From the IMG/VR virus record IMGVR_UViG_3300024503_000015, positions 62,001 to 126,000 of that record: a DNA stretch of 64,000 nt; one strand, written 5' to 3'. The translations under genes were made by a program, and so were the position numbers. A model generated the notes under the pieces. That model was not told where the DNA came from and ran no database searches. It saw nothing but the letters and a program-made list of their open reading frames with translations. Position 1 is the first letter of the stretch. Each line of letters begins with the position of its first letter. Positions 1-64,000 of this stretch are shown piece after piece.

Positions 1-2
1 AT

Positions 3-305
3 ATGGTGTGTTTATATTATGCCAGCGACAGCGATGGCGGCGATACTGTATTTTTTGATAAAACAGTAAAGGATATTTTAGAAACGCAGGAAATAAAGGC
101 CCAATTAGAGGGCAAAGATCTAACATTTTATGATCAAACTATTCTGGAATTGATCGATAGTCAAGTTGATAAGACTAATTTTAGTGTTATTAAAAGAGTA
201 ACTCCAAAAAAGGGAAGGGTAGCAATATTCAACGGTGCAAGGTATCATAGTGCGGCTAGATGCAATAGCGGTCACCGTTTAGTTGTTAATACGTGTGTAA
301 GATGA
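3..305 (+). CDS. 2OG-Fe(II) oxygenase-family protein, C-terminal part (truncated by window start)
   Basis: GGDTVFF strand, PKKGRVAIFNG..YHSA distal His motif and R-x-V-V-N terminal strand typical of phage 2OG oxygenases. Confidence 0.7.
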   Translation: MVCLYYASDSDGGDTVFFDKTVKDILETQEIKAQLEGKDLTFYDQTILELIDSQVDKTNFSVIKRVTPKKGRVAIFNGARYHSAARCNSGHRLVVNTCVR

Positions 306-877
306 TAATATCAGTTGGTGCTATTCCTGTAGGAATATTTGAATGGAAAGAATTTACCGATCACAAAGATGCGATTGTTGATCTATGCCTTAGAGAAGAA
401 AAACCTAATGTCATAGAATCTAATATTGCACCTAAGGTTAAAACAAACTTATGGGAATCTAATTTTAGTTTCTTACAGCAACATTCAGAGTTAAAAGCTC
501 TTGATACTTGGTTAAACAGTACTACTAGAGACTTTGTTAATGCTGTAAACAAATCGGATTATCATATAGCAATTACAGAAAGTTGGGCACACGTTACTCG
601 TCCATTGGGTCAGCATGAACCACATAGACACCCAGACTCTACCTGGAGTGGTATATTTTATATAGATGCCGATGAGCCGCAGAGCGGAAATAATATATGG
701 TTTAATATGTTTAAGTTGCCCGAACGTCCCGGGCTAGAATTTTTTGATGAAAATTTCTCTGCAGAATTTATTCCTGGACGCTTAATAATATTCCCAAGTA
801 TAATGTTGCATTATGCAAAACCATACTTGGGAAAAGATAGAAGAATATTAATTGCGTTTAATAGTGTCTGTGTTTAA
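302..877 (+). CDS. Putative 2OG-Fe(II) oxygenase (TIGR02466-like)
   Basis: ESWA...HEPHRHP..TWSGIFY, PGRLIIFPS.MLH and RILIAFN motifs; likely start is ATG 302, an ATGA overlap with the upstream stop (ORF track starts at 293). Confidence 0.8.
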   Translation: MIISVGAIPVGIFEWKEFTDHKDAIVDLCLREEKPNVIESNIAPKVKTNLWESNFSFLQQHSELKALDTWLNSTTRDFVNAVNKSDYHIAITESWAHVTRPLGQHEPHRHPDSTWSGIFYIDADEPQSGNNIWFNMFKLPERPGLEFFDENFSAEFIPGRLIIFPSIMLHYAKPYLGKDRRILIAFNSVCV

Positions 878-1515
878 TTCACAGATACTGTAACAATGCT
901 ACCTGTATTATCTACTTCAGATACTGTAACAGCACAATTATAATCATTACCTGACAATGTAATTACATCGTTGGCTTTGTATCCTGTGCCGCCAGTTGTA
1001 GCAATAACCTGATACACATCGCCTGCTTTTCTTACTTTAAACTTAGCACCAGATCCTTTGCCACCTGTTCCGCTAACTTCTGAAAATAACTGAACAAACT
1101 GTCCATCAGATGTATACCATTGTGTAGTTGTAGAAGCAATAGGGTTTGCTGGATCGTAGGCTACAGGCTTAGGAATTGATTCTTTTACGGCTAGTATAGA
1201 TTGGAACCAAGCACCGTCTGCTGAAATACCACCAGTATCTCTAATTTCTTTCCATAACATATCCATTTGATCGCCTGCTGGAGGGTATGCACGTTGACGT
1301 TGCATAGTAAATGGCTCTACAGGATTTCCAAATTCGTCTTTAGATGCCGCATGTGGGTCTTCAAATGTTAACTCTTCTGGATCATACAGGTAGTATGTGT
1401 CAGCATCATCGGGACAATCTACCCAATACAATGCTGAGTGTACTTCAAATTCTTCTCCGATGTTAACAATCTGAATTACTCTAGAGTTGTTGCTATCAAT
1501 TAGTGCTCGTTTCAT
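874..1515 (-). CDS. Tail-fibre-associated / fibre assembly chaperone-like protein
   Basis: Last gene of the fibre operon; WVDCPD and RxxAYPxxxDQxDMLW motifs seen in fibre chaperones; C-terminal GSGAKF..GGTGY beta module shared with the giant fibres. Confidence 0.5.
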   Translation of the reverse strand: MKRALIDSNNSRVIQIVNIGEEFEVHSALYWVDCPDDADTYYLYDPEELTFEDPHAASKDEFGNPVEPFTMQRQRAYPPAGDQMDMLWKEIRDTGGISADGAWFQSILAVKESIPKPVAYDPANPIASTTTQWYTSDGQFVQLFSEVSGTGGKGSGAKFKVRKAGDVYQVIATTGGTGYKANDVITLSGNDYNCAVTVSEVDNTGSIVTVSVN

Positions 1516-1523
1516 AATAATCC

Positions 1524-2480
1524 TTATCTATATTCATAAACTATACAAATTCCAGACTGGCCGCTTCTGCCACCTTGTCCGTTATGGTTCGGTGCAATGG
1601 CTACTCCGCCTGTACCTGGTGCTGCCGTACTACTTGAAGTACTCCAGTCAGGTCTATCGCCTTGCAAACAACCACCAAAATATGTTCCGCCACCAATTCC
1701 GCCCGAAGCGTTTGATGTGGAATATTGGTCCATATTATTATGACTGCCTCCCATACCTCCATAGGTATTTATACTACCGCCATAACCTATTCCACCATGT
1801 CCACCGCTGTGCTGTGTATTTCTATTTGCGCCGTAACCGCCGCCTGCTGATAGATAAGCACCAAAACTAGTTGTACCACCATCAGGACTAAATCCAAAAT
1901 ATGCTCCGCCGGACCCGCCACCGCCGATAGTAACTGTTACTGTTGTTATACTCGTAGCGGTAATAATACCTTCGCTAAAGCCACCTCCACCTCCACACTC
2001 TGAATATGCACGGGCTCCACCGCCCCCACCACATAACAGAACGTGTAATGTTTGTACTTCTGGCCCACTCTTAGTATAAGTGTATGTACCTGATCCTGAA
2101 TAAACATAAACACCAACCAATCTATCTTTTAATCTGTTATCGGTCATATACTTGGCGCCGGCTTCGCTAACTAACACTGAGTTAGACGTGCCGTCCCATG
2201 CGCCTGTACTTTGTGTTACTGCTGTACCACCTAGTGTTAACTGGCTACCAGTAACTGCTGATGAAGAATAAGTGCTGACGGTAACTGTACCGCCTGAAAT
2301 ACTTACTGCATTACTTTCTTGTTGTGCAACATTACCAATAATTTTAACTGGGTTATTAGAGGCATTACCTGCCCAAGCACGTTGATCAGCAATATTAAAT
2401 GCTGGTTCTCCAGGTTGTAATGTTCCTGATCCTGGTACACTACTAGAAGTTACACTATTTTTAAATTTAATTGTTGGCAT
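1524..2480 (-). CDS. Glycine-rich tail fibre tip / adhesin-like protein, paralog 3
   Basis: N-terminal MPxIKxK..P.xL.xGE.A.N module and C-terminal Gly-rich domain ending GICIVYEYR. Confidence 0.65.
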   Translation of the reverse strand: MPTIKFKNSVTSSSVPGSGTLQPGEPAFNIADQRAWAGNASNNPVKIIGNVAQQESNAVSISGGTVTVSTYSSSAVTGSQLTLGGTAVTQSTGAWDGTSNSVLVSEAGAKYMTDNRLKDRLVGVYVYSGSGTYTYTKSGPEVQTLHVLLCGGGGGARAYSECGGGGGFSEGIITATSITTVTVTIGGGGSGGAYFGFSPDGGTTSFGAYLSAGGGYGANRNTQHSGGHGGIGYGGSINTYGGMGGSHNNMDQYSTSNASGGIGGGTYFGGCLQGDRPDWSTSSSTAAPGTGGVAIAPNHNGQGGRSGQSGICIVYEYR

Positions 2481-2481
2481 A

Positions 2482-3963
2482 TTATCTGTACTCGTAAACT
2501 AAACAAATTCCGGCATATCCGTCTGAGCCGTTGTGGTTACCTGCGCCACCAGGTCCGCCACCTCCAGGTGCTGCCACAGGGTTAAAACTGTTGCCTCCGT
2601 GACGCCCTGCTCCGCCACCTCCAAAGAACGTTGCGCCACCTTCGCCGCTCATACCGCCTTGTTGGTTATTATAGCCCGGTGCGTGTCCGCCGCCGCCGCC
2701 TCCGTATGTATTAATTTGACCGCCTGAACCGATGCCGCCGTGGCCACCGCAGTGGCTCTTATTTTGATTAGCACCGTAGCCTCCAGATGCACTTACATAA
2801 CTACCAAAACTAGTTGTGCCACCCTGTCCACTGAATCCAAAGTAATAACCGCCACCAGATCCGCCGCCTACTGTGATAGAAACACTGGAAATATTTGTAG
2901 CGTCAATCCAACGCTCGGCATATCCGCCACCACCACCACTTTCGTGATAGCCACGGCCGCCGCCGCCACCGCCTACACAGATAACACGTAAGCGTTGTAC
3001 ATCGGATCCGCTCTTAGTATAGGTACTGTTTCCAGTATAACTGTATAAGTTCTTTAATGTACCGTTGTACTGGTCAGCATATCCTTTGACAGCCGCTTCT
3101 GTTGGTAGCGTAGAGTTACTGTTTCCGCTGAGAGAAGTACTTGTAGTTACTCCAGTTACCTGAGAGTTTCCGCCTCTGATCCATACTTTAACGTGACTAA
3201 TGTAAAATGCTTCGTCACTTTGTGCTTGATCCAATCCTGTATACATCTTAGCAATGATTGTAGATGTAGTATGTCCAAACCATCCTGTGGTAACTTTTGA
3301 ATAACCGTTAAATCTTGCAGAGTTTTCTGATTGATTACCACCCCAGGGTAAGTAAGAATACCAACGACCACCGAACCATGTATGTTCAGTGCTATTATAT
3401 GTGGCCACATTATATGGCGCAGTTGAATATTGTTTATTCCAAGATGCCATTGTAACATCTGCGCCTGAAGAGTTTTGTAAATAAATTACGTTTTGTTCAG
3501 CGTCCCATGAGTCTACTTGATGAATCAAACATTCAAATTTAATTTCTGTATGAGTCGGTACACCTGTTAGTGTCAACTGATAAGTTCTTGCACTACCGCC
3601 CCAGCCGTGTACTGTTACGTTTCCTAGTCCAGCACAGTCTGTCATGTTATATGTTTCTGTGTAGTTCCAGTTTCCTGTATAGGCACTAGCGTTACCGCCT
3701 TCATCGTAGTACAAACGTTCGCCAGCATTAAGAGTTAATGATGTTAAGTTTACACTAGTAGCAGTTGTAGTTACACCGGACATCGTACCCCCGGTGATTG
3801 CCACGCTGTTACTTTCCATAGCACCTGCAGATCCAATAATTTTTACTGGAGTGTTTGATGCATTACCAATCCACATTTGGTTGGCGCTGGTATTATATGC
3901 TACCTCGCCTTGTACCAATGAAGATGGTGTTGTTGTTCCACGTTTTACTTTAATTACTGGCAT
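2482..3963 (-). CDS. Glycine-rich tail fibre tip / adhesin-like protein, paralog 2 (extra central domain)
   Basis: Same N- and C-terminal modules as its neighbours plus a ~185-aa aromatic-rich insertion. Confidence 0.65.
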   Translation of the reverse strand: MPVIKVKRGTTTPSSLVQGEVAYNTSANQMWIGNASNTPVKIIGSAGAMESNSVAITGGTMSGVTTTATSVNLTSLTLNAGERLYYDEGGNASAYTGNWNYTETYNMTDCAGLGNVTVHGWGGSARTYQLTLTGVPTHTEIKFECLIHQVDSWDAEQNVIYLQNSSGADVTMASWNKQYSTAPYNVATYNSTEHTWFGGRWYSYLPWGGNQSENSARFNGYSKVTTGWFGHTTSTIIAKMYTGLDQAQSDEAFYISHVKVWIRGGNSQVTGVTTSTSLSGNSNSTLPTEAAVKGYADQYNGTLKNLYSYTGNSTYTKSGSDVQRLRVICVGGGGGGRGYHESGGGGGYAERWIDATNISSVSITVGGGSGGGYYFGFSGQGGTTSFGSYVSASGGYGANQNKSHCGGHGGIGSGGQINTYGGGGGGHAPGYNNQQGGMSGEGGATFFGGGGAGRHGGNSFNPVAAPGGGGPGGAGNHNGSDGYAGICLVYEYR

Positions 3964-3969
3964 TCTATT

Positions 3970-4911
3970 TTACCTATATTCATATACTACACAAATTCCA
4001 TAGGTCCCGTCGTAGCCTGCTGACCACGTACCTTGACCGTAACTGTTATGTCCTGCGCCACCTGTTCCAGGTGCGCCAAGGTTTTGAGCCCATCTTTCGC
4101 TATAGTGATGTCCTGAATTAGCGCCACCAAAGAAACTTTGTCCACCGTGTCCTGGATTGTGATACGATGCGCTGTGACAATTTTTGTGTCCTGAGCCACC
4201 GCCACCGTGAATGTTCATGTTACCGCCAGAGCCAACACCGCCGTGGCCTCCACTGTGTTGATAGTTTTGATTAGCACCATAACCACCGGTAGCAGAACAA
4301 TATCCGCCAAAACTAGTTGTGCCACCCTGTCCACTAAAACCAAAATATTGGCCACCGCCTGATCCACCGCCTACTGTAACTGCTACAGTTGATATACCAG
4401 TAGCGTCTAAAATTAATTCAGACATGCCACCACTGCCGCCACTTTCACCGTAGCCACGTCCACCACCGCCTGCGCCAATACAAATTACACGAATTCTTTG
4501 TACATCTGATCCGCTTTTAGTATAAGTTCCATTAGATGTCCAGGTATAAATGTTCTTTAAAGAACCTTTTTTACTAGACACATAAGAAGTAACTGCGTTT
4601 TGTGTAGGAATTAACGAGTTACTAGTACCTAAACTAGTACTGGTACTAACTCCTGTAGCAGTTTGTCCGCCGTTAAGTTGTAAGTTTGATGTAGTCAGTG
4701 TACCACTAGACTGTGTAGTTCCTGTAATTGTTCCGCCAGTAATGCTTACGCTGTTAGATTCTTGATTACCAAACGAGCCAATAATTTTTCTAACACCAGC
4801 ATTACCGATATACATTTTAGCATCAGTAGTATTGACAGCAACTTCGCCATCGGCTAAGGAGCCTGGTACAGAACTTGCTGTGGTGCTAGATTTAAATTTT
4901 ATCTTTGGCAT
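3970..4911 (-). CDS. Glycine-rich tail fibre tip / adhesin-like protein, paralog 1
   Basis: Same architecture, ends GICVVYEYR. Confidence 0.65.
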   Translation of the reverse strand: MPKIKFKSSTTASSVPGSLADGEVAVNTTDAKMYIGNAGVRKIIGSFGNQESNSVSITGGTITGTTQSSGTLTTSNLQLNGGQTATGVSTSTSLGTSNSLIPTQNAVTSYVSSKKGSLKNIYTWTSNGTYTKSGSDVQRIRVICIGAGGGGRGYGESGGSGGMSELILDATGISTVAVTVGGGSGGGQYFGFSGQGGTTSFGGYCSATGGYGANQNYQHSGGHGGVGSGGNMNIHGGGGSGHKNCHSASYHNPGHGGQSFFGGANSGHHYSERWAQNLGAPGTGGAGHNSYGQGTWSAGYDGTYGICVVYEYR

Positions 4912-4924
4912 TTAATTTACCTTA

Positions 4925-5545
4925 TTAATATGTTCCGCCGTCAACAGTACCAAGTCCGCCACTCATAGTGCCATTTAATGTTATAGTGTCACCGGTTGCA
5001 TCGCCCAATGTAACGTTTCCGTTGGCATCTAACGTAGTAAAACTACCTGCGGCTCTTGTAGTTCCGCCAATAGCAATATTATTAATTGTACCAGCAGTGG
5101 CAGGAGCCATTGTTACTGTACCCGTTCCTGATGGACTAATTGTTACGTTAGCATTTGCTGGACTCATTGCTACTGTACTTTGAGCAGTTAGTGTACCAGT
5201 AAATGTACCGCTTGTGGAATACTGTGGACCACCTTCGTTATTAATAATTATGTAATCTGTGCCATCGGACACCACAGTATAGGTTGAGGTTGTTGGAACT
5301 GCTTGGCTAGTTGCCGCAGTAAACCCTGGACCTTTAATTTGACCGCTAGGTGTACTAATGGTAACTGTACCACTAGTAGCATTGTAAAAACTCTGTTGTA
5401 CACCAATATACAATACAGGGCTGGCTAATGTAACAGTATACGGAGCAGATCCAGTAAATGTTGTTACTAGACCCTGCGCTGGTGCAGAAATAGATGCGGC
5501 ACCAGTCGTTGAAGTTGTTGGTGTTATGGTATTATAACGTGCCAT
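4925..5545 (-). CDS. Virion fibre/adaptor protein
   Basis: Thr/Gly-rich beta protein with ISPSGTGTV and GNVTLGD..DTIT fibre repeats; GGAG RBS. Confidence 0.55.
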   Translation of the reverse strand: MARYNTITPTTSTTGAASISAPAQGLVTTFTGSAPYTVTLASPVLYIGVQQSFYNATSGTVTISTPSGQIKGPGFTAATSQAVPTTSTYTVVSDGTDYIIINNEGGPQYSTSGTFTGTLTAQSTVAMSPANANVTISPSGTGTVTMAPATAGTINNIAIGGTTRAAGSFTTLDANGNVTLGDATGDTITLNGTMSGGLGTVDGGTY

Positions 5546-5560
5546 TTTTAAAATCTCCTG

Positions 5561-5887
5561 TTATGCTGTTGATGTTTCAATGCCATACACAGTAACGTTA
5601 ACAGCAGATCCTGTGTTAGTCCAGGCTACAACGTTTAAGCCTGGGCCGCCGACTAGACCTGTTCTTTCAAACACGCCCTTAGATACAACTACTGTATCGT
5701 ATTCGATCCATTCTGCTGTACCTGGAGTTCCAGTTGTAGCCAGTGCTAATCGAATTGTTACAGATGATGCACCTGTATTTGTAAATGAAACGTTAAACAC
5801 TGAGTAATAACCGATAGGTACGGTGTAAACTGTGGTGCTTGTGGTTGCTGCCAGTTGTGCTGGCGTTGCTAATCTTCCTGTTGCCAT
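5561..5887 (-). CDS. Small virion protein (~110-aa paralog family, copy 1)
   Basis: VYTVP...N....TIRL...EYD...V.V.G.E pattern shared with 25888-26217 and 34762-35097; GGAG RBS. Confidence 0.55.
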   Translation of the reverse strand: MATGRLATPAQLAATTSTTVYTVPIGYYSVFNVSFTNTGASSVTIRLALATTGTPGTAEWIEYDTVVVSKGVFERTGLVGGPGLNVVAWTNTGSAVNVTVYGIETSTA

Positions 5888-5905
5888 GTTATAATTTCTC
5901 CATTA

Positions 5906-8900
5906 TTATCTTTGCATAAAGAATCCAAGGGCAACGGGAGCCCCGTCTATGCCGCCTGTAAAATTCATCTTAGAAGTTACTTTAATACCTTCCCCTGTTG
6001 TTGTGCTAATGCTGTTGCCAGCAATATACACAATACCCGAAGTCAATGTATTTACGTTCAACGAGCTCTGTCCACCACCGATTTGTGCAGTAATGTACGC
6101 TTTAATAGCTCTTTGAGTTGGTACTACGCTGTCCGAATCTGCTGTAAAGAACGGATCTGTACTGAATTGTGTAATAATCGCAGATCCAATACCTAATTCT
6201 ACTGAGCCCAACTGCAAACTGTTCAATCCGCTTAGGTTAAACGCACTAGCGTTCAATGTAGCAGTACCAGTTGCCTGTTGTACTCCGAACAAGTTACCAA
6301 CGTTAAAGTTACCATCTTGGTCAGTACTTGTAAAGAACACTCGTCCACCTGCTGAGAACTGAGCCTGATTTGCTACGTTAGCAGTTGAAATATCCACATT
6401 TGGATAGTTAGTTTGTTCTTTATTACCAGTACCGATGTACAAGAAGTCGTGTCCAGTTAGACGTACTTGACTGTACTTGATTCGTGTTGTTACTCTGTCG
6501 CCGTGACGTGGTGCTTGTAGTACTGTTAATGCTGGGTTAATCTGGAATTGAGCAGTTTTGTCACCCAATTCACCTAACTCATTAGTTACCACAACCAGTT
6601 TGAAGTAAACGCCTGGTAGGCTGTCAAATTCAACGTTAGCACCTGCTTCAGGAATGTCGTACAACCCTGCAATATTAATAAAGTTGCTTGGTTGATACAA
6701 ATCGCTGTATCCGTCACCTTGTGTTTCAGAAGTAGCAGTTGTATTATCTGCTCCACGATTTACAAAACTTGGGTTACCTAGTGCGCCGTCTGCCATTCTA
6801 ATACGTAGACTTGCTACCTTAACCTTGTTAGGATCTGTCAATGTATAGATTGGTCCTGCACGATATGTCATTCCACTAACTGTAGCAGTAGACAATGTTA
6901 CAGGAGTTGCGCTTCCTTGTGTAGCACTTACCTTAAATTGTGTGCTGGTAATTGTTGAACCGATTACATAGTAAGTCTGTTCTTCAACTAATCCGCCTGC
7001 GCTAGTGCCGTAGAACTCAATTGGCTGACTATCTACTAAGTTTGTAGTGTTGTCAACTGTAATCAAGTTAGTTGTAACAGTAGTTGCAGTTACAGTTCCT
7101 TTTGGATAACCTGATCCAGGTTCTAACATACGAATCTCTGTTACTACACCGCTGGCTACTTTAGCACGACCTGTTGCTTGAGCACCTGTTCTAATGCTTG
7201 CGGCCACTGTACCTGATGTTGCAGATGCCGCAACCCATAATGGGTTACTTGAAATGTTACCAAATTGTACTGCTGTCCAGTTAGAACTGCTTGGCATTGC
7301 ACGTAAAGTCCAAGTTACACCGTCTGGACTTGTTGCGGCTGTTGTTCCGCCTGTGGCTACTGCAAAGAATAAACCTTGTCCATAAGAAATTTTACTCCAA
7401 GTTGTACTTGCTGGTAGACCTGCTGGGCTTTCTAACCAAGTAGTTCCTCTGTCAATACTGTAGGCAACTCTCTTACTACCGCTAGCGATAGCAACAAAGC
7501 GTCCATTACCATAGGCAACACTGGTCCATGATAAACTTGCTGGTAAGTTTCCGCCTGCGGTCCAACTTGTTCCGTTTGAAGAATATGCTGTTGCTAGGTT
7601 TCCTGTAGAAATTGCAACAAACATTTCAGCACCGTAGGCTACTGATGAGTAAGTACCTGAACCTAATGTAGGAATAGTTCTGCTAGTCCATAAACTACCG
7701 CTGGTGCTAGATACTGCACTGGCTGTTCCGCCAACTGCAACATAAACGCCACCACCATAGGCCAATCCTGCTAAGTCTGTCTTACCAGTACTTGTTCCTG
7801 CGGTCCATGTAGAACCTGCTAGTATGCCTGCACTAGTTGTATAGCAGTTATCGCCTGTACTTGTAGCAATTGCCACATATCTTGCACCTGTATCTAATAT
7901 AGAAATAGTAGGTGTTGTTGTGTAACCTTTACCAGTATCTGTAACAGTAAATCCGCTAACACCTTCGTTAGTTCTTGTTGGTGTTAGGACTGCTGTTGTA
8001 CCAGCATAAGTTAATGTTACTGTACCGTTTGCGGCAGATCCGCTGGTATGTATTGGGCCAGATGTTGTAAATGTTCCGCCACTTGTTACATAATACCAGT
8101 TCTTATCTCCAGAATCAACATAATAAATGTAAACTCCAGTTGTAACTGTACCTCCTGAGCTCCATGCTGAACCAGTAAATGGATCTGATACAGTTACACT
8201 TGGTGCACCTGTATAGTTTCTTCCCCAACTATTAACAGTTACCTGAGTCAGTCTGTCAGTGGCTGCACTTACTGTTGGAGGAACTGTGTATCCTGTTCCT
8301 GGAATTGTAACAGTTACGCTAACAATCTCACCGTCAAGAACTGCACAAGTCGCTACTGCGCCTGTTCCGCCACTTACTGGAGTAAACACAATAACCGGTG
8401 GTGTTGTATAACCTTGTCCGCCGCTGATAATATTAACACTGGCAACTTGATCCGCTGTGGCCGCACCAGTTGTATTTGCTACACCTAGAACTGCTTCAAA
8501 TACAGCGCCTTGACCGCCTAAGCCGCCAATAATTGCAGTTGCTCTTGCTCCTTCGCCACCACCATATACAACATCTACCCAACTTGCACTAGCGGACAAT
8601 GCGCCTGCTGTAGCCCAAGTTGTGCCGTTTGCACTATACGATGTAGTTGTTCCGCTACTTGCTATGGCAACATACTTGCTATCACCATAGGTTAGTTCTT
8701 TCCATGTAGCAGTTGCACTTAAAGTTCTTGCTGTTGCTGTATAACCAGGTGCTGTATAACTAATTCTTGGTTCAATGATGTACTGAGTTGTTAAGTCTAG
8801 TGTGTTTTCAATAGTCTTACCAGGTACAGTATGGTCCCAACCTGCTTCATACATAGTCATAGAGCCAGATGCTGTAGACAATGTAATTGGTGTAGAACTT

Positions 8901-11900
8901 CCTGATGTTGCCGCAACTTTAAATTGTGTACTTGTAATAGTCGAACCAATTACATAGTAGGCAGTATTTGCAGAAACTCCGCCAAATGTTGTACCGCTAA
9001 AGTAAACTGGCATGTTATCATACAAGGTTACAGTACTTGCCACTGTAATTAAGTTTGTAGTTACTGTGGTATTTGTTGCTGTTAACGGTGTGAAACTGTC
9101 TTTGTATACCTGTGCAATCTTGCTGCCAGTTTGGTATGTTAAGATGTTAGCATATTGACCAACACCAGTACCGGCAGTTAATTGAATTCTCATGCCAGTA
9201 TATGCCGCGCTTAGTGCAGTATCAGTGGCCGCAATAGTAATGCTGACTTTATCACCACTCTGAGCCGCGTTGCTGGCTGTTACATAACTTGTACCTCCAA
9301 CACCGTTGTCATCATCTAAGTCAATAATTCTTGATTCAAATACAGTATTGTCACGGAATTCGTCGCCGATTGCGTCGATGTTATATCCTGAACCGCTAAT
9401 TGTATATGTTGTATTTGTATAATTTGTACCAGCATTACCAAATTCTAAACGAAGCACTTCTGATAATGCATCTGTTACAGTATTTGTAATTTGTGCCTGA
9501 TATGCTTGGTTGTCAACCGTACCATATAATGGTACTTCGCTAACATCCACACCTTCGGCAATAACACCATATGTACCATATGAGCTGTTGCCGTTGGTAG
9601 CACGGATTCTACCGCCTAGTTCTGCTAGGTAACCTGCATAGCCGTAGTAGTTAAACACAGAAACAAGTTCTGTTAATGAGTCACTACCAGTACACCATAC
9701 ACCAATACCGTCTGACATAATTGTAGTAAAGTCGTTTTTAACCATTGACTTATTACCACGGGCATGTAGAGCCGCATCGATCTTAGCACCTGTACAGCCT
9801 ACACCAAACATTGTAACGTTCTGTGAGTAGTGTGAGCGACTTGTTACCCATACTTTGCTATCCCATGGACCAAATCCTGGGTTAAGGGCTACGTATGCTC
9901 CACCAGTTGGGCGTTTTGTACCATAGTCGTTTTCAGCAGTTAAGTCGCCATTCAATCCGCTTAGAGTACAGTTACGTAAACCAGAAGCGTTACTTACTTG
10001 GAACATATCTGACAATTCAGAACCTGCAACTGCATTGTTGTACAATACGGCAGAGCGTGTTCCTTTGTAGTTACCTGGTAAATTAATATCGTAAATGATA
10101 GAATCAATGTACTCGCCCATATCACGCTTGCATGATGCTTCGTCGTATGAGTAAACTGCTGTACAAGTTCCTGTATCTGTACTTACAGATGTCGGAGTAA
10201 TGGATCCTGCTGTTGTACCAATTGTAAATGTTGTAGTAGATGGAACTGTTAATACGTAGTATTGTGTATTTTCAGCCAACCCGCCAATTACTGCTCCGGC
10301 TACTACAGTCATTTCGCCTGTGCCGGTGCCTACGCTAAACACAGAACCATTATAACTTGCACTAATTGTTATTTCTGTGTCACTTTCAACAGTTAAAATA
10401 TAATATGTAACACCAGATACAATGTTACCAATACCAGTTCCGGTAAATGTAATCTTAGAACCTACTGTCATTCCTGTTGTAGATAGAACTGTAACAATGT
10501 TTCCAGTTGCAGTTGTGTCTGTGGCCACAGTCGATACTTGATTTGCCAAGAACTTAACTGGATCGCCCACAGACAAGTTGTGTGCTCTGGTTGTTGTAAT
10601 AACGTTGCCACTAGAACTTGTACCTGATGTTGGTCCGCCGAAGTTATAAGAAATCCAAGCAGTTGCTTCGTTTTCTAAGAATGTCTTATTAGCACGTAAG
10701 ATTTCTGCGGCAGCAATATGTCCTGGATCGTTATGGTATGTTGTTGTACCCACAACGTCTGGAGTTTCTCCAACACCCTTGTCTAATATTGCAATAATAG
10801 TGTCCATGTTTGCTTTAGCAGATGCTAGTGCTGTAGCATTACTTTCAACTTTAAGATTAACAGCATCTCTTAGATATCTGTAAGCATTCAAAGTTGCTCG
10901 CTTCTGATCACCGATTACTAGTGATGCCTGTGCTTGATAGTAACTCATACCTGCTTTGATTGAGCGGAAGTTACTGCCCATTAGAATATCGTAACGTAGA
11001 GCATCTAAAATATAACCCACGTCTCTAGCACAAGTAGCAGAATTGTAGTCTAAGTTTGGATAGTTAGTGTCAATGTAAAGTGTTACTGCACTCTGAATTG
11101 ATGCTTTGTCTGTTGACAACACTTTTGCCTGTGTTGCTACATTAGTATCTACCCAACTTGTACTTGGCAAGTTAGTAATTTCTACAGCAATAGATAATCC
11201 AGTTCCGTTGGTGAAACTTGTTAATTCTGTGCCGTCGTAGGTTGCTGCCAATGTAAATGTCGATGTCAATGGTGTTGTCTTAACATAATATGTAGTACCA
11301 GCAACTAATCCGTTGGCTGTGGTTTGTGCGATTACTTCATCGCCTACAGATAAACCGTGTGCTGTGCTGGTAAATGTTGTGCCACTAGCAATAGTTGTAA
11401 TTGTAATACGTGGCACACCAGTTGTTAAACCAGTATCAATGATGTTTGTAATAACATCCATTAATGCGCCAACTCTTGTAGAACTTGTAGCATCGCCGCC
11501 TGTGCCTGTAACATAACTTACGTTAGTTTGTAGTGCTGAATAAGAGCTTAAACCTCCGTTAGCAATGTCTGTCACAATAGATTTCATATTAGCATAGGCC
11601 GCTAATGTTGCTGTTTTATCTCCGCTATCAATCTGTAGTGCAGAAGTTAAACGTGAGTAGTATGCAATACCTGCTTGCTTACTTGCAAAATGACCACCGT
11701 AGGTTAAGTCATAGCGTAGTGCATCGATAATGTAACCAGTATCTCTAGCACACGCACTCTTGCTGTACACAATCGCTGGATAGTTTGTATTGATATACTT
11801 TAATGTTTCTGCTGTGATAAAATCTTTGTTATCATAGATTAACTTTGCCGCCGCATAGTTCTCTGCATCTACACCAGTAAAGTCTGGCCATAAGAAGCGA

Positions 11901-14900
11901 GGAACTGCTCCTCCGTCAATTGTACCAACGATATCGTCAACGATTGTACCAATTTGTGCAACTGCACCGCCAACTGCATAGCCTTTTAATTTGTATTTTA
12001 AGAACTTAATTAGTCCAAGACTTGCACTTAACTGGTTTGCCAGCACGATTGCTGTCGAAGATATTGCTCTATGATAACTACGTCCAATAGTGATTGCGGC
12101 AAAATTACTGCCAAACATCATGTCGTAGCCGATACCATCTACCATGTATCCAATGTCTCGACTGCAAGTTGTTTCGTCGTAGGATAGATAGTGATGGAAT
12201 TTCTGTACATAACCAGTACCATCTAGTTGAATTTCAGATTTACGATCTTGTAAAATGTTAAATCCTGCTACTAATGCTGGATCAACCCAACTTGTATCTG
12301 GTGCTATAGCAGTTCCTGCTTCGCCGTTGTTAATCCAATCTATAATATCTTGTACACGAGCCTGTGCAAATGCTGCCGCAGTTGCATCACCGCCTGTTCC
12401 AGATGTTACCTGAGGTGTTGTGTTACCAGACTGTGGAGTTACAGAAATTCTTTGTGCAACATCGTCGATAATGCTCTTTAAGAATGTGTATGCGGCCACT
12501 GTTGCGGCTGTTTCGCTAGAACTAATAGTTAGATTTAAACCACTGTAATATGCACTACCGGCAATTAAAGTCTGTGTGTTACCACCGTAGGTTAAATCGT
12601 AACGAATTGCGTCAAGGATGTAGCCAATATCGCGTTGGCAAGCGGCTTGTCCTGTTGCGCCAAGTGCTGTCCAAACAACAGCATAGTTGTTTTGAATGTA
12701 TCGGCTAACATCTGCTTTAATGAAAGCATAGTTATTTGCAATCTGTGTTCTTGCATTTAAGAAATCTACATCAAGATTAGTTGGATCTGTGATAACTTCT
12801 GCTGGGACAGCATCCAAACCGTTGTTTAGAATGTCGTAGGCTGTGTTAGCACTTAGTTCAATTCTATCAATTGCTACGGAATTACCCACTGAACCTGTAA
12901 CACCAGTAGTAATTTCTTTTACTGATGCTCCAATAAAGCCGATTACACCTATTGTTGGCAATAACTGTTGTGCAATTACTGTCTGTGTTGATGTAATTCC
13001 TCTGTAATAGCTCATTGCGTTCCATGAACTTAGGAAGTTACTACCAAACATTAGGTCGTAGCATAATGCATCAATAATATAACCCACATCTCGTGAGCAT
13101 GTAGATGCTGTATAGATTAAATCTGGATATGTTGCATTGATCCAGTTGATTGCGGCTGATTTAATTCTTGTTTTTGCCGCTTGAATATTAGTATTCTTAG
13201 TTGTAAGATCACTTGCTACCCAAGTAATATCTGGAGCAACTGTTGTTGGCTCTGTTCCTGTATTGATTGTGTCGTACAATTCTTGAATACGTGTTTGTGC
13301 ATCTGTTGCGGCGCCAGCACTACCGGCTGTGCCGCTAGTTACTTGACTTACAACGTTTCCTGAGCTAGGTGTAATTGCAAGACCTTTTGCAATATCATCG
13401 ATAATAGTTTTTACATAAGCCCATAGTGCCAATGCTTGAGATTTTTCACCTACTTCAACTAACACACCGTTGCTATAGTAAGAACGTGCGGCAATTTGTG
13501 TTGCTAGGTTGCCACCATATGTTAAGTCAAAAGTTAGTGCGTCTACAATGTAGCCAACGTCACGTTCGCAAGTTGTTGCATCGTAGATAAATCCGCTGAA
13601 CGGAGAGACAGAACCTGCAATTTGTACATTAATCCATGCTGTAACTTCTGCTTTTAAGAATGCTTTGTTAGCAAGAATTAATCTTGCGGCATGGAAGTAT
13701 CCAGAAGTATAAGCGTTGCTACTACCACCAGTTGGTGTTGGTAGGTCAAAGGTAGGAACTGCGGTTAGTCCTGTTGACAGAATGTCTGTCATTACACCAA
13801 TATTTGATGTAATTGTATCTGTACCTGCGCTGGCTTTTAATACTGCATTCTTAACAAAATCTACAGTACCTAAAGTCTGTGGTAATTGATCTGCTAAAAC
13901 AACTCCGGTTGATGCAAGGCCTCGTTGATATGCCATACCTGCTTTTGCAGACATAAAGTTACTGCCAAACATAACATCGTATGCTAGTGCATCAACCATA
14001 TAGCCAACATCACGTGAACATAATGCTTGGTCGTAATCTAATGTTGGATAATTTGCATTAATCCAAGCAATAGCACCTATTTGAATATTTGTTTTATCTG
14101 CAACAATAGCGTTAAATGCTGTTAACAATCTTGGACGAACCCAACTTGTGCTTGGAGCAATAGTTGTTGGCTCTGTGCCTGTATTGATTGTGTCGTACAT
14201 TTCTTGGATACGTGCTTGTGCAAATGTTCCTGCGGCTGCACCGCCTGGTGTTCCAGAAGTTACCTGTGAAGATGAAGTTGTTTTTGTCCATCCTGCTGTA
14301 TTACCTACAGCAATATTGTCGATAAACGATTTAATTCTTGTTTGAACAGCCAATGCTTGATCTTTTTCGCCTGTTTCAACAAAAATGCCCTTGCTGTAGT
14401 AAGAACGTGCGGCTACCTGTGTTGCTAAATTGCCACCGTAGGTTAAGTCATATACCAATGCGTCTACAATATAACCAACATCTCGTTCGCAGGCTGTTTG
14501 TCCTGCGCCGCCGTATGTAAATCCAACGAATGGAGAGATGTTTCCAGAAATCTGTGCATTAATCCATGCACTAACTTCAGACTGAATAAATGATTTGTTA
14601 GCAAGAATTAATCTTGCGGCATTGTAATAATCTGCATCATAAGCATTACCTGTTCCACCAGTTGGTGTTGGGTATACAAATGCTGGAACAGAACTTAGGC
14701 CGTTTTCTAAAATTGCTTTGATTGATGCAATATTAGTTGTTACAGAATCTAATGCAATAGTTTCTGTGACATTAAACATAAACTCTTGTGTTGCTGTGTT
14801 GCCTTCTGTTGGCACAATAGAGTTGTTTGCTACTAAGTTTGGTGCAACTGCCTTAATTCTTTCTAGTGCAGAAATAGTTTTTGGCTTGTCATTAACTAAA

Positions 14901-17413
14901 TTTGCAATAGCAGGCTTAGGACTGATAACAGTTGAACGTAGTTCATCACCAACAACTGCGGTATTCTTTGGAAGAACGATTGGCAACACTTCGTAGAATG
15001 TACCAGTCTTAACGCTGATTGTTGTGTTTGAAAATACTGCCGCTGGAATTGCTGTGGATGTTCCTGCTAGGATACCGTCAGTAACAATAGTCAATAATGA
15101 TTGTGCTGTAGTTACTGTGTCTGCTTCCGCAGTTAATGTACTGTCAATAATCTGAGCTACTGCTGTGTTTAAAGCAACACCGTTAGCCAATTGATAATTA
15201 ATTTCTGGTGGGTTGTTGTTTAAAACATCTTCCACTAAATCTTTCATGTAATTGTATGCGGCAACAGTTTGAGTAATCTGTTGTCCAAAGTTGCTGTTAA
15301 TATATGCACTACCAGCAGTGGTATAATAGGCCTTGGCTGCTTTAGTTGCTTCTTCATTACCACCGTGGCCGATATCATAAATTAGTGCGTCTACTAACAG
15401 GCCAACATCGCGTTGGCAGAAATCATAATCGTAGGATAATGATCCAGTCATTGATGCTGTTTGTGTTGTTAGTGTAGAAACTGTACCACCTTGTGTAGAA
15501 CTAATTGTAAAGTGTGAGCCGTCTACAACTGTTTTAACAAAATATTTTGTTCCAGCAGTTACACCGCCAACTGTTCCTGAGAACTCAATAGGCATATTTG
15601 CTGTTAAGTTTGTTGTGTCGTCTGCTGTAAATTCATTAGTTGCCGCAGAACTTGCTGTAATTGCTACAGAATATGTGTTAGTAACCCAGTTACTAACTTC
15701 TTTCATAATGAATTGTTTGTTCTTTGCCAACAATTCTGTTGCTTGTCTATTTCTGTAACCTTTTTCAATTTGTTCACAAGCATAACGCACAGTCTTCCAA
15801 GGCTTATCAATTGTAAGACCTTGGCCATCTTCAAGACTATCTGTTCCCAGTGGAGCAACATATACTAGGTTATTAATAACACCGTAGTACGCCCATGTAG
15901 GATAGCCACCGCTAACACGCAATATTTGACCTTCTGTGCCCACTGGCAGTCTTGTTGGTCCTGTTGTACCGTAGTAATATGTGTCGCCTGCTGTGGTTAG
16001 AACTGCTGATTCACTACCAGCAGCCAATAAATTCCAATATGTTGCGGTTGTGTCTGCATCTGGTCTGTTTAATAAACTTGCTGTATGCTCTAATACACAG
16101 ATATAACTGTTTGCACCAAAGAATACTGCATCGCCTTGTACATAATCATGATTCACTGTCCATGTTACAGAATAACCGCTTTCAATAATAATATTATCAA
16201 TTGCGCCAGCAGTTACTCCGTCTACTGTCAATGTTAAATCGTTGGCTGGGCTAATACCACCGACGCTTGTACCAGAGATAACAATTTGATCTCCGTCTGA
16301 ATAATTTGTTCCTGTGTTGTTTTTAACAACTGTATAAACAGTTCCTGTACGTGTAATATCGAAAGTTGCGGCCGAGCCAATGCTTGGGCTAACTGATGTT
16401 CCAGATACTCCAGTATATGTTGTTGACACATTGGTCCACTTAATACCTGTGTTTAATCTGTTCCAATAAGTTAAATTTGGTGGCTCTTGATTTGTGTTGT
16501 CTGCTATTGCCAGGTAAGTATAACTTCCTAATCTTACAACATCGCCTACTTTATAAGCAGTAGACGAAACCCAATCACCGTTAAAATTAAATCCAGTAGT
16601 ATAGACGTCCCAGTATGCTGTCGCTGTACTTGGATTTTGATTTGTATGATTTTGTGTGGCAATATATGAATAACCACCATATGTTACCACATCGCCTTCT
16701 TGGTAGACTGTAGAAGAACTCCAAGAATCTTCAAATTGAAGACCTTCAACAAATACTCCCCACTTAGTATCATCAAAAGTTGTGCTGGAAGTGTGTTGTG
16801 TTGTACAGATCCAAGTGTTGGCGCCGTACTTAACGATATCATTAATTTTGTAGCGTACAGAAGAATTCCATACACCTAGATATTCTAAGCCACTGTTGAA
16901 TACAGTCCACTTACTTTGGTCTGCTTCGAGACCTAATGATGCTGTGGCAGCAGATGTGTGTGCTGTATTACAAATATATGTAATACCGCCATACGAAACA
17001 AAGTCATATACGCGGTAACGAGTCGAGGTTGCCCACTCGCCTGTCCAGTAAAACGATTCTGCAAATGCTTCCCACTTGCTTTGATCTGCTTCTAAGCCCA
17101 GTGTTGTGGTTGCCGCAGATGTATGAGAAGTTAAACAAATATAAACTAAGCCGCCGTACTTAACTTGGTCGCCTTTATTATAATAAGTAGAAACGTCCCA
17201 GTCGCCCTGCCAACTAGTACCGTCACTGACTAGATTCCATTTTGGTGGATTTGCGTCACTATCAGTGACAAATAAACTTGCTGAAGTATGATTTATAACA
17301 CAAATATAACTCTTACCACCGATGTTGACTACGTCGTCAACTACGTAAGAAGTACTTGGTGTCCAATCACCTTTCCAAACAAATTTAATTCTACCTAATC
17401 TAAATTCTGCCAT
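5906..17413 (-). CDS. Giant (3835 aa) tail fibre / virion structural protein
   Basis: N-terminal W..T.Y..GD.V.YGG..Y.C...HTS repeats (CBM5/12-like), ten CxRD helical repeats, beta-helix-like segments, W..VAYG.G.FVA propeller repeats, C-terminus shared with 17462-25474; late promoter and GAGG RBS upstream. Confidence 0.75.
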   Translation of the reverse strand: MAEFRLGRIKFVWKGDWTPSTSYVVDDVVNIGGKSYICVINHTSASLFVTDSDANPPKWNLVSDGTSWQGDWDVSTYYNKGDQVKYGGLVYICLTSHTSAATTTLGLEADQSKWEAFAESFYWTGEWATSTRYRVYDFVSYGGITYICNTAHTSAATASLGLEADQSKWTVFNSGLEYLGVWNSSVRYKINDIVKYGANTWICTTQHTSSTTFDDTKWGVFVEGLQFEDSWSSSTVYQEGDVVTYGGYSYIATQNHTNQNPSTATAYWDVYTTGFNFNGDWVSSTAYKVGDVVRLGSYTYLAIADNTNQEPPNLTYWNRLNTGIKWTNVSTTYTGVSGTSVSPSIGSAATFDITRTGTVYTVVKNNTGTNYSDGDQIVISGTSVGGISPANDLTLTVDGVTAGAIDNIIIESGYSVTWTVNHDYVQGDAVFFGANSYICVLEHTASLLNRPDADTTATYWNLLAAGSESAVLTTAGDTYYYGTTGPTRLPVGTEGQILRVSGGYPTWAYYGVINNLVYVAPLGTDSLEDGQGLTIDKPWKTVRYACEQIEKGYRNRQATELLAKNKQFIMKEVSNWVTNTYSVAITASSAATNEFTADDTTNLTANMPIEFSGTVGGVTAGTKYFVKTVVDGSHFTISSTQGGTVSTLTTQTASMTGSLSYDYDFCQRDVGLLVDALIYDIGHGGNEEATKAAKAYYTTAGSAYINSNFGQQITQTVAAYNYMKDLVEDVLNNNPPEINYQLANGVALNTAVAQIIDSTLTAEADTVTTAQSLLTIVTDGILAGTSTAIPAAVFSNTTISVKTGTFYEVLPIVLPKNTAVVGDELRSTVISPKPAIANLVNDKPKTISALERIKAVAPNLVANNSIVPTEGNTATQEFMFNVTETIALDSVTTNIASIKAILENGLSSVPAFVYPTPTGGTGNAYDADYYNAARLILANKSFIQSEVSAWINAQISGNISPFVGFTYGGAGQTACERDVGYIVDALVYDLTYGGNLATQVAARSYYSKGIFVETGEKDQALAVQTRIKSFIDNIAVGNTAGWTKTTSSSQVTSGTPGGAAAGTFAQARIQEMYDTINTGTEPTTIAPSTSWVRPRLLTAFNAIVADKTNIQIGAIAWINANYPTLDYDQALCSRDVGYMVDALAYDVMFGSNFMSAKAGMAYQRGLASTGVVLADQLPQTLGTVDFVKNAVLKASAGTDTITSNIGVMTDILSTGLTAVPTFDLPTPTGGSSNAYTSGYFHAARLILANKAFLKAEVTAWINVQIAGSVSPFSGFIYDATTCERDVGYIVDALTFDLTYGGNLATQIAARSYYSNGVLVEVGEKSQALALWAYVKTIIDDIAKGLAITPSSGNVVSQVTSGTAGSAGAATDAQTRIQELYDTINTGTEPTTVAPDITWVASDLTTKNTNIQAAKTRIKSAAINWINATYPDLIYTASTCSRDVGYIIDALCYDLMFGSNFLSSWNAMSYYRGITSTQTVIAQQLLPTIGVIGFIGASVKEITTGVTGSVGNSVAIDRIELSANTAYDILNNGLDAVPAEVITDPTNLDVDFLNARTQIANNYAFIKADVSRYIQNNYAVVWTALGATGQAACQRDIGYILDAIRYDLTYGGNTQTLIAGSAYYSGLNLTISSSETAATVAAYTFLKSIIDDVAQRISVTPQSGNTTPQVTSGTGGDATAAAFAQARVQDIIDWINNGEAGTAIAPDTSWVDPALVAGFNILQDRKSEIQLDGTGYVQKFHHYLSYDETTCSRDIGYMVDGIGYDMMFGSNFAAITIGRSYHRAISSTAIVLANQLSASLGLIKFLKYKLKGYAVGGAVAQIGTIVDDIVGTIDGGAVPRFLWPDFTGVDAENYAAAKLIYDNKDFITAETLKYINTNYPAIVYSKSACARDTGYIIDALRYDLTYGGHFASKQAGIAYYSRLTSALQIDSGDKTATLAAYANMKSIVTDIANGGLSSYSALQTNVSYVTGTGGDATSSTRVGALMDVITNIIDTGLTTGVPRITITTIASGTTFTSTAHGLSVGDEVIAQTTANGLVAGTTYYVKTTPLTSTFTLAATYDGTELTSFTNGTGLSIAVEITNLPSTSWVDTNVATQAKVLSTDKASIQSAVTLYIDTNYPNLDYNSATCARDVGYILDALRYDILMGSNFRSIKAGMSYYQAQASLVIGDQKRATLNAYRYLRDAVNLKVESNATALASAKANMDTIIAILDKGVGETPDVVGTTTYHNDPGHIAAAEILRANKTFLENEATAWISYNFGGPTSGTSSSGNVITTTRAHNLSVGDPVKFLANQVSTVATDTTATGNIVTVLSTTGMTVGSKITFTGTGIGNIVSGVTYYILTVESDTEITISASYNGSVFSVGTGTGEMTVVAGAVIGGLAENTQYYVLTVPSTTTFTIGTTAGSITPTSVSTDTGTCTAVYSYDEASCKRDMGEYIDSIIYDINLPGNYKGTRSAVLYNNAVAGSELSDMFQVSNASGLRNCTLSGLNGDLTAENDYGTKRPTGGAYVALNPGFGPWDSKVWVTSRSHYSQNVTMFGVGCTGAKIDAALHARGNKSMVKNDFTTIMSDGIGVWCTGSDSLTELVSVFNYYGYAGYLAELGGRIRATNGNSSYGTYGVIAEGVDVSEVPLYGTVDNQAYQAQITNTVTDALSEVLRLEFGNAGTNYTNTTYTISGSGYNIDAIGDEFRDNTVFESRIIDLDDDNGVGGTSYVTASNAAQSGDKVSITIAATDTALSAAYTGMRIQLTAGTGVGQYANILTYQTGSKIAQVYKDSFTPLTATNTTVTTNLITVASTVTLYDNMPVYFSGTTFGGVSANTAYYVIGSTITSTQFKVAATSGSSTPITLSTASGSMTMYEAGWDHTVPGKTIENTLDLTTQYIIEPRISYTAPGYTATARTLSATATWKELTYGDSKYVAIASSGTTTSYSANGTTWATAGALSASASWVDVVYGGGEGARATAIIGGLGGQGAVFEAVLGVANTTGAATADQVASVNIISGGQGYTTPPVIVFTPVSGGTGAVATCAVLDGEIVSVTVTIPGTGYTVPPTVSAATDRLTQVTVNSWGRNYTGAPSVTVSDPFTGSAWSSGGTVTTGVYIYYVDSGDKNWYYVTSGGTFTTSGPIHTSGSAANGTVTLTYAGTTAVLTPTRTNEGVSGFTVTDTGKGYTTTPTISILDTGARYVAIATSTGDNCYTTSAGILAGSTWTAGTSTGKTDLAGLAYGGGVYVAVGGTASAVSSTSGSLWTSRTIPTLGSGTYSSVAYGAEMFVAISTGNLATAYSSNGTSWTAGGNLPASLSWTSVAYGNGRFVAIASGSKRVAYSIDRGTTWLESPAGLPASTTWSKISYGQGLFFAVATGGTTAATSPDGVTWTLRAMPSSSNWTAVQFGNISSNPLWVAASATSGTVAASIRTGAQATGRAKVASGVVTEIRMLEPGSGYPKGTVTATTVTTNLITVDNTTNLVDSQPIEFYGTSAGGLVEEQTYYVIGSTITSTQFKVSATQGSATPVTLSTATVSGMTYRAGPIYTLTDPNKVKVASLRIRMADGALGNPSFVNRGADNTTATSETQGDGYSDLYQPSNFINIAGLYDIPEAGANVEFDSLPGVYFKLVVVTNELGELGDKTAQFQINPALTVLQAPRHGDRVTTRIKYSQVRLTGHDFLYIGTGNKEQTNYPNVDISTANVANQAQFSAGGRVFFTSTDQDGNFNVGNLFGVQQATGTATLNASAFNLSGLNSLQLGSVELGIGSAIITQFSTDPFFTADSDSVVPTQRAIKAYITAQIGGGQSSLNVNTLTSGIVYIAGNSISTTTGEGIKVTSKMNFTGGIDGAPVALGFFMQR
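10070..15433 (-). repeat. Ten in-frame CxRDxGYxxDAxxYDxxxGxN helical repeats
   Basis: Counted in the translation; copies 2-9 alternate YGG(N/H) and (F/M)GSN endings; identical 29-nt DNA at 13664-13692 and 14594-14622 marks a ~930-nt internal duplication. Confidence 0.85.
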
Positions 17414-17433
17414 TTTATATCATCCTCTGATAG

Positions 17434-17440
17434 TATTTAT
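17434..17440 (-). promoter_or_regulatory. Late promoter (ATAAATA)
   Basis: T4 gp55-type TATAAATA core about 20 nt upstream of the 3835-aa gene. Confidence 0.7.
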
Positions 17441-17461
17441 CTAAACCCAAAAAATGGGATT

Positions 17462-20400
17462 TTATATTGCTCCTGGGCGGTTCCATGTGTTAACAAAGTA
17501 AGAATACGCCATACCGTCACCGTCCCACCCGCCAAATTGTCCGTCAACTGTTACCTTTGTTGGCATATTAACCACTGCGCCTGTTAAGCCTTCCGGAATA
17601 GTGCTGGCAATTCTGTCTGCGCCACCTACTAAAACTGTACCAGCAATCAACTGTCCAGTAAATGTATTAGCACCACCTTGACTCAAACGTCCAGTTAAGT
17701 ATGCCTTAATTGCTCTCTGTGTTGGAATAATATTATTACTGTTAGCAATAAATGTTTCGTCTGTGCTAAACTGTCTAATAACCACACTTGATCCACCAAC
17801 TGCAATACCGCCCAGTGATAGTGTTTCTAGACCTGTTAGTCCGAATTGTGTAGCACTTAAAGTAACAATACCAGTTGCTTGTTCAACACCAAACAAATCA
17901 CCAACTTTAAAGTTACCGTCTTGGTCAGTACTAGTATAGAACACACGACCAAAGTTAACTTCAACTGCCTGATCCTGTGGAGCAAGAACTGTATCTTCTG
18001 GTAGGTTAGGATAGTTACTTTGAATAGCGTTTCCGTAGCCCACATTTAAGAAATCGTGTCCTGTTAATCTTGCCTGGCTGTATTTTGTTCTAATAATAAT
18101 ATTTGCTTCGTGTGCTGGACTTAATTCCACGGTCATATCTGGAGAAATTTCAATATTTGCTTCAATATTTGGTGCTGTTGTTCCATACACAGGGGTAGCA
18201 TTTGTTACTTTATAAATTTTACTGTTTCCTGAAATAACCAAGTTATCACCAGGAGCAGGTAGTTTAGATAAATTCTTAACTATTAATGTTAATCCGGTTT
18301 GGAATGTATCAGCATAGCCACTGCCATTAATTGTAATAATTGTAGAGTTAGTATTATAATCTTGTCCTCTGTTTACAAAAGTTGGATTTCCTAGTGTACC
18401 GTTGCTAATTCTTAATGAAGTAGTTGCAGACACAGTAACGTTTGGATCTCTAAAAGTTAATAATGGAGTACTGGTATAACCTGACCCTGGCTCCCATAAA
18501 CTAATAGATGTAATAGTTCCTGAAGTAATAACTGCACGACCTTTAGTTCTGCAACCTGTTTCAATAATACTACCAACAGTTTGAGCCGCCACTGTAACAA
18601 ATTTTCCTTGGTCGTTGTTTGTGCCTACAAACGCAAATTTAATAGCACCATATCCGTCATCCGATACTGTGCGTTCTGTCCATGCGTAGCCGTCTTCTGA
18701 TGTATATGCAACTCCAGCAGTGCTAGATAGAGCTAAAAATACACCCTGACCATATTCAATTTTGTTTACACCTGAGATAGTATATGGAGATTGTGTCCAT
18801 GTTATACCATCTCTACTGTAAGCAGGTTTAGCACTACTGCTAGAAACTGCAACAAACAAGCCATTACCATAAGCAACGTCGCTCCATGTTGTAGAGCTAG
18901 GTAATGTTGCTGATGACCAACTTGTTCCGTTTGAACTGTAAGATGCAGTAGTACTTACTGTTGAACTAGCAGTTCCTGAAACAGTAAATGATGTAATAGC
19001 GCCGCCAATAGCCGCTACGCCTGTTACAGTAATTGTAATATCGTTTGCTGTGGTTGCTCCGCCAACTGCTGTACCTAAAACACTAACTATACTAGATGTT
19101 GTATAACTAGAACCACCACTATTAACTGTTACTGTATAGCCACTGCTTCTAGCGGTTACATTAAATGTTGCCCCAGATCCACCGCCTGAAGTAGTAGACG
19201 ATGTAACACCTGTATAGGTAGTTCCATCGGATACTGCAACAAATTTTCCGTTACCAAACGTTAGTCCAGTCCAACTTCTTGCAACTAGTCCTGTACCGCT
19301 AGACCATGTACCGCCATAGTTTGAACTGTATGCAGAGCTAGTAGTTTCAGCGGCTATAGCGACAAATTTTCCGTTGCCGTACGCAACTTTACTCCAAGTA
19401 GTCAACGAAGGCAATGTAGTTGTTCTCCAACCTTCTCCGTTGTTAATAGAATATAGTGCAACTGAACCTGGATCTCCAAGGGCGCCACCGCTGGAAATTA
19501 CAACCCAGCGATTGTTACCGTAGGCAATATCTGTCCAAGTTTTTGGACTTGGCAAAGGTATTGCGTCCCAGGTTGCGCCACCGTCTGTCGATTTTCCAGC
19601 AATAGCATTACCACTTGGTAGAGCAATAAATGTGCCATCGCCATAGGCTAATCCTATCCAACTAGTGCCCGGAGCCAATGTATTAGTTGTCGATGCTGTT
19701 TGTGTCAAACTAGGAGCAGATATTGTAACTCTTGGTTCAACATAGTAAACGGTTGAATTATCTAATAACGCTTCTATAGTAGTTCCTGGATTCATATGAT
19801 CCCAACCTACTGCCGCAATGTTCATAGATCCGGTATCTGTTTTTAATGTACTTGCAGTGCCGCCAGGTGTACCGCTGACTGTAAATGTTGAAGTACTATC
19901 GATCGTCTTGACATAATATGTTGTTCCAGCAGATACATCTCCAAACAAATTAGTCGAATATGTACCGTTCATCGAACCGTAACCAATGGTTAGTGTCGAT
20001 TTTGCATTTGTAGTTGTTCCTGTCATCGATCCTGATGCTGTAGACAATGTAAATGCTGCCGCTGTTGTTTTACCCAATACTTCTCCGGTAGCAGTTGAAA
20101 GGTTTAGCGCACTACCTCCAGGAGAAGAACTAATTGTAAATGTTGTTGCATCATTAACGGCTAGAATATAATATGTTGTTTCGTTGACAATACCGCCAAA
20201 TGTATTTCCTGTAAACTTAATTGGATTGTTTGCAACAAATCCTGCTGTTGAGTCAACAGTAATTAAGTTTGTTAAAGTTTCTGTTTCTGTTACAGTTACA
20301 GAAATAACTGTATCTGTAACTGTAAATGTTGAAGAGTTAACAATCTTATTAACATAATACTTTGTTCCAGCAACAATTCCTCCAAACACAACGCCTGTAA

Positions 20401-23400
20401 ATTCTATTGGATTTAATGGCACTAGCGATGCTGTTGAAGATGTTGTAATGTAATTTGTAGCCGCAGTAGTTGCTGTGGCAGTTATACTTACTAATGTTGT
20501 CGATATTGTAAATTTGGATGCTGAAATAACATCATTAACATAATATGTTGTACCTACTGCAATGTCTCCTATTGAGGTTCCAGTAAACTGAACAGGCATG
20601 TTAATTTTCATATCATTAGTTTGACCTAATACATAACTGTTATAACCTGGGAACGACATAGTCATTGCACCTGTGTCAGAATTTAACAGCCATGCTGTTC
20701 CAAAAGGTTCAGTACTGATAGTTATTGTCGTACCATCGATAATTTCTTTAATGTAATAAGTGTAAGAGTCGGTAACGCCGCCAAAAACTGCGCCGCCAAA
20801 CTTAACTTGCATATTAACACTTAATTTTGCAGTACTAGCCAACGTTAACGTATTAGTTGATCCGCCAATTGTTTCAACAACGTTGACGAAATCAACAGAA
20901 GTATTAGTTACAGTGGTACTGTAATATGTAGGAATAAATTGTACTGGTTGATTCAAATACAATGTATCTGTGGTATAGTCTCCGTCTAAAGTAAGTATTC
21001 CTGTACTGTTATTTGTAGAAATAATGTTCAACGGTTCAAAAGATTCTTTAAGAATCTGTGCTACTTTAGTGCCCTCGTCATATGACGAAATATATCCGTA
21101 TTGTCCTGCTCCTGTTCCGCTGTTAAGGAACACTCTCATACCAATGTAGTTACTTGCAGTTTTTGTATCTGATCCTGCTAAAGTAATAGTTTCTTCGTCT
21201 CCTGCTTGAGCATTATTAGATGACACTAAGTAATTTCTTCCGCCAACTGCACTACCTGTATCTGTAATACGTGCCTGGAATACTGCGTTGGATCTAATTT
21301 CGTCTCCAATTAAGCGAGCATTAGTACCTGCACCTACTATAGAATAATTTGCATAGGCAGTATATTGATCATTCTCTGTCTCAAGGTAGAACGTAGGATC
21401 AGAATTAATCTGAACTTGTGCTCCGTAGAAGCGTGTATTTCCGCTTAGACCTGCTCGACCTCTTGGATAAATTCTAAATTGAAGATTATTATTCAATCCA
21501 ACATTGTCGTACACAGTCATCCATATTCTATACCAACCTTCAGTTAACTCTAGTTTACCGTATGAAACTGGAACTGCGCCGCCAGATGCTGTAGATACTG
21601 CAAGACCTTTAGTGCTAAATGTAAATTCTAAATAAGAATATACTGTTGATGAACCACTGTATATTGCGGCGATGTCAAATGTTGCAGATGATCCTTGTTT
21701 TGCGTAGATGCTAAATGTGTAATTTAAATCGCTGTTTGTTGGAACAACTCCTGAAACAGTGGCGGATAAAATAGAACTTCCCGATAGAGTTGCTACAGTT
21801 AAGAAGCAATCATTTGTTCCGTCTTCGCCGCCCAACGAGCTACCTGGAATTCTTAATTCGTTACCAGTAACGTAGCCGCTACCTCCAGCATTGACTACTG
21901 CTGAGTAACCTGTAGCACCCACAGTAATATCGAATGTAGCACTATTACCTGAACCAGTCACATTAACTGTTTCTACTGCTGTGTAAACTTTACCAGGAGG
22001 TAATACAGAAATATTTTGATAGATATAACTTGAATCGCTACCAGATGTTGCACCTGTCAGTGTCCATGCATCTGATTGTCCAAATGGAGATGTTGTATTC
22101 TTCTGAATAGTAACATTACCGTCTGTAGTCCATGGACTAGTTGAAAATTTATTACTGTATTGTAATAAGTTTGTTGTGTCTGCAACGTAGTTAGAGCCAG
22201 CATTACTAAATTGTATTGCTAATAATTCAGCATTAGTACCAAATGCACTTTGTACACTGGCCTGTACTTGGCTAGATCTGTTGTCAATTTTTCCTGAGAT
22301 AGGAACTTCTGTATTATCGTAACCTTCAGCAATAACACCATATGTACCATATGAGCTGTTACCGTTGGTAGCACGGATTCTACCGCCGTCTTCGGCAAAA
22401 TATCCAGCATAATTGTAGTAACCGAATACTGACACGCACTCAGTTAATGAATTAGAACCAGTACACCATACACCAATACCATCACTGATGATTTGTGTAA
22501 AGTCATTACAAGTTATTGAACGATTGCCGCCGTTGTGTAGTGTTCCATCGATTTTTAATCCGGTGCAACCGACACCAAAGTTGGTAACGTTTTGAATGTA
22601 AGGGCTTCGACGAATAATCCAAGTTCTAGTATCGTCAGGACCATTACCTGGATCTAGACTTACATAGGCACCACCCGTTGGTCTGCGTGTGCCAAAGCCG
22701 TTTGGACTTGTTAAAGATCCTGCTAGACCTGTTAATGTCATGTTACGAATGCCTGTAGCATTACGTACATAGAACATATCTTTCAAACAGTCTCCAGCAT
22801 ACACTGTCATAAATCCTGTGCCAGTTGTTAGTGCAACTACTGAACCTCCTACTGTTTCTGAAATAGTAATTTGACTGCCTACTATTTCTTTAACATAATA
22901 TGTTTGTCCTAGAGTAACTCCACCAAAATCATCATTTGTTGTTGCCGCAGAAAATTGAATAGGCATATTAACTGTGACATTTTTAATAGATCTCAGTGTA
23001 AATCTATTAGTTGAGCTACTTGAGCTAGAAGTTGATGTATAAACAGTTACTTTAGGTTGTACCACAGTTCCACGAAGTTCGTCACCGATTAGAGCAGTAT
23101 TATCTGCAACTATGATCGGTAGTTCTTCAGAATATGTTCCTGTTTTAATCATGATAGAAGTTGTCTGACCTTGATTAATTAAAGGAACATTTTCTGTGCT
23201 GGCATTTTGTATTGCATCGATTACAATGTTCATCAGGCTGGTAATTTCAAGATACGCACCAGACTCTAAAGTTAATCCATTGTTGATATACTGTTGTACT
23301 GTCGGGTCTGCTATTACTTCCCAATTTTGATTTCCAACGGTTTCTGGATTGTTATCGATATTGCCATCAATTAAACTCTTATAAAATATTTCGTTCCAAT

Positions 23401-25474
23401 AGACAATGTCGTTAGTGACATAAGTTTCTGTAGCGTCCCAAACAATATTTTCAACTTGATAGTTAACATCTGGGTTAGAGTTTTGATAGACATAACCAAT
23501 CAAAACTAATAGTCGTTCAAGTGCGGCAACAATATATGGCTGTGCCGCATCTGTTTCTGTGTTAAAGAAAGTAGTAGTGCTACCTTCAGCAAAGAATGCC
23601 TTAGTAGCAATTACTGTTCTACTATTACTAGCTCTAGTAATGTCATAAGAAAGTGCGTCAATAATTAATTCTGCATCTCGTCTAGTCGAGTATTCTTGGA
23701 ATTCCGATGTTGGGCTAAATGGAGAATTACTATTTGCTTTTTGATATAGCATCCACTGATACATTTCTTCAACTAAGAAATCTTTGTTCTCAGTTAATAA
23801 TGTATTGGCATTCTGGAAATAAAATCCGTTCTCAACTTGTTGACAAGCATACGCAATAGTTTTCCAAGGTTTATCCCATGTCTGACCGTGATCTGCATCG
23901 TCTACACCGTCGTTAGATACGTAGTACAGATCTGGAATAACAAACATTTTTTTCCAGTTTGGTTGTCCGTTAGAAATGTGGAAGTGATAATCTTCTGTAT
24001 CTCCGGCAGCACCGCCTTGTGGAATAATTGGAACAGCAACAGTTGATGTTCCGTCAAATGTAACAATGTCGCCTTGAGTATTACCTGCGTTTTCTTTTGC
24101 ATGAACTACATATACTACCCAGAATGCGTTAGCAACATCTAGGTCAGGTCTAAAGAACGAACTAGATGTATGATTTCTAATACAACGATATGTGCAGTTT
24201 TCCCAGATTACTAAGTCGCCGATAATATAATTTGTGGTGTTAGTCCAGAAATTAGTCCATCTAACTGATGGAACAACCAACTTCCATTTAAGATAATTGA
24301 CACCTACAAAGTCAATATTGTCCCCATTGGTCAATGAACCGTTAGGAACTTCGCTGATAATCAATGTTGTACTGTCATTTACAGATACCACAGTCTGGCC
24401 TTGCGTAAATGATGGGTTAACTAAAACCATGCCCTTTGTAATGCCAGCCGTTGAAACTACTTTTAAAGTTGTTCCAGAACTTCCTGTGTCCACATAAGAA
24501 CCAGTTACTGCATAACTTGTTGGATCTTGGCCTGCGCTATCTATCACGGCTGTGAATAATTGTCCGCCTCTGCGTACAACATCACCGACTCTATATTGAG
24601 CACCCGAACTCCACTCGTTCATCATTCTATAACCTTGGGTTATTAGTTCCCAAGCAGATGACGAGTCTTCAGCATTAACTGAAGGAATGATATTTAAGTT
24701 ATTGTTGATTAAACTTACGTAAGTGTAACCGCCATAGATAACAATGTCGCCTTTTTGATACAATGCTGAACTGGTCCAGCCATTTTCAAATTGTGTACCT
24801 GGTAGCCAAACATTAAATGTAGTTGTATCAAATGTAGTAGTAGAAGTATGTCCTTCTGTACAAATATAAACATCTGCTCCTAGTTTAACAAGGTCGTTTA
24901 ATTTATATCTTGTCGATGCAGTCCAAGCACCTTTGTATTCGATACCATTGTTTACTACTTCCCATTTGTAGTTGTCTGCTTCGCGGCCGTCTGTAATATT
25001 GTCAGCAGATGTATGATCTTCAACGCAACGATAAACTATACCGCCATATTTTACAATATCTCCAAAACCATAGACAGTAGAAATAGCCCAAGCAGTATTC
25101 CAGTTATCGAACTGTGCGTATGTGTCCCATTTGGTTAGGTCAATGGTTGTTAATCCACTGGTATGTGCCTCGGTACAAATATAAACAACACCACCAAATC
25201 TAATGATATTGCCGATTGAATAAAATGTGCTCGGTGTCCATTCTTCTCTCCATGCTCGACCATCAATCATTAGTTCCCAGCGAGGAGTGCTTGCGCCACC
25301 GCCTGTTACATAATATAAGTCGTCGTAGAAATTACTAGAGGATGTGTGCGGCTCTTTACATACGTAAGTTTTACCTTCGTATTGAGATACAGCGTCTCTG
25401 TTGTAGAACACGCCATCGTTCCATTGTCCTTTCCAGGTATATCTTAATCTACCAATTTTAAATTCTGCCGCCAT
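17462..25474 (-). CDS. Giant (2670 aa) tail fibre / virion structural protein, paralog of 5906-17413
   Basis: Same N-terminus (EFKIGRLRYTWKG), same C-terminus (RLTGHDFL, TSTDQDGNF, PTQRAIKAY) and several PIxFxG.xFGG.....YYV domains. Confidence 0.75.
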   Translation of the reverse strand: MAAEFKIGRLRYTWKGQWNDGVFYNRDAVSQYEGKTYVCKEPHTSSSNFYDDLYYVTGGGASTPRWELMIDGRAWREEWTPSTFYSIGNIIRFGGVVYICTEAHTSGLTTIDLTKWDTYAQFDNWNTAWAISTVYGFGDIVKYGGIVYRCVEDHTSADNITDGREADNYKWEVVNNGIEYKGAWTASTRYKLNDLVKLGADVYICTEGHTSTTTFDTTTFNVWLPGTQFENGWTSSALYQKGDIVIYGGYTYVSLINNNLNIIPSVNAEDSSSAWELITQGYRMMNEWSSGAQYRVGDVVRRGGQLFTAVIDSAGQDPTSYAVTGSYVDTGSSGTTLKVVSTAGITKGMVLVNPSFTQGQTVVSVNDSTTLIISEVPNGSLTNGDNIDFVGVNYLKWKLVVPSVRWTNFWTNTTNYIIGDLVIWENCTYRCIRNHTSSSFFRPDLDVANAFWVVYVVHAKENAGNTQGDIVTFDGTSTVAVPIIPQGGAAGDTEDYHFHISNGQPNWKKMFVIPDLYYVSNDGVDDADHGQTWDKPWKTIAYACQQVENGFYFQNANTLLTENKDFLVEEMYQWMLYQKANSNSPFSPTSEFQEYSTRRDAELIIDALSYDITRASNSRTVIATKAFFAEGSTTTFFNTETDAAQPYIVAALERLLVLIGYVYQNSNPDVNYQVENIVWDATETYVTNDIVYWNEIFYKSLIDGNIDNNPETVGNQNWEVIADPTVQQYINNGLTLESGAYLEITSLMNIVIDAIQNASTENVPLINQGQTTSIMIKTGTYSEELPIIVADNTALIGDELRGTVVQPKVTVYTSTSSSSSSTNRFTLRSIKNVTVNMPIQFSAATTNDDFGGVTLGQTYYVKEIVGSQITISETVGGSVVALTTGTGFMTVYAGDCLKDMFYVRNATGIRNMTLTGLAGSLTSPNGFGTRRPTGGAYVSLDPGNGPDDTRTWIIRRSPYIQNVTNFGVGCTGLKIDGTLHNGGNRSITCNDFTQIISDGIGVWCTGSNSLTECVSVFGYYNYAGYFAEDGGRIRATNGNSSYGTYGVIAEGYDNTEVPISGKIDNRSSQVQASVQSAFGTNAELLAIQFSNAGSNYVADTTNLLQYSNKFSTSPWTTDGNVTIQKNTTSPFGQSDAWTLTGATSGSDSSYIYQNISVLPPGKVYTAVETVNVTGSGNSATFDITVGATGYSAVVNAGGSGYVTGNELRIPGSSLGGEDGTNDCFLTVATLSGSSILSATVSGVVPTNSDLNYTFSIYAKQGSSATFDIAAIYSGSSTVYSYLEFTFSTKGLAVSTASGGAVPVSYGKLELTEGWYRIWMTVYDNVGLNNNLQFRIYPRGRAGLSGNTRFYGAQVQINSDPTFYLETENDQYTAYANYSIVGAGTNARLIGDEIRSNAVFQARITDTGSAVGGRNYLVSSNNAQAGDEETITLAGSDTKTASNYIGMRVFLNSGTGAGQYGYISSYDEGTKVAQILKESFEPLNIISTNNSTGILTLDGDYTTDTLYLNQPVQFIPTYYSTTVTNTSVDFVNVVETIGGSTNTLTLASTAKLSVNMQVKFGGAVFGGVTDSYTYYIKEIIDGTTITISTEPFGTAWLLNSDTGAMTMSFPGYNSYVLGQTNDMKINMPVQFTGTSIGDIAVGTTYYVNDVISASKFTISTTLVSITATATTAATNYITTSSTASLVPLNPIEFTGVVFGGIVAGTKYYVNKIVNSSTFTVTDTVISVTVTETETLTNLITVDSTAGFVANNPIKFTGNTFGGIVNETTYYILAVNDATTFTISSSPGGSALNLSTATGEVLGKTTAAAFTLSTASGSMTGTTTNAKSTLTIGYGSMNGTYSTNLFGDVSAGTTYYVKTIDSTSTFTVSGTPGGTASTLKTDTGSMNIAAVGWDHMNPGTTIEALLDNSTVYYVEPRVTISAPSLTQTASTTNTLAPGTSWIGLAYGDGTFIALPSGNAIAGKSTDGGATWDAIPLPSPKTWTDIAYGNNRWVVISSGGALGDPGSVALYSINNGEGWRTTTLPSLTTWSKVAYGNGKFVAIAAETTSSAYSSNYGGTWSSGTGLVARSWTGLTFGNGKFVAVSDGTTYTGVTSSTTSGGGSGATFNVTARSSGYTVTVNSGGSSYTTSSIVSVLGTAVGGATTANDITITVTGVAAIGGAITSFTVSGTASSTVSTTASYSSNGTSWSSATLPSSTTWSDVAYGNGLFVAVSSSSAKPAYSRDGITWTQSPYTISGVNKIEYGQGVFLALSSTAGVAYTSEDGYAWTERTVSDDGYGAIKFAFVGTNNDQGKFVTVAAQTVGSIIETGCRTKGRAVITSGTITSISLWEPGSGYTSTPLLTFRDPNVTVSATTSLRISNGTLGNPTFVNRGQDYNTNSTIITINGSGYADTFQTGLTLIVKNLSKLPAPGDNLVISGNSKIYKVTNATPVYGTTAPNIEANIEISPDMTVELSPAHEANIIIRTKYSQARLTGHDFLNVGYGNAIQSNYPNLPEDTVLAPQDQAVEVNFGRVFYTSTDQDGNFKVGDLFGVEQATGIVTLSATQFGLTGLETLSLGGIAVGGSSVVIRQFSTDETFIANSNNIIPTQRAIKAYLTGRLSQGGANTFTGQLIAGTVLVGGADRIASTIPEGLTGAVVNMPTKVTVDGQFGGWDGDGMAYSYFVNTWNRPGAI

Positions 25475-25505
25475 TTTTAATCCTTAAATTATCATTAAAC
25501 TCATG

Positions 25506-25512
25506 TACTTAT
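25506..25512 (-). promoter_or_regulatory. Late promoter variant (ATAAGTA)
   Basis: One mismatch to the TAAATA core, at the expected position upstream of the 2670-aa gene. Confidence 0.45.
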
Positions 25513-25877
25513 CACACTATAGAATCGACTGGATAAACATATTCTTTGTTTAGACGTACAACAAATTCGCCGTTGTCGTTGATATAGTAAAACATACTTC
25601 TGCTGTCCCATCTATACTGATCCCACTCTAAATTTGAGTAAGGACGACTATGGTCGAGTTCTAATCTACCTTCAAAGAAATCAACACCGTATTGAAAATC
25701 CGTAAAGTCGTTTTCTGTTAAACCTGGATTGTTGATAGTAATATCGTCTTCATCTTTTAAACCGTCAACTTTAATAAAATAAAGCATTCCGTTGTCATCT
25801 CTTCTTAGCCCGTAGAAAAAACGTATGCTAAGGTCACCTGCTAGGTCTGATGGTTGTGTTCCAATATAGTATGTCAT
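25512..25877 (-). CDS. Hypothetical virion-module protein (121 aa)
   Basis: Co-oriented ORF filling the gap between structural genes; AGGA RBS. Confidence 0.6.
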   Translation of the reverse strand: MTYYIGTQPSDLAGDLSIRFFYGLRRDDNGMLYFIKVDGLKDEDDITINNPGLTENDFTDFQYGVDFFEGRLELDHSRPYSNLEWDQYRWDSRSMFYYINDNGEFVVRLNKEYVYPVDSIV

Positions 25878-25887
25878 TATCTATTCC

Positions 25888-26217
25888 TTATGATATTTCA
25901 ACATAACTCATGATGCAGTCTAATGCCGCTTCTTGGCTAGCAGAAATATGAATTGCGTTATTTGGTGCTAAAATTAATTTTTCGCCACCGTTAACAACAC
26001 GTAAACTTGAATTTGGTGCTATAATAATATCTTTAATAAAATAACCTACAGTACTAGCATCGTCTGTAACGGTAATACTGGCTAAAATATTACTGCCTGT
26101 TAAATTTGCCAGACTTAAACCAATGACTGTACCTCTGGTACTTGGTCCAAATTCTAAAACTTGTATAGGAGTTGTTCCTATTTCGTTAACTACTTTGTTC
26201 TTAAAAAAGTTTGCCAT
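25888..26217 (-). CDS. Small virion protein (~110-aa paralog family, copy 2)
   Basis: Pattern shared with 5561-5887 and 34762-35097. Confidence 0.55.
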   Translation of the reverse strand: MANFFKNKVVNEIGTTPIQVLEFGPSTRGTVIGLSLANLTGSNILASITVTDDASTVGYFIKDIIIAPNSSLRVVNGGEKLILAPNNAIHISASQEAALDCIMSYVEIS

Positions 26218-26221
26218 GTTC

Positions 26222-29200
26222 TTATCCTAATATCAGTGCGTAGGTGATTGCAATATCTTCAGCAGTGGCCGCATTAATACCACCACCAGCACCTGCGGCA
26301 GAGTCCCAAGTAGTTCCATTAAAAATTTCTAACTGTTTTAGTTCTGAGTTGTAACGTGTCATACCGACTACAGCGTATGCTGGACGTTCTGAGCTAATAC
26401 CTGTTGGAACTACGAAACCATTTGTACCTGCAATTTTAAAATATCCAGTTCCGGACTGAGTAATTGTTGTTATTGCTCCAGAAACTGTGTTTGTTATAGT
26501 ATTATCTTTAATAGCAAAGTTGGCCAGTTTGATACTGCCTGTACCTGTGGCATTAAAAATAATGTCTGTGTTTGTTGTACTGCTAATTGTATTGCCGTCA
26601 ATAATAATGTTGTCAACTTCAACACGTGGCACTTGTAATCTAGCACTGGTTAAATCTGCTGTTACAACATTATTGTTGTAAAATCTAATAGTATCATCAT
26701 TTGCGCCAGGTGTTAGTTCTGCTGTGATACGTGTTGTATCATCCAAGTCGCCGACACCACTTAGTTTAATCCAGTTAACTCCGTCATAGCCTTCATAACG
26801 ACCCATCTGGCTATTGAAACGAATCATACCAGACTGTGCTGTTGGACGCTCTGCTGTGTTACCCACAGGAATTATTAAACTTTGATTTGAATTAATGCTT
26901 ACTAGTTTATTAGTTCCTGGTTGGATTACAATGTCGCTGGCAGAATTACTGCTGATAACGTTTGCGTTAACATTAAATTCTTCTAGAACAATGTAGCCTG
27001 TGCCATTAGCACGTAGTTCTAAATTACTGTTGGATACTGTTGTGGCAATGTAATTGTCTTTGACAATTATGTCACCTGTATAAAATTCTTCTGCTGTAAC
27101 TCTGTTACTGGCCAATGCGTTTGTTGAACTGACGTTTCCGCTGACAGTTAAATTCTGTCCCAATGAAACGTTGTTATATGGCATTGTAATAATGCCTGTA
27201 CCGGCTGCGCTTAATTCTAAATTACTGTTAGAAAGTGTTGTTTTAATTGTGTTGCCAGCAATTTTAATATTTTGAAATTGTGCATCGCTGCCAACTGTTA
27301 ATGTGCCCGAAACGCTGTAGTTACCAGTCTGTGTTACGTTACCAGTTTGAATAATATTACCAGTGTAGGTAACTGTTCCGGTAATATTTGTATTACCTAA
27401 TGTAGATGTTCCTAGTACTGTTAGGTCGTTGTTAATTAAAACATTGTCACTAGGTACATAAATTCTTCCTGTGCCGTTAGCACGTAATTCTAAGTCAGCA
27501 TTTGAGTCAACGGTTTTAATTACATTGCCGTCGATATTAATACTGTCAACGTGTAAATTACCAGTGTATAAATTTGCCCACTGTAGTCCGTTAGTTCCTA
27601 GTGTATAAGTTTCTGTTACGCCTGGAGTGATATTGCTGGTAATACCGGCAACAATGCTAATAGTGTCAGTGGGCTGATCACCTAGTGTAATATTTCCGCC
27701 AACTGTTACGTTACCAGTAACATCTAAATTACCAGTAATGTTTACATTATTTTGTAGATTAATTTCATCGTTGGCACTTAGAACGTTAACTACACCGGTA
27801 GTGCTTTCAATAGTGTTGCCACTGATTTTAATATTACCAGTGCTAACTTCTGTACCATCAATATAAGTTGTGTTTACGCCATCAGTAAATGTTACACCAG
27901 TTAAAGAACTAATGTTAAAACTTGTTGTGGTAAATTCTACTGTACCAGAGGCCTGGTTAACATAAAATAAGTCGCCAACTCTAAAGTCACCTTTATGGTC
28001 GACGCTGGAATAATAAATCTTTGCACCGTTTAGTTCAACAACTTCGTTAGCCTGTACTACATACGTTACATCATTATCTGTTCTGTGTAGTACACCAATA
28101 TAGGCTAAGTTCTGTCCAATTAAGTAAGCAACAACACCTAGTCCGTCGCCATAGATACCATAGTTACCATAAACTGCGGCAGATCCAATACTACGAACTT
28201 CTGCACCAAAGTCTGAATAATCAACTAGACTAAATGCTGTGGCTGTGCCTCCTGCATTAGTTCTAATGTCCTGTGGCAATAGAACATCGTCTACAAAAAC
28301 TGTAGAAGTATCTGCGCCGTCAAAGTGCGCTAACAATACGCTGTAAGAATCGTTTGGTAGTGCAGAAGAAGGAGCAGTAAACGAACTAGTGTGTCTAGCA
28401 GTTCCTTTGCTCACTCGGACATCGTCTACATATCCAACAAAATTTGCAGATCCGCTACCATCAGAACCTATTCTAAATGAACCATTATTGCCTACATCTC
28501 CTGCAACAGTATCAGTTGTTCCTAATAAAGTTCCGTTGACAAATGCTCTGATAGTTGAACCACTTCGTGTAAATGCGATGTGTGTCCATGTGTTAATAGA
28601 TATTGTGCCGCCAAAAGTAACAGTACTGCTTCCGTAAAAGTTTCCTTTTAGTGTACCGTTTTCAATCATTGTGGTGTATCTGTCGGCTGCTTCACCACCG
28701 ATGGTAAACAATGAAAATGTGCCAGTTACGTTTGTTGGATAGAACCAACCTTCTAATGCGAAATCTGCATCGAATACAAAGTCAGTTAAACTGTTTACAG
28801 TTACATAATCGCCTGTACCGTCTAGATACAGACTAGCAGTTCCAAATTTTTTCTGTGCTGTTTTAAGTTGTGCATCTCCATTGGCTGTAATAGTTTTACC
28901 GCCACGTTCTGACTGTGTTTCTAATCCTGTAACTTTACCTGTTAGATAAATTTTACCGTCTGTACCAACTTCGTCGATTGTACCTGAGCCTAGAACAGTA
29001 ACTCCGTCTGTGTCATAGTAACTTAGTGTGTTGCCCACAGCAAATGTACCGGAGTTGCCAGTAACTCTAACTTCTGTTCTACCCTGTCCAGCAAATCCTT
29101 CGCTACTGCTGTACAAATACATACCTTTATCAGCAAAGTATGTAAACGAGTTTAACCATTCAATTCTTGCACCGTTTGTAGCAATTAATGTTTCAGCCGC

Positions 29201-30436
29201 TGGTGTGATAAATGTCACTGCGTGGAATAACATGGCCGCTTCAATGCTGTTTGCATTGACAATGCTACCGTCTAAGAATGCACCGTGACCTGCATCACCT
29301 GCGGCATATCCGCGAGGGTCATCTGCTGTGGCTGTACCCAGTCTTACACTACTACCAAAGGTTAAAACTGTAATATTTTTTACATAAGGACTGCGTGTAC
29401 TAACAGTCATACCTGGAGCAAATGTAAATGCGTGTCCAGTGTTGCCAATTGGCTCGTGCTCAAAACCTGTAATTGTAAAGTCTTGAATGGTAGTTTCGCC
29501 ATTCATCTTGAAACAGTCTTGTTGACGTGTTGCCGCTGTAGGACGAATTGTTACAGAACGCAGGTTAGCACCAACAATCGCAACGCCCTGTGGTACTGTT
29601 AGTGGAAAAATTTCTTCGTAATCGCCAGGGTACACATAAACAGTATCGCCTGTAGTTGCTTGGCTAAGAGCATGTTTGATTGTTAAGAACGGATCGTTTT
29701 GGTGTGTGCCGCTGTAACTGTCACTGCCGTTTACAGCAACGTACCAAATGTTCCCCTGACGTAGGTTTAAGTTAATGTTATCTACAACTAAATCACCAGT
29801 ATCGATTACATCAGCAAATAAGTTGTTAGTCCATACGTCTGCCCAACGTTTGCCACTTTCACCTAATGTGTAAGTATCGTCTTGATCTGGAACAATGTTG
29901 CTGGCTACATCTGCGGCAAAAGTAATATTATCTGTATTGGCATCACCTAATGTAATATTGCCGTCTGCTGTGATATTTCCAGTAGCATGAATATTTCCGT
30001 AAACATTAGTGTCGGCAAATACTTCTACTGTGCCTGTGCCATTTGGACGTAGTTCAAGATTGGTGTTTGTGCTGTTTGTGCTGATAACATTGTTTTCTAT
30101 GTCAATGTCGTCAACACGTAATTTTGCTTGATATACTACTGGACTTGCACCGCTAGGTAGCAAGGATAATACATCTTGTGTTGTGGAAATTGTTGTAGCA
30201 GAAATGCTAATGTCTGCAATTTCTGCTAGAGTATCTACTAGTAAGTTAGTAGTTCTAGTTGTACCATTTACGTGTAAAGTATGTGTAGGGTCGTTAGTCT
30301 TTATACCAACTCTGTGGTTGGCGGAGTCTGGATCAGTAACTTTTAAGTAAACAAGGTCAGTCTCAAAGGCTAAATCCACACCCTGGCGTAGAAGGTTGGC
30401 CTTTAAGAGCGGACCGGAAATTCGACCAACGGCCAT
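26222..30436 (-). CDS. Tail fibre/spike-like protein with beta-helix and LamG/ConA-like domain (1404 aa)
   Basis: WYVA.NG.D....PF.TI..AL....GDTV.V.PG.Y.E beta-helix start; FGTASLYLDGTGDY...WTHIAFTR...YVDDVRVSKG LamG-like block; SNSNLEL.ANGTG repeats; AGGAG RBS. Confidence 0.7.
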   Translation of the reverse strand: MAVGRISGPLLKANLLRQGVDLAFETDLVYLKVTDPDSANHRVGIKTNDPTHTLHVNGTTRTTNLLVDTLAEIADISISATTISTTQDVLSLLPSGASPVVYQAKLRVDDIDIENNVISTNSTNTNLELRPNGTGTVEVFADTNVYGNIHATGNITADGNITLGDANTDNITFAADVASNIVPDQDDTYTLGESGKRWADVWTNNLFADVIDTGDLVVDNINLNLRQGNIWYVAVNGSDSYSGTHQNDPFLTIKHALSQATTGDTVYVYPGDYEEIFPLTVPQGVAIVGANLRSVTIRPTAATRQQDCFKMNGETTIQDFTITGFEHEPIGNTGHAFTFAPGMTVSTRSPYVKNITVLTFGSSVRLGTATADDPRGYAAGDAGHGAFLDGSIVNANSIEAAMLFHAVTFITPAAETLIATNGARIEWLNSFTYFADKGMYLYSSSEGFAGQGRTEVRVTGNSGTFAVGNTLSYYDTDGVTVLGSGTIDEVGTDGKIYLTGKVTGLETQSERGGKTITANGDAQLKTAQKKFGTASLYLDGTGDYVTVNSLTDFVFDADFALEGWFYPTNVTGTFSLFTIGGEAADRYTTMIENGTLKGNFYGSSTVTFGGTISINTWTHIAFTRSGSTIRAFVNGTLLGTTDTVAGDVGNNGSFRIGSDGSGSANFVGYVDDVRVSKGTARHTSSFTAPSSALPNDSYSVLLAHFDGADTSTVFVDDVLLPQDIRTNAGGTATAFSLVDYSDFGAEVRSIGSAAVYGNYGIYGDGLGVVAYLIGQNLAYIGVLHRTDNDVTYVVQANEVVELNGAKIYYSSVDHKGDFRVGDLFYVNQASGTVEFTTTSFNISSLTGVTFTDGVNTTYIDGTEVSTGNIKISGNTIESTTGVVNVLSANDEINLQNNVNITGNLDVTGNVTVGGNITLGDQPTDTISIVAGITSNITPGVTETYTLGTNGLQWANLYTGNLHVDSINIDGNVIKTVDSNADLELRANGTGRIYVPSDNVLINNDLTVLGTSTLGNTNITGTVTYTGNIIQTGNVTQTGNYSVSGTLTVGSDAQFQNIKIAGNTIKTTLSNSNLELSAAGTGIITMPYNNVSLGQNLTVSGNVSSTNALASNRVTAEEFYTGDIIVKDNYIATTVSNSNLELRANGTGYIVLEEFNVNANVISSNSASDIVIQPGTNKLVSINSNQSLIIPVGNTAERPTAQSGMIRFNSQMGRYEGYDGVNWIKLSGVGDLDDTTRITAELTPGANDDTIRFYNNNVVTADLTSARLQVPRVEVDNIIIDGNTISSTTNTDIIFNATGTGSIKLANFAIKDNTITNTVSGAITTITQSGTGYFKIAGTNGFVVPTGISSERPAYAVVGMTRYNSELKQLEIFNGTTWDSAAGAGGGINAATAEDIAITYALILG

Positions 30437-30555
30437 ATATCACTCCTGATAACCCCGTGTTTCACGGTTAACCAAGTTCTCATCCCTTGCGGGCTCTTTG
30501 CTGGTTTACCACAGTTTAATCATACAAGAAATTGGTCGTTCCTTGTAATCAGTAG
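30437..30555 (-). ncRNA. Candidate structured 5' leader RNA with a pseudoknot
   Basis: Hairpins TACAAGGAA/TTTCTTGTA, CCC-GCAA-GGG and CCGTG-AAA-CACGG; loop GACCAA complementary to downstream TTGGTT; lies between late promoter and RBS. Confidence 0.5.
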
Positions 30556-30562
30556 TATTTAG
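30556..30562 (-). promoter_or_regulatory. Late promoter (CTAAATA)
   Basis: TAAATA core at the start of the intergenic region. Confidence 0.65.
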
Positions 30563-30574
30563 CCGTTTGTATTT

Positions 30575-33500
30575 TTAACCTAGTATTAGGTTCCAAAGAT
30601 AGGAAATGTCTTCCATATATTGTTGCGTAACAGTTTCGCCCTCACCGCCAGCATTACCCCATTTTGTACCAGTCCACACTTCAACAACACTTTCTTCAAT
30701 GTTGTATCTAGTTTCACCGACTTCTGGGGATGAAGGTTGTTCTGCTGTAGTTCCGTAGGGAATTACTAGACCATTAGTTCCAGTAAATTTAATATATCCT
30801 AGCCCTGTAGATCCAAGTGTTATTGCAGAATTTAACTCGTTTCTAATATCAGATCCATCTGGGGTAATATTTTCAATTCTATTAAGTCCGGTTCCATTGG
30901 GTGCAAATGTTAGATCATTGTTAGTTGTAGTAACTGTGTTAACATCAAATAATGTATTGTCTACTAGTAATCCGTTAGTACGTAATCTTGTGGAAGTAAT
31001 ATCCATTGTTAGGATATTATCTGCTTTAAAGTTTATTTCTTCACTAGAACCAGCAGTTACAGATGTTTGTCTATCTGCTGAATATACTCCGCCAAATGCC
31101 GCGCCATAGCCTTCAAAAATTCCAGTTGTGGTATTAAATCTAACATCACCTTGTTGGAATGTTGGGCGATTTGCCGTGGTACCTTTTGGAACTATTAATG
31201 CCGCAGTAGTATCAAATTTTAAATTTTTACCAGTGTTGGGCTGTAGTACAATGTCATCTGCATTAGAAACAGTACTTCCAGTAAATTTTGTAGTTTCTAA
31301 AAATACTCCGCCTGCAGAGTTTCCTCTTAATTCTAAATTTGAGTTACTGGTAGTTGTAGAAATGTAGTTGTCTTTGATTAAGATATCTGCATTATAAAAT
31401 TCTTCAGCAGTATATCTATTGCTGGCTGTGATATTTGTTGTGTAATAATCACCAGAAATGCTAAGACTTCGTGTAATGCTAACATTATCTACTGGAATTT
31501 GTATAATGCCGGAAGCGTGTGCGCTTAGTTCTAAATCACTGTTTGAATCACTGGTGAAAATTCTATTATTAACTATCTGAACATTGTCAAAATATGCGCT
31601 AGATCCTACAGTTAATGTTCCGCTAATGTCTAAAAATCCTGTGTTAGATTTATCACCAGCGAGTACTACTGCACCGGTATGATTTAAAGTTCCTATAACA
31701 TTTACAGATTTTACAGTAGTTAATCCGCTGACAGTAAGATTTTGGTCGAACGCCGCATAATCTTTTAAGTTTACGATTCCTGCAGAATTAGCACGTAGTT
31801 CTAAGTCACTGTTTGACACAGTAGTTTCTATTACATTTCCTCTAATTCTAATATCGTTAATATTTGCTTCTGATGTATAAGTATCTCGCCATACTTTTGT
31901 ACTTGAACCTAAGTTGTAGGTTTCTGTTACATCTGGTTCAAAATTTTGATTTAATGTTTGTTTGAATGTTACGGTATCTACTGTTTGATTACCTAAAATT
32001 AATTGTCCACCTAGACTAAAATCTCCGGTGATATCTAAATTCTTAGCAACATTAACATCTAAAGTTAGGTTAGTTTCTCCGCTGGCTGATAAAATGTTTA
32101 CTTCGCCAAATAAAGATTCAATTGTATTTCCTGCTATTTTTAAATTGCCTGTATTAACAAAATCTTTTGTAATTGTTGTTACGTCTGCGCCCGTGGTAAT
32201 AGTCAAACCAGTTGCACCTGTTGATGCTAATCCGCTGGCGTCAAAACTAACTGTACCATTTTCAAAATCGACATAAAATTGATCGCCTACACGGAATGTA
32301 CCTTTGTGATCCTGACTTTGATAGTAAACTCTACCGCTGTTTAATTCTACTGTTTCGTTAGTTTGTACAACTAGTGTGTCATCATTAGTAGCATCTTTGC
32401 CTGTACCTATATAGGCAAAGTTGTGCTGAATTAGATACATTAATGTATCTGCACCGTCTGCTACTGCTCCATAATTTCCGTAAACGTTTGCTGAACCAAT
32501 ACTACGAACTTCTGCACCATAGGCCAGTGTGCTACCATCTTCAGTTAATCTACCTGTGCCTTGTATAGCATATAGAGCTCTATTAGCAAAATATGTAAAT
32601 GAATTTAACCATTCAACACGCACACCGTTGGTCATTGTCAATGCATCTACACCAGGTGTGATAAATGTCACAGCATGGAACAACATACTTGCTTCTTTAG
32701 TTAAGTAGTTTGTTTCACTACCGTCTACTAGGGCACCTTTACCCGCATCGCCACTGGCAAAACCTCTTGGATCATCGGCTGTAGTTGTTGTACCTTGTGT
32801 TATAACTGATACATTTTGAATGTAAGGACTGCGACTAGTTACCTGCGCATTTGGAGCAAAACGGAAAGCATAACCTTTGTCGTTAATACTGTCATAGTAA
32901 AAGTCTTTGATTGTTAAGTTATTAACTGTGGTTTCACCATTTAAATGAAATACGTCTTCGCTTTGACTGGCTGTGTCTGGAACAATGGTAACGCTTCTTA
33001 ATTCTAATCCACTTACAGCAACACCTGCCGGAACAACTAATGGTAATAGTTCTGCATAAGTTCCTGGATATATTTTAATTGTGTCACCGGCAGTGGCCAC
33101 GCTTAATGCTTTTTCAATAGTAGCATACGGTGCGTTTTCGTGATTACCTTGATTTAAGTTATCGCCATTTTCAGCAACAAACCATGTTTTGCCCGGACGA
33201 AGAGCATAGTTAACTCCACTAGGAGTTGATAAACTGCTAGTAGTTACTTGTTGCCCGTTGACTAGATTTGTGTACAGGCCGTTCCATCTATTAGATGATG
33301 ATGTTCCTAAACTATAAAATGCATCTGTATCTGGAACAATGTTACTGGCTATGTCTGCATTAAAATCTACAGCATCGTTTTGATCTGAACCAAATGTAAT
33401 CGTGCCGTCTAAGGTAATATCGCCGGTAGAGTGTAAATTACCAGTAATATTAAACTCGTTGTAAACTTCTAACGTGCCTGATCCGTTTGGTCTAATTTCT

Positions 33501-33994
33501 AAGTTAGTATTAGATGAACTTGCTGTCAAGGCGGCATCGCCCAAATCGATAACATCATCAAATGTTGTTGTAGATGCTAGTCCTAAGTCTAAGAAGAAAT
33601 CCTGTCCGCCGCTGGCTGGACCACCGTCTAATTGATCTAATAAAATACTGCTAGTAGTGGCAATAATATTATTGTTAATAAAAATATCGTCTGTAGATAT
33701 AGCAGATGCAACTACACGATTAACTGCGGTAATGTTTAACGATCCTAATGCTGTAGTAATTCTAGAGAAATCTACAGTAATATCGTTATTAGTAAAATTT
33801 GTTGATAGTGTATTGGTACTGCGTGTTGTACCTAATACTTCTAATTCTGTGTTGGGAGAATTAGTTTTAATGCCCAAGCGGCTAGTGCCAACATCGAAGT
33901 ATATTAAATCGGTTTCAAAGGAAAGATCAACACCGTCTCGCAACAGGTTGTCTTTAAGCATTCCACCGGAAATTCGGCCAATATCTACAGGCAT
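30575..33994 (-). CDS. Tail fibre/spike-like beta-helix protein, paralog of 26222-30436 without the LamG-like domain
   Basis: Shared GRISG.xLK.NLLR.GVDL.FETDL N-terminus and beta-helix; likely start ATG 33994 with GGAG RBS (ORF track extends to 34009). Confidence 0.7.
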   Translation of the reverse strand: MPVDIGRISGGMLKDNLLRDGVDLSFETDLIYFDVGTSRLGIKTNSPNTELEVLGTTRSTNTLSTNFTNNDITVDFSRITTALGSLNITAVNRVVASAISTDDIFINNNIIATTSSILLDQLDGGPASGGQDFFLDLGLASTTTFDDVIDLGDAALTASSSNTNLEIRPNGSGTLEVYNEFNITGNLHSTGDITLDGTITFGSDQNDAVDFNADIASNIVPDTDAFYSLGTSSSNRWNGLYTNLVNGQQVTTSSLSTPSGVNYALRPGKTWFVAENGDNLNQGNHENAPYATIEKALSVATAGDTIKIYPGTYAELLPLVVPAGVAVSGLELRSVTIVPDTASQSEDVFHLNGETTVNNLTIKDFYYDSINDKGYAFRFAPNAQVTSRSPYIQNVSVITQGTTTTADDPRGFASGDAGKGALVDGSETNYLTKEASMLFHAVTFITPGVDALTMTNGVRVEWLNSFTYFANRALYAIQGTGRLTEDGSTLAYGAEVRSIGSANVYGNYGAVADGADTLMYLIQHNFAYIGTGKDATNDDTLVVQTNETVELNSGRVYYQSQDHKGTFRVGDQFYVDFENGTVSFDASGLASTGATGLTITTGADVTTITKDFVNTGNLKIAGNTIESLFGEVNILSASGETNLTLDVNVAKNLDITGDFSLGGQLILGNQTVDTVTFKQTLNQNFEPDVTETYNLGSSTKVWRDTYTSEANINDIRIRGNVIETTVSNSDLELRANSAGIVNLKDYAAFDQNLTVSGLTTVKSVNVIGTLNHTGAVVLAGDKSNTGFLDISGTLTVGSSAYFDNVQIVNNRIFTSDSNSDLELSAHASGIIQIPVDNVSITRSLSISGDYYTTNITASNRYTAEEFYNADILIKDNYISTTTSNSNLELRGNSAGGVFLETTKFTGSTVSNADDIVLQPNTGKNLKFDTTAALIVPKGTTANRPTFQQGDVRFNTTTGIFEGYGAAFGGVYSADRQTSVTAGSSEEINFKADNILTMDITSTRLRTNGLLVDNTLFDVNTVTTTNNDLTFAPNGTGLNRIENITPDGSDIRNELNSAITLGSTGLGYIKFTGTNGLVIPYGTTAEQPSSPEVGETRYNIEESVVEVWTGTKWGNAGGEGETVTQQYMEDISYLWNLILG

Positions 33995-34012
33995 GTGATT
34001 AGTCTCCAATAA

Positions 34013-34019
34013 TATTTAT
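34013..34019 (-). promoter_or_regulatory. Late promoter (ATAAATA)
   Basis: TAAATA core upstream of RBS. Confidence 0.65.
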
Positions 34020-34048
34020 TGGATCCTGAATTATTAAAAGTGTTGAGA

Positions 34049-34762
34049 TTAACGGTCGAAGCCGTGAATGACAGTGACTGGTTTACCGTAAGGAACAGCA
34101 CTTGTGAACTCTACAAAACGTCCAACTCTTGTTACAGTAACGCTAACAGTTCCAGATCCGCTAGCATTTGTGTTTAGTGTTAAACTTACGCCAGGACTTA
34201 CACCTGTTACAGTCCCAGAAACACCAGATCCAGATACAGTTGCACCGATCATACTGTCAGTGGCTTCTGAAGTAATTAATGTTGGGTTTCCGTCTGTCTT
34301 TGCTACAGAAATAGTACTTGCGGGCGCATCTACTAGTGTGTAGTTTGTTGTAGAAATTTGATAAACGTTTTCAATTAATACGAATAAGTTCTGTGGGTTT
34401 GTTAGTTCTGGATATGGATAATCAGCATACCCCGAATCCAACGGGCCAAAATAAACTTCGGCAGCGTCACCGTTACCTAGATTTTGTTGTGTAATTAGTG
34501 CTGGTTCTTTAAATCTAAATTTGCGCCATGCCGCTGGAGTTCCTTGACGTCCTTCAAATTCTTGGTCCGTTGTGTTATAACGAATATGTCCTTCGACTGG
34601 ACTAGTTACTGTGCCAGATTCGCCAGGACGACTAGTAGTAGGTCCGTTGGGAATTAACAATACGTTTTCAGTATCTAACTTAACTTCGTCTGTAATTTCA
34701 ACCGCAATACGATTGTCTTTTACATTACGACTGTTTAATTGATTACGTTTTAAAAACTTCAT
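34049..34762 (-). CDS. Virion structural protein
   Basis: IP.G.T..RP...G.IRYN....FEG motif shared with the two beta-helix proteins; likely start ATG 34762 (TAATG overlap with upstream stop). Confidence 0.6.
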   Translation of the reverse strand: MKFLKRNQLNSRNVKDNRIAVEITDEVKLDTENVLLIPNGPTTSRPGESGTVTSPVEGHIRYNTTDQEFEGRQGTPAAWRKFRFKEPALITQQNLGNGDAAEVYFGPLDSGYADYPYPELTNPQNLFVLIENVYQISTTNYTLVDAPASTISVAKTDGNPTLITSEATDSMIGATVSGSGVSGTVTGVSPGVSLTLNTNASGSGTVSVTVTRVGRFVEFTSAVPYGKPVTVIHGFDR

Positions 34763-35097
34763 TAACTTACTCTCATTGAAGTTAGAGATACACTTAGTCG
34801 TGTATTTGCATCTGCTGTTGCCCAAATTCTTTCTTCTGAACCTAGTACAATTTTTTCTGTATCAAATGTAAATGTTTCACCTGCTGGTATTGTTAAGTTA
34901 TGAATAACTTTAGTAGTGTTAGCAATAGTAGCCGGTAAAGGTGCTAATAACCAAAGATTTAAAACAACATCCGATGTTGAATAATTGCAAAACATCATGC
35001 AGGTCACAGCATATTCTCTGTCATCAGAACCAACAGTGCCAGGGGCAGTATAAATTGCACTGCCTAGTGTAGTTACTAAATTGCTTGTGATTGCCAT
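34762..35097 (-). CDS. Small virion protein (~110-aa paralog family, copy 3)
   Basis: IYTAP...FCN....V.LNL...LTIPAGETF..EKIVL pattern. Confidence 0.55.
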   Translation of the reverse strand: MAITSNLVTTLGSAIYTAPGTVGSDDREYAVTCMMFCNYSTSDVVLNLWLLAPLPATIANTTKVIHNLTIPAGETFTFDTEKIVLGSEERIWATADANTRLSVSLTSMRVS

Positions 35098-35106
35098 GTT
35101 CTATCC

Positions 35107-36123
35107 TTAAAATATCATACTGTAAACGATTGCTTTACGTTTACTTATTAATTCATCTTGCTTGTTCTCTGAGTTTACAAAGAACAATCCTGTGCCACCT
35201 TGGGCTTCATTCTTAGCATAAAGTTTTACACCATCGGCTACGCTTCCTGGATCTTCTGTTTGTAGGTATAATTTAAAATGGTCATCGACACCTACGCAAC
35301 CTGTACCGTCACTGCGTAAAACTAAATCTTCGTTACTTAATCTACTTTCAATAGTAGCATTATAAAACTTTAAATTCTGTACTTCAAATCTGTCTACAAA
35401 CCAAGCGGCATTAATTACATTATCTAAAGTTAATGTTAAATTACTTGGGCCACCATCTGCTTCAAAGTCACTAATTTCCAAATAAGAATCATACAATACT
35501 GTTACGCCGCCAATCTTAGCACTATCTTGTAATTTGTAAGGCGGATTTAATGTAAAGTAACTACCTACATAATCTGTAACTGCTTGAATGTTAGGAATAA
35601 TATCTGGATCAATCGGAGGAAGGCCAGGTGCTGTATAATCTAAAACTTGTTCTTCATAGTTTACTGTGCCAGTAACGTTAACTACAGCCGTTCCTGTTCC
35701 TAACAAGTTTAAATTATATCCAGCAGTAGTAATGGAATTAGTCTGTATTCCAATTAAATCATCAGTTTCATTTTTAGCAACAAACAGTCCGCTACGTGTT
35801 GTACCAGATTGTGTATCTAACCAGTTTTTTGATTCATCAAAAACTAAAAAAACATCAGGTCTTGATCCGCGAGATATTTGAATACCCGCTTCTCCTAGTC
35901 CTGTTGGACTAATACCTGCGCCGCTTTCGCCTCTGTTTAATAGAATAATTTTATCTTCTATTTCAACGTTGACTGTTTGTATGGATGTTGTATTACCTAA
36001 TACAGTTAAATCACCGGTGACAAGAACCGTACCAATTTGATCACCAGTATTCAGCGTAATTGTTCCGCCAGAATTAACTGATATCTTATAATCGGTGTCT
36101 TGTACTTTAACTATTCTTGCCAT
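35107..36123 (-). CDS. Virion fibre/structural protein
   Basis: VTGDLTV.G.TT....V.IEDKII.LN.GE..AG..AGI.I.RG fibre motif. Confidence 0.6.
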   Translation of the reverse strand: MARIVKVQDTDYKISVNSGGTITLNTGDQIGTVLVTGDLTVLGNTTSIQTVNVEIEDKIILLNRGESGAGISPTGLGEAGIQISRGSRPDVFLVFDESKNWLDTQSGTTRSGLFVAKNETDDLIGIQTNSITTAGYNLNLLGTGTAVVNVTGTVNYEEQVLDYTAPGLPPIDPDIIPNIQAVTDYVGSYFTLNPPYKLQDSAKIGGVTVLYDSYLEISDFEADGGPSNLTLTLDNVINAAWFVDRFEVQNLKFYNATIESRLSNEDLVLRSDGTGCVGVDDHFKLYLQTEDPGSVADGVKLYAKNEAQGGTGLFFVNSENKQDELISKRKAIVYSMIF

Positions 36124-36135
36124 GTGTAATCCTTA

Positions 36136-36157
36136 ATAAGGGACCTAAGTCCCTTAT
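36136..36157 (-). terminator. Hairpin, probable intrinsic terminator or attenuator
   Basis: 9-bp perfect stem ATAAGGGAC/GTCCCTTAT right after the 36159 stop; weak U tail. Confidence 0.55.
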
Positions 36158-36158
36158 A

Positions 36159-36581
36159 TTAAACTGCAATCAATACTAATACGTCTGCTGACGAATCGTT
36201 ATCTAAATACCACTTGTACTTGTTACCGCTAAAGTCATAAGCAAGGCGCTTAGTTAATTTAGCAATAGCAGTAGTACCAGGAGTTTGACCAGTTGTAGAA
36301 CCTAAAATACGAATTTCACCATTGGCTGCTGGTGTTCCAGAAACTAGTTTACCAACTTTTAAGTTAGTACCTGTAATAGAACTGATGCTTTCTGCTTCAG
36401 TAAATGCATCATCGGATGTTTTTAAAACAACGTATGTGCTCTTGCCACGTTGTTTAACAATTTGATAGTCACTGGCTAATGAACCGCCGAAGTAACCTTG
36501 AACTAAAATACCTGCTTGTGATGTAGTAAATGAACGAGTAACTTTAGTACCGTATACATCTTTCTTTAATGGACGTCCCAT
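36159..36581 (-). CDS. Hypothetical late protein (MGRPL N-terminus), possibly capsid-associated
   Basis: Own late promoter, strong AAGGAG RBS, directly downstream of the major capsid gene. Confidence 0.6.
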   Translation of the reverse strand: MGRPLKKDVYGTKVTRSFTTSQAGILVQGYFGGSLASDYQIVKQRGKSTYVVLKTSDDAFTEAESISSITGTNLKVGKLVSGTPAANGEIRILGSTTGQTPGTTAIAKLTKRLAYDFSGNKYKWYLDNDSSADVLVLIAV

Positions 36582-36665
36582 TTGTTTTCTCCTTATGTTG
36601 ACGTTTTAGGTCTACGCAGAGGGATTCTGCATAAGTTCGCTAATGCGAATATAATTTAGACATTG

Positions 36666-36672
36666 TATTTAG
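36666..36672 (-). promoter_or_regulatory. Late promoter (CTAAATA)
   Basis: TAAATA core just past the gp23 terminator. Confidence 0.65.
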
Positions 36673-36676
36673 CCAC

Positions 36677-36708
36677 AAAAGAAAAAGGACTCCGAAGAGT
36701 CCTTTTCT
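36677..36708 (-). terminator. Rho-independent terminator of the major capsid gene
   Basis: AAAAGGACTC-TTCG-GAGTCCTTTT stem with C(UUCG)G loop followed by TCTTTT. Confidence 0.9.
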
Positions 36709-36730
36709 TGTTACACTTGTTAAGTGTTGA

Positions 36731-37906
36731 TTACTGGAATGTAGCGTTAGAGATACTAACTGTACCTAAGTAATCAGCCGCGTTACCAAGAGATGATGCT
36801 GTGTTGTTCAACTCAACATATCCATAACGAGTCATGAAAGACACGACTGGTTCGAATGATGTTGGGTCTAATACAACGCCAGAGCTCATCAATGGAACGT
36901 ATGGGCAGTAGAAAGCGGCTGCGTCAGATTCGCTAGAACCTTTGTAACCAACTAATACTGATGCGCTGTCAGATGCGTATGTGTTAACATAGATCTTCAT
37001 AGCATTGTTCAATGTACCAACAAACTTAGTGTTTGTAGGTGCTTCGAAAGTACCTTCTGTTGTTCTTGCGAACGCAGAAGTTGTTGCACTTTGAAGGATT
37101 GTTAATGCGTATGGGCTAACAACGGCCCAGTTACCAGCACCACGACGTGTACGTTGTGCGATAACGTTAGCGGCACGGTTGATTAGAACTGCCAAAGCGG
37201 CGTGTTCGTCACCAACGAATGTTGCTGTACCAGATACTGTTGCCTGGTCAAATGCTTGGTTGTTACCGTTAGATGTTGCAAGAGTTGCTAGGGAACCTAG
37301 AACTTCTTGGTCGATTTCAGCAGTGATTTCTTGAGCAAGAGCAGCCATGATTTCTGCTTCGATGTCAATACCTTGTTGGGCTTGTGCATCTTGAGCAGCC
37401 TCGAATGTCCAACGTGCAGACAATTTACGAGTCTTGGCTTCAACTGTTTGCTTCAAGATTTGGATGCTCATACGCTTACCAGCAACACCTTCTAATGCGG
37501 CAGTTGCGGCGGCTGTAGTAGCAGATCCGTTATTTGCAGAATAACCTTCTGCAATCTTGAATGGGCTTAGAGCCTCTTCACCAGCGGTAGCACCATATGT
37601 ACCACTTAGTGTATCGCTGTAGCGAACACGTAGAGTATGGATTTGACCAACTGGACCAGTCATTGGTTGTACACCAACTAATTCGTTGGCAATAACTGTT
37701 GGCATAACACGACGGATCACTGGAAGGATCACGCGGTTAAGGGTTGCGACGTTACCGGCAGAAGTAGCACCAGTTGACGCAGATTCTGAAAGATACTTAC
37801 GAGTATTCTCTAAAGTAACTCCCATTACGCTACGCTTGGTACCTTGAAGGCCTTCTAATAGTGCCTCTTTAGTTTCTTGCCAGCGGCTTTCTAGTAGTTC
37901 TGACAT
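36731..37906 (-). CDS. gp23: Major capsid protein (T4 gp23 family)
   Basis: GVQPMTGP.GQI, VEAKTRKL.A.WT.EAAQD, EI..EID.E, FY.PYVPL and F.P...F.TRYG motifs. Confidence 0.95.
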   Translation of the reverse strand: MSELLESRWQETKEALLEGLQGTKRSVMGVTLENTRKYLSESASTGATSAGNVATLNRVILPVIRRVMPTVIANELVGVQPMTGPVGQIHTLRVRYSDTLSGTYGATAGEEALSPFKIAEGYSANNGSATTAAATAALEGVAGKRMSIQILKQTVEAKTRKLSARWTFEAAQDAQAQQGIDIEAEIMAALAQEITAEIDQEVLGSLATLATSNGNNQAFDQATVSGTATFVGDEHAALAVLINRAANVIAQRTRRGAGNWAVVSPYALTILQSATTSAFARTTEGTFEAPTNTKFVGTLNNAMKIYVNTYASDSASVLVGYKGSSESDAAAFYCPYVPLMSSGVVLDPTSFEPVVSFMTRYGYVELNNTASSLGNAADYLGTVSISNATFQ

Positions 37907-37917
37907 TTAAATTCTCC

Positions 37918-39009
37918 TTATTTTAATCCAGCAAGGCGACGGATGTCAATTACATCGGCCTGGCTATTAGCACTACTAATGCTATGGGTTTCTTTGTTGC
38001 CTGTGATTTCTTTTGCCTCTACAAGAGCCTTCTTCTTCTCCGGTGTGCTACCACTCAATACTGCTGGTAAGTACTTGTCGAAACTAGTACGTAGTTTTGC
38101 AGTTTGCACACTTTCTAGTAACTCGCTCATGATGTCTTTTTGGTCCTTGTTTAGAGGATTTAGAAGTTCACTCATTACTTCTTTACGTTCAGCGGCTTCT
38201 TGTGCGCGAGCAACTTCTTGCTCTTTGCTTTCTACCAACTGTTGCTTTTCAGAAATAATGCTCTGTGCTTCTGCGAGTTTTTGTTCTTTTTCTGCGATTA
38301 CTTTGAGTAACTTGCTTGTCTCTGATTTCTCGTTCAACAAACTAGATTGATACTCAGTTGTAAATGCTTCAAAAATCTTACGTCCAAAGTCGTTTTGACG
38401 AGCTTGGTCGATATCTTCTTTAAGTTGAGTAATCTCTTTCTCAAGACCTTGTTTTACAACAGATTCAACTAATTCTGCTGAAGTCTTTACAAACTTGCTC
38501 TTAAGTTGAGCAAATTGTTCTTTTGCTTCTTTAACAAGTTTAACTTTGGTTTCTGCCAAGTCTTTCTTGTCATCATAGAAGTCTGCAATTTCCTTAGCCA
38601 ATGCTTCGACTACAAACTGCTCTAACTTACTAAAATTCTCAGCCATTACTTTCTGATCTTCGTGAAGTTCAGAAATTTCTCTAGCAAGAGAAGTCAATAC
38701 AAACTCGTTAAGTTTACTTGAGTGTTCGCGAATAGCAACAGCATACTTGGCTTTCGCCTCTGCTAGTTGTGCGCGATCTTCTGTAAACTCTTGGATTTCG
38801 ACAGATAAACGATCTTCAATCATGTTATTGATTGCGTCGACCATTACTTGTTTGTCATGTTCGTATTTTTGCGCGAATTCTTCGCGTAGTTGTTGAGTAG
38901 CCTGTTCGCGGTTTTCAGCGATTCTGGCGTTCCAAGCAGACTCGATGTCTGCTTTGATTTCTTCGGAAATCACGTTGTTTTCAAATAATGATTTAAGTGC
39001 ATCCAACAT
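37918..39009 (-). CDS. gp22: Prohead core scaffold protein (T4 gp22-like)
   Basis: Coiled-coil, Glu/Lys-rich, between protease and capsid genes; GRKIFEAF motif. Confidence 0.8.
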   Translation of the reverse strand: MLDALKSLFENNVISEEIKADIESAWNARIAENREQATQQLREEFAQKYEHDKQVMVDAINNMIEDRLSVEIQEFTEDRAQLAEAKAKYAVAIREHSSKLNEFVLTSLAREISELHEDQKVMAENFSKLEQFVVEALAKEIADFYDDKKDLAETKVKLVKEAKEQFAQLKSKFVKTSAELVESVVKQGLEKEITQLKEDIDQARQNDFGRKIFEAFTTEYQSSLLNEKSETSKLLKVIAEKEQKLAEAQSIISEKQQLVESKEQEVARAQEAAERKEVMSELLNPLNKDQKDIMSELLESVQTAKLRTSFDKYLPAVLSGSTPEKKKALVEAKEITGNKETHSISSANSQADVIDIRRLAGLK

Positions 39010-39024
39010 TGTGATTCTCCCTTG

Positions 39025-39657
39025 TTATTGGAGTCCGCCTATTATTTTTAATAGGCTTTCTTTTAAGTATTGCTGTGCCTTTGCGTCGCCTTGTACTTCT
39101 TGTGCTATTCTTAGTGCCTTATATCCGCCCTTACTATTCATGAGATGCTCATAAATGGGCGTTGGATACGCACCCGGGGCTGATGGTTGAGCTACTACAT
39201 CAACTGTAATAATCTCGAAATCTGACACTTCACCGGATCCGTCTTCTTTGACGTTTCCGGATCCGCGCGAACTAACTCCTAACTTAACACCACTTTCCAA
39301 CATAGTTTTCACTAATTGTCCCATTGGGGTTGGAAGAATCTTAAGTTTACCGTAACCATTTGGGCCATCCATCCACATTTCTGTAATCATATGGCTTACA
39401 CGGTCTAGGTTAATTTTTAAGTCGTCTGGATGATCTACTTCGCCAAGAACTGAATATCCACCAGTGATCTGGTCGTTTAGTGTTTTGACAGCCCTGCCGA
39501 TTTCGCTCACAGGATACACACGCTGATTTGCGTTACGAATGCCGCCCTGGATACAAATACCCTTCATATAAAGGTTTTTGCCTCCGTCGCCATCCGACTC
39601 CACAACCATTCGGGCTTGGTCGAATGTTAGGTTCTCACGTAAGTAGAAATTACTCAT
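39025..39657 (-). CDS. gp21: Prohead protease (T4 gp21 family)
   Basis: N.N.RVYP, LGEVDHP (catalytic His), LGVSSRGSG (catalytic Ser), D.V..PSAP.A motifs. Confidence 0.93.
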   Translation of the reverse strand: MSNFYLRENLTFDQARMVVESDGDGGKNLYMKGICIQGGIRNANQRVYPVSEIGRAVKTLNDQITGGYSVLGEVDHPDDLKINLDRVSHMITEMWMDGPNGYGKLKILPTPMGQLVKTMLESGVKLGVSSRGSGNVKEDGSGEVSDFEIITVDVVAQPSAPGAYPTPIYEHLMNSKGGYKALRIAQEVQGDAKAQQYLKESLLKIIGGLQ

Positions 39658-39673
39658 CTAGATTAGACCCTAA

Positions 39674-40456
39674 TTAACCTTTGCTACCAATGATACTCTT
39701 GGTATCAGCGCCGCTTTCGCCTGCGCCTTTCTTCTCTGCGCCATGACCTTTGCTTTGAGCATTAAGTTTTGTCGCATTTTTTGAACCAGGCACATTAACG
39801 TTACCTGAATTCAAATCCTTTGTTGATGGATTTGCTAAACCACCTTGTGTACCACCTTTGTTGCTTTCGCCGCCTTTAGCGATATTAGCAACTGTGCCAC
39901 CCATATCGTTCTTACCGGCTACGATTGACTTAGTGTTAGCACCGTTGTCACCGTGCTTTGGAGCACTTACTTTTTCTACGTATTCTACAACGTAGTCTTC
40001 TTTAGTTTCTTCTTCTTCGCCGCCTTCTTCGCCTTCAGGTGCTTCTGGACCTTCTTCTGATCCACCTGCTGGGAATTCGTCGCCGCCTTCTTCACCTTTG
40101 TCACCACCCATCATTTGTTCAAATTCTGCGGTTAGTGCATCGATAATGTCTTGTTTCATTAGGTCTAGGTCGCCTACAGTTGCTGGCTCTTCATCGCCAC
40201 CTTCGCCACCGTCCATGTCATCTTCTGGTTCATCGGCATCGATATCGCTTAGTAAATCGGCTGCTGGCTCGTCTTGAGCTTCTAAACCAAATGCTTCTTC
40301 TGCTGGTTGATCAAATTGTAGATCATCGTCCAACAAGTTTTCGTAAATTTCGCGAGATTTTGCTACCACTAGTTCGTGGAACAATTCTTCGGCTTTTTGT
40401 TTGTCTTCATTAATTAGATATTCAAGCATCTGCTCGAACTTTGCGCGATCAGTCAT
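39674..40456 (-). CDS. Acidic prohead core protein (gp67/gp68 position)
   Basis: Very Glu/Asp-rich, between portal and protease; own late promoter and AGGAG RBS. Confidence 0.55.
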   Translation of the reverse strand: MTDRAKFEQMLEYLINEDKQKAEELFHELVVAKSREIYENLLDDDLQFDQPAEEAFGLEAQDEPAADLLSDIDADEPEDDMDGGEGGDEEPATVGDLDLMKQDIIDALTAEFEQMMGGDKGEEGGDEFPAGGSEEGPEAPEGEEGGEEEETKEDYVVEYVEKVSAPKHGDNGANTKSIVAGKNDMGGTVANIAKGGESNKGGTQGGLANPSTKDLNSGNVNVPGSKNATKLNAQSKGHGAEKKGAGESGADTKSIIGSKG

Positions 40457-40508
40457 TTATGTTCTCCTATATATGTGATGGGGTTATTCACCCGCAAGGC
40501 TGTCGATG

Positions 40509-40515
40509 TATTTAC
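40509..40515 (-). promoter_or_regulatory. Late promoter (GTAAATA)
   Basis: TAAATA core upstream of the head operon. Confidence 0.65.
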
Positions 40516-40524
40516 TATGTATAT

Positions 40525-40547
40525 AAAAAAACCGGTGCAAACCGGTT
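40525..40547 (-). terminator. Rho-independent terminator
   Basis: AACCGGT-TTGC-ACCGGTT followed by TTTTT. Confidence 0.8.
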
Positions 40548-40561
40548 CAAAATACGAAATT

Positions 40562-41137
40562 TTAATAAAATATCACAGACTTAAACTCATCATAAGTCAT
40601 TGTACTATAATTTTTGTATTTCTGCCACCCGAACTCTAATGCACCAGGTTCAGTAATTCTAATGTATTTAGTATCAGTAAATTCTTTAATAACAGATTCG
40701 GTTTGACGTTGCCAGTTACCATGAAATGTAGCAGGTTCTGTACTGCGTCTGTAGTTAGGAGTATCCGAGTAAACGTTGTTTAGTTTATCGTTGATTCCTT
40801 TATAGTCAAAGCCTAGAATATAGATTGTATCGTAGCCGTGTGTACTGGCCAGCCATAGTGCTGTAGGCCCACTACTCCAGCCTTTTGACGGGTTAAAAAA
40901 GTTTAAATCGTAGATATTTTTAAGTTTTGTATTGACGTTAGTCCATACTGGGATACGCCTGTGTACTGCTTTATCTGTGATTTCCAATACCATTTTGGCA
41001 TCTACTGCCACTAGATAATCTGGGTCACAGTCCCTGTACAATGCGTTACAGCCGTATAATTTGCCAAGAGCTTTTAGTCTGTTAGGTTCAATGGCCATAC
41101 GGCTACGACCATTGCCTAACACAAAGGCGTGATTCAT
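40562..41137 (-). CDS. Nucleotide-sugar transferase-like Rossmann protein (DUF115/Maf/CstII-like)
   Basis: AFVLGNG.S, YGCNA.YR..PDYLV.VD, SSG.TA and IYILGFD motifs. Confidence 0.55.
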   Translation of the reverse strand: MNHAFVLGNGRSRMAIEPNRLKALGKLYGCNALYRDCDPDYLVAVDAKMVLEITDKAVHRRIPVWTNVNTKLKNIYDLNFFNPSKGWSSGPTALWLASTHGYDTIYILGFDYKGINDKLNNVYSDTPNYRRSTEPATFHGNWQRQTESVIKEFTDTKYIRITEPGALEFGWQKYKNYSTMTYDEFKSVIFY

Positions 41138-41148
41138 GTATTAATTTA

Positions 41149-41388
41149 TCAAGCGGCTGGTGGAGGTGCCGCGTACATTCGAGCGATAAATTCTAGCTCT
41201 GCTTGAGTTTCTTTGACGTGTTGGTCGGATGCTCTACGTAACTCGTTGATTTGACCAAGAGTTAAACGAGTCTTGCGTGTGTCTTCTAAACCATTAAGGA
41301 CATCAGTATCACGTTTAGCCATGTACTTGTCGTCCTGCTCTAGTTCAGCAGTTTCACGATTAAAATAAAATAGTTCGCGTAGGATCAT
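41149..41388 (-). CDS. Small hypothetical head-module protein (79 aa)
   Basis: ORF right after the portal gene; RKTRLTL.QINELR motif; own late promoter. Confidence 0.65.
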   Translation of the reverse strand: MILRELFYFNRETAELEQDDKYMAKRDTDVLNGLEDTRKTRLTLGQINELRRASDQHVKETQAELEFIARMYAAPPPAA

Positions 41389-41393
41389 ATTAT

Positions 41394-41400
41394 TATTTAT
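41394..41400 (-). promoter_or_regulatory. Late promoter (ATAAATA) overlapping the portal stop codon
   Basis: TAAATA core 5 nt upstream of ATG 41388. Confidence 0.6.
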
Positions 41401-43106
41401 GCTGGTGGAGCGGCTGGCGCGGGAGCGGCACCTGGTGCTGGCGCACCGCCTTCTGCTCCTGCTTCAGGTGCCATACCTTCGGGTGCTGGTGTTTCTCCTG
41501 CCATAGCACTAGCATCTGCGGCAATGCCCGTTGGGCTTACACCTGCTGTACGCAATTCTCCTGCGGCATCCATTGCGTTAGACTTGGCCATACCGCTTTC
41601 TTCTTTCCACAGACGTTCGTTTTCTGCTAAGTCTTCGTCTGTCATACCTAAGAAACGTTTTAGTGCAAACCGTTTAGCAATAAATGGCAATGCTACTACC
41701 TGTGCAAAAGTACTGATACGTTGATTGTCTAACTCTGCTTGACGATATGCGGCAAAGTTTTGTGGACTTTGGAAACGAATATCAAACAAACTAAAGTCAA
41801 TGTTTACACCTTTGTTATACAAGAATAATTTAAATTCTGTATCAAATGTACTGATCATTAACGTTTGTAAACGCTCGCAATATTTGTTAAAACGTAGTTC
41901 TTGAATGTATGCTGTACCTACACGTCCATCATTAAATGCCGCTTGACTGTCATCTGCGCCTGTAGGCAAGTAACTGCTAGGAATACGTAGAGCTCGCATT
42001 AACTTGTTAGTAAAATACTTTAAGTCGTCGATTTCGCCCAGGTTAGTACCGCCCGGTAGCGTTTCAACTTTACTTCCACGACCTTCTGCTGTCTGTGGAA
42101 AGAAGTAGTCTTCATTGATAGACAACGGATTGTAAGCACTATCAATAGCACTGCCACCGCCTGTACTACTAGGAATACGTCTTTGATGAATCTCATTTTT
42201 AACTCTTTCAACAAAGCTCATGGCCAAGTGACTAGGCATATTGCCTACGTCAATGTAGAAAATTCTACGCTCTGGAGCACGTTGAATACGATAGATAATA
42301 ATAGCATCTTCCAGTAATTCTTTCTGTTTGTAAACTTTAAAAACAGATTCTAACAGCGAATTACCAAAAGGATAATTGTTGTCTAAGCCTTCACTTAGAC
42401 TAAGATGTACAACGTGTTTAGCATCAATAGCAAATTCATTTTGACTTTTGCTAAAACGTGTTCCTGACTGCTGAGGATATGATCCTGTCATACCGCGAGC
42501 ACCGCTGCCGCCTTGTGTATAAGCGGCACCACCAGGCTGTTGATTTTGTGTATTAGGATTAATCTGTGTTACAACTAAATCCTGTAAATTAATGTTTAAG
42601 TCGCGGATAACGTATTGTTCTGGCTTCTTGCCTTCGCTTTCGTTAACAATAATCTTTACAACTTTACCCGGATCAACGTAATACCATTTTTGTGTTTCTG
42701 GATCGCGTACAAAGAATCCGTCGCCGTATTTGAACAAGTTACGTGCAATACGGAACATACGTGTATCAAGTTTTTGTAACTTAGTCCACTGTTGTAGGTA
42801 TTCCTTTAAAATTTTAATTTCAGAATTTGTAGCACGATTTCTAAATTGTAATGTAAACGGTGTACCGTTTTCTTTATTTTTCTGTGTGCAAAACTCTGCT
42901 AGAATGTCCAATGCGGCATTAACTTCGCTGTCCCAATCCATGGTGTCGTACTGCATATAACGCTCAACACGATTTGGACTACCAGTGTAAACATCTGGAA
43001 GATAGGAACTATAGTTGGATCGTGCAGGACCAGGCTTTCCGCCTGCGCCGGATATCGGGCTAACGTTGCCTGTTGTTACTGGAGAGAAATGTCTTTTCCA
43101 ACTCAT
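41397..43106 (-). CDS. gp20: Portal vertex protein (T4 gp20 family)
   Basis: LLEDAIIIYRI.RAPERRIFYIDVGNMP, EDYFFP...GRGS.VETLPGG.NLG.IDD..YF..KL..AL.IP.S. Confidence 0.95.
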   Translation of the reverse strand: MSWKRHFSPVTTGNVSPISGAGGKPGPARSNYSSYLPDVYTGSPNRVERYMQYDTMDWDSEVNAALDILAEFCTQKNKENGTPFTLQFRNRATNSEIKILKEYLQQWTKLQKLDTRMFRIARNLFKYGDGFFVRDPETQKWYYVDPGKVVKIIVNESEGKKPEQYVIRDLNINLQDLVVTQINPNTQNQQPGGAAYTQGGSGARGMTGSYPQQSGTRFSKSQNEFAIDAKHVVHLSLSEGLDNNYPFGNSLLESVFKVYKQKELLEDAIIIYRIQRAPERRIFYIDVGNMPSHLAMSFVERVKNEIHQRRIPSSTGGGSAIDSAYNPLSINEDYFFPQTAEGRGSKVETLPGGTNLGEIDDLKYFTNKLMRALRIPSSYLPTGADDSQAAFNDGRVGTAYIQELRFNKYCERLQTLMISTFDTEFKLFLYNKGVNIDFSLFDIRFQSPQNFAAYRQAELDNQRISTFAQVVALPFIAKRFALKRFLGMTDEDLAENERLWKEESGMAKSNAMDAAGELRTAGVSPTGIAADASAMAGETPAPEGMAPEAGAEGGAPAPGAAPAPAAPPA

Positions 43107-43118
43107 TATTAATTCCTA

Positions 43119-45488
43119 TTATGCACTATTATTTGAAGTTTGTCTAGTGTATTTGGCTGTCTTGCTCAAATAATCCACAGCGTCTGATTGATGTGAGACT
43201 AATTGACTCATATTCATATTTAACTGATTTAACAGGTCTACCATCTCTTTGCTGGACGCATCGGATACTTTTACGTTTCCAGGTGCTCCTTCTTTTTGCT
43301 CAGACTTCATAGAGCTCTTGATGGTTTCGCTTAATTTATTAATGTTATTATTCAGTTGATCTAAATTAGTGTTATTCAAATCTTTAAATGCACTAGTTGT
43401 TGTAGTAATTTCTTCTCTAAGATTTTTTAATTTAATAACACCTGCATCGATACTTGAACCCACTGCCTCTGGGAACATTAATTTTGAATAATCTACATCC
43501 TTTAATGCCGTTTTAAGTGCATTAACTTCTTGATTTAACTTTGCTACAGGTTCGGCAGCATTTGTCTCTGGAGGTTTTGGTGCATTTGCTTTTGGTATTT
43601 CTGCACCAGGTACTGTATTTTTAGTATTTTCCGTTTGTGCATTAGCGGCCGCATTTGTTTTTGTCTTTAAAAAGTCTGGAGTTAGAAAATCAACAACTTC
43701 ATCTTTATAAATGATTAATCCTGCTGTTGTTGCTATTGCCCAGGCCCATGGATTCTTTATAGTGGAAACAATTTTTTCTAGTTTTCCGGCTTTTGCAACA
43801 TCTTCTGCGGCTTCTGCGGCTGCTCCTGGCTTAACTGGTTCTCCTTTAGGAGTTTTAGGTTCACCACCTTTAGGTTCACCGCCACCTTTTTTCATTTCTT
43901 CATATTTTTTATAATCCATGCCAGCGGCTTTTGCACCAGCATAACCTATTGCAGTACCTACACCAGCCTTAATAAGAGCATCTGCAATCTCTTTACCTAG
44001 TGCGGCTCCAAACAATACTGGAATTCTTGCGGCTGGATCTAACTTAGCAAATTTTTCAGCGGCTGCTTCTGCACCACTTGCCGCCGATTTTAATCCAGTT
44101 GCGGTTAAATCTAGTACGCCACTTTCAATAAATGACTTCTTAAATGAATTTTGTACATTAGTTAATGTCTGATCTAAACCTGCTACTGCTCTTGTTGGGT
44201 CTGTCTTAGATGCAGCCAGACGTTTTTCTTGTTCTTCCTTGGCCATTGCGGCTGCTTTTTGCGAGTCGCCCATGCCTTGTAATACTGCTTTACCTAACAT
44301 TGGAGTCATTTGACCCATAGTTGCCATTGCGGCGGCTGTTCTTCTTTCGCCTTCGCTGATATTTTCGCTGGCTTTGGCGGCTTTACTAAATCCAGCGTTC
44401 ATATCGTCGACAGCAGACTTAGATCCGTTAAAAATTTCTCGGCCCATTTTACTAGCATCAACGCCTGCACTTTGCATTGTCAATGCAAATTGTCTTGCTT
44501 CAGCAGTTACAGCAACACCACCGCCAGCAATAATATCTTTAAAGCCTGCGGCCATTTTACCAGTTGGATCTAGTTGTTCTAACTGTTTAATTTTAGCATT
44601 AACTGCCGCCTGTTGGTCTGCATCTAATTTGCCTAATGCTAATTTCATTCTAGCATCACGTTGAGATGATTTATTGGCTTCATCTATCTGTTGTCTAGAT
44701 AATCCTGTTGCCTTTGATAGTCTGTCTAGTTCTTCGTTATATTTTTCTTGACCTGCAACAATTTCATCAGTGCTCATCTTTGACAAGCGACCGTTGCGTT
44801 GTTGTTGTTCCATGTAACTAGCATTATATGTTGCTAGTTCATCCATACTAAATCCAAGCGCGGCAAATTTTTGACCGCTCTGTGCCATAAACTTGCCTTG
44901 TGTTTCAGCAAACTTAGTAGCACCAGCAGTGGCAGATCCAAACGCCATAGCCAGCGATTGGCTGTTTTCTTTTACAGTTTTTCCAAAAATTTCTAAAGGA
45001 AGTCTTGCTTCACCTGCTGATAGTTGTGCTTGTAACAATGAATCACCTAAGTCAATACCAGATCCACTTAGTGTTCTAAAAATTTGTATTTGATCTTCTA
45101 ATGTTCCGCCAAATTGCTGAACTACATCGCTAACGCCCTTGATGTTTGCGCCGGGCATTTGTGCCAGTACACCAGAAAAATCTTTAATTGTAGGAGTAGT
45201 ATTTGAAAATGTTTTAGCAAATGAGTCTGCACCAAGAGATACAGCATCTCCTGCTAGTTTCATTCGTGCCTTATATTCTTTTTCAGTTTCAGCACCTTTT
45301 CGCATTTGCTCAGCCCGAGCATCATTGTCTCCTGCGCCACCGCCACCGCCGGGCGTGGCACCAGGTTTTCCGCCTGCAGGTATTCCGCTTTTATTAATTG
45401 CCGCAAGTATCTGTCTAAGAGTCGAGTCTTCGGCAGCGTTTTCTACAATAACTGTTCCTACTCCAGGAACTATGGCTTTTACTGACAT
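43119..45488 (-). CDS. Tape measure protein (putative)
   Basis: 789-aa Ala/Gln/Met-rich helical protein, Y..ELD.LSK.TG.SR motif, adjacent to a frameshifted chaperone gene. Confidence 0.7.
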   Translation of the reverse strand: MSVKAIVPGVGTVIVENAAEDSTLRQILAAINKSGIPAGGKPGATPGGGGGAGDNDARAEQMRKGAETEKEYKARMKLAGDAVSLGADSFAKTFSNTTPTIKDFSGVLAQMPGANIKGVSDVVQQFGGTLEDQIQIFRTLSGSGIDLGDSLLQAQLSAGEARLPLEIFGKTVKENSQSLAMAFGSATAGATKFAETQGKFMAQSGQKFAALGFSMDELATYNASYMEQQQRNGRLSKMSTDEIVAGQEKYNEELDRLSKATGLSRQQIDEANKSSQRDARMKLALGKLDADQQAAVNAKIKQLEQLDPTGKMAAGFKDIIAGGGVAVTAEARQFALTMQSAGVDASKMGREIFNGSKSAVDDMNAGFSKAAKASENISEGERRTAAAMATMGQMTPMLGKAVLQGMGDSQKAAAMAKEEQEKRLAASKTDPTRAVAGLDQTLTNVQNSFKKSFIESGVLDLTATGLKSAASGAEAAAEKFAKLDPAARIPVLFGAALGKEIADALIKAGVGTAIGYAGAKAAGMDYKKYEEMKKGGGEPKGGEPKTPKGEPVKPGAAAEAAEDVAKAGKLEKIVSTIKNPWAWAIATTAGLIIYKDEVVDFLTPDFLKTKTNAAANAQTENTKNTVPGAEIPKANAPKPPETNAAEPVAKLNQEVNALKTALKDVDYSKLMFPEAVGSSIDAGVIKLKNLREEITTTTSAFKDLNNTNLDQLNNNINKLSETIKSSMKSEQKEGAPGNVKVSDASSKEMVDLLNQLNMNMSQLVSHQSDAVDYLSKTAKYTRQTSNNSA

Positions 45489-45512
45489 AATTTTTCCGTC
45501 AAAAACTGCGTA

Positions 45513-45520
45513 TATAAATA
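45513..45520 (+). promoter_or_regulatory. Late promoter (TATAAATA) for the gp26-like gene
   Basis: Exact T4 late consensus; GGAG RBS downstream. Confidence 0.75.
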
Positions 45521-45539
45521 TAATGACACAGCAGTATAT

Positions 45540-45546
45540 TATTTAG
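45540..45546 (-). promoter_or_regulatory. Late promoter (CTAAATA) for the tape measure-portal unit
   Basis: TAAATA core on the minus strand upstream of ATG 45488. Confidence 0.6.
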
Positions 45547-45561
45547 TTGGAGTAAAAACAC

Positions 45562-46428
45562 ATGGAAAATCAAGTAGCAGTACCGCAAAACCCGTTGAAG
45601 AAGTACTTTAGACAACCGAAGCTCTATGTTCGTTTGCCTAGTTCTGGTAATTTTTATCCACCAGGCACGTTAGAACCTACACAAAATATGGAGTTTCCAG
45701 TTTATGCTATGACTGCTAGAGATGAAATTTCTATTAAAACACCAGACGCATTGTTAAATGGTCAAAGTACTGTTGATGTTATTCAAAGTTGTATGCCTAA
45801 TATTAAAAATGCCTGGGCAATTCCTAGTATTGATATTGATGCTATATTAATTGCTATTCGTATTGCAACATATGGCGAACAAATTGATGTAGATATTGCT
45901 ATTCCAAACATATCAGAAACAAAAACGTATACTACTGACCTACGATTAGCGTTAGATAAACTGTTAGATGCTACATTTGATCCAGAAGTTCGAATTAATG
46001 ATGAATTAACTGCATTTTTACGTCCATTATCCTATGAAGAATTTACTAAAAGTTCTTTAAAAAGTTTAGAAGAACAACGAATTTTTACTATTGTTAACAG
46101 TCAAGAACTAACAGAAGAACAAAAGATTGCTCAATTTAATAAGAGTTTTAAAGCATTAACTGAAATTACCATGAGATCAGTGGCCAATGGATTAGTCAAA
46201 GTTGTTACGCCTGAAGGCGAAGTAAGTGATCCAGCATTTATTAAAGAGTTTATCGATAATGCTGACAAAGAATTTTATACTAAAATCATCGATCACTTGG
46301 AAAAACAACGCATTAAGTTTCAAATGCCGTCGTTTAAAATTCAAACTACAGCAGAAGAGCAAGCTCAAGGTGCTCCTGCTGAATTTGAAACTCCTATAGG
46401 ACTAGACGCTTCAAATTTTTTCGCGTAA
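45562..46428 (+). CDS. gp26: Baseplate hub assembly chaperone (T4 gp26-like)
   Basis: NPL..YFRQP...LPS.G.FY, V..MTA.DE, D.DAILIAIR.ATYGE motifs. Confidence 0.75.
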   Translation: MENQVAVPQNPLKKYFRQPKLYVRLPSSGNFYPPGTLEPTQNMEFPVYAMTARDEISIKTPDALLNGQSTVDVIQSCMPNIKNAWAIPSIDIDAILIAIRIATYGEQIDVDIAIPNISETKTYTTDLRLALDKLLDATFDPEVRINDELTAFLRPLSYEEFTKSSLKSLEEQRIFTIVNSQELTEEQKIAQFNKSFKALTEITMRSVANGLVKVVTPEGEVSDPAFIKEFIDNADKEFYTKIIDHLEKQRIKFQMPSFKIQTTAEEQAQGAPAEFETPIGLDASNFFA

Positions 46429-46652
46429 AGCTCTTCAGCCTAACACTCGAAGACGCACTAAGAGTAGTTGAGGGGCTAGATAAAGAAGCAAAGTCCATAA
46501 GAACCGAATTGTTTAAATTGTGCTGGTATATGAGAGGTAGCATCACCATAGATGACGCATTTGCATTATCCTATGAAGATCGTGAAATCATATCGAATAT
46601 TATCAAAGAGAATTTAGAAACTACTAAGAAATCAGGATTACCCTTTTTCTAA
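46419..46652 (+). CDS. -1 frameshift extension of the gp26-like chaperone (gp51-like segment, 77 codons)
   Basis: Slippery heptamer T TTT TTC at 46416-46422 just before the 0-frame stop; -1 frame open to TAA 46650-46652 (FRVKLF...LCWYMRG...KENLETTKKSGLPFF) with no RBS-linked start at its 5' end. Confidence 0.7.
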   Translation, partial: FRVKLFSLTLEDALRVVEGLDKEAKSIRTELFKLCWYMRGSITIDDAFALSYEDREIISNIIKENLETTKKSGLPFF

Positions 46653-46659
46653 TACTTCA

Positions 46660-46745
46660 AGATTCACTGCGTTCATCTGTTCATCGCTTCGCTCGAACTA
46701 TTTGTTTTATTTTAATTATAGAGCATTATTAAGTGCGAAGCACTT
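46660..46745. other. Cluster of ssDNA-type mini-hairpins flanking an AT-rich tract (possible origin/priming site)
   Basis: Minus strand GTTC-GA-GC-GAA-GC-GA-T-GAAC and AGAT-GA-AC-GCA-GT-GA-ATCT; plus strand AAGTGC-GAA-GCACTT; 46699-46720 has one G in 22 nt. Confidence 0.5.
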
Positions 46746-47095
46746 TAGCATTATCCAGATTGTTCAGTCACACTTCGCCCGCACAGGGCAAAGTTAAAAA
46801 CATTATCCGAGTTGCACAATGTCACACAGCGTTAGAGCATTACAGTGGCGGTTGTCCGGTACCACGAGCTCCGTCTTATCACAACGGCGGTAAACAAATA
46901 TACGCTATCATACTTGCTTACGTGAGGTTTTTCTCCTCTCCTTGAGCCTTTTCTTCTTAAAACAGCAAAACCGCGGCAATTTGCGATCCTCGTCCTGTTA
47001 AGGATAGTTGCTGAGTACTCTTAACGGCAAGAGAATTCCGTCCCTGCGACCCGAGGTCCAGGTATAGAGCGCACGAATTTAGCCTGCGCTAGCCA
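46746..47095 (-). ncRNA. Candidate large structured non-coding RNA downstream of GIY-YIG nuclease
   Basis: At least nine hairpins; about 47% GC by hand count over 46741-47100, clearly above the flanking genes; several stems need G-U pairs that work only on the minus strand. Confidence 0.6.
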
Positions 47096-47539
47096 TTAAC
47101 CGTTTGATTTTGCCTGTGCTTGTTCTAATAAACGCTGTCTTAGTATATTTGATCCGCCTACTCTAACATTAATAATACCGTTATAGTAGTCGTCAGTTTC
47201 TAAAACCCTACGTTCGAACTGCTCTCTTGCCTCTAGATAAGACATTTCTGCCTTGGATTTGCAAAAATAAAGTATTTCTCTTGTGAATTTTTCTGGACCT
47301 AGTGCGTGGACGTCTGCTTGTAATCTCTCAGATGAGCCCCAATATTCGCGCCAATCGCTTTCTACTGTGCTACGTCTTTTGAGTTTTTTGCCTTTGAGTG
47401 GTGGTTTTGTACGCTTAAACTGTGCTAGTTTTTTGCCTATATATTTCTGTCCAGATTGGTTGTTAGTGATGAGATAAACAAAGCCTATAACGCCTTCGGG
47501 TATTTCTTCAACTAATACATTTTGATAGTGCCACGACAT
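47096..47539 (-). CDS. GIY-YIG family endonuclease (standalone, short)
   Basis: GFVYLITN...KYIGKK, Y.GSS, F.REIL..C, E...Q and YYN motifs; likely start ATG 47539 (MSWHY). Confidence 0.8.
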   Translation of the reverse strand: MSWHYQNVLVEEIPEGVIGFVYLITNNQSGQKYIGKKLAQFKRTKPPLKGKKLKRRSTVESDWREYWGSSERLQADVHALGPEKFTREILYFCKSKAEMSYLEAREQFERRVLETDDYYNGIINVRVGGSNILRQRLLEQAQAKSNG

Positions 47540-47554
47540 GCACATATATACCAG

Positions 47555-47782
47555 TTACTCTGAATCATCTTGTGTCGTTTTGGCCTTTTTGTTTAATCGC
47601 CGCTGTGCCTGTATTTCCATTCGCCTTTTTGTGCATAAATCGCGTATGTCTCGCAGATATTCGCGAGCCTGTTGACTGGATGCAAAGTATCCATAACGTT
47701 CAAATCGTTCGTTCCAGCGTGAATATTCGATAAACGCTTTAACTAACTGGTCGTGAGTGTCGTCTTTGATGTCGTCAGTCAT
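47555..47782 (-). CDS. Small basic helical protein (Hc1/histone-H1-like phage family, tentative)
   Basis: E.F..G...S..AR..L.DI..L...RR.EIQ pattern. Confidence 0.45.
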   Translation of the reverse strand: MTDDIKDDTHDQLVKAFIEYSRWNERFERYGYFASSQQAREYLRDIRDLCTKRRMEIQAQRRLNKKAKTTQDDSE

Positions 47783-49556
47783 AAACTTCTATGTCGTTAG
47801 CATAACTTGTGAACCCGTTTTCTTTTATTACCTTGAGCACGTTGTTCACTCGACCCACTAATTCATCCCTATGAGAAATTAGATAGATGTTCTTATTACG
47901 TTCTCTGCCCATTTTCTTCAAAACACCCAGAGAGTTTTCAACGCCATTGGCGTCCATACCGCTATCGATAAGTTCATCTATGAATAAGAGATTAATGTTC
48001 TGGTATAATGATTCCCAGACATCGCGGAACGCCCACGACAATCCTAAGATTAAGCGATTCCTTTCTCCTCGTGACAGGTTATCAAAATCTAAGTCCTGCC
48101 CGAGTTGGGTTATTTCTACCGTTAGGTCATTTTGGAATACAACGGTGTGAGGTAGACCCACCTTATCAAGGTAATAAGTCAGACGGTTATTCAAGTAAGC
48201 AAGATTTTGATCTATAATCTTCTTACGAATAAACGAATCTTTTGAAGTTAACAGTTTTAATAAAAACTCTTGATGCTCTTTCATTAGATTTAAACTGTTA
48301 ACAGAGTCCCACGCTACTTCTTGAAGTGCAGTATTCTCTAATTCAGTAATCTGCTCTTGGTAAGTATCGCGTTCTTCTTGTTTATTTTTTAATTGTACAG
48401 CAAGGCTATCTAAATTAGACCTATGATTATAGGCTTCGTTTAGTGTGTCATAGAAAGTCTGTGGACGACCGTTGATGTCTCCAATAGACTCAAGTTCCTT
48501 TATAATCAACTCGAGATCTCCCGCTACCTTGGACAAGTATGTATCTGCATCAGCGAGATTTTTCTCTGCCGCTTTAATCATTTCTTCATGTTTATGATCG
48601 TGCAGTTCTTGTTCACACGCAGGACAAGTCTTGTGTTCTAGTCGTTCTACTTCTTTCTGATACTTTCGTACAGTTTTATCAGCCTGCATCACAGCAGTTT
48701 CTAAGGTAGCCTTTTCTTTGTTAAGACTTTTAATTCTAGCCGCTTGTTCGTCATATACTTTTAACTTTTCATGCTGTGCAATTTCTGCATCAATATCCAC
48801 GCCAGCCAGCTCATCTATGGCTTTTTGTATTTTACTAATGTCTGCATCTTTACTACGTTGCCAAGCCGCTTGTTTTAATTTTAAACTGTCGATGCTTTCT
48901 TGAATTTTATCATTGCTTTTCTTTACAGCATCAATTCTAGCACTTTCCTGTGTAATTTCTTCTTTAGTAATACGTACTTGCTCTTTGAGAGTTTCTGCTT
49001 TTTCACTTAAAAGTGTAATACCTAGTAATTGTTCAATAATTACACGCTGGTCGTTGGCCCGCATACTAAGAAATGGCTCAGTATAAGTGTTCAATGCAAC
49101 AATGTGCTTGAACATATCATGACTCATGCCTAGTAATTCATCAATATCTTTCTGTGTTTCTCGACTATCGCCTTGACCTTCGTCATCTACATCTGCATTT
49201 TCTTGTTCTTGCTCGTCGACATAGAATTTTAATATGTTAGGTTTGCGCCCACGTTCGATTCTGTATAAACGTCCGTCTTTTTCAAACTCAACAGTAACTA
49301 ACATATTCTTAGAATTAATCTTGTTAATAAGATTATCCTTCTTAATGTTAGTCAACGCCTGTCCGTAAAGCCCATAACTTAGTGCATTTACGATAGTGGT
49401 CTTACCCGTGCCGTTTCGAGAGCCGGAATCGTCACCTCCTTGGTCCAAGTTCTCGCCTAAGACGAGGGTAAGTTGTTCTTTACCAAAATCTACTGCCTGT
49501 GTAGCATTACCTACACTCATGAAATTTTTAACTGTTAAGTCTTTTATTCTAATCAT
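47775..49556 (-). CDS. gp46: Recombination endonuclease ATPase subunit (gp46/SbcC/Rad50)
   Basis: KNFMSVGN, Walker A NGTGKTT, CPAC zinc hook, LSRGE signature, Walker B LLFIDE, ISH. Confidence 0.95.
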   Translation of the reverse strand: MIRIKDLTVKNFMSVGNATQAVDFGKEQLTLVLGENLDQGGDDSGSRNGTGKTTIVNALSYGLYGQALTNIKKDNLINKINSKNMLVTVEFEKDGRLYRIERGRKPNILKFYVDEQEQENADVDDEGQGDSRETQKDIDELLGMSHDMFKHIVALNTYTEPFLSMRANDQRVIIEQLLGITLLSEKAETLKEQVRITKEEITQESARIDAVKKSNDKIQESIDSLKLKQAAWQRSKDADISKIQKAIDELAGVDIDAEIAQHEKLKVYDEQAARIKSLNKEKATLETAVMQADKTVRKYQKEVERLEHKTCPACEQELHDHKHEEMIKAAEKNLADADTYLSKVAGDLELIIKELESIGDINGRPQTFYDTLNEAYNHRSNLDSLAVQLKNKQEERDTYQEQITELENTALQEVAWDSVNSLNLMKEHQEFLLKLLTSKDSFIRKKIIDQNLAYLNNRLTYYLDKVGLPHTVVFQNDLTVEITQLGQDLDFDNLSRGERNRLILGLSWAFRDVWESLYQNINLLFIDELIDSGMDANGVENSLGVLKKMGRERNKNIYLISHRDELVGRVNNVLKVIKENGFTSYANDIEVYD

Positions 49557-50557
49557 AGGTTATTATAAATCGCGAGTAATACTTTAGGATCGTATGTGTC
49601 GCTTTGTATGCTGGCAATTTGATTACTAACAATTTGATCTACACTTTCAAACTGTTGGACATCAAGGTTAGTGTTAATTTCTACGTCTTTCTTCTCAGGA
49701 ATTAATGTAAGTTCTCTGATATTTTCCTGAGCCATAAATGTTTCTTTAATAAAACTGGCTTCTTCGAAACTAATATCAATATCAATACCTACACGTAGAT
49801 ATGTTTTAGGAAGAATTAGTGTTTCGGATTCGTCAATAAGTTGACTCAGTTTTACAGTCTTAAACTTAGGAGCATCGTTCCAAACTTTATACACAGGCTT
49901 CTTTCCGTGTTCTAAAATCATCATGCCTCTGTCGTCGTCCCAAGCATCTGCATAGTTGTGCGGAAACGCATTACCAATGTAAACAATATTTTCTTTTGCT
50001 TGGCGTTTATGAAAGTGCCCGCTGAATACATATTCAGGGTTCTTAAAGTTGCTGGCCTGTAACTCACCGTGGTCCGGCATCTGCACCATTGCGTTCATCA
50101 TAAACAACGGAAGTTCAAAGTGTCCAAACACATAACGACTTTTTAACTTTTCCATCTTTTTCCACTCATCGCCTACTAACCAAGGAACTAGTGTAACATC
50201 ATCTATGGTAGTAATTTCGCTGATAACAGTTACTCCTGGAATATGTCTGCCCCAGTCAACTGAGTGTACATCACGCTTATCCTTATAGTATAAGTCGTGA
50301 TTGCCTGGAAAGAAGTAAAACTGATCAAATGCCTTGCCCAGTTTTTCTAAACAGCGGATTGAACTGTGCATAGTCAACATATTAAGACTGTTTCGATTGT
50401 GATGCCAATCGCCTAGGAAGATGCCAGTATCACATCCTTCCTTTTTAGCCTCAGCAATAAACCAATCTACGAATTCTTCGCAGTCCTGATTATGTGTACT
50501 AGAGTTCGATTTTAATCCAAAGTGTATGTCTGTAAAACACGCAACTTTTTTAAACAT
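49553..50557 (-). CDS. gp47: Recombination endonuclease nuclease subunit (gp47/SbcD/Mre11)
   Basis: DIHFG, GDWHH, GNHD, GHFE and SGHFH metallophosphoesterase motifs. Confidence 0.95.
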   Translation of the reverse strand: MFKKVACFTDIHFGLKSNSSTHNQDCEEFVDWFIAEAKKEGCDTGIFLGDWHHNRNSLNMLTMHSSIRCLEKLGKAFDQFYFFPGNHDLYYKDKRDVHSVDWGRHIPGVTVISEITTIDDVTLVPWLVGDEWKKMEKLKSRYVFGHFELPLFMMNAMVQMPDHGELQASNFKNPEYVFSGHFHKRQAKENIVYIGNAFPHNYADAWDDDRGMMILEHGKKPVYKVWNDAPKFKTVKLSQLIDESETLILPKTYLRVGIDIDISFEEASFIKETFMAQENIRELTLIPEKKDVEINTNLDVQQFESVDQIVSNQIASIQSDTYDPKVLLAIYNNL

Positions 50558-50574
50558 TATAATCCTTTTTGGTT

Positions 50575-50604
50575 ATTATAGCAAAAATACAACAGCCGTG
50601 TCAA
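50575..50604 (-). promoter_or_regulatory. sigma70-type promoter for gp47-gp46
   Basis: TTGACA-N18-TATAAT with extended -10 TG. Confidence 0.8.
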
Positions 50605-51431
50605 TCTTCTGCGGCCGGTGTATTCTCTCGTTTCATTGCGTTATCGTATTCTTGATTAATCATACGGGTGTAACTTGGGTTCATACCATTTTCTTGCAAG
50701 ATATCGTCTCGGATGTTTTGCATTTTCTTTTCGATATTAATGACACGGACAAACGAATTCGTGACTGCCGCGGTAAAATATGCGAAAGGGTTATCACTTT
50801 TGCTTTCATCAAATTGTAATCCTATTTGTGTAAGTTGAAGGATTGCTTGACCCTTCATTTCGTCATTGTAAGTATAACCTCTAACGTTACCTCTGGTAGC
50901 ATATCGTTCGCAGAGTTTGATATACATACGGGCTAGTGTGTCTGTAATTTGACCATGATCTTTACTGAACTTGCCCTTAATCATTCCGCCCTTCCAGTGG
51001 CTTTTACCTACACATATTAGTTCGTCATTGTCGTCAAATTTCCAGTGCTGGAACGCTGGAAAATTTACTTTCTCTCTATGATCCGCCTGACTTTTTGGTG
51101 TACGTTTACGCCCAGGTTCTAGCGGAATGTGATCGTAAGTCATAATTCTAAAAACTAAATCAGTTTTTTCAATTTTCTTATAATCTACTTCAAACTCGGC
51201 TACTTTAACTTTGGGGTTTACGGCTTTAGCCGCTTCAAATGCTTGTTGTTGCTGTCGTTTAGCCTTAACTCTTTTGGCTTCTGCGATGGTTCTAATGTTA
51301 ATTTTTTCTAAACTTGGTAGTATTAAGTCGTATTGATGGTACTCTGGCTTAACAAAACTACAGTAAGAGTTCTTACTTTTGTGTATCTCGGATAACAAAT
51401 CTTTGTTATTCAGGTAGTTAACTTTTTTCAT
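50601..51431 (-). CDS. gp55: Late transcription sigma factor (T4 gp55 family)
   Basis: NYLNNKDLL, RGYTYNDEM and FDESKSDNPFAYFT....NSF motifs. Confidence 0.88.
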   Translation of the reverse strand: MKKVNYLNNKDLLSEIHKSKNSYCSFVKPEYHQYDLILPSLEKINIRTIAEAKRVKAKRQQQQAFEAAKAVNPKVKVAEFEVDYKKIEKTDLVFRIMTYDHIPLEPGRKRTPKSQADHREKVNFPAFQHWKFDDNDELICVGKSHWKGGMIKGKFSKDHGQITDTLARMYIKLCERYATRGNVRGYTYNDEMKGQAILQLTQIGLQFDESKSDNPFAYFTAAVTNSFVRVINIEKKMQNIRDDILQENGMNPSYTRMINQEYDNAMKRENTPAAED

Positions 51432-51455
51432 TATAATTATGACTCCTCACTATAA

Positions 51456-51484
51456 ATTATAAACTATGCACTTAATAAAGTCAA
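51456..51484 (-). promoter_or_regulatory. sigma70-type promoter for gp55
   Basis: TTGACT-N17-TATAAT followed by GAGGAG RBS. Confidence 0.85.
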
Positions 51485-51490
51485 TAAATA
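51484..51490 (+). promoter_or_regulatory. Late promoter (ATAAATA) for the baseplate operon
   Basis: TAAATA core, AAGGA RBS downstream. Confidence 0.7.
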
Positions 51491-51512
51491 TGTTTAACAA
51501 GGATAACCAAAA

Positions 51513-52400
51513 ATGCCATTAGACTTAAACAATTTTGTTAGCGGTGCTAGATCTATTGCTGGCTCTGTAGCCGGTACATTGGGTACTATCGGGAATACGG
51601 TAAACACATTAAAAACGGAAGGGTTTGGCGCGGCATTACGTAGCGTTAATTTACTCCCGGGCGGAGAAACAGGCGCAAAAAGTAATCCAGCATCTGCAAT
51701 TTTTAGTTCATCTGCAAGTAGAGATTGGAGAGTGCGTTTAAGCCTCCCAACTAACCCAGCATATAAATCTAGTTCTATTATGCGTCCGTTGATAGAAACC
51801 AATGGTATGGTGTTTCCTTTTACGCCCTCAATACAGATGCAACATACGGCAAACTACCAGCCAATGACACCTGTACACAATAATTATCCTTTCTTGTCTT
51901 ATGAAAACAGCAAAGTTGATGCAATGACAATTACAGGACAGTTTTTCTGCGAAGATGCTGTGGAAGCCGCATACTGGATTGCCGCAGTACATTATCTAAA
52001 ATCAGTAACAAAGATGGCATTCGGTTCTGACACAAATGCAGGAGCACCTCCTCCAGTATTAAAACTTAACGGATACGGAGATTATGTATTCAAAGATGTG
52101 CCTGTGGTAGTTACAAACTTTTCAATAGAATTACCTAATGATTGTGATTATATTTCTACAGGACTATCTGCCGGCGCACCTAGTGCAGGTGTAGTATCAA
52201 AGGCAGCATCTTTAGTTGGAATTAACATTCCAGGATCCAGCGTAGGACAAGGTGTCGCGTGGGCACCAGTTAAAAGTACAATTACAGTTACAGTACAGCC
52301 ATTGTACAGTAGAGAACAAGTTAGAAACTTTAGCCTTGATAAGTTTATCAAAGGAGACTATGTACTTGGTTCAGGTAACAATAAATCAGGATTCATTTAA
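51513..52400 (+). CDS. Baseplate-tail tube initiator-like protein (gp48/gp54 position)
   Basis: FPFTP.I....A.Y....H.NY, G.PPPV..LNGYG..F..VPVVV..F...LP.D.DY tube-fold pattern; precedes the gp53-like gene. Confidence 0.55.
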   Translation: MPLDLNNFVSGARSIAGSVAGTLGTIGNTVNTLKTEGFGAALRSVNLLPGGETGAKSNPASAIFSSSASRDWRVRLSLPTNPAYKSSSIMRPLIETNGMVFPFTPSIQMQHTANYQPMTPVHNNYPFLSYENSKVDAMTITGQFFCEDAVEAAYWIAAVHYLKSVTKMAFGSDTNAGAPPPVLKLNGYGDYVFKDVPVVVTNFSIELPNDCDYISTGLSAGAPSAGVVSKAASLVGINIPGSSVGQGVAWAPVKSTITVTVQPLYSREQVRNFSLDKFIKGDYVLGSGNNKSGFI

Positions 52401-52699
52401 TGGTAACGTATAACAATAAAAGCCCGTGGTTTAAAACACAAGAACTTCCAGGATTTCTTGCACCTATCAATGTGCGCCCAGTTAGTGCAGAGCCAGACGA
52501 TTGGGTTTATACAATTGAACCGCAGTACAATCACAGACCTGATTTATTAGCATATGACTTGTATGGCTCTACTAAATTATGGTGGGTGTTCATGCAACGT
52601 AATATGGACACTATAAAAGATCCAATTTTTGATTTTAGATCTGGAGTAAAAATTTACATTCCTAAAAAATCTAGTTTATTCGATGTGTTAGGATTATAA
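52400..52699 (+). CDS. gp53: Baseplate wedge protein (gp53/LysM-like)
   Basis: RPDLLAYDLYG...LWWVF...N....DP..DF..G..I.IP. Confidence 0.75.
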   Translation: MVTYNNKSPWFKTQELPGFLAPINVRPVSAEPDDWVYTIEPQYNHRPDLLAYDLYGSTKLWWVFMQRNMDTIKDPIFDFRSGVKIYIPKKSSLFDVLGL

Positions 52700-52700
52700 T

Positions 52701-55136
52701 ATGCCTTTAACAGACAGTATCGGTATTAAACGAAATGTACTGGAAAAATTTTCTTCCTATAACAGCATTTTTACAATTAGTGCTTTAACTAGTGAACAAA
52801 TAAATTTTCCAGAATCATCTACAAGTTATAAAAATAATCAACTAGGACAGATTATTTTACGTAGCGGTGCAGGCAGACCCGACAACAGAGTTATGACTGC
52901 ATATACTTCAGCGGCAAACCCAACAGGAAAATACGACTTTTATATTGACAACATTGAAATAGGTAGTTTAATAACCTACGATAAAAGAACTAAAGGAACA
53001 AACTCTACAAATATAAGTTTTGAAATATTTGAACCTTATAGTTTAGGAATGTTTTTACAGACATTACAATTAGCCGCCGCCGCACAATCGGATCAAGGTA
53101 TGATGGTTAACTATACAGAAATGCCTTTTTTGTTAACCATAGAATTTATTGGCTATGACAGCGCAGGAAATATTATTCCTGTAGACGACGTTTTAAATCG
53201 ACACATTCCTTTTACTTGGGGACAGATAGAAATGGATATTTCTGCCTCTGGTTGTCGATATAAATGCACAGCCATTCCTTACAACGAATCTGCACTGTCA
53301 GACGAAGTAAACACATTAAAATCAGATATAAAAATCAGCGGCACAACAGTTCAGGAAATATTACAGTCGGGTACTAATAGTCTGCAAAGATGGGCCAATG
53401 AGCGTACAAAAGAAATGGCCAAACAAGGAAGTGAAACAGGCAAAGAAGAATATGTTCCAGACGAAATTGTTATAATCTTTCCTAAAGACGGCGCACAGAT
53501 ATCATCTACAGAAATTCAAGATGATGCTGGACAATCAGCAACAGTTAATCCATCGTCGGAATCAAAAGATAAAAAAGTTCAAGAAAAATTAACATTAAAC
53601 AAAAGTAGTAACTCTGTGGGCGGCACAGCAGGATCTGTAAAAATGCTCGTGCAGAATTCAGAATCTTTAAACGATATAGGTAAATCAAAAATGGGATTTG
53701 ACCTAGACACTGGCGGAGACAGTCAATTAAAACCTAAAGATCAAATACAAAAAGACCCAGACAAGCCTAACTCTAGAAAAGACAACGTCTACGATCCTAA
53801 GGATAAAGTTTTTAAATTTGGCCAAGGCACAACAATAGTTAATGCTATTACAGAAGTATTGTTGATGAGCGAATTTTGTAAAACAAACACAACGGCGCCT
53901 TCAGACAAAATGGGATTTAAAAAATGGTTTAGAATTGAAACACAGGTATTCAATTTAAAGCCACAGCCTGGAAACAATAACAGGGCAAAGATTCCTAAAC
54001 TTTATGTTTTTAAAATTGTTGAATATCTTGTACACGAGCACAGATTTAAACCTCCAGGCGCACAGCCACAGGGTTACGATGAATTAAAAAAGAATGCAGT
54101 TAAAGAATACAATTACATTTACACTGGCAAAAACGTAGATATTCTTACTTTTAATATTCAATTAAAAGCAGGATTGTTTACAACGGCTTATGCAGATAAA
54201 AACGCACTATCCGGCGCGGTGTACCCGCAAATTAATGGCCAAGGCGTAGGTTCCGCAGGACAACCGACCAACGACGAAGCAAACAAAAATGCTGTTGAAA
54301 AAGGTGCTCCAGTTGTTCCTGTAGGCGAAACATTTAGAAGATATAAAAATGCTGGTGGCGGTCCAAACGATGACTATCGTAGTTTAGTTGCTAAAAACTT
54401 TTACGAAGCATTACTAAACAGTCAAGCAGATTTAATGACAGCAGACATAGAAATACTAGGAGACCCTTACTATATTGCCGATAGTGGTATGGGAAATTTC
54501 AGTGACATTCCTGCAAACTTTAATGAAACATCCAGTGGCGCAATGAATTATCAAAGTGGCGAAGTCGATGTTATCGTTAATTTTAGAACACCATCGGATT
54601 ATAATTCTATCACCGGAAACATGGACTTTATGTCTGGTGTTCAAAATGCAGGATTTAGTGGGTTGTATAATGTTCAAGAAGTTACAAACGTCTTTAAAGG
54701 CGGAAAATTTACACAAACATTAAAAGCAATACGCAGACCAATACAAGAACCAGTTAAAGAAGCACCGGCTGAAACTAAACAAGATGTTAAAAAACAAGAA
54801 GTTCCTGTAGCAGAACAAGCAACAAACAAACCTGAACCTCCAAAACAACAAACGTTTGCACAGGCATTTGCATCTGCAAGAAAGAGTGCAGGAAATAGCG
54901 GCGGCAGATTTACTTGGACAGATCCTAAGACAGGTAATACTGGAGTTTATCATACTGGATATAAAGGTGAAAATGTATTACCGCCTAACACAGACGAAGG
55001 TAAATCATTAACACAACGTCCAGGAGAAACTGCTAAGAAGTCAATCGATTCTGTTTCTAAAGGATCGAGAGAAAGTCAAGTTGAATACACTAATACAGGA
55101 ATACCAATTCCAGGAAGACCAAGAGGCGGCGCATAA
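52701..55136 (+). CDS. Baseplate hub protein (gp27/VgrG-N-like)
   Basis: Between gp53 and gp5; I.EPY..G.F, K.Y.YIYTG.N.DI..F, I.GDPY and SGLY.V..V...F..G.FTQ.L motifs. Confidence 0.6.
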   Translation: MPLTDSIGIKRNVLEKFSSYNSIFTISALTSEQINFPESSTSYKNNQLGQIILRSGAGRPDNRVMTAYTSAANPTGKYDFYIDNIEIGSLITYDKRTKGTNSTNISFEIFEPYSLGMFLQTLQLAAAAQSDQGMMVNYTEMPFLLTIEFIGYDSAGNIIPVDDVLNRHIPFTWGQIEMDISASGCRYKCTAIPYNESALSDEVNTLKSDIKISGTTVQEILQSGTNSLQRWANERTKEMAKQGSETGKEEYVPDEIVIIFPKDGAQISSTEIQDDAGQSATVNPSSESKDKKVQEKLTLNKSSNSVGGTAGSVKMLVQNSESLNDIGKSKMGFDLDTGGDSQLKPKDQIQKDPDKPNSRKDNVYDPKDKVFKFGQGTTIVNAITEVLLMSEFCKTNTTAPSDKMGFKKWFRIETQVFNLKPQPGNNNRAKIPKLYVFKIVEYLVHEHRFKPPGAQPQGYDELKKNAVKEYNYIYTGKNVDILTFNIQLKAGLFTTAYADKNALSGAVYPQINGQGVGSAGQPTNDEANKNAVEKGAPVVPVGETFRRYKNAGGGPNDDYRSLVAKNFYEALLNSQADLMTADIEILGDPYYIADSGMGNFSDIPANFNETSSGAMNYQSGEVDVIVNFRTPSDYNSITGNMDFMSGVQNAGFSGLYNVQEVTNVFKGGKFTQTLKAIRRPIQEPVKEAPAETKQDVKKQEVPVAEQATNKPEPPKQQTFAQAFASARKSAGNSGGRFTWTDPKTGNTGVYHTGYKGENVLPPNTDEGKSLTQRPGETAKKSIDSVSKGSRESQVEYTNTGIPIPGRPRGGA

Positions 55137-56530
55137 TGTCTAATGAAAATAATAGAAGTAATGAAGTAAGCGGTGGAAGAGTTGATCCAGGCCCTCACTT
55201 GGCAAGAGTAGTTAGAAATGAAGATAACAAATATATGGGCACACTCCATGTACAGTTATTGCGTGATGTTGGTAATATACCAAACAGTGAAGGTAGCACA
55301 TATCCTGTACAGTATCTAAGTCCATTTTATGGTGTTACTAGTTTAGAGCATGTGGGAAAAAATAATACCTATGACGACACACAAAAAAGTTACGGTATGT
55401 GGATGGTGCCGCCAACTGAAGGAGGAATAGTTGTTGTTATTTTTATTGAAGGCGATACTAGCAAAGGTTTCTGGCTAGGCTGTGTTCAGGATGAATACAT
55501 GAATTTTATGATTCCTGGAATTGCCGCAACGGAATTGAATACAAAAATTCCTCCAGCAAAAGAACCTGTAGCAGAATACAATAAAAAACTTAATACAGGA
55601 AATCAACCTGATGCTACACAAATTAAAAAACCTGTACATCCGTTTACAGGAGTATTAAGCACACAAGGTTTACTAACAGATGAAATTAGAGGCATAACAA
55701 CTAGCTCTGCTCGCAGAGAAAGCCCAAGTAATGTATTTGGTATTAGTACCCCAGGGCCTGTAGATAGATTATCTGGACAGGCACGCGGTACAGTTGGAAC
55801 AAAAGAAAATCCTGTTAAAGGAGCCTTTGTTAGTCGTTTAGGCGGCACAACTTTAGTAATGGATGACGGCGATGAAAATTATCTACGAACAGGACATGCT
55901 TCAGAAACTGCTTCTAATTATGTGTCTGTAGATGACAAAGGCGGCAGCAAAGATATACCTCACAATGAATTATTTCGTATTAGGACAAGAACTGGACATC
56001 AGATTCTTTTACACAATAGTGAAGATTTAATTTACATAGGTAATGCTCGAGGTACTACTTGGATCGAATTGACTAGCAACGGAAAGATAGATATTTTTGC
56101 CGAAGACAGCATTAGTATCCATACTAAAAACGACCTAAATATTACAGCAGACAGAGATATTAATATGAAAGCCGGTAGAAATATAAATTTAATTGCCGGA
56201 GAAAAAATGCACACGGAAACGGGTGCAGACTGGTTAGTGTCTGTAGGTGCAGACAGCAAATTAACAGTTAGCGGACAGAGCAATATCAGTGCCGGCGGCA
56301 ACCATGTTGAAACAGCCAGCCAAATTCATATGAACGGCCCTGCGGCATCGACCTGCGGATCGGCTAGTGCGCCCAAGCGAATTCCACAGCACGAACCGTG
56401 GTCAGGACATGAAAATTTAAATCCAGCAGGCCATACTCCTGCTAAAACAGACTCTAGTTCTAGTGCAAGTGTAACAGATGGAACACAGTCTAAAATCGTT
56501 GATACCTTCAAAAAGATATCAAAAAAATAA
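55136..56530 (+). CDS. gp5: Baseplate central spike (gp5/VgrG-like), no lysozyme domain
   Basis: OB-fold SYGMWMVPP..G..V.V.F..GD...GFW.GC; RTRTGHQI.L.N...IYI.N..G..WIEL..NG.ID; beta-helix repeats. Confidence 0.75.
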   Translation: MSNENNRSNEVSGGRVDPGPHLARVVRNEDNKYMGTLHVQLLRDVGNIPNSEGSTYPVQYLSPFYGVTSLEHVGKNNTYDDTQKSYGMWMVPPTEGGIVVVIFIEGDTSKGFWLGCVQDEYMNFMIPGIAATELNTKIPPAKEPVAEYNKKLNTGNQPDATQIKKPVHPFTGVLSTQGLLTDEIRGITTSSARRESPSNVFGISTPGPVDRLSGQARGTVGTKENPVKGAFVSRLGGTTLVMDDGDENYLRTGHASETASNYVSVDDKGGSKDIPHNELFRIRTRTGHQILLHNSEDLIYIGNARGTTWIELTSNGKIDIFAEDSISIHTKNDLNITADRDINMKAGRNINLIAGEKMHTETGADWLVSVGADSKLTVSGQSNISAGGNHVETASQIHMNGPAASTCGSASAPKRIPQHEPWSGHENLNPAGHTPAKTDSSSSASVTDGTQSKIVDTFKKISKK

Positions 56531-56533
56531 GAA

Positions 56534-56540
56534 ATAAATA
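56534..56540 (+). promoter_or_regulatory. Late promoter (ATAAATA)
   Basis: 7 nt upstream of gp25 ATG. Confidence 0.6.
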
Positions 56541-56547
56541 TTAAACT

Positions 56548-56991
56548 ATGGCAACTTATAACTCAGTCTCAGGTAGAAGTGTAATCCCTCAAAACGGAAT
56601 ACCAGATGCCGTTCCAACGGGCCGAGCGTACCGCGGACTAAGCACAATTAGCAACCCAACAGGTAGTTTTACACTATATGATTTAAGTCTAATCAAGCAG
56701 GATATTGTGAATCATCTACATATTAGACAGGGTGAAAAATTAGAAAATCCTGAGTTTGGTTGTATTATTTGGGACCTTTTATTCGATCCTTTAACAGAAG
56801 AATTAAAAGATATTATTGCAGAAAACGTTACACAGATAATGAACTACGACCCTAGAGTTAAAGTAGATAGCCTTATAGTAAGCCAATATGAAAGCGGCAT
56901 TCAAGTAGAATGTAACTTAACTTATTTGCCTTATAATATTTCTGAACAACTACGCTTCAGATTTGACGAAGAAAATAACATCCTCAGTTAA
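56548..56991 (+). CDS. gp25: Baseplate wedge subunit (gp25 family)
   Basis: IKQDI.NH...R.GE...NP.FG.IIWD.LF.P and YDPRV motifs. Confidence 0.88.
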   Translation: MATYNSVSGRSVIPQNGIPDAVPTGRAYRGLSTISNPTGSFTLYDLSLIKQDIVNHLHIRQGEKLENPEFGCIIWDLLFDPLTEELKDIIAENVTQIMNYDPRVKVDSLIVSQYESGIQVECNLTYLPYNISEQLRFRFDEENNILS

Positions 56992-57015
56992 TAATCTACC
57001 CACTTTTTAGACTTG

Positions 57016-57022
57016 ATAAATA
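57016..57022 (+). promoter_or_regulatory. Late promoter (ATAAATA)
   Basis: Upstream of GAGG RBS of gp6. Confidence 0.65.
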
Positions 57023-57040
57023 TAATATCGAGGGCTGATT

Positions 57041-60000
57041 ATGGCAAGTGTAGATAGACAAAATAAACTAATAGCGGCAGAAGACTGGAAACGAGTATAC
57101 CAGAGCTTTAAAAACGCAGACTTTAAATCGTACGACTTTGACAACCTTCGTCGTACTATGATCACGTATCTACGTGAAAATTATCCAGAAGATTTTAACG
57201 ATTATATTGAGTCAAGTGAATACTTGGCCCTTATTGACCTTATTGCTTTCTTGGGACAAAACCTAGCATTTAGATTTGATTTAAACGCTCGTGATAACTT
57301 CCTTGAACTAGCAGAACGTCGTGAAAGTGTGCTACGTCTAGCACGTTTACTATCCTACAACCCTAAGCGCAATCAGCCAGCCAACGGACTTTTAAAGTTC
57401 ACTTCTATATCTACAACAGAATCTGTTATTGACAGCAACGGCAGAGATTTATCCAATCAGACTATTGTATGGAATGACAGTGCTAACAGCAATTGGTACG
57501 AGCAGTTTATTAAAGTAATCAATGCTTCGTTGCCAGAAACCAGCCAATTTGGAAAACCAACAGACAGCGCAACAATTAGTGGTGTTCCTTGCGAACAATA
57601 TCGATTCAACGCATCAAATACTGAAGTGCCTATCTACGGATTTAGCAAAAATATTGATGGTAGAAATATTGATTTCGAAGTAGTATCTACATCATTTTCT
57701 GGAGCAAACTTTATCTATGAAGAACCTCCGTTTCCAACAAACAGTCTAGCATTCTTATACAGAGATGATGGCGGCGGTCCTCCTAGTAGTAACACAGGTT
57801 TCTTTGTACATTTCCGTCAAGGTACATTACAAGAAAGTACATTTACAATTGAACGACCAAGCACTAGTGAAACATTAGACATTGACAGTCCTAACGTAAA
57901 CAACACAGACGTGTGGTTATACGGACTTGACAGTATTGGTTTTGAATCCACACTATGGACTAAAGTTGATTCTGTTGAAGGCAACAACATCATTTACAAT
58001 AGTCTTTCTAAGAATATTAGAGATGTTTACTCTGTGCTTACACGTTCATTGGATCGTATTAGATTAATCTTTTCTGATGGAACTTTTGGAAATTTACCAC
58101 AAGGTAATTTTAAAGTTTATTACAGAACAAGTAATGGACAGTCTTATTCTATTAATCCAGCAGATATTAAAAACGTTACCATTGATATTCCTTACATCAG
58201 TCGCTCAGGAAAGAAGGAAGTTGTAACCGTTGCATTAGGATTAAAATATACAGTTACTAATGCGACTATTGCAGAAACATCTGACGAAATTAAAAACAAT
58301 GCTCCTGCAACTTATTATACACAGAGTCGAATGATCACCGGTGAAGATTATAATATTCTTCCACTAAGTGTTAATCAAGAAGTTGTTAAAATTAAATCTG
58401 TTAACAGAGTTAGCAGTGGTATTAGCCGTTATTTTGACCTAAAAGATTCTACAGGAAAATACAGCACGACTAATTTGTTTGGTACAGATGGAGTTATCTA
58501 TAAAGAACCGATAGTAGATATTTTTACCTTTAGCGTAAGCACACGTTCTGATATCGAAAATGTAGTATTAAATCAAATAGAGCCTATACTTGCTCTTAGA
58601 AAAACTATTGATTTTTATCTTGACAGATATCCAACAGTTACACTAGCACCTAATTATAGTGCATTTTATCAAAAGACTAATGCAGTTAATTTGTCTACAG
58701 GTTATGTAGGCGACATTGAAAATGCAGCCACAAAGAAGTTAGGATCTTTTACCAGTTCTAATTTGAGATACTTAATTCCAGGTGCCCTTGCAAAATTTAT
58801 TCCACCGACAGGAAAAGTATTTGATGCAGATAATAATATTATAGATGCAACAGCGGCAGATGAAAATTCAAAAACATACATTTGGAGCAAAGTAATTAAT
58901 GTTATTTCTGATGGTACTGCTTCAAATACAGGACAATTAACTGACGGAACCGGACCGGTTATCCTTAACGATGTTATTGCTACCGGATCATACATAGATT
59001 CTATATTACCTAAATTTGTAACAGGTTTAGAATCTAGCGTAATTACCAGAATGGTTGATTTAATATTTGCTAATAAAGAATTTGGTTTACGTTACGATGC
59101 TAATCTTACTACATGGAAAATTGTTACAGACACCAACGTCGATAAGAAAAACGATTTTAGTTTAGGTAAAGCAGGAGATGTAAGTAACCAACAATTAGAC
59201 GCCAGTTGGATTATTTTATTTGAAACTAACGGTGAAACTTATACTGTTACAAGTCGCGGCACTCGCTACGTTTTTGAAAGCGAAAAAGAAATTAGATTTT
59301 TCTTTGATAGTTCAGACAAAGTATACGACACTAGTACAGGAAAAATTGTTAGAGACAAAATTTCTGTATTAGGAATCAACCCAGAACCAGATGCCACAAC
59401 ACCGATTAATCAAGATGTTAATTGGGAAATTGTTGACGAATATAAAGGATCTGACGGCTACATCGATAGTAAAAAGATTTCAATTAGTTTTTACGATCAG
59501 GACGAAGACGGTGTAGTTGACAACCCAGAAATTTTTGATGTTATTGTTGCACCAGATGTTAACCCAGAACAAAAATTTATTTTTCAAAAGAGCAGAGTTA
59601 GTATCGATGGTATAACAGATTACTATTATATTAAGAATGAAAATAATCTAATTAAAATTTTTACGACACAGGGTGTAGTAGACAGCAATCTGTTAGACAA
59701 CCAACAATTAATCTATATTATGGATGAAAACGTTGTTAAAGTTTTCTATAAAGAAAGTGTAAGTTTTGTAATCACTACAGAGTACAGAGCATTTGTGGGC
59801 AGAGACATGTTAAAATTCCAATACGTACACGCCGCAGATGAAAGTGCAAGAATAGATCCGGCAGCAACAAATATTATTGATGTATTCATGTTAACAAAAA
59901 ACTATGACACGCAATATCGCTTGTGGCTAAACGGTGACATAACAACCAAGCCACTGCCTCCAAGCAGTGATGCACTATTCATTAATTTTGGTGCAGAGTT

Positions 60001-60472
60001 AGGAAAAATTAAAGCAATTAGCGACGAAGTAATCTATCATCCTGTAAAATATAAAAATTTATTTGGATCTAAAGCAGATATTAGTCTACAGGCAACATTT
60101 AAAGTTGTTAAAAATAGTTCATTAGTAGTCAGCGACAATGATATTAAGACTGGAGTTGTTAGCGCAATTAAGGAATTCTTTTCTATAGATAACTGGGACT
60201 TTGGAGATACATTCTACTTTGGAGAATTAGCAACCTATATCATGAACAGAATGAGTCCAAGAATTGCAAATATTGTTTTAGTTCCTAAAAATCAAAACTT
60301 GTCATTTGGCAGTCTTTATGAAATTAAAGCAAATCCGGATGAAATATTTGCCAGTTCTGTGTCTGTAGATAATGTTGAAATTATTTCAGAAATTACAGCG
60401 GCAAGATTAAACACAACAGGAGTTGTGCTAACATCTAGCACCACTTCAGCAAACGGCATAGTAAGTAACTAA
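57041..60472 (+). CDS. gp6: Baseplate wedge subunit (gp6 family)
   Basis: DFD.LR..M..YL...YPE.FNDY.ESS, FL..A.RR.SV..LA..L.Y.P, F.DG.FG..P and AP..Y.TQ.RM.T.EDY motifs. Confidence 0.85.
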   Translation: MASVDRQNKLIAAEDWKRVYQSFKNADFKSYDFDNLRRTMITYLRENYPEDFNDYIESSEYLALIDLIAFLGQNLAFRFDLNARDNFLELAERRESVLRLARLLSYNPKRNQPANGLLKFTSISTTESVIDSNGRDLSNQTIVWNDSANSNWYEQFIKVINASLPETSQFGKPTDSATISGVPCEQYRFNASNTEVPIYGFSKNIDGRNIDFEVVSTSFSGANFIYEEPPFPTNSLAFLYRDDGGGPPSSNTGFFVHFRQGTLQESTFTIERPSTSETLDIDSPNVNNTDVWLYGLDSIGFESTLWTKVDSVEGNNIIYNSLSKNIRDVYSVLTRSLDRIRLIFSDGTFGNLPQGNFKVYYRTSNGQSYSINPADIKNVTIDIPYISRSGKKEVVTVALGLKYTVTNATIAETSDEIKNNAPATYYTQSRMITGEDYNILPLSVNQEVVKIKSVNRVSSGISRYFDLKDSTGKYSTTNLFGTDGVIYKEPIVDIFTFSVSTRSDIENVVLNQIEPILALRKTIDFYLDRYPTVTLAPNYSAFYQKTNAVNLSTGYVGDIENAATKKLGSFTSSNLRYLIPGALAKFIPPTGKVFDADNNIIDATAADENSKTYIWSKVINVISDGTASNTGQLTDGTGPVILNDVIATGSYIDSILPKFVTGLESSVITRMVDLIFANKEFGLRYDANLTTWKIVTDTNVDKKNDFSLGKAGDVSNQQLDASWIILFETNGETYTVTSRGTRYVFESEKEIRFFFDSSDKVYDTSTGKIVRDKISVLGINPEPDATTPINQDVNWEIVDEYKGSDGYIDSKKISISFYDQDEDGVVDNPEIFDVIVAPDVNPEQKFIFQKSRVSIDGITDYYYIKNENNLIKIFTTQGVVDSNLLDNQQLIYIMDENVVKVFYKESVSFVITTEYRAFVGRDMLKFQYVHAADESARIDPAATNIIDVFMLTKNYDTQYRLWLNGDITTKPLPPSSDALFINFGAELGKIKAISDEVIYHPVKYKNLFGSKADISLQATFKVVKNSSLVVSDNDIKTGVVSAIKEFFSIDNWDFGDTFYFGELATYIMNRMSPRIANIVLVPKNQNLSFGSLYEIKANPDEIFASSVSVDNVEIISEITAARLNTTGVVLTSSTTSANGIVSN

Positions 60473-60482
60473 AGGACAGTAA

Positions 60483-63400
60483 ATGGCATTTACTAAAGAT
60501 CAAAAAGAACCAAGTCTGCCAATCGGTACAGATACAACTAGAAGCGCGGTTAATTTTTTACCTAGATATTTTAGAACTAGTACCAATCAGAAATTTTTAA
60601 ACGGAACATTAGATCAGTTAATTTCTGTTGGCAATGTTGATAAAATTAATGCGTATATTGGTAGAAAAAATAGCAAAGCCTATGTGCCTTCGGACAACTA
60701 TGTTGATGAAATATCTGTAGAACGTTCTGCCTACCAACTTGAGCCAGCAATTATTGTCAAAGATAGTTTAGAGAATGTAACATTCTTCAGTGATTATAAC
60801 GACTATATCAACCAACTTGTATATTTTAATTCTTCTGCGGTAGACCATAGCAAGATTAACAGTCAAGAGTTTTATAGTTGGAATCCTAATATAGATTGGG
60901 ACAAATTTGTTAACTATAGAGAATATTACTGGCTACCAAAAGGTCCGCAGTCTATTGCAGTTAAAGGACAATCTCGTAGTATTATTAGCACATATACTGT
61001 GACTACTGTCAGCGATGTTGACAATATTGCCTATGTTTTCAGTCCAGACGGATTAACTCGCAACCCAAGTCTAAAATTGTATAGAGGTCAAACTTATAAG
61101 TTTGATATTAATTGTCCAGGTAATGCAATCGCATTTAAGACAATCAGAGATATGGCCGATTCTTATATCTACACTGATGGGGTTATCAGCGATACTCCTT
61201 ATGTAGAAGTGGGAACTATTACTTTTACAGTTCCAGACGATGCACCAGATTTATTATATTACGTTAGTGCTAACAATATTAATACATCTGGATTCTTTAA
61301 AATTTATGATATTGCCGAGAATACATTTATCGATGTCGAAAAAGAAATACTAGGAAAGAAAACATATAATATTGACGGTACAACAGAGTTGTCCAACGGT
61401 ATGAAAGTTTATTTTATAGGTAATGTTACTCCGGCGAAGTATGCTACAGACAACTGGTATGTTGAAGGTGTAGGTGATAAAATTAGATTAATTGCAGAGT
61501 TTGATTTACAAACTCCATCATCTTTTGCCTTAGACAGCGACATCGAATTTGATACAGAAAACTTTGATACACAAGGTTTTGATGTTAATAGTAACTATCC
61601 TGCGGAAAAAGATTATATCACTATCAGCAGAGCAAGCAGAGATAGAAATCACTGGTCGAGATATAACCGCTGGTTCCATCGTTCAGTCATAGAAGCCAGT
61701 GCAACATATAATAATCAACCTGTTGAAATAGATCAGACTGCTAGAGCTAAACGACCTATTATTGAATTTAAACCAGACTTACAATTATGGAATTTTGGAC
61801 GTCAGGCAAAGCGTAGCGTTGATTTAGTTGACTTGTATACTAAAGATGCGTTTTCGACTGTTGAAGGTAGTATAGGTTATAATATTGACGGTGTATTATT
61901 ACTAGAAGGCATGCGTGTTCTGTTTGCCGCTGATACTGATGCCATTGTAAATGGTCGTATTTTTAAAATTGGATTTATTACACACCTTGGTGTTAAGAGA
62001 ATTACACTATTAGAAGAAACAGATACTACTCCTATTGACGGTGAAACTGTACTAGTTACAGACGGCGACAATTTTAAAGGAAAAATGTTCCACTATTCTA
62101 GTGGTGCGTGGGTAGAGAGTCAGGACAAAACAGCAGTTAATGTTGCACCATTGTTTGATGTAGTTGATGTAAACGCCACAAGTTTTGGAGATAGAACAAC
62201 TTATATTGGTTCTTCATTTATCGGATCTAAAGTTTTTAGTTACCAGCCAGGCGACACATATGATAATATTTTAACACAAAATATTTCTTATAGAAACATT
62301 GGTAATATTGGAGATATTGTTTTTGACTTCAATTTACAAAAAGATTCATTTACCTATCAAGGCGAAGTTGAACTTATCACACGAGTGCTTGACCGAGGGT
62401 ATCTTCGAATTAATGATAGTCTTTCAGACTATAGACTTGTTAATGGATGGGTCAAATCTGAGTTTCAAACAAAACAACCGGTTATACGACAAATCAATGT
62501 CCAGGCAGATTTGTTAAATTTATTCCCTATTGACGTCTATGCAAAGAGCGGAATGTTAGACGACTTAGATGTTAAGGTTTTTGTTAACAATAAGAAACGT
62601 ACAGATTATGAAATTTACAGACAAAATAGTATTGCTTACATTCAGTTTACCGCAGATTTAACTGTAGACGATGTTGTAGTTATAGAAACAATGTCTTCTG
62701 CTACTAAATTAGATAACATCGGATATTATAAATTCCCAAGTAATCTTGAAAGCAACCCGCAAAATTTAAGTTTAGAAGATTTGACCTTAGGTCAAATTTC
62801 TAATCATTTAAAAACTATTTCAGAAAATTTTGTTAAGTTTGAAGGTAACATTCCAGGCATTAGTAATCTGCGCGACCTAGGAAACATATCAGGATATGGT
62901 ACACAGATAGTTCAGCATTCTGGACCTTTAGCACCAATCATGTATAGTTTTACAAATAAAAACGTTAACATTATTAAGAGTTTGCGTTATGCCAGAGACG
63001 AATATTCTAAATTCAAACGTAATTTAATTAGAACTGCAACTACATATGGTTACGATGGTATAACTCGTACACATTTAGATTTGGTGCTTAAAGAAGTAAC
63101 CAAAGATAAAACAGTCGAGTCTCCATTTTATCTAAGCGACATGGTTCCGTTTGGAGTTAATTTTGTCTATGAACAAGAAGTTATTGATAATTCCTTCACT
63201 GATTATCCACTGACATTCGATTTTAATTTAGACGAAGCAAGTTCTAAAGCAGTAATGGTATATGTCAACGATGATCTTTTACTGCACGGCAGAGATTACA
63301 TTTTCGTCAATACAAGTTTTGTTAGAATATTATCTGCAATACAAACTGGCGATATATTAAAAATTTATCAATACGATCAAACTGCGGGCTGTTGTGTTCC

Positions 63401-64000
63401 ACCGACTCCTACTAAGTTAGGATTGTATCCATTGTTTGAACCAAAGATTTTTGTCGATAACACTTATGTTACTCCTACAAAAGTTATACAAGGTCACGAC
63501 GGTAGTATTACTGTTGCATTTTCAAAACCAGATGAGCCAAATGAATTTAGAGACGAGTTATTACTAGAATTAGAAACACGTATCTATAATAATATTAAAA
63601 TTCGTTACAATCCAGAATTGTTTAATCTTGATACATTAATGACTGGATATTTTAGAAATGCCGATATTACTGTTGACGAATTGAATTCTACACTAAGACA
63701 AGAGTTCTTAAACTGGACTAGTTTAATCAACGACGATTATACTAAACACAGTTTCTTTGATAGAAACGAGCCGTTTACTTATAACTATAAGTCATTTGCT
63801 GACCCGCAAGGAAATCCGTTGCCAGGTTTCTGGAGAGGAATATACAAATATTTCTACGATACAGATCGTCCGCACACACATCCATGGGAGATGTTAGGAT
63901 TCAGTATTAAACCAAAATGGTGGGAGACTACCTACGGTCCAGCACCTTATACTAAAGATAATTTATTACTATGGAATGACCTAGCAGAAGGCCTTGTAAG
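60483..64000 (+). CDS. Very large baseplate wedge/structural protein (gp7 position), truncated by window end
   Basis: ATG 60483 with AAGGA RBS; MAFTKDQ...FLPRYFRT..N.KFL..TLDQL...IDWDKFVNYREYYWLP; same frame still open at the window end (TDRPHTHPWEMLGF); missing from the ORF track because no stop is reached. Confidence 0.75.
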   Translation, partial: MAFTKDQKEPSLPIGTDTTRSAVNFLPRYFRTSTNQKFLNGTLDQLISVGNVDKINAYIGRKNSKAYVPSDNYVDEISVERSAYQLEPAIIVKDSLENVTFFSDYNDYINQLVYFNSSAVDHSKINSQEFYSWNPNIDWDKFVNYREYYWLPKGPQSIAVKGQSRSIISTYTVTTVSDVDNIAYVFSPDGLTRNPSLKLYRGQTYKFDINCPGNAIAFKTIRDMADSYIYTDGVISDTPYVEVGTITFTVPDDAPDLLYYVSANNINTSGFFKIYDIAENTFIDVEKEILGKKTYNIDGTTELSNGMKVYFIGNVTPAKYATDNWYVEGVGDKIRLIAEFDLQTPSSFALDSDIEFDTENFDTQGFDVNSNYPAEKDYITISRASRDRNHWSRYNRWFHRSVIEASATYNNQPVEIDQTARAKRPIIEFKPDLQLWNFGRQAKRSVDLVDLYTKDAFSTVEGSIGYNIDGVLLLEGMRVLFAADTDAIVNGRIFKIGFITHLGVKRITLLEETDTTPIDGETVLVTDGDNFKGKMFHYSSGAWVESQDKTAVNVAPLFDVVDVNATSFGDRTTYIGSSFIGSKVFSYQPGDTYDNILTQNISYRNIGNIGDIVFDFNLQKDSFTYQGEVELITRVLDRGYLRINDSLSDYRLVNGWVKSEFQTKQPVIRQINVQADLLNLFPIDVYAKSGMLDDLDVKVFVNNKKRTDYEIYRQNSIAYIQFTADLTVDDVVVIETMSSATKLDNIGYYKFPSNLESNPQNLSLEDLTLGQISNHLKTISENFVKFEGNIPGISNLRDLGNISGYGTQIVQHSGPLAPIMYSFTNKNVNIIKSLRYARDEYSKFKRNLIRTATTYGYDGITRTHLDLVLKEVTKDKTVESPFYLSDMVPFGVNFVYEQEVIDNSFTDYPLTFDFNLDEASSKAVMVYVNDDLLLHGRDYIFVNTSFVRILSAIQTGDILKIYQYDQTAGCCVPPTPTKLGLYPLFEPKIFVDNTYVTPTKVIQGHDGSITVAFSKPDEPNEFRDELLLELETRIYNNIKIRYNPELFNLDTLMTGYFRNADITVDELNSTLRQEFLNWTSLINDDYTKHSFFDRNEPFTYNYKSFADPQGNPLPGFWRGIYKYFYDTDRPHTHPWEMLGFSIKPKWWETTYGPAPYTKDNLLLWNDLAEGLV

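What the first reader, a model, noticed from the sequence alone, without database searches (positions are those of the whole stretch)
46746..47539. Standalone GIY-YIG nuclease followed immediately by a ~350-nt highly structured non-coding RNA
Seen: in a genome whose other gaps are under ~150 nt, 443 nt (46653-47095) have no credible ORF. Read on the minus strand from the nuclease stop, the tract folds into consecutive stems: AGCGCA/TGCGCT (47068-47090), CCTG-GACC/GGTC-CAGG (47043-47062), CTCTT/AAGAG (47018-47033), a CAGCAA/TTGCTG domain (46963-47013), GAGG/CCTC (46924-46938), a 13-bp stem GTAAGCAAGTATG/TATATTTGTTTAC (46890-46921), CCGTT/GACGG (46871-46887), GAGC..GTGG/CCAC..GCTC (46835-46871) and ACTTTGCCC/GGGCGAAGT (46772-46794). 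Three stems rely on G-U pairs that would be A-C mismatches on the plus strand, which points to RNA on the nuclease strand. GC is about 47%. Known: GIY-YIG homing endonucleases normally carry C-terminal DNA-binding modules; this ~147-aa protein is little more than the catalytic domain plus a basic insert (KRTKPPLKGKKLKRR). IscB and TnpB are precedents for compact nucleases paired with an adjacent RNA. Inference: the RNA is a partner of the nuclease (scaffold, guide or substrate). I do not recognise it as tmRNA, RNase P, a group I/II intron, GOLLD, ROOL or HEARO.
Basis: partly seen in the sequence, partly recalled or inferred. Interest (0 to 1): 0.9.

Follow-up and report, generated by a model that had tools for sequence, protein, structure and literature searches.

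The report
Known phage RNA beside small nuclease
The non-coding tract after the small GIY-YIG nuclease gene is a real, elaborately folded phage RNA, but its first third is the already catalogued Polynucleobacter-1 RNA (Rfam RF01718), and the evidence does not show that it works with the nuclease.

Summary
A 149-aa GIY-YIG nuclease gene (47096-47545, minus strand) is followed within 1 nt by about 435 nt of conserved, ORF-free sequence.

- **Known family.** Rfam matches 46960-47094 to Polynucleobacter-1 RNA (RF01718, 119 bits). Weinberg 2010 already placed this motif downstream of the gene family to which this nuclease belongs.
- **New findings.**
  - The RNA continues about 300 nt beyond the Rfam model.
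  - Thirteen helices show compensatory changes; two of them are pseudoknots.
  - G-U pairs fix the strand as the nuclease strand.
  - Two direct 14-nt elements (R1, R2) stay identical to each other while changing among phages.
- **For a link to the nuclease.** In this lineage of jumbo phages related to Pseudomonas phage PA5oct, the slot upstream of the RNA always holds a small nuclease (GIY-YIG, rarely PDDEXK).
- **Against a specific link.**
  - Nuclease type and RNA 5' domain type combine freely.
  - Prophage copies and another phage carry the RNA without a nuclease.
  - Nuclease homologs in other phages lack the RNA.

I read it as an autonomous phage RNA of unknown function; partnership with the nuclease is unproven.

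The parts
47096..47545 (-). Stand-alone GIY-YIG nuclease gene. It is 149 aa from the first ATG; the probable start is M3 at 47539, giving 147 aa. The stop codon TAA is at 47096-47098.
   Evidence: - Pfam SegE_GIY-YIG E 3.5e-34; PHROG phrog_447 E 2.5e-37, whose name 'NAD synthetase' I judge a misannotation.
- GIY, YIG, R89, E105 and N122 are invariant in 35 diverse homologs.
- AlphaFold pLDDT 88.7. Best PDB match is the I-TevI catalytic domain 1LN0, probability 0.98.
- 43% identical to P-SSM2 PSSM2_218.
46960..47094 (-). 5' domain of the RNA, matching Rfam Polynucleobacter-1 RNA (RF01718) over the full model. It contains helices P1 to P5.
   Evidence: - cmscan 119.3 bits against a gathering score of 37, E 2.6e-25, model positions 1-141.
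- P1, P3, P4 and P5 have 3-5 covarying pairs each.
46747..46959 (-). 3' extension of the RNA, not covered by the Rfam model.
- Hairpins: P6 and the long P7 hairpin.
- Pseudoknot PK1: P7 loop 46902-46908 with 46826-46832.
- Pseudoknot PK2: 46881-46885 with 46851-46855.
- Helices P9, P10 and P11.
- Invariant core: GGUACCGG..ACCGCC.
   Evidence: - Conservation profile.
- Helix search and pair counts: all 7 PK1 pairs covary (82 double-change cells); PK2 has 3 of 5 covarying; P9 has 4 of 4; P10 has 72 G-U against 0 A-C.
46801..46814 (-). R1: the first of two direct elements (CAACUCGGAUAAUG). Its variable 7-mer is always the same as in R2.
   Evidence: - Mutual information of 0.5-1.17 bits with the equivalent R2 positions only.
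- Identical 7-mers in 106 of 121, 50 of 78 and 13 loci, with about 15 variants.
- At least 31 changes on the nuclease tree, nearly always in both copies (63 or 64 of 64 at each position).
46749..46762 (-). R2: the second element (CAAUCUGGAUAAUG). It differs from R1 only by AUCU in place of ACUC.
   Evidence: - Same evidence as for R1.
- No complementary partner in cis within -1600 to +1000 nt or elsewhere in the window.
46733..46743 (-). Variable hairpin with a UUCG loop (GUGCUUCGCAC), followed by an A-rich linker.
   Evidence: Alignment A1: the stem sequence varies, the UUCG loop is frequent, and the hairpin is absent in some loci.
46662..46698 (-). Two terminal hairpins conserved in nearly all RNA types. 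P12 (46679-46698) has the form stem-GAGC-GNRA-GCGAA-stem. P13 is at 46662-46676. The RNA ends 10 nt from the stop codon of the convergent plus-strand ORF (46650-46652).
   Evidence: - P12 has 4 of 4 covarying pairs and P13 has 5 of 6.
- Both are also present in the type B RNA of L237 and L251.
- There is no U-run typical of intrinsic terminators.

Best explanation
The tract is one long (about 435 nt) phage non-coding RNA. It is read from the minus strand as the last element of the gp47-gp46-nuclease transcription unit.

**What it is (shown).**
- It is an extended member of the Polynucleobacter-1 RNA family: a 5' domain (the Rfam model) plus a larger pseudoknotted 3' domain.
- The 3' domain carries two copies of a roughly 14-nt element (R1, R2).
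- The variable core of R1 and R2 is kept identical within each RNA and differs between phages.

**How I think it works (inferred).**
- It is an autonomous, trans-acting RNA. A conserved scaffold holds two identical specificity segments.
- These bind two copies or two sites of a co-evolving partner encoded elsewhere. The partner could be a protein, as the two lambda nut sites both bind N, or a nucleic acid.
- The RNA would then act as a decoy, sponge or adaptor during infection.

**The nuclease.**
- The GIY-YIG protein is an active I-TevI/SegE-type nuclease. It occupies the gene slot just upstream and is probably co-transcribed.
- Its adjacency is a conserved feature of this lineage of jumbo phages related to Pseudomonas phage PA5oct. 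It is not a requirement of the RNA family.
For: - **RNA identity.** RF01718 match at 119 bits.
- **Structure and strand.** 58 of 91 tested pairs show double changes, including two pseudoknots. G-U to A-C is 612:102.
- **Extent.** Conservation runs to about 46662.
- **Autonomy of the RNA.**
  - Full-score RF01718 RNAs with R1=R2 occur without a nuclease in L052, where a terminator-like and a promoter-like site lie upstream.
  - They also occur in 12 of 12 prophage-like loci of freshwater Burkholderiales, where the neighbour is a divergent DUF6641 gene with no recognisable nuclease fold.
- **Nucleases without the RNA.** Homologs in Melnitz, P-SSM2, phiN3 and a Variovorax phage have no RNA.
- **Modularity.** GIY-YIG+type A, GIY-YIG+type B, PDDEXK+type A and PDDEXK+type B all exist. 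Nine loci have another ORF between nuclease and RNA.
- **R1 and R2.**
  - Identity-type covariation links only these two elements.
  - The same 7-mer occurs with both nuclease families.
  - Nucleases 94% identical carry different 7-mers.
  - No cis partner was found.
Against: - In the jumbo-phage lineage, a small nuclease gene sits directly upstream of the RNA on the same strand in every evaluable locus: 113 of 121 by RNA pattern and 57 of 57 by gp46 sampling. Usually 0-20 nt separate stop codon and RNA.
- When GIY-YIG is missing, an unrelated PDDEXK nuclease takes exactly its place. Pure synteny explains this less easily than a functional link does.
- No transcript data exist. The trans partner is hypothetical. 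The decoy or adaptor role is inference only.
- Recombination could move R1 and R2 together, which would inflate the count of independent changes.
Confidence: 0.5

Rival explanations
1. The RNA is a functional partner of the upstream nuclease. It would bind the small nuclease as scaffold, regulator, substrate or guide, supplying the target recognition that the catalytic-domain-only protein lacks. R1 and R2 would be the specificity segments.
For: - Strict adjacency and shared strand in more than 150 loci.
- An unrelated PDDEXK nuclease replaces GIY-YIG at the same position in L104 and L251.
- No locus of this lineage has an empty slot.
- The nuclease has no DNA-binding domain and is under purifying selection.
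- The hypervariable R1/R2 on a conserved scaffold resemble guide segments, and these need not covary with the protein.
Against: - The RNA family exists without any adjacent nuclease, and the nuclease family exists without the RNA.
- Nuclease family and RNA 5' domain type assort independently, so no specific protein-binding module is evident.
- Other ORFs can separate the two.
- The basic insert is also present in RNA-less homologs.
- Two identical internal segments are unlike any known guide layout.
- No matching target was found in 64 kb.
Confidence: 0.2
2. The nucleases are free-standing homing endonucleases, or domesticated descendants of them. They sit beside the RNA gene because its conserved sequence is a good homing target, as T4 SegB sits in the tRNA cluster. 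The RNA has its own, unrelated function.
For: - Best matches of the protein are SegE and I-TevI homing enzymes.
- Two unrelated nuclease families occupy the same site, as competing homing genes do.
- The junction between nuclease stop codon and RNA start behaves as a recombination breakpoint, giving four combinations.
- The flanks of the module are variable small ORFs.
- The RNA is autonomous elsewhere.
Against: - No empty sites in 57 of 57 loci spanning 69-100% gp46 identity, whereas homing genes are typically sporadic.
- Catalytic residues are intact across 52-99% identity, with no decayed copies.
- There is no C-terminal DNA-binding module for long-site recognition.
- PDDEXK_15 is also a resident gene of this region in PA5oct, which lacks the RNA, so it may not be mobile.
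Confidence: 0.2
3. The RNA is a cis-acting 3' untranslated element of the operon. It would act as a stabiliser, processing platform or barrier against read-through from the convergent baseplate genes, with no trans function.
For: - It starts at the stop codon and ends 10 nt from the convergent ORF.
- No sigma-70-like promoter was found on its strand.
- Terminal hairpins P12 and P13 are conserved.
Against: - 435 nt with two pseudoknots and an invariant core is far more than a stabiliser needs.
- The same RNA sits in other positions: upstream of a tail-like gene in prophages and stand-alone in L052.
- The R1=R2 identity has no cis explanation.
- There is no terminator-like U tract.
Confidence: 0.08

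Closest known systems
Polynucleobacter-1 RNA motif (Rfam RF01718; Weinberg et al. 2010, PMC2864571)
   Same: - The 5' 135 nt match the full model at 119 bits.
- The habitat matches: freshwater samples and Burkholderiales.
- The position matches: downstream of the GOS11034/PSSM2_218 gene family.
- The function was, and remains, unknown.
   Different: - The Rfam model covers only about a third of the conserved RNA.
- Not in the family description: the pseudoknotted 3' domain, the R1/R2 pair, the type B 5' domain variant, the jumbo-phage host genomes, and the identity of the upstream gene as a GIY-YIG nuclease.
- The 2010 paper found no example in any purified phage.
OMEGA systems: IscB with HEARO/omega RNA, and TnpB with its reRNA
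   Same: A compact nuclease gene lies next to a large structured non-coding RNA, with conserved scaffold parts and variable segments.
   Different: - The nuclease fold is GIY-YIG or PDDEXK, not RuvC/HNH.
- There are no transposon ends, and the locus is fixed and syntenic.
- The variable segments are internal and duplicated, not a single terminal guide.
- RNA and nuclease occur independently of each other.
Free-standing GIY-YIG homing endonucleases of T4-type phages (SegA-G) and I-TevI
   Same: - The catalytic domain family and fold match.
- The gene sits between conserved phage genes.
- From general knowledge, T4 SegB lies among RNA (tRNA) genes.
   Different: - There is no C-terminal DNA-binding domain.
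- The gene is present in every relative sampled rather than sporadically.
Ssn family of single-domain GIY-YIG nucleases (PMC11893778)
   Same: A catalytic-domain-only GIY-YIG protein (94 aa) has its cognate nucleic-acid motifs encoded near its gene. This shows that such small enzymes can be site-specific without extra domains.
   Different: - Ssn belongs to a different subfamily (cd10448).
- It acts on single-stranded DNA hairpin repeats and does not bind RNA.
- Its motifs are short dispersed repeats, not one large RNA.
Lambdoid nutL/nutR boxB sites and type III antitoxin RNA repeats (ToxI)
   Same: Two or more RNA elements within one genome are kept identical because they bind the same specific protein, and they differ between related phages or systems. 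This is the same kind of identity covariation as R1=R2 (general knowledge compared).
   Different: - No N-like or ToxN-like protein was identified here.
- The elements lie 52 nt apart inside one large folded RNA.
- The adjacent proteins are DNA-nuclease folds.

Membership tests
Polynucleobacter-1 RNA (Rfam RF01718) | Covariance-model score above the curated gathering score, over the whole model | tested here: met
   119.3 bits against 37, model positions 1-141 of 141, minus strand 46960-47094.
Polynucleobacter-1 RNA (Rfam RF01718) | Model helices maintained by compensatory changes in relatives | tested here: met
   P1, P3, P4 and P5 are 99-100% paired with 3-5 covarying pairs each in 71 sequences.
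Polynucleobacter-1 RNA (Rfam RF01718) | Lies downstream of genes of family GOS11034 / PSSM2_218 (Weinberg 2010 supplement) | tested here: met
   The upstream gene is 43% identical to PSSM2_218, E 6e-25. The same arrangement holds in 113 of 121 loci.
GIY-YIG nuclease superfamily (SegE / I-TevI type) | Profile match above the curated cut-off | tested here: met
   PF19835 at 118 bits against 25, residues 5-125.
GIY-YIG nuclease superfamily (SegE / I-TevI type) | Catalytic motifs present: GIY, YIG, and the conserved Arg, Glu and Asn | tested here: met
   G21, Y24, Y35, G37, R89, E105 and N122 are invariant in 35 sequences.
GIY-YIG nuclease superfamily (SegE / I-TevI type) | GIY-YIG fold | tested here: met
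   The AlphaFold model (pLDDT 88.7) best matches the I-TevI catalytic domain 1LN0: probability 0.98, TM 0.68 on the target, but E only 0.09.
Free-standing homing endonuclease (T4 Seg type) | C-terminal DNA-binding module that recognises a long site | tested here: not met
   The protein is 149 aa. The catalytic domain spans residues 5-125, followed by a single helix 133-147.
Free-standing homing endonuclease (T4 Seg type) | Sporadic presence among close relatives, with empty sites | tested here: not met
   Of 57 evaluable gp46-selected loci, 56 have GIY-YIG, 1 has PDDEXK and none is empty.
Free-standing homing endonuclease (T4 Seg type) | Cuts the nuclease-less allele near its own insertion site | not testable with these tools
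   This needs cleavage assays or mixed infections.
OMEGA-type RNA-guided nucleases (IscB, TnpB) | RuvC-type (with or without HNH) nuclease | tested here: not met
   Pfam and fold searches give GIY-YIG only.
OMEGA-type RNA-guided nucleases (IscB, TnpB) | Element bounded by transposon ends and found in varied genomic sites, with a single guide at the RNA end next to the element boundary | tested here: not met
   The syntenic position is fixed in all jumbo-phage loci. The variable segments are internal and duplicated.
OMEGA-type RNA-guided nucleases (IscB, TnpB) | Obligate co-occurrence of nuclease and RNA | tested here: not met
   The RNA occurs without a nuclease in L052 and in 12 bacterial loci. 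The nuclease occurs without the RNA in 4 cultured phages.
Group I intron carrying a GIY-YIG gene | Intron core detectable and flanked by the exons of a split gene | tested here: not met
   No intron model matches, even at E 10. The RNA is followed by a convergent gene, so there is no 3' exon.
Type III toxin-antitoxin (ToxIN-like) | ToxN/AbiQ-type endoribonuclease preceded by tandem antitoxin repeats | tested here: not met
   The protein is GIY-YIG. The two roughly 50-nt units lie downstream of the gene, inside a larger RNA.

The most novel reading that the evidence does not exclude
The RNA is a programmable targeting module. R1 and R2 act as twin guide-like segments of about 14 nt that base-pair with two copies of a DNA or RNA site. 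They direct whichever small nuclease is encoded upstream (GIY-YIG or PDDEXK). This would be an RNA-guided system built on non-RuvC nucleases, used for competition between phages or for attack on the host.
Probability: 0.07. Interest if true: 0.95.

Novelty: new member of a known kind. Interest (0 to 1): 0.55.

Why it matters
- **What changes for this RNA family.** Polynucleobacter-1 has been an orphan RNA motif since 2010, with no purified phage or gene function attached.
  - This work places it in a large lineage of freshwater jumbo phages and in Burkholderiales prophages.
  - It identifies the upstream gene as a GIY-YIG nuclease.
  - It roughly triples the length of the conserved RNA and adds two pseudoknots.
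- **A concrete handle on function.** Two specificity segments are kept identical while evolving fast. This predicts a co-evolving trans partner that can be sought by pull-down or by mutating one copy.
- **Possible outcomes.**
  - If the partner is a host defence factor, this would be a new kind of phage RNA decoy.
  - If the partner is DNA and the nuclease is recruited, this would be a new class of RNA-directed nuclease.
  - If neither, it remains one more large structured phage RNA of unknown role, alongside GOLLD and ROOL.

Tried and rejected
- **Other RNA classes.** Group I or II intron, tmRNA, RNase P, known ribozymes and tRNA: no Rfam hit at E up to 10 other than RF01718, and no tRNA.
- **Protein-coding on the plus strand.** Rejected: no codon periodicity, and the ORF is open in 11 of 71 relatives.
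- **Thermodynamic significance of the single sequence.** Not significant on either strand.
- **Cultured-phage match.** blastn of the RNA against 50,697 phage genomes found nothing.
- **T4 EndoII (DenA) identity for the nuclease.** The Melnitz homolog sits after nrdB, which suggested this. Not supported: there is no PDB sequence hit, and Foldseek prefers I-TevI.
- **Mobile module in varied contexts.** Rejected for the jumbo phages, where synteny is fixed.
- **Cis partner for R1/R2.**
  - Mutual-information scan.
  - Exact reverse-complement 7-mers.
  - Pattern search of the window at chance level.
  - Wobble-tolerant 11-mer search from -1600 to +1000 nt.
  - All were negative.
- **P12 as a hammerhead core or C/D box.** The UGAUGA is only stem sequence in some members.
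- **DUF6641 as a hidden nuclease.** No fold match.
- **Prophage-type RNA pattern in viral contigs.** 0 hits.
- **Bacterial-genome scan.** By my estimate most of the 74 hits are chance matches; only 13 carry the R1/R2 architecture.
- **Literature.** Searches found no paper on this RNA after 2010 and nothing on DUF6641.
- **Not attempted.** I did not pass a long dot-bracket string to the count of structure pairs. The pair statistics were computed in scripts instead.
Full report
**1. What is at the site**

- The ORF 47096-47545 on the minus strand encodes a 149-aa protein. It matches Pfam SegE_GIY-YIG over residues 5-125 (E 3.5e-34) and PHROG phrog_447. That PHROG is named 'NAD synthetase', which I judge a misannotation.
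- The ORF lies at the end of a minus-strand block with gp46-like and gp47-like recombination nuclease genes. It faces a plus-strand baseplate-hub gene.
- Between the nuclease stop codon (47096-47098) and the stop of the convergent small ORF (46650-46652) lie 443 nt without a conserved ORF.
- This is the largest such gap in the window. GC is 45.1% here against 39.2% overall.
- The plus-strand ORF 46733-46945 has no codon periodicity and stays open in only 11 of 71 relatives.

**2. Part of the RNA is already known**

- Rfam places 46960-47094 (minus strand) in Polynucleobacter-1 RNA, RF01718. The score is 119.3 bits against a gathering score of 37, and the match covers the whole model.
- Nothing else in Rfam matches the tract even at E 10, and there are no tRNAs.
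- The supplement of Weinberg et al. 2010 (PMC2864571) states three things:
  - most examples lie downstream of genes of family GOS11034, with possible homology to PSSM2_218 of cyanophage P-SSM2;
  - the 3' half is not always detected;
  - no example was found in a purified phage.
- I fetched PSSM2_218 (145 aa, annotated 'NAD synthetase'). It is 43% identical to the window protein (E 6e-25).
- So the gene-then-RNA arrangement was already noticed in 2010, although the gene was not recognised as a nuclease.

**3. The structure is real, longer than the Rfam model, and on the nuclease strand**

- I aligned 77 copies that are less than 90% identical to one another. Their median identity to the window is 69%.
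- Conservation runs from 47094 to about 46747. A variable hairpin and an A-rich linker follow, and then two more conserved hairpins reach about 46662.
- RNAalifold predicted 61 pairs, 43 of them with compensatory double changes.
- A helix search on a more careful alignment of 71 sequences, followed by pair counts, gave 13 helices with double changes.
- Across the 19 candidate helices tested, 58 of 91 pairs show double changes, in 843 cells.
- Two of these helices are pseudoknots:
  - the loop of the long hairpin (46902-46908) pairs with 46826-46832, and all 7 pairs covary;
  - GUUGU 46881-46885 pairs with ACAAC 46851-46855, inside the loop of another helix.
- Slid-register controls fall to 14-65% pairing.
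- G-U cells outnumber A-C cells 612 to 102, and by 105:0, 99:1 and 72:0 in three helices. The RNA is therefore read from the minus strand.
One (CCGTT/GACGG) is not supported and conflicts with the second pseudoknot.
- The single-sequence folding energy is not significant on either strand (z -1.56 and -1.39).

**4. An unexpected feature: two elements that covary by identity**

- R1 is 46801-46814 (CAACUCGGAUAAUG) and R2 is 46749-46762 (CAAUCUGGAUAAUG). They differ only by ACUC against AUCU.
- Their variable positions have their highest mutual information with each other (0.5-1.17 bits). No other column comes close.
- The 7-mer after ACUC/AUCU is the same in both copies in 106 of 121 pattern-selected loci, 50 of 78 gp46-selected loci and 13 bacterial loci. 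About 15 different 7-mers occur.
- On the nuclease tree the 7-mer changes at least 31 times. The two copies are identical in 63 or 64 of 64 sequences at each variable position. Recombination could move both copies as a block, so this is an upper view of independent events.
- Each element is preceded by a GUGUGAC-like box and followed by a hairpin, which makes two tandem units of about 50 nt.
- I found no complementary partner:
  - none within the RNA;
  - none within the loci by exact 7-mer search;
  - none from -1600 to +1000 nt with wobble allowed;
  - none above chance in the 64-kb window.
- The simplest reading is that both elements bind the same co-evolving factor, which is encoded elsewhere.

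**5. How tightly the RNA is tied to the nuclease**

*For a link*
- 113 of 121 RNA-selected loci have a homolog of the nuclease directly upstream on the same strand.
- In most of the 105 loci where the nuclease is the nearest upstream gene, 0-20 nt separate stop codon and RNA; about 100 lie within -6 to +29 nt.
- I took a second sample chosen by gp46 similarity (69-100% identity), independent of the RNA. Of 57 evaluable loci:
  - 53 have GIY-YIG plus the main RNA;
  - 3 have GIY-YIG plus a variant RNA ('type B');
  - 1 has a PDDEXK_15 nuclease plus a type B-like RNA;
  - none has an empty slot.
- Type B has a different 5' domain and no RF01718 hit. It keeps the same R1-hairpin-R2 and terminal hairpins.
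- PDDEXK_15 homologs occur only in L104 and L251, exactly where GIY-YIG otherwise sits.

*Against a specific link*
- All jumbo-phage loci share one gene order, so adjacency is inherited rather than assembled repeatedly.
- GIY-YIG and PDDEXK each occur with both 5' domain types.
- Type B phages have nucleases 66-67% identical to the window's, closer than most main-type ones.
- Nine loci carry another ORF between nuclease and RNA.
- L052, a different phage with a DNA ligase, has a 96.8-bit RF01718 RNA with R1=R2 and no nuclease. A terminator-like and a promoter-like site lie upstream.
- In 12 of 12 evaluable loci from freshwater Burkholderiales genomes (Limnohabitans, Polynucleobacter and others), the RNA is divergent from a DUF6641 gene. 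Phage tail-like genes lie nearby and there is no GIY-YIG or PDDEXK.
- The DUF6641 model (pLDDT 81.7) has no meaningful PDB match, so it is not a recognisable nuclease.
- Homologs of the nuclease in Melnitz (62% identical), a Variovorax phage, phiN3 and P-SSM2 have no such RNA.
- PA5oct is the closest cultured relative by gp46 (48.7% identity) and has the same gene order. It carries a PDDEXK_15 gene in the region but no RNA.

**6. The nuclease itself**

- 92 distinct homologs are 52-99% identical, with the GIY, YIG, Arg89, Glu105 and Asn122 positions invariant. It is an active enzyme under purifying selection.
- The AlphaFold model (pLDDT 88.7) is a GIY-YIG core with a basic beta-hairpin insert (residues 42-62) and one C-terminal helix.
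- The best PDB match is the I-TevI catalytic domain (probability 0.98, E 0.09).
- The basic insert is also present in the RNA-less P-SSM2 homolog.
- Catalytic-domain-only GIY-YIG enzymes with sequence specificity are known, for example the 94-aa Ssn family, which acts on single-stranded DNA and not on RNA (PMC11893778).

**7. Interpretation**

- Shown: a roughly 435-nt pseudoknotted RNA of the Polynucleobacter-1 family on the nuclease strand. In one jumbo-phage lineage a small nuclease gene always precedes it. The same RNA family occurs elsewhere without one.
- Inferred: the RNA is co-transcribed with the nuclease. I base this on the lack of a promoter-like site and the 0-20-nt spacing.
- Inferred: it acts in trans, using R1 and R2 to bind a co-evolving partner.
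- I give about 0.5 to this autonomous-RNA reading, 0.2 to a true nuclease-RNA partnership, 0.2 to homing-type nucleases parked beside a conserved RNA gene, and under 0.1 to a purely cis-acting 3' element.
- The most novel reading is twin guide segments programming an interchangeable nuclease. It is not excluded but has no positive support beyond adjacency; I put it at about 0.07.

**8. Novelty and score**

- The window copy is a new member of a known family.
- New relative to the literature searched: the extended architecture, the identity-covarying pair, the nuclease identity, the PDDEXK alternative, the type B variant and the jumbo-phage setting.
- This is a good experimental lead rather than a new class, hence an interest score of 0.55.

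Noticed in passing
window 36579-36650 (-): A second Rfam hit: freshwater-2 RNA (RF02980, 55.2 bits against a gathering score of 49.9). It ends in AAGGAGAAAACAAAUG, directly upstream of ORF 36159-36581, so it looks like a 5' leader.
   Followed up: no
window 34826-35106: The second largest ORF-free gap in the window (281 nt). It has no Rfam match.
   Followed up: no
whole window; L198, L202: - The window comes from a jumbo myovirus related to Pseudomonas phage PA5oct, Sinorhizobium phage Phosso and Agrobacterium phage Atu_ph07 (gp46 46-49% identical).
- It shares the PA5oct gene order gp47, gp46 ... baseplate hub.
- Its gp46 is 100% identical to that of IMG/VR contigs 3300024514_000017 and 3300024356_000019.
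   Followed up: partly
L104:1669-2184 (-), L251:6439-6951 (+): In two relatives a PDDEXK_15 nuclease (PF24608; PHROG 'RusA-like resolvase') replaces the GIY-YIG gene directly upstream of the RNA. PA5oct has this gene in the same region but no RNA.
   Followed up: yes
L237:6950-7440, L256, L247, L251: A variant 'type B' RNA follows the nuclease in some relatives. It has a different 5' domain and no RF01718 hit. It keeps the same R1-hairpin-R2 units (7-mer ACGUGAA or ACAUGAA) and the terminal hairpins.
   Followed up: partly
L188:1399-1857 (-), L165, L163 and 9 other bacterial loci: In prophage-like regions of freshwater Burkholderiales, the RNA always lies divergent from a DUF6641 (PF20346, phrog_31551) gene of unknown fold. 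In L163 and L165 it lies upstream of an approximately 800-aa tail-like gene.
   Followed up: partly
L014, L035, L040, L055, L059, L064, L069, L078: An extra ORF of 228-292 aa is inserted between the nuclease and the RNA. One family is DUF6071; the others have no Pfam match.
   Followed up: partly
RefSeq phage records (e.g. NC_006883 PSSM2_218, NC_028945 gp310): Homologs of this GIY-YIG protein are widely annotated 'NAD synthetase' in phage genomes and in phrog_447. Given the SegE_GIY-YIG match, this looks like a propagated misannotation.
   Followed up: partly
window 46509-46652 (+) and 47555-47782 (-): Two small ORFs (47 and 75 aa) flank the module and match no family. The 75-aa one belongs to a cluster seen in many relatives (cluster 7). 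The neighbouring small ORFs on both sides of the module vary between phages.
   Followed up: no

Follow-up and report, generated by a model that had tools for sequence, protein, structure and literature searches.

One Short Word Carried Twice by a Two-Unit Module in a Long Polynucleobacter-1 RNA of T4-Like Phages and Bacterial Islands

A Long Structured RNA in Phage Cassettes and Bacterial Islands

The window, which is the whole 64,000-nucleotide stretch of DNA that we analyzed, is part of a 270-kb T4-like phage record from river water. Its genes include a T4-type portal gene, gp46/gp47-like recombination nucleases, and a baseplate gene. One cassette of the window runs in the order gp47, gp46, a small ORF (75 aa in the window), a GIY-YIG gene, a non-coding RNA, and a convergent baseplate gene. 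This order was kept in essentially every contig that extended far enough, at gp46 identities of 52–100%. Because synteny is near-universal over such a range of gp46 identity, the cassette is a stable part of the genomes in this phage group rather than a homing element of sporadic occurrence. A Seg-type free-standing GIY-YIG homing cassette, recognizable by its sporadic presence and absence, was rejected on the same grounds: the cassette is syntenic after gp46.

The GIY-YIG gene (47096–47545, minus strand) encodes a 149-aa protein that consists of a SegE-type nuclease domain only (Pfam PF19835, E 3.5e-34, profile positions 1–123 of 123). Weak matches link the protein to the NCBIfam group I intron endonuclease family and to the PADLOC homing endonuclease model, and its relatives are found in more than 599 viral contigs. 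Small GIY-YIG genes without the RNA were found at other places in the isolated phages Melnitz (the closest, 62% identity), S-SRM01, and ACP17 and in a Variovorax phage. The connection between RNA and nuclease drawn by the first-pass annotation thus holds for the phage cassette, where the two adjoin, but it is not universal: the bacterial copies described below lack the gene, and the RNA is missing beside the homologs of isolated phages.

The RNA starts one base past the GIY-YIG stop codon and spans ∼440 nt (46660–47095, minus strand; the 3′ limit is approximate). A profile of this non-coding stretch matched ∼141 loci from the stop codon to ∼440 nt downstream, with one copy in the window, and the RNA is conserved end to end. 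At loci where gp46 is only ∼60% identical, the RNA retains 73–80% nucleotide identity. Its 5′ domain (46960–47094, minus strand) is a full-length, high-scoring member of the Rfam family Polynucleobacter-1 (RF01718), matching model positions 1–141 with 119.3 bits against a gathering score of 37, and it shares the family's range of Burkholderiales and fresh water. In the library searched, the motif is named by one paper, that of its discovery, which lists it in a table, gives no function for it, and leaves the downstream module unmentioned (Weinberg et al. 2010, PMC2864571). The match covers the first 135 nt alone. The Rfam model ends at position 141, and the remaining ∼300 nt, comprising a middle domain, a pseudoknot, the module that concerns us here, and terminal hairpins, had no Rfam match.

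Downstream from the Polynucleobacter-1 domain, a 12-bp hairpin (46890–46921, minus strand) carries a loop, AGCGU (46902–46906), that pairs with ACGCU (46828–46832), immediately 5′ of the module's first box. Near-identical RNAs carry AGCGU/ACGCU or AGCAG/CUGCU at these positions, a compensatory switch. At least two mutually incompatible pseudoknot alleles therefore alternate among near-identical RNAs, and they do so independently of the words described below. At the other end, two terminal hairpins (46660–46698, minus strand) with covarying stems are kept in phage and bacterial copies. The first (46679–46698) has a conserved loop, GAGCG-NNA-GCGAA, above a stem that covaries in phage and bacterial RNAs (L295–L307 among them); from its letters, the loop can be interpreted as a short helix with a GNRA cap, flanked by tandem G-A pairs. 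In most homologs, the second has a GNRA cap and a U-run behind it, while it is degenerate in the window. This GNRA hairpin with its U-run is probably the true terminator of the RNA.

The first-pass annotation had proposed a structured RNA here, which the Rfam match and the compensatory changes bear out, and had placed the module at its 3′ end. The module does lie inside the structured RNA, but ∼90 conserved nucleotides still follow it: a hairpin (hairpin 2 below), an A/U-rich stretch, the GA-motif hairpin, and the terminator-like hairpin, down to about position 46660. In the most distant loci, the recognizable remnant of the RNA consists of the module and the terminal hairpins only; these are thus its best-conserved part. 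Folded as a single sequence, the RNA was not significant on its own (z = −1.27), and ARAGORN detected no tRNA-like domain, finding neither a tRNA nor a tmRNA in the window. Coding on the opposite strand (a 70-aa ORF at 46733–46945) was rejected: the boxes fall in different frames and indels in homologs break the ORF.

Metatranscriptome contigs from six runs cover the RNA region; such contigs carry no strand or end information. In three runs, contigs end at 46807 and 46812, in the ACUC and first word letters of unit 1, and at 47096, where the GIY-YIG stop codon meets the RNA start. Strain differences at the word, or processing of the RNA, could account for these ends.

Two further features of the window were recorded in passing. 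On the plus strand, a −1 frame (46398–46652) runs for 84 codons without a stop and overlaps with the end of the 288-aa T4_baseplate ORF (stop codon 46426–46428). The frame has no ATG, GTG, or TTG before 46509, and a slippery heptamer, T_TTT_TTC, lies at 46416–46422; to judge from these signals, it looks like a programmed −1 frameshift that would add ∼75 residues to the baseplate protein. The window also contains a second Rfam match, a freshwater-2 RNA (RF02980; 36579–36650, minus strand; 55 bits, gathering score 49.9), immediately upstream of an ORF that starts near 36581. No complementarity was found between this RNA and the words of the module.

RF01718 is also present in 14 of 121 Polynucleobacter genomes, complete chromosomes among them. 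The bacterial RNAs lie in integrase-bearing chromosomal islands without a GIY-YIG nuclease, in the order divergent DUF6641 gene, RNA, 188-aa tyrosine recombinase, two proteins of no known function, and clamp-loader-like ATPase. DUF6641 adjoins the RNA in 12 of 12 bacterial loci. The recombinase, a catalytic domain only of the Xer/FimB type, is present in nine of the 12; two of the other three loci end too early, and the third has the gene ∼1.3 kb beyond the RNA on a longer stretch. Phage and bacterial neighborhoods have no protein in common besides a generic AAA fold. In three of the chromosomes (G026, G113, and G123; loci L308–L311), the island starts with a full-length integrase and the two proteins annotated without a function are ∼265 aa each; G113 contains two island modules 18 kb apart. 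A PADLOC search of the island module found no defense system. The Polynucleobacter island may be satellite-like or replicative.

Two Tandem Units in the RNA

The repeat noticed by the first-pass annotation is real. The module (46749–46827, minus strand) consists of two units that share one order: the end of a helix, box A (GUGUGAC), a variable spacer, a tetranucleotide (ACUC in unit 1, AUCU in unit 2), a 7-nt word, and a hairpin. This layout, with its repeated boxes and differing spacers, recurs far above chance in 173 distinct homologous modules, and the boxes are conserved across very distant homologs. The module had been called two-fold symmetric. It has no dyad, and the two units are tandem direct repeats related by translational symmetry.

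Unit 1 starts with box A1 (46821–46827), whose sequence GUGUGAC differs among clades around a core GUGA. Spacer S1 (46813–46820; ATTGTGCA as DNA, AUUGUGCA as RNA) has at least 25 forms among homologs. Box B1 (46801–46812) comprises the invariant ACUC (46809–46812), the word GGAUAAU (46802–46808), and a G. Hairpin 1 follows between the units (about 46772–46794) and is the 9-bp hairpin that had been pointed out in the linker: it has nine pairs in the window, one of them U-G. In the alignment, 96% of its cells are paired, and it covaries on the RNA strand, with both-side changes in four of seven pairs. Unit 2 starts with box A2 (GUGUGAC, 46767–46773), which is nearly invariant and reads GUGUAG in bacterial copies. 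Spacer S2 (UGAACA, 46761–46766) has at least 30 forms, and box B2 (46749–46760) comprises the invariant AUCU (46757–46760), the word GGAUAAU again (46750–46756), and a G that is an A in most homologs. Hairpin 2 (46731–46745; tip GC-UUC-GC) is paired in 97.7% of cells and changes on both sides in four of five pairs, which brings the two hairpins together to eight of 12. The bacterial RNAs are long too, and their module reads GUGUAG-UAAAGA-ACUC-word, hairpin, GUGUAG-GUUGA-AUCU-word.

RNAalifold run on the module alignment predicted hairpins 1 and 2 and nothing else. In the consensus fold, each unit is thus a stretch of ∼25 unpaired nucleotides between two helices, with the words unpaired, and the copies of the word lie 47–62 nt apart across modules. 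One natural variant (L018, 3700–3760, on the same contig as L235) has a single unit: the stretch from box A1 to box A2 is deleted, and S2-AUCU-word-hairpin 2 remains. Its sequence looks as if the deletion had been made by recombination between the box A copies.

The hairpins also bear on whether the module acts as RNA at all. Repeats of this kind might be double-stranded DNA iterons of an origin, an operator, or a recombination site, since they are about five helical turns apart, lie near recombination and replication genes, and in the bacterial copies adjoin a tyrosine recombinase. But hairpins 1 and 2 hold U-G pairs that form solely on the minus (RNA) strand, and the module is integral to an RNA with pseudoknot covariation. 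The site also shows no GC-skew inflection, and a DNA-binding protein would have to change its specificity at every switch of the word. We therefore place iterons last among the alternatives, as a far-fetched reading. An R-loop replication origin was rejected for want of a skew signal.

We then considered the spacers. As first cut, they pair at seven of eight positions in the window, as the first-pass annotation had seen. Its boundary for the second spacer has to be moved, however: the units are better cut as x-A-CUC/UCU plus the 7-nt word, and the earlier S2 runs into the 3′ box. In the homolog alignment, the spacer-spacer helix is paired in 65.8% of cells, compared with 96–98% for the hairpins, and is broken in whole clades without compensation. 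A conserved S1:S2 helix was rejected, because four of eight pairs break uncompensated and spacers from the same module pair no more stably than shuffled ones (−0.8 kcal/mol for own pairs versus −0.6 for non-own pairs). Pairing holds in the UGUUCA/UGAACA clade, to which the window belongs, with one compensatory-looking case (UGUGCA with UGUACA); it is absent from clades such as that of UUGCCAG with CAUUAAG. The predicted S1:S2 helix is thus clade-specific.

The layout had also been likened to box C/D sRNAs and TIGR RNAs. On paper, archaeal box C/D sRNAs do show the same sequence of box, spacer, box, and loop, followed by a second box, spacer, and box. But the boxes here are GUGUGAC and ACUC/AUCU-word, with neither RUGAUGA nor CUGA, and the GA pairs that a K-turn needs are not conserved: the GC, GA, and AC word classes (GCAUAAU, GAAUAAU, ACAUGAA) lack the GA at that position of the 3′ box. 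We therefore rejected membership in the box C/D sRNAs. TIGR-Tas (PMC12045711) is similar in that its tandem units are found in phages, have conserved edges around short variable segments, and follow a logic of two segments. TIGR arrays, however, have many near-identical repeats and two different spacers, whereas the RNA here has two units (one in L018) with fixed unit-specific differences and identical words. It has no box C/D-like K-turn, and its neighbors are the GIY-YIG gene, the 75-aa ORF, and the gp46/47-like genes. The earlier statement that the window has no Nop-domain gene extends to the 270-kb record (71% complete), which was negative for PF01798 while controls in four archaea were positive; this result counts against box C/D sRNAs as well. 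With neither a Nop-domain Tas protein nor an array, we rejected membership in TIGR-Tas.

Constant and variable letters are likewise interleaved in the phage-encoded vrRNAs of VIPR, in which, according to the preprint, only the variable letters specify the target and which combine many GGY/NN repeats with a RAMP protein (bioRxiv 10.64898/2026.04.26.720920). The RNA studied here has two units, shows no GGY/NN periodicity, and is not accompanied by a RAMP gene. A T-box (which UGGUACCG resembles), a CsrA GGA sponge, an SD/AUG mimic, and a K-turn were all rejected, either because the letters they need are lost in some word classes or because Rfam returned nothing at E values up to 1.

One Word in Both Units

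The strongest signal escaped the first-pass annotation: the 7-nt word is identical in both units in 169 of the 173 distinct modules; if the boxes varied independently, identity would be expected in 3%. The word itself varies among modules, at least 23 different ones being present. Phage modules carry, for example, GGAUAAU, AGAUAAU, GCAUAAU, GAAUAAU, ACAUGAA, GGAUGAU, or GGAUGAA, and bacterial modules carry words such as AGCGAAA, AUCAAAA, AACAAAA, AGAGAAA, or GGAGAAA. The coupling is thus kept in very distant copies whose words are quite different. Matching word columns share mutual information as high as their full entropy, a level that no third column of the RNA approaches. Several word positions are constant within the phage clade, and the words are short; both points count against the trans reading proposed below. 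A tree built from the 5′ part of the RNA requires at least 26 changes of word state. In independent, well-supported contrasts on this tree, the units changed together in 13 of 13 cases (p = 0.00024); over all branches, there were 23 such cases.

A single pair of loci, L001 and L003, illustrates the coupling. Within the first 350 nt of the RNA, the two are separated by one indel in the inter-unit linker, by the compensated switch of the pseudoknot, by a change from G to A in both words, and by nothing else, while their flanking genes are ∼90% identical. The word changes in both units at once, which implies that something reads it twice.

The coupled stretch has sharp edges. ACUC in unit 1 and AUCU in unit 2 are invariant in all modules, and the base after the word is systematically G in unit 1 and A in unit 2. 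The base that precedes the tetranucleotide, which is the last base of the spacer, is equal in S1 and S2 in 151 of 190 parsed rows. The words are also constrained: in 17 close pairs they differ at 0.1 positions per nucleotide, versus 0.5 for the whole RNA. The same 17 pairs lend no support to the words as arms-race or diversifying hot spots, since they change less than the RNA average.

These edges speak to a mechanism without any common reader, in which concerted evolution at the DNA level homogenizes the words by templated copying while selection keeps CUC and UCU apart. The setting is suitable, with direct repeats ∼52 bp apart in a recombination-proficient T4-like genome, and the L018/L235 variant lost unit 1, apparently via box A recombination. 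Ordinary gene conversion tracts are excluded, however, by the fixed difference of CUC versus UCU before the word and of G versus A after it: the tracts would have to be exactly 7 nt long, bounded by differences fixed in more than 170 lineages. In addition, the words are constrained, and the coupling spans phage and bacterial versions with unrelated words. We consider concerted evolution improbable.

A partner for the word was then sought in cis. Among RNA columns with less than 30% gaps, none covaries with the word. Exact complements of the word between −600 and about +800 are no more frequent than chance and have no fixed place, and the phage inter-unit linkers contain none. A switch in which units 1 and 2 take turns in pairing with a single complement located in the same RNA or mRNA would be a natural source of the coupling, since mutually exclusive pairings yield identity by transitivity, and some bacterial linker inserts are partly complementary to their own word (UUCUCU opposite AGAGAA). 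The absence of a covarying column, of flank complements above chance, and of any complement in the phage linkers nevertheless makes a cis switch improbable too, though we rank it just ahead of concerted evolution.

Coding was considered as well. No protein code accounts for the coupling, because indels break every frame. Word positions 4–6 have a peculiar composition: in 162 phage modules they read UAA (102) or UGA (60) and never UAG, while bacterial words have GAA or AAA there. The words might accordingly be translational signals that join a sense triplet to a stop codon, such as the take-off and landing sites of a bypass or a termination-related signal, and the stop triplet in 162 of 162 phage modules together with a separation of 47–62 nt recalls the bypass in T4 gene 60, whose gap is 50 nt; the triplets also recall a stop context of the RF2 type. 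Yet spacers and linkers vary in length by non-multiples of three, so that no frame is kept; the would-be landing triplet is again followed by a stop; the bacterial words have none; and the structure covaries strongly. A bypass of the gene 60 type, with its matched triplets and UAA/UGA ∼50 nt apart, was rejected for lack of a conserved frame, for the stop after the second copy, and for the bacterial words without a stop; translational signals more broadly are most improbable and rank next to last, above DNA iterons.

The likeliest of the alternatives is a protein. The units could be twin sites for a dimeric or twice-bound RNA-binding protein, with boxes and words as its contacts, an option that the first-pass annotation had put first. 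Repeats are typically read by a single protein in the RNAs of CRISPR, TIGR, and type III antitoxin systems, and the module does present two similar units with their words 47–62 nt apart, an invariant ACUC/AUCU, and a near-invariant box A2. Twin protein sites fail, however, to explain why identity is forced at otherwise free positions across at least 26 changes. No column of the GIY-YIG protein tracks the word (the best mutual information, at high-entropy columns, is 0.44 of 1.45 bits), and although L001 and L003 have different words, their GIY-YIG proteins differ at just two unrelated residues. The phage and bacterial contexts, moreover, offer no shared protein to act as such a reader beyond the generic AAA fold. 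We regard twin protein sites as unlikely, even as the foremost of the alternatives.

A nucleic acid that reads the word fits these results best, because a word switch then needs no change in a protein. Unpaired segments seldom covary by identity, and such covariation is difficult to account for unless both are read by one nucleic acid; that two unpaired, constrained segments are identical points to one reader that sees both.

A Possible Reader of the Words

We tentatively favor, at somewhat short of even confidence, a reading in which the words are twin address words read by a nucleic acid in trans. The two identical words, with the base before the tetranucleotide, would base-pair with this nucleic acid, and the RNA would engage two copies, two half-sites, or two partner molecules that bear the same short sequence. 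The spacers and the CUC/UCU difference would then tell the units apart.

The DNA that we searched did not yield the target. Matches to the units or words did not exceed chance in the flanks, the window, the 270-kb phage record, 2.3 Mb of related phage DNA, or the Polynucleobacter genomes. The earlier suggestion that the spacers are guides fared likewise, as spacer matches elsewhere in the DNA searched stayed at chance. When IMG/VR was searched for protospacers of the window's 19-mer of spacer and box, all 31 matches were the RNA gene itself, which was also the sole match to a common wobble partner (the word complement plus RRR plus U). Within ±10 kb, we found no unit match besides the RNA gene and a few one-mismatch matches to 10-nt arms (nine of ten bases), which look like chance. 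No inverted repeats of the word were found in a host genome.

Several individual candidates were rejected. For a promising 12-mer match in gp46, at its conserved YYLD site, own pairs scored no better than non-own ones (8.29 versus 8.27 of 14), and unit 1 did not fit. Two unit-1-like sites in the bacterial clamp-loader-like AAA gene lie in different registers in homologous DNA and were read as coincidence, and extra exact 12-mers in Polynucleobacter genomes lie in unrelated contexts. In the phage, Polynucleobacter, and IMG/VR DNA searched, no variable segment of the RNA matches a natural target above chance, and we do not assign it to the guide RNAs in general.

The address words might also recruit the neighboring DNA enzymes, the GIY-YIG nuclease in phages and the small tyrosine recombinase in Polynucleobacter islands. 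Recruitment is an attractive extension of the trans-pairing reading because the RNA twice, in unrelated contexts, adjoins a DNA-breaking enzyme reduced to its catalytic domain; we advance it by inference only. GIY-YIG homologs without the RNA exist, and FimB-type small tyrosine invertases work without an RNA, both of which argue against it. A literature search for RNA partners or guide RNAs of GIY-YIG nucleases or tyrosine recombinases found nothing relevant.

The closest functional analogy is with the bridge (seek) RNAs of IS110/IS1111 elements, in which two specificity segments likewise sit in one structured RNA whose gene adjoins that of a DNA-breaking enzyme. In an IS110 bridge RNA, the same short core has to appear in both loops, and reprogramming needs matched changes in the two. 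The identity of the word in both units parallels this rule, by analogy of function only. The differences are substantial: bridge RNAs have internal loops with a left and a right guide, and the units here are unpaired stretches between helices; neither a donor nor a target sequence was found; the cassette is syntenic and not mobile; and neither the window nor the bacterial islands contain an IS110-type DEDD/RuvC-like recombinase.

Carried to its furthest consequence, the analogy would make this RNA a guide of a new type that bears twin words and directs two enzymes stripped down to a catalytic domain, the 149-aa GIY-YIG nuclease of a large clade of T4-like phages and the 188-aa Xer/FimB-like recombinase of the islands. 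The word would be the common core or crossover that both sites carry, and the spacers would distinguish the sites. We consider this full version doubtful, and less probable than a protein that reads the twin sites.

The 3′ module, with its word coupling, seems not to have been described before. It adds a domain to an already known family of orphan RNAs, with a two-segment logic as in bridge and TIGR RNAs. Polynucleobacter-1, an orphan since 2010, is now the head of a much larger RNA, whose best-conserved part includes the pair of units that carry one word twice. In hundreds of contigs, this RNA is a near-universal syntenic component, after gp46, of abundant uncultured T4-like phages, and it is present in bacterial islands as well. 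The identity of the words provides an experimental handle, as one word or both can be altered. If the words are read by DNA and a minimal nuclease or recombinase is recruited, these RNAs would define a new family of programmable RNA-guided enzymes; if not, this is still a widespread phage RNA with a testable function.
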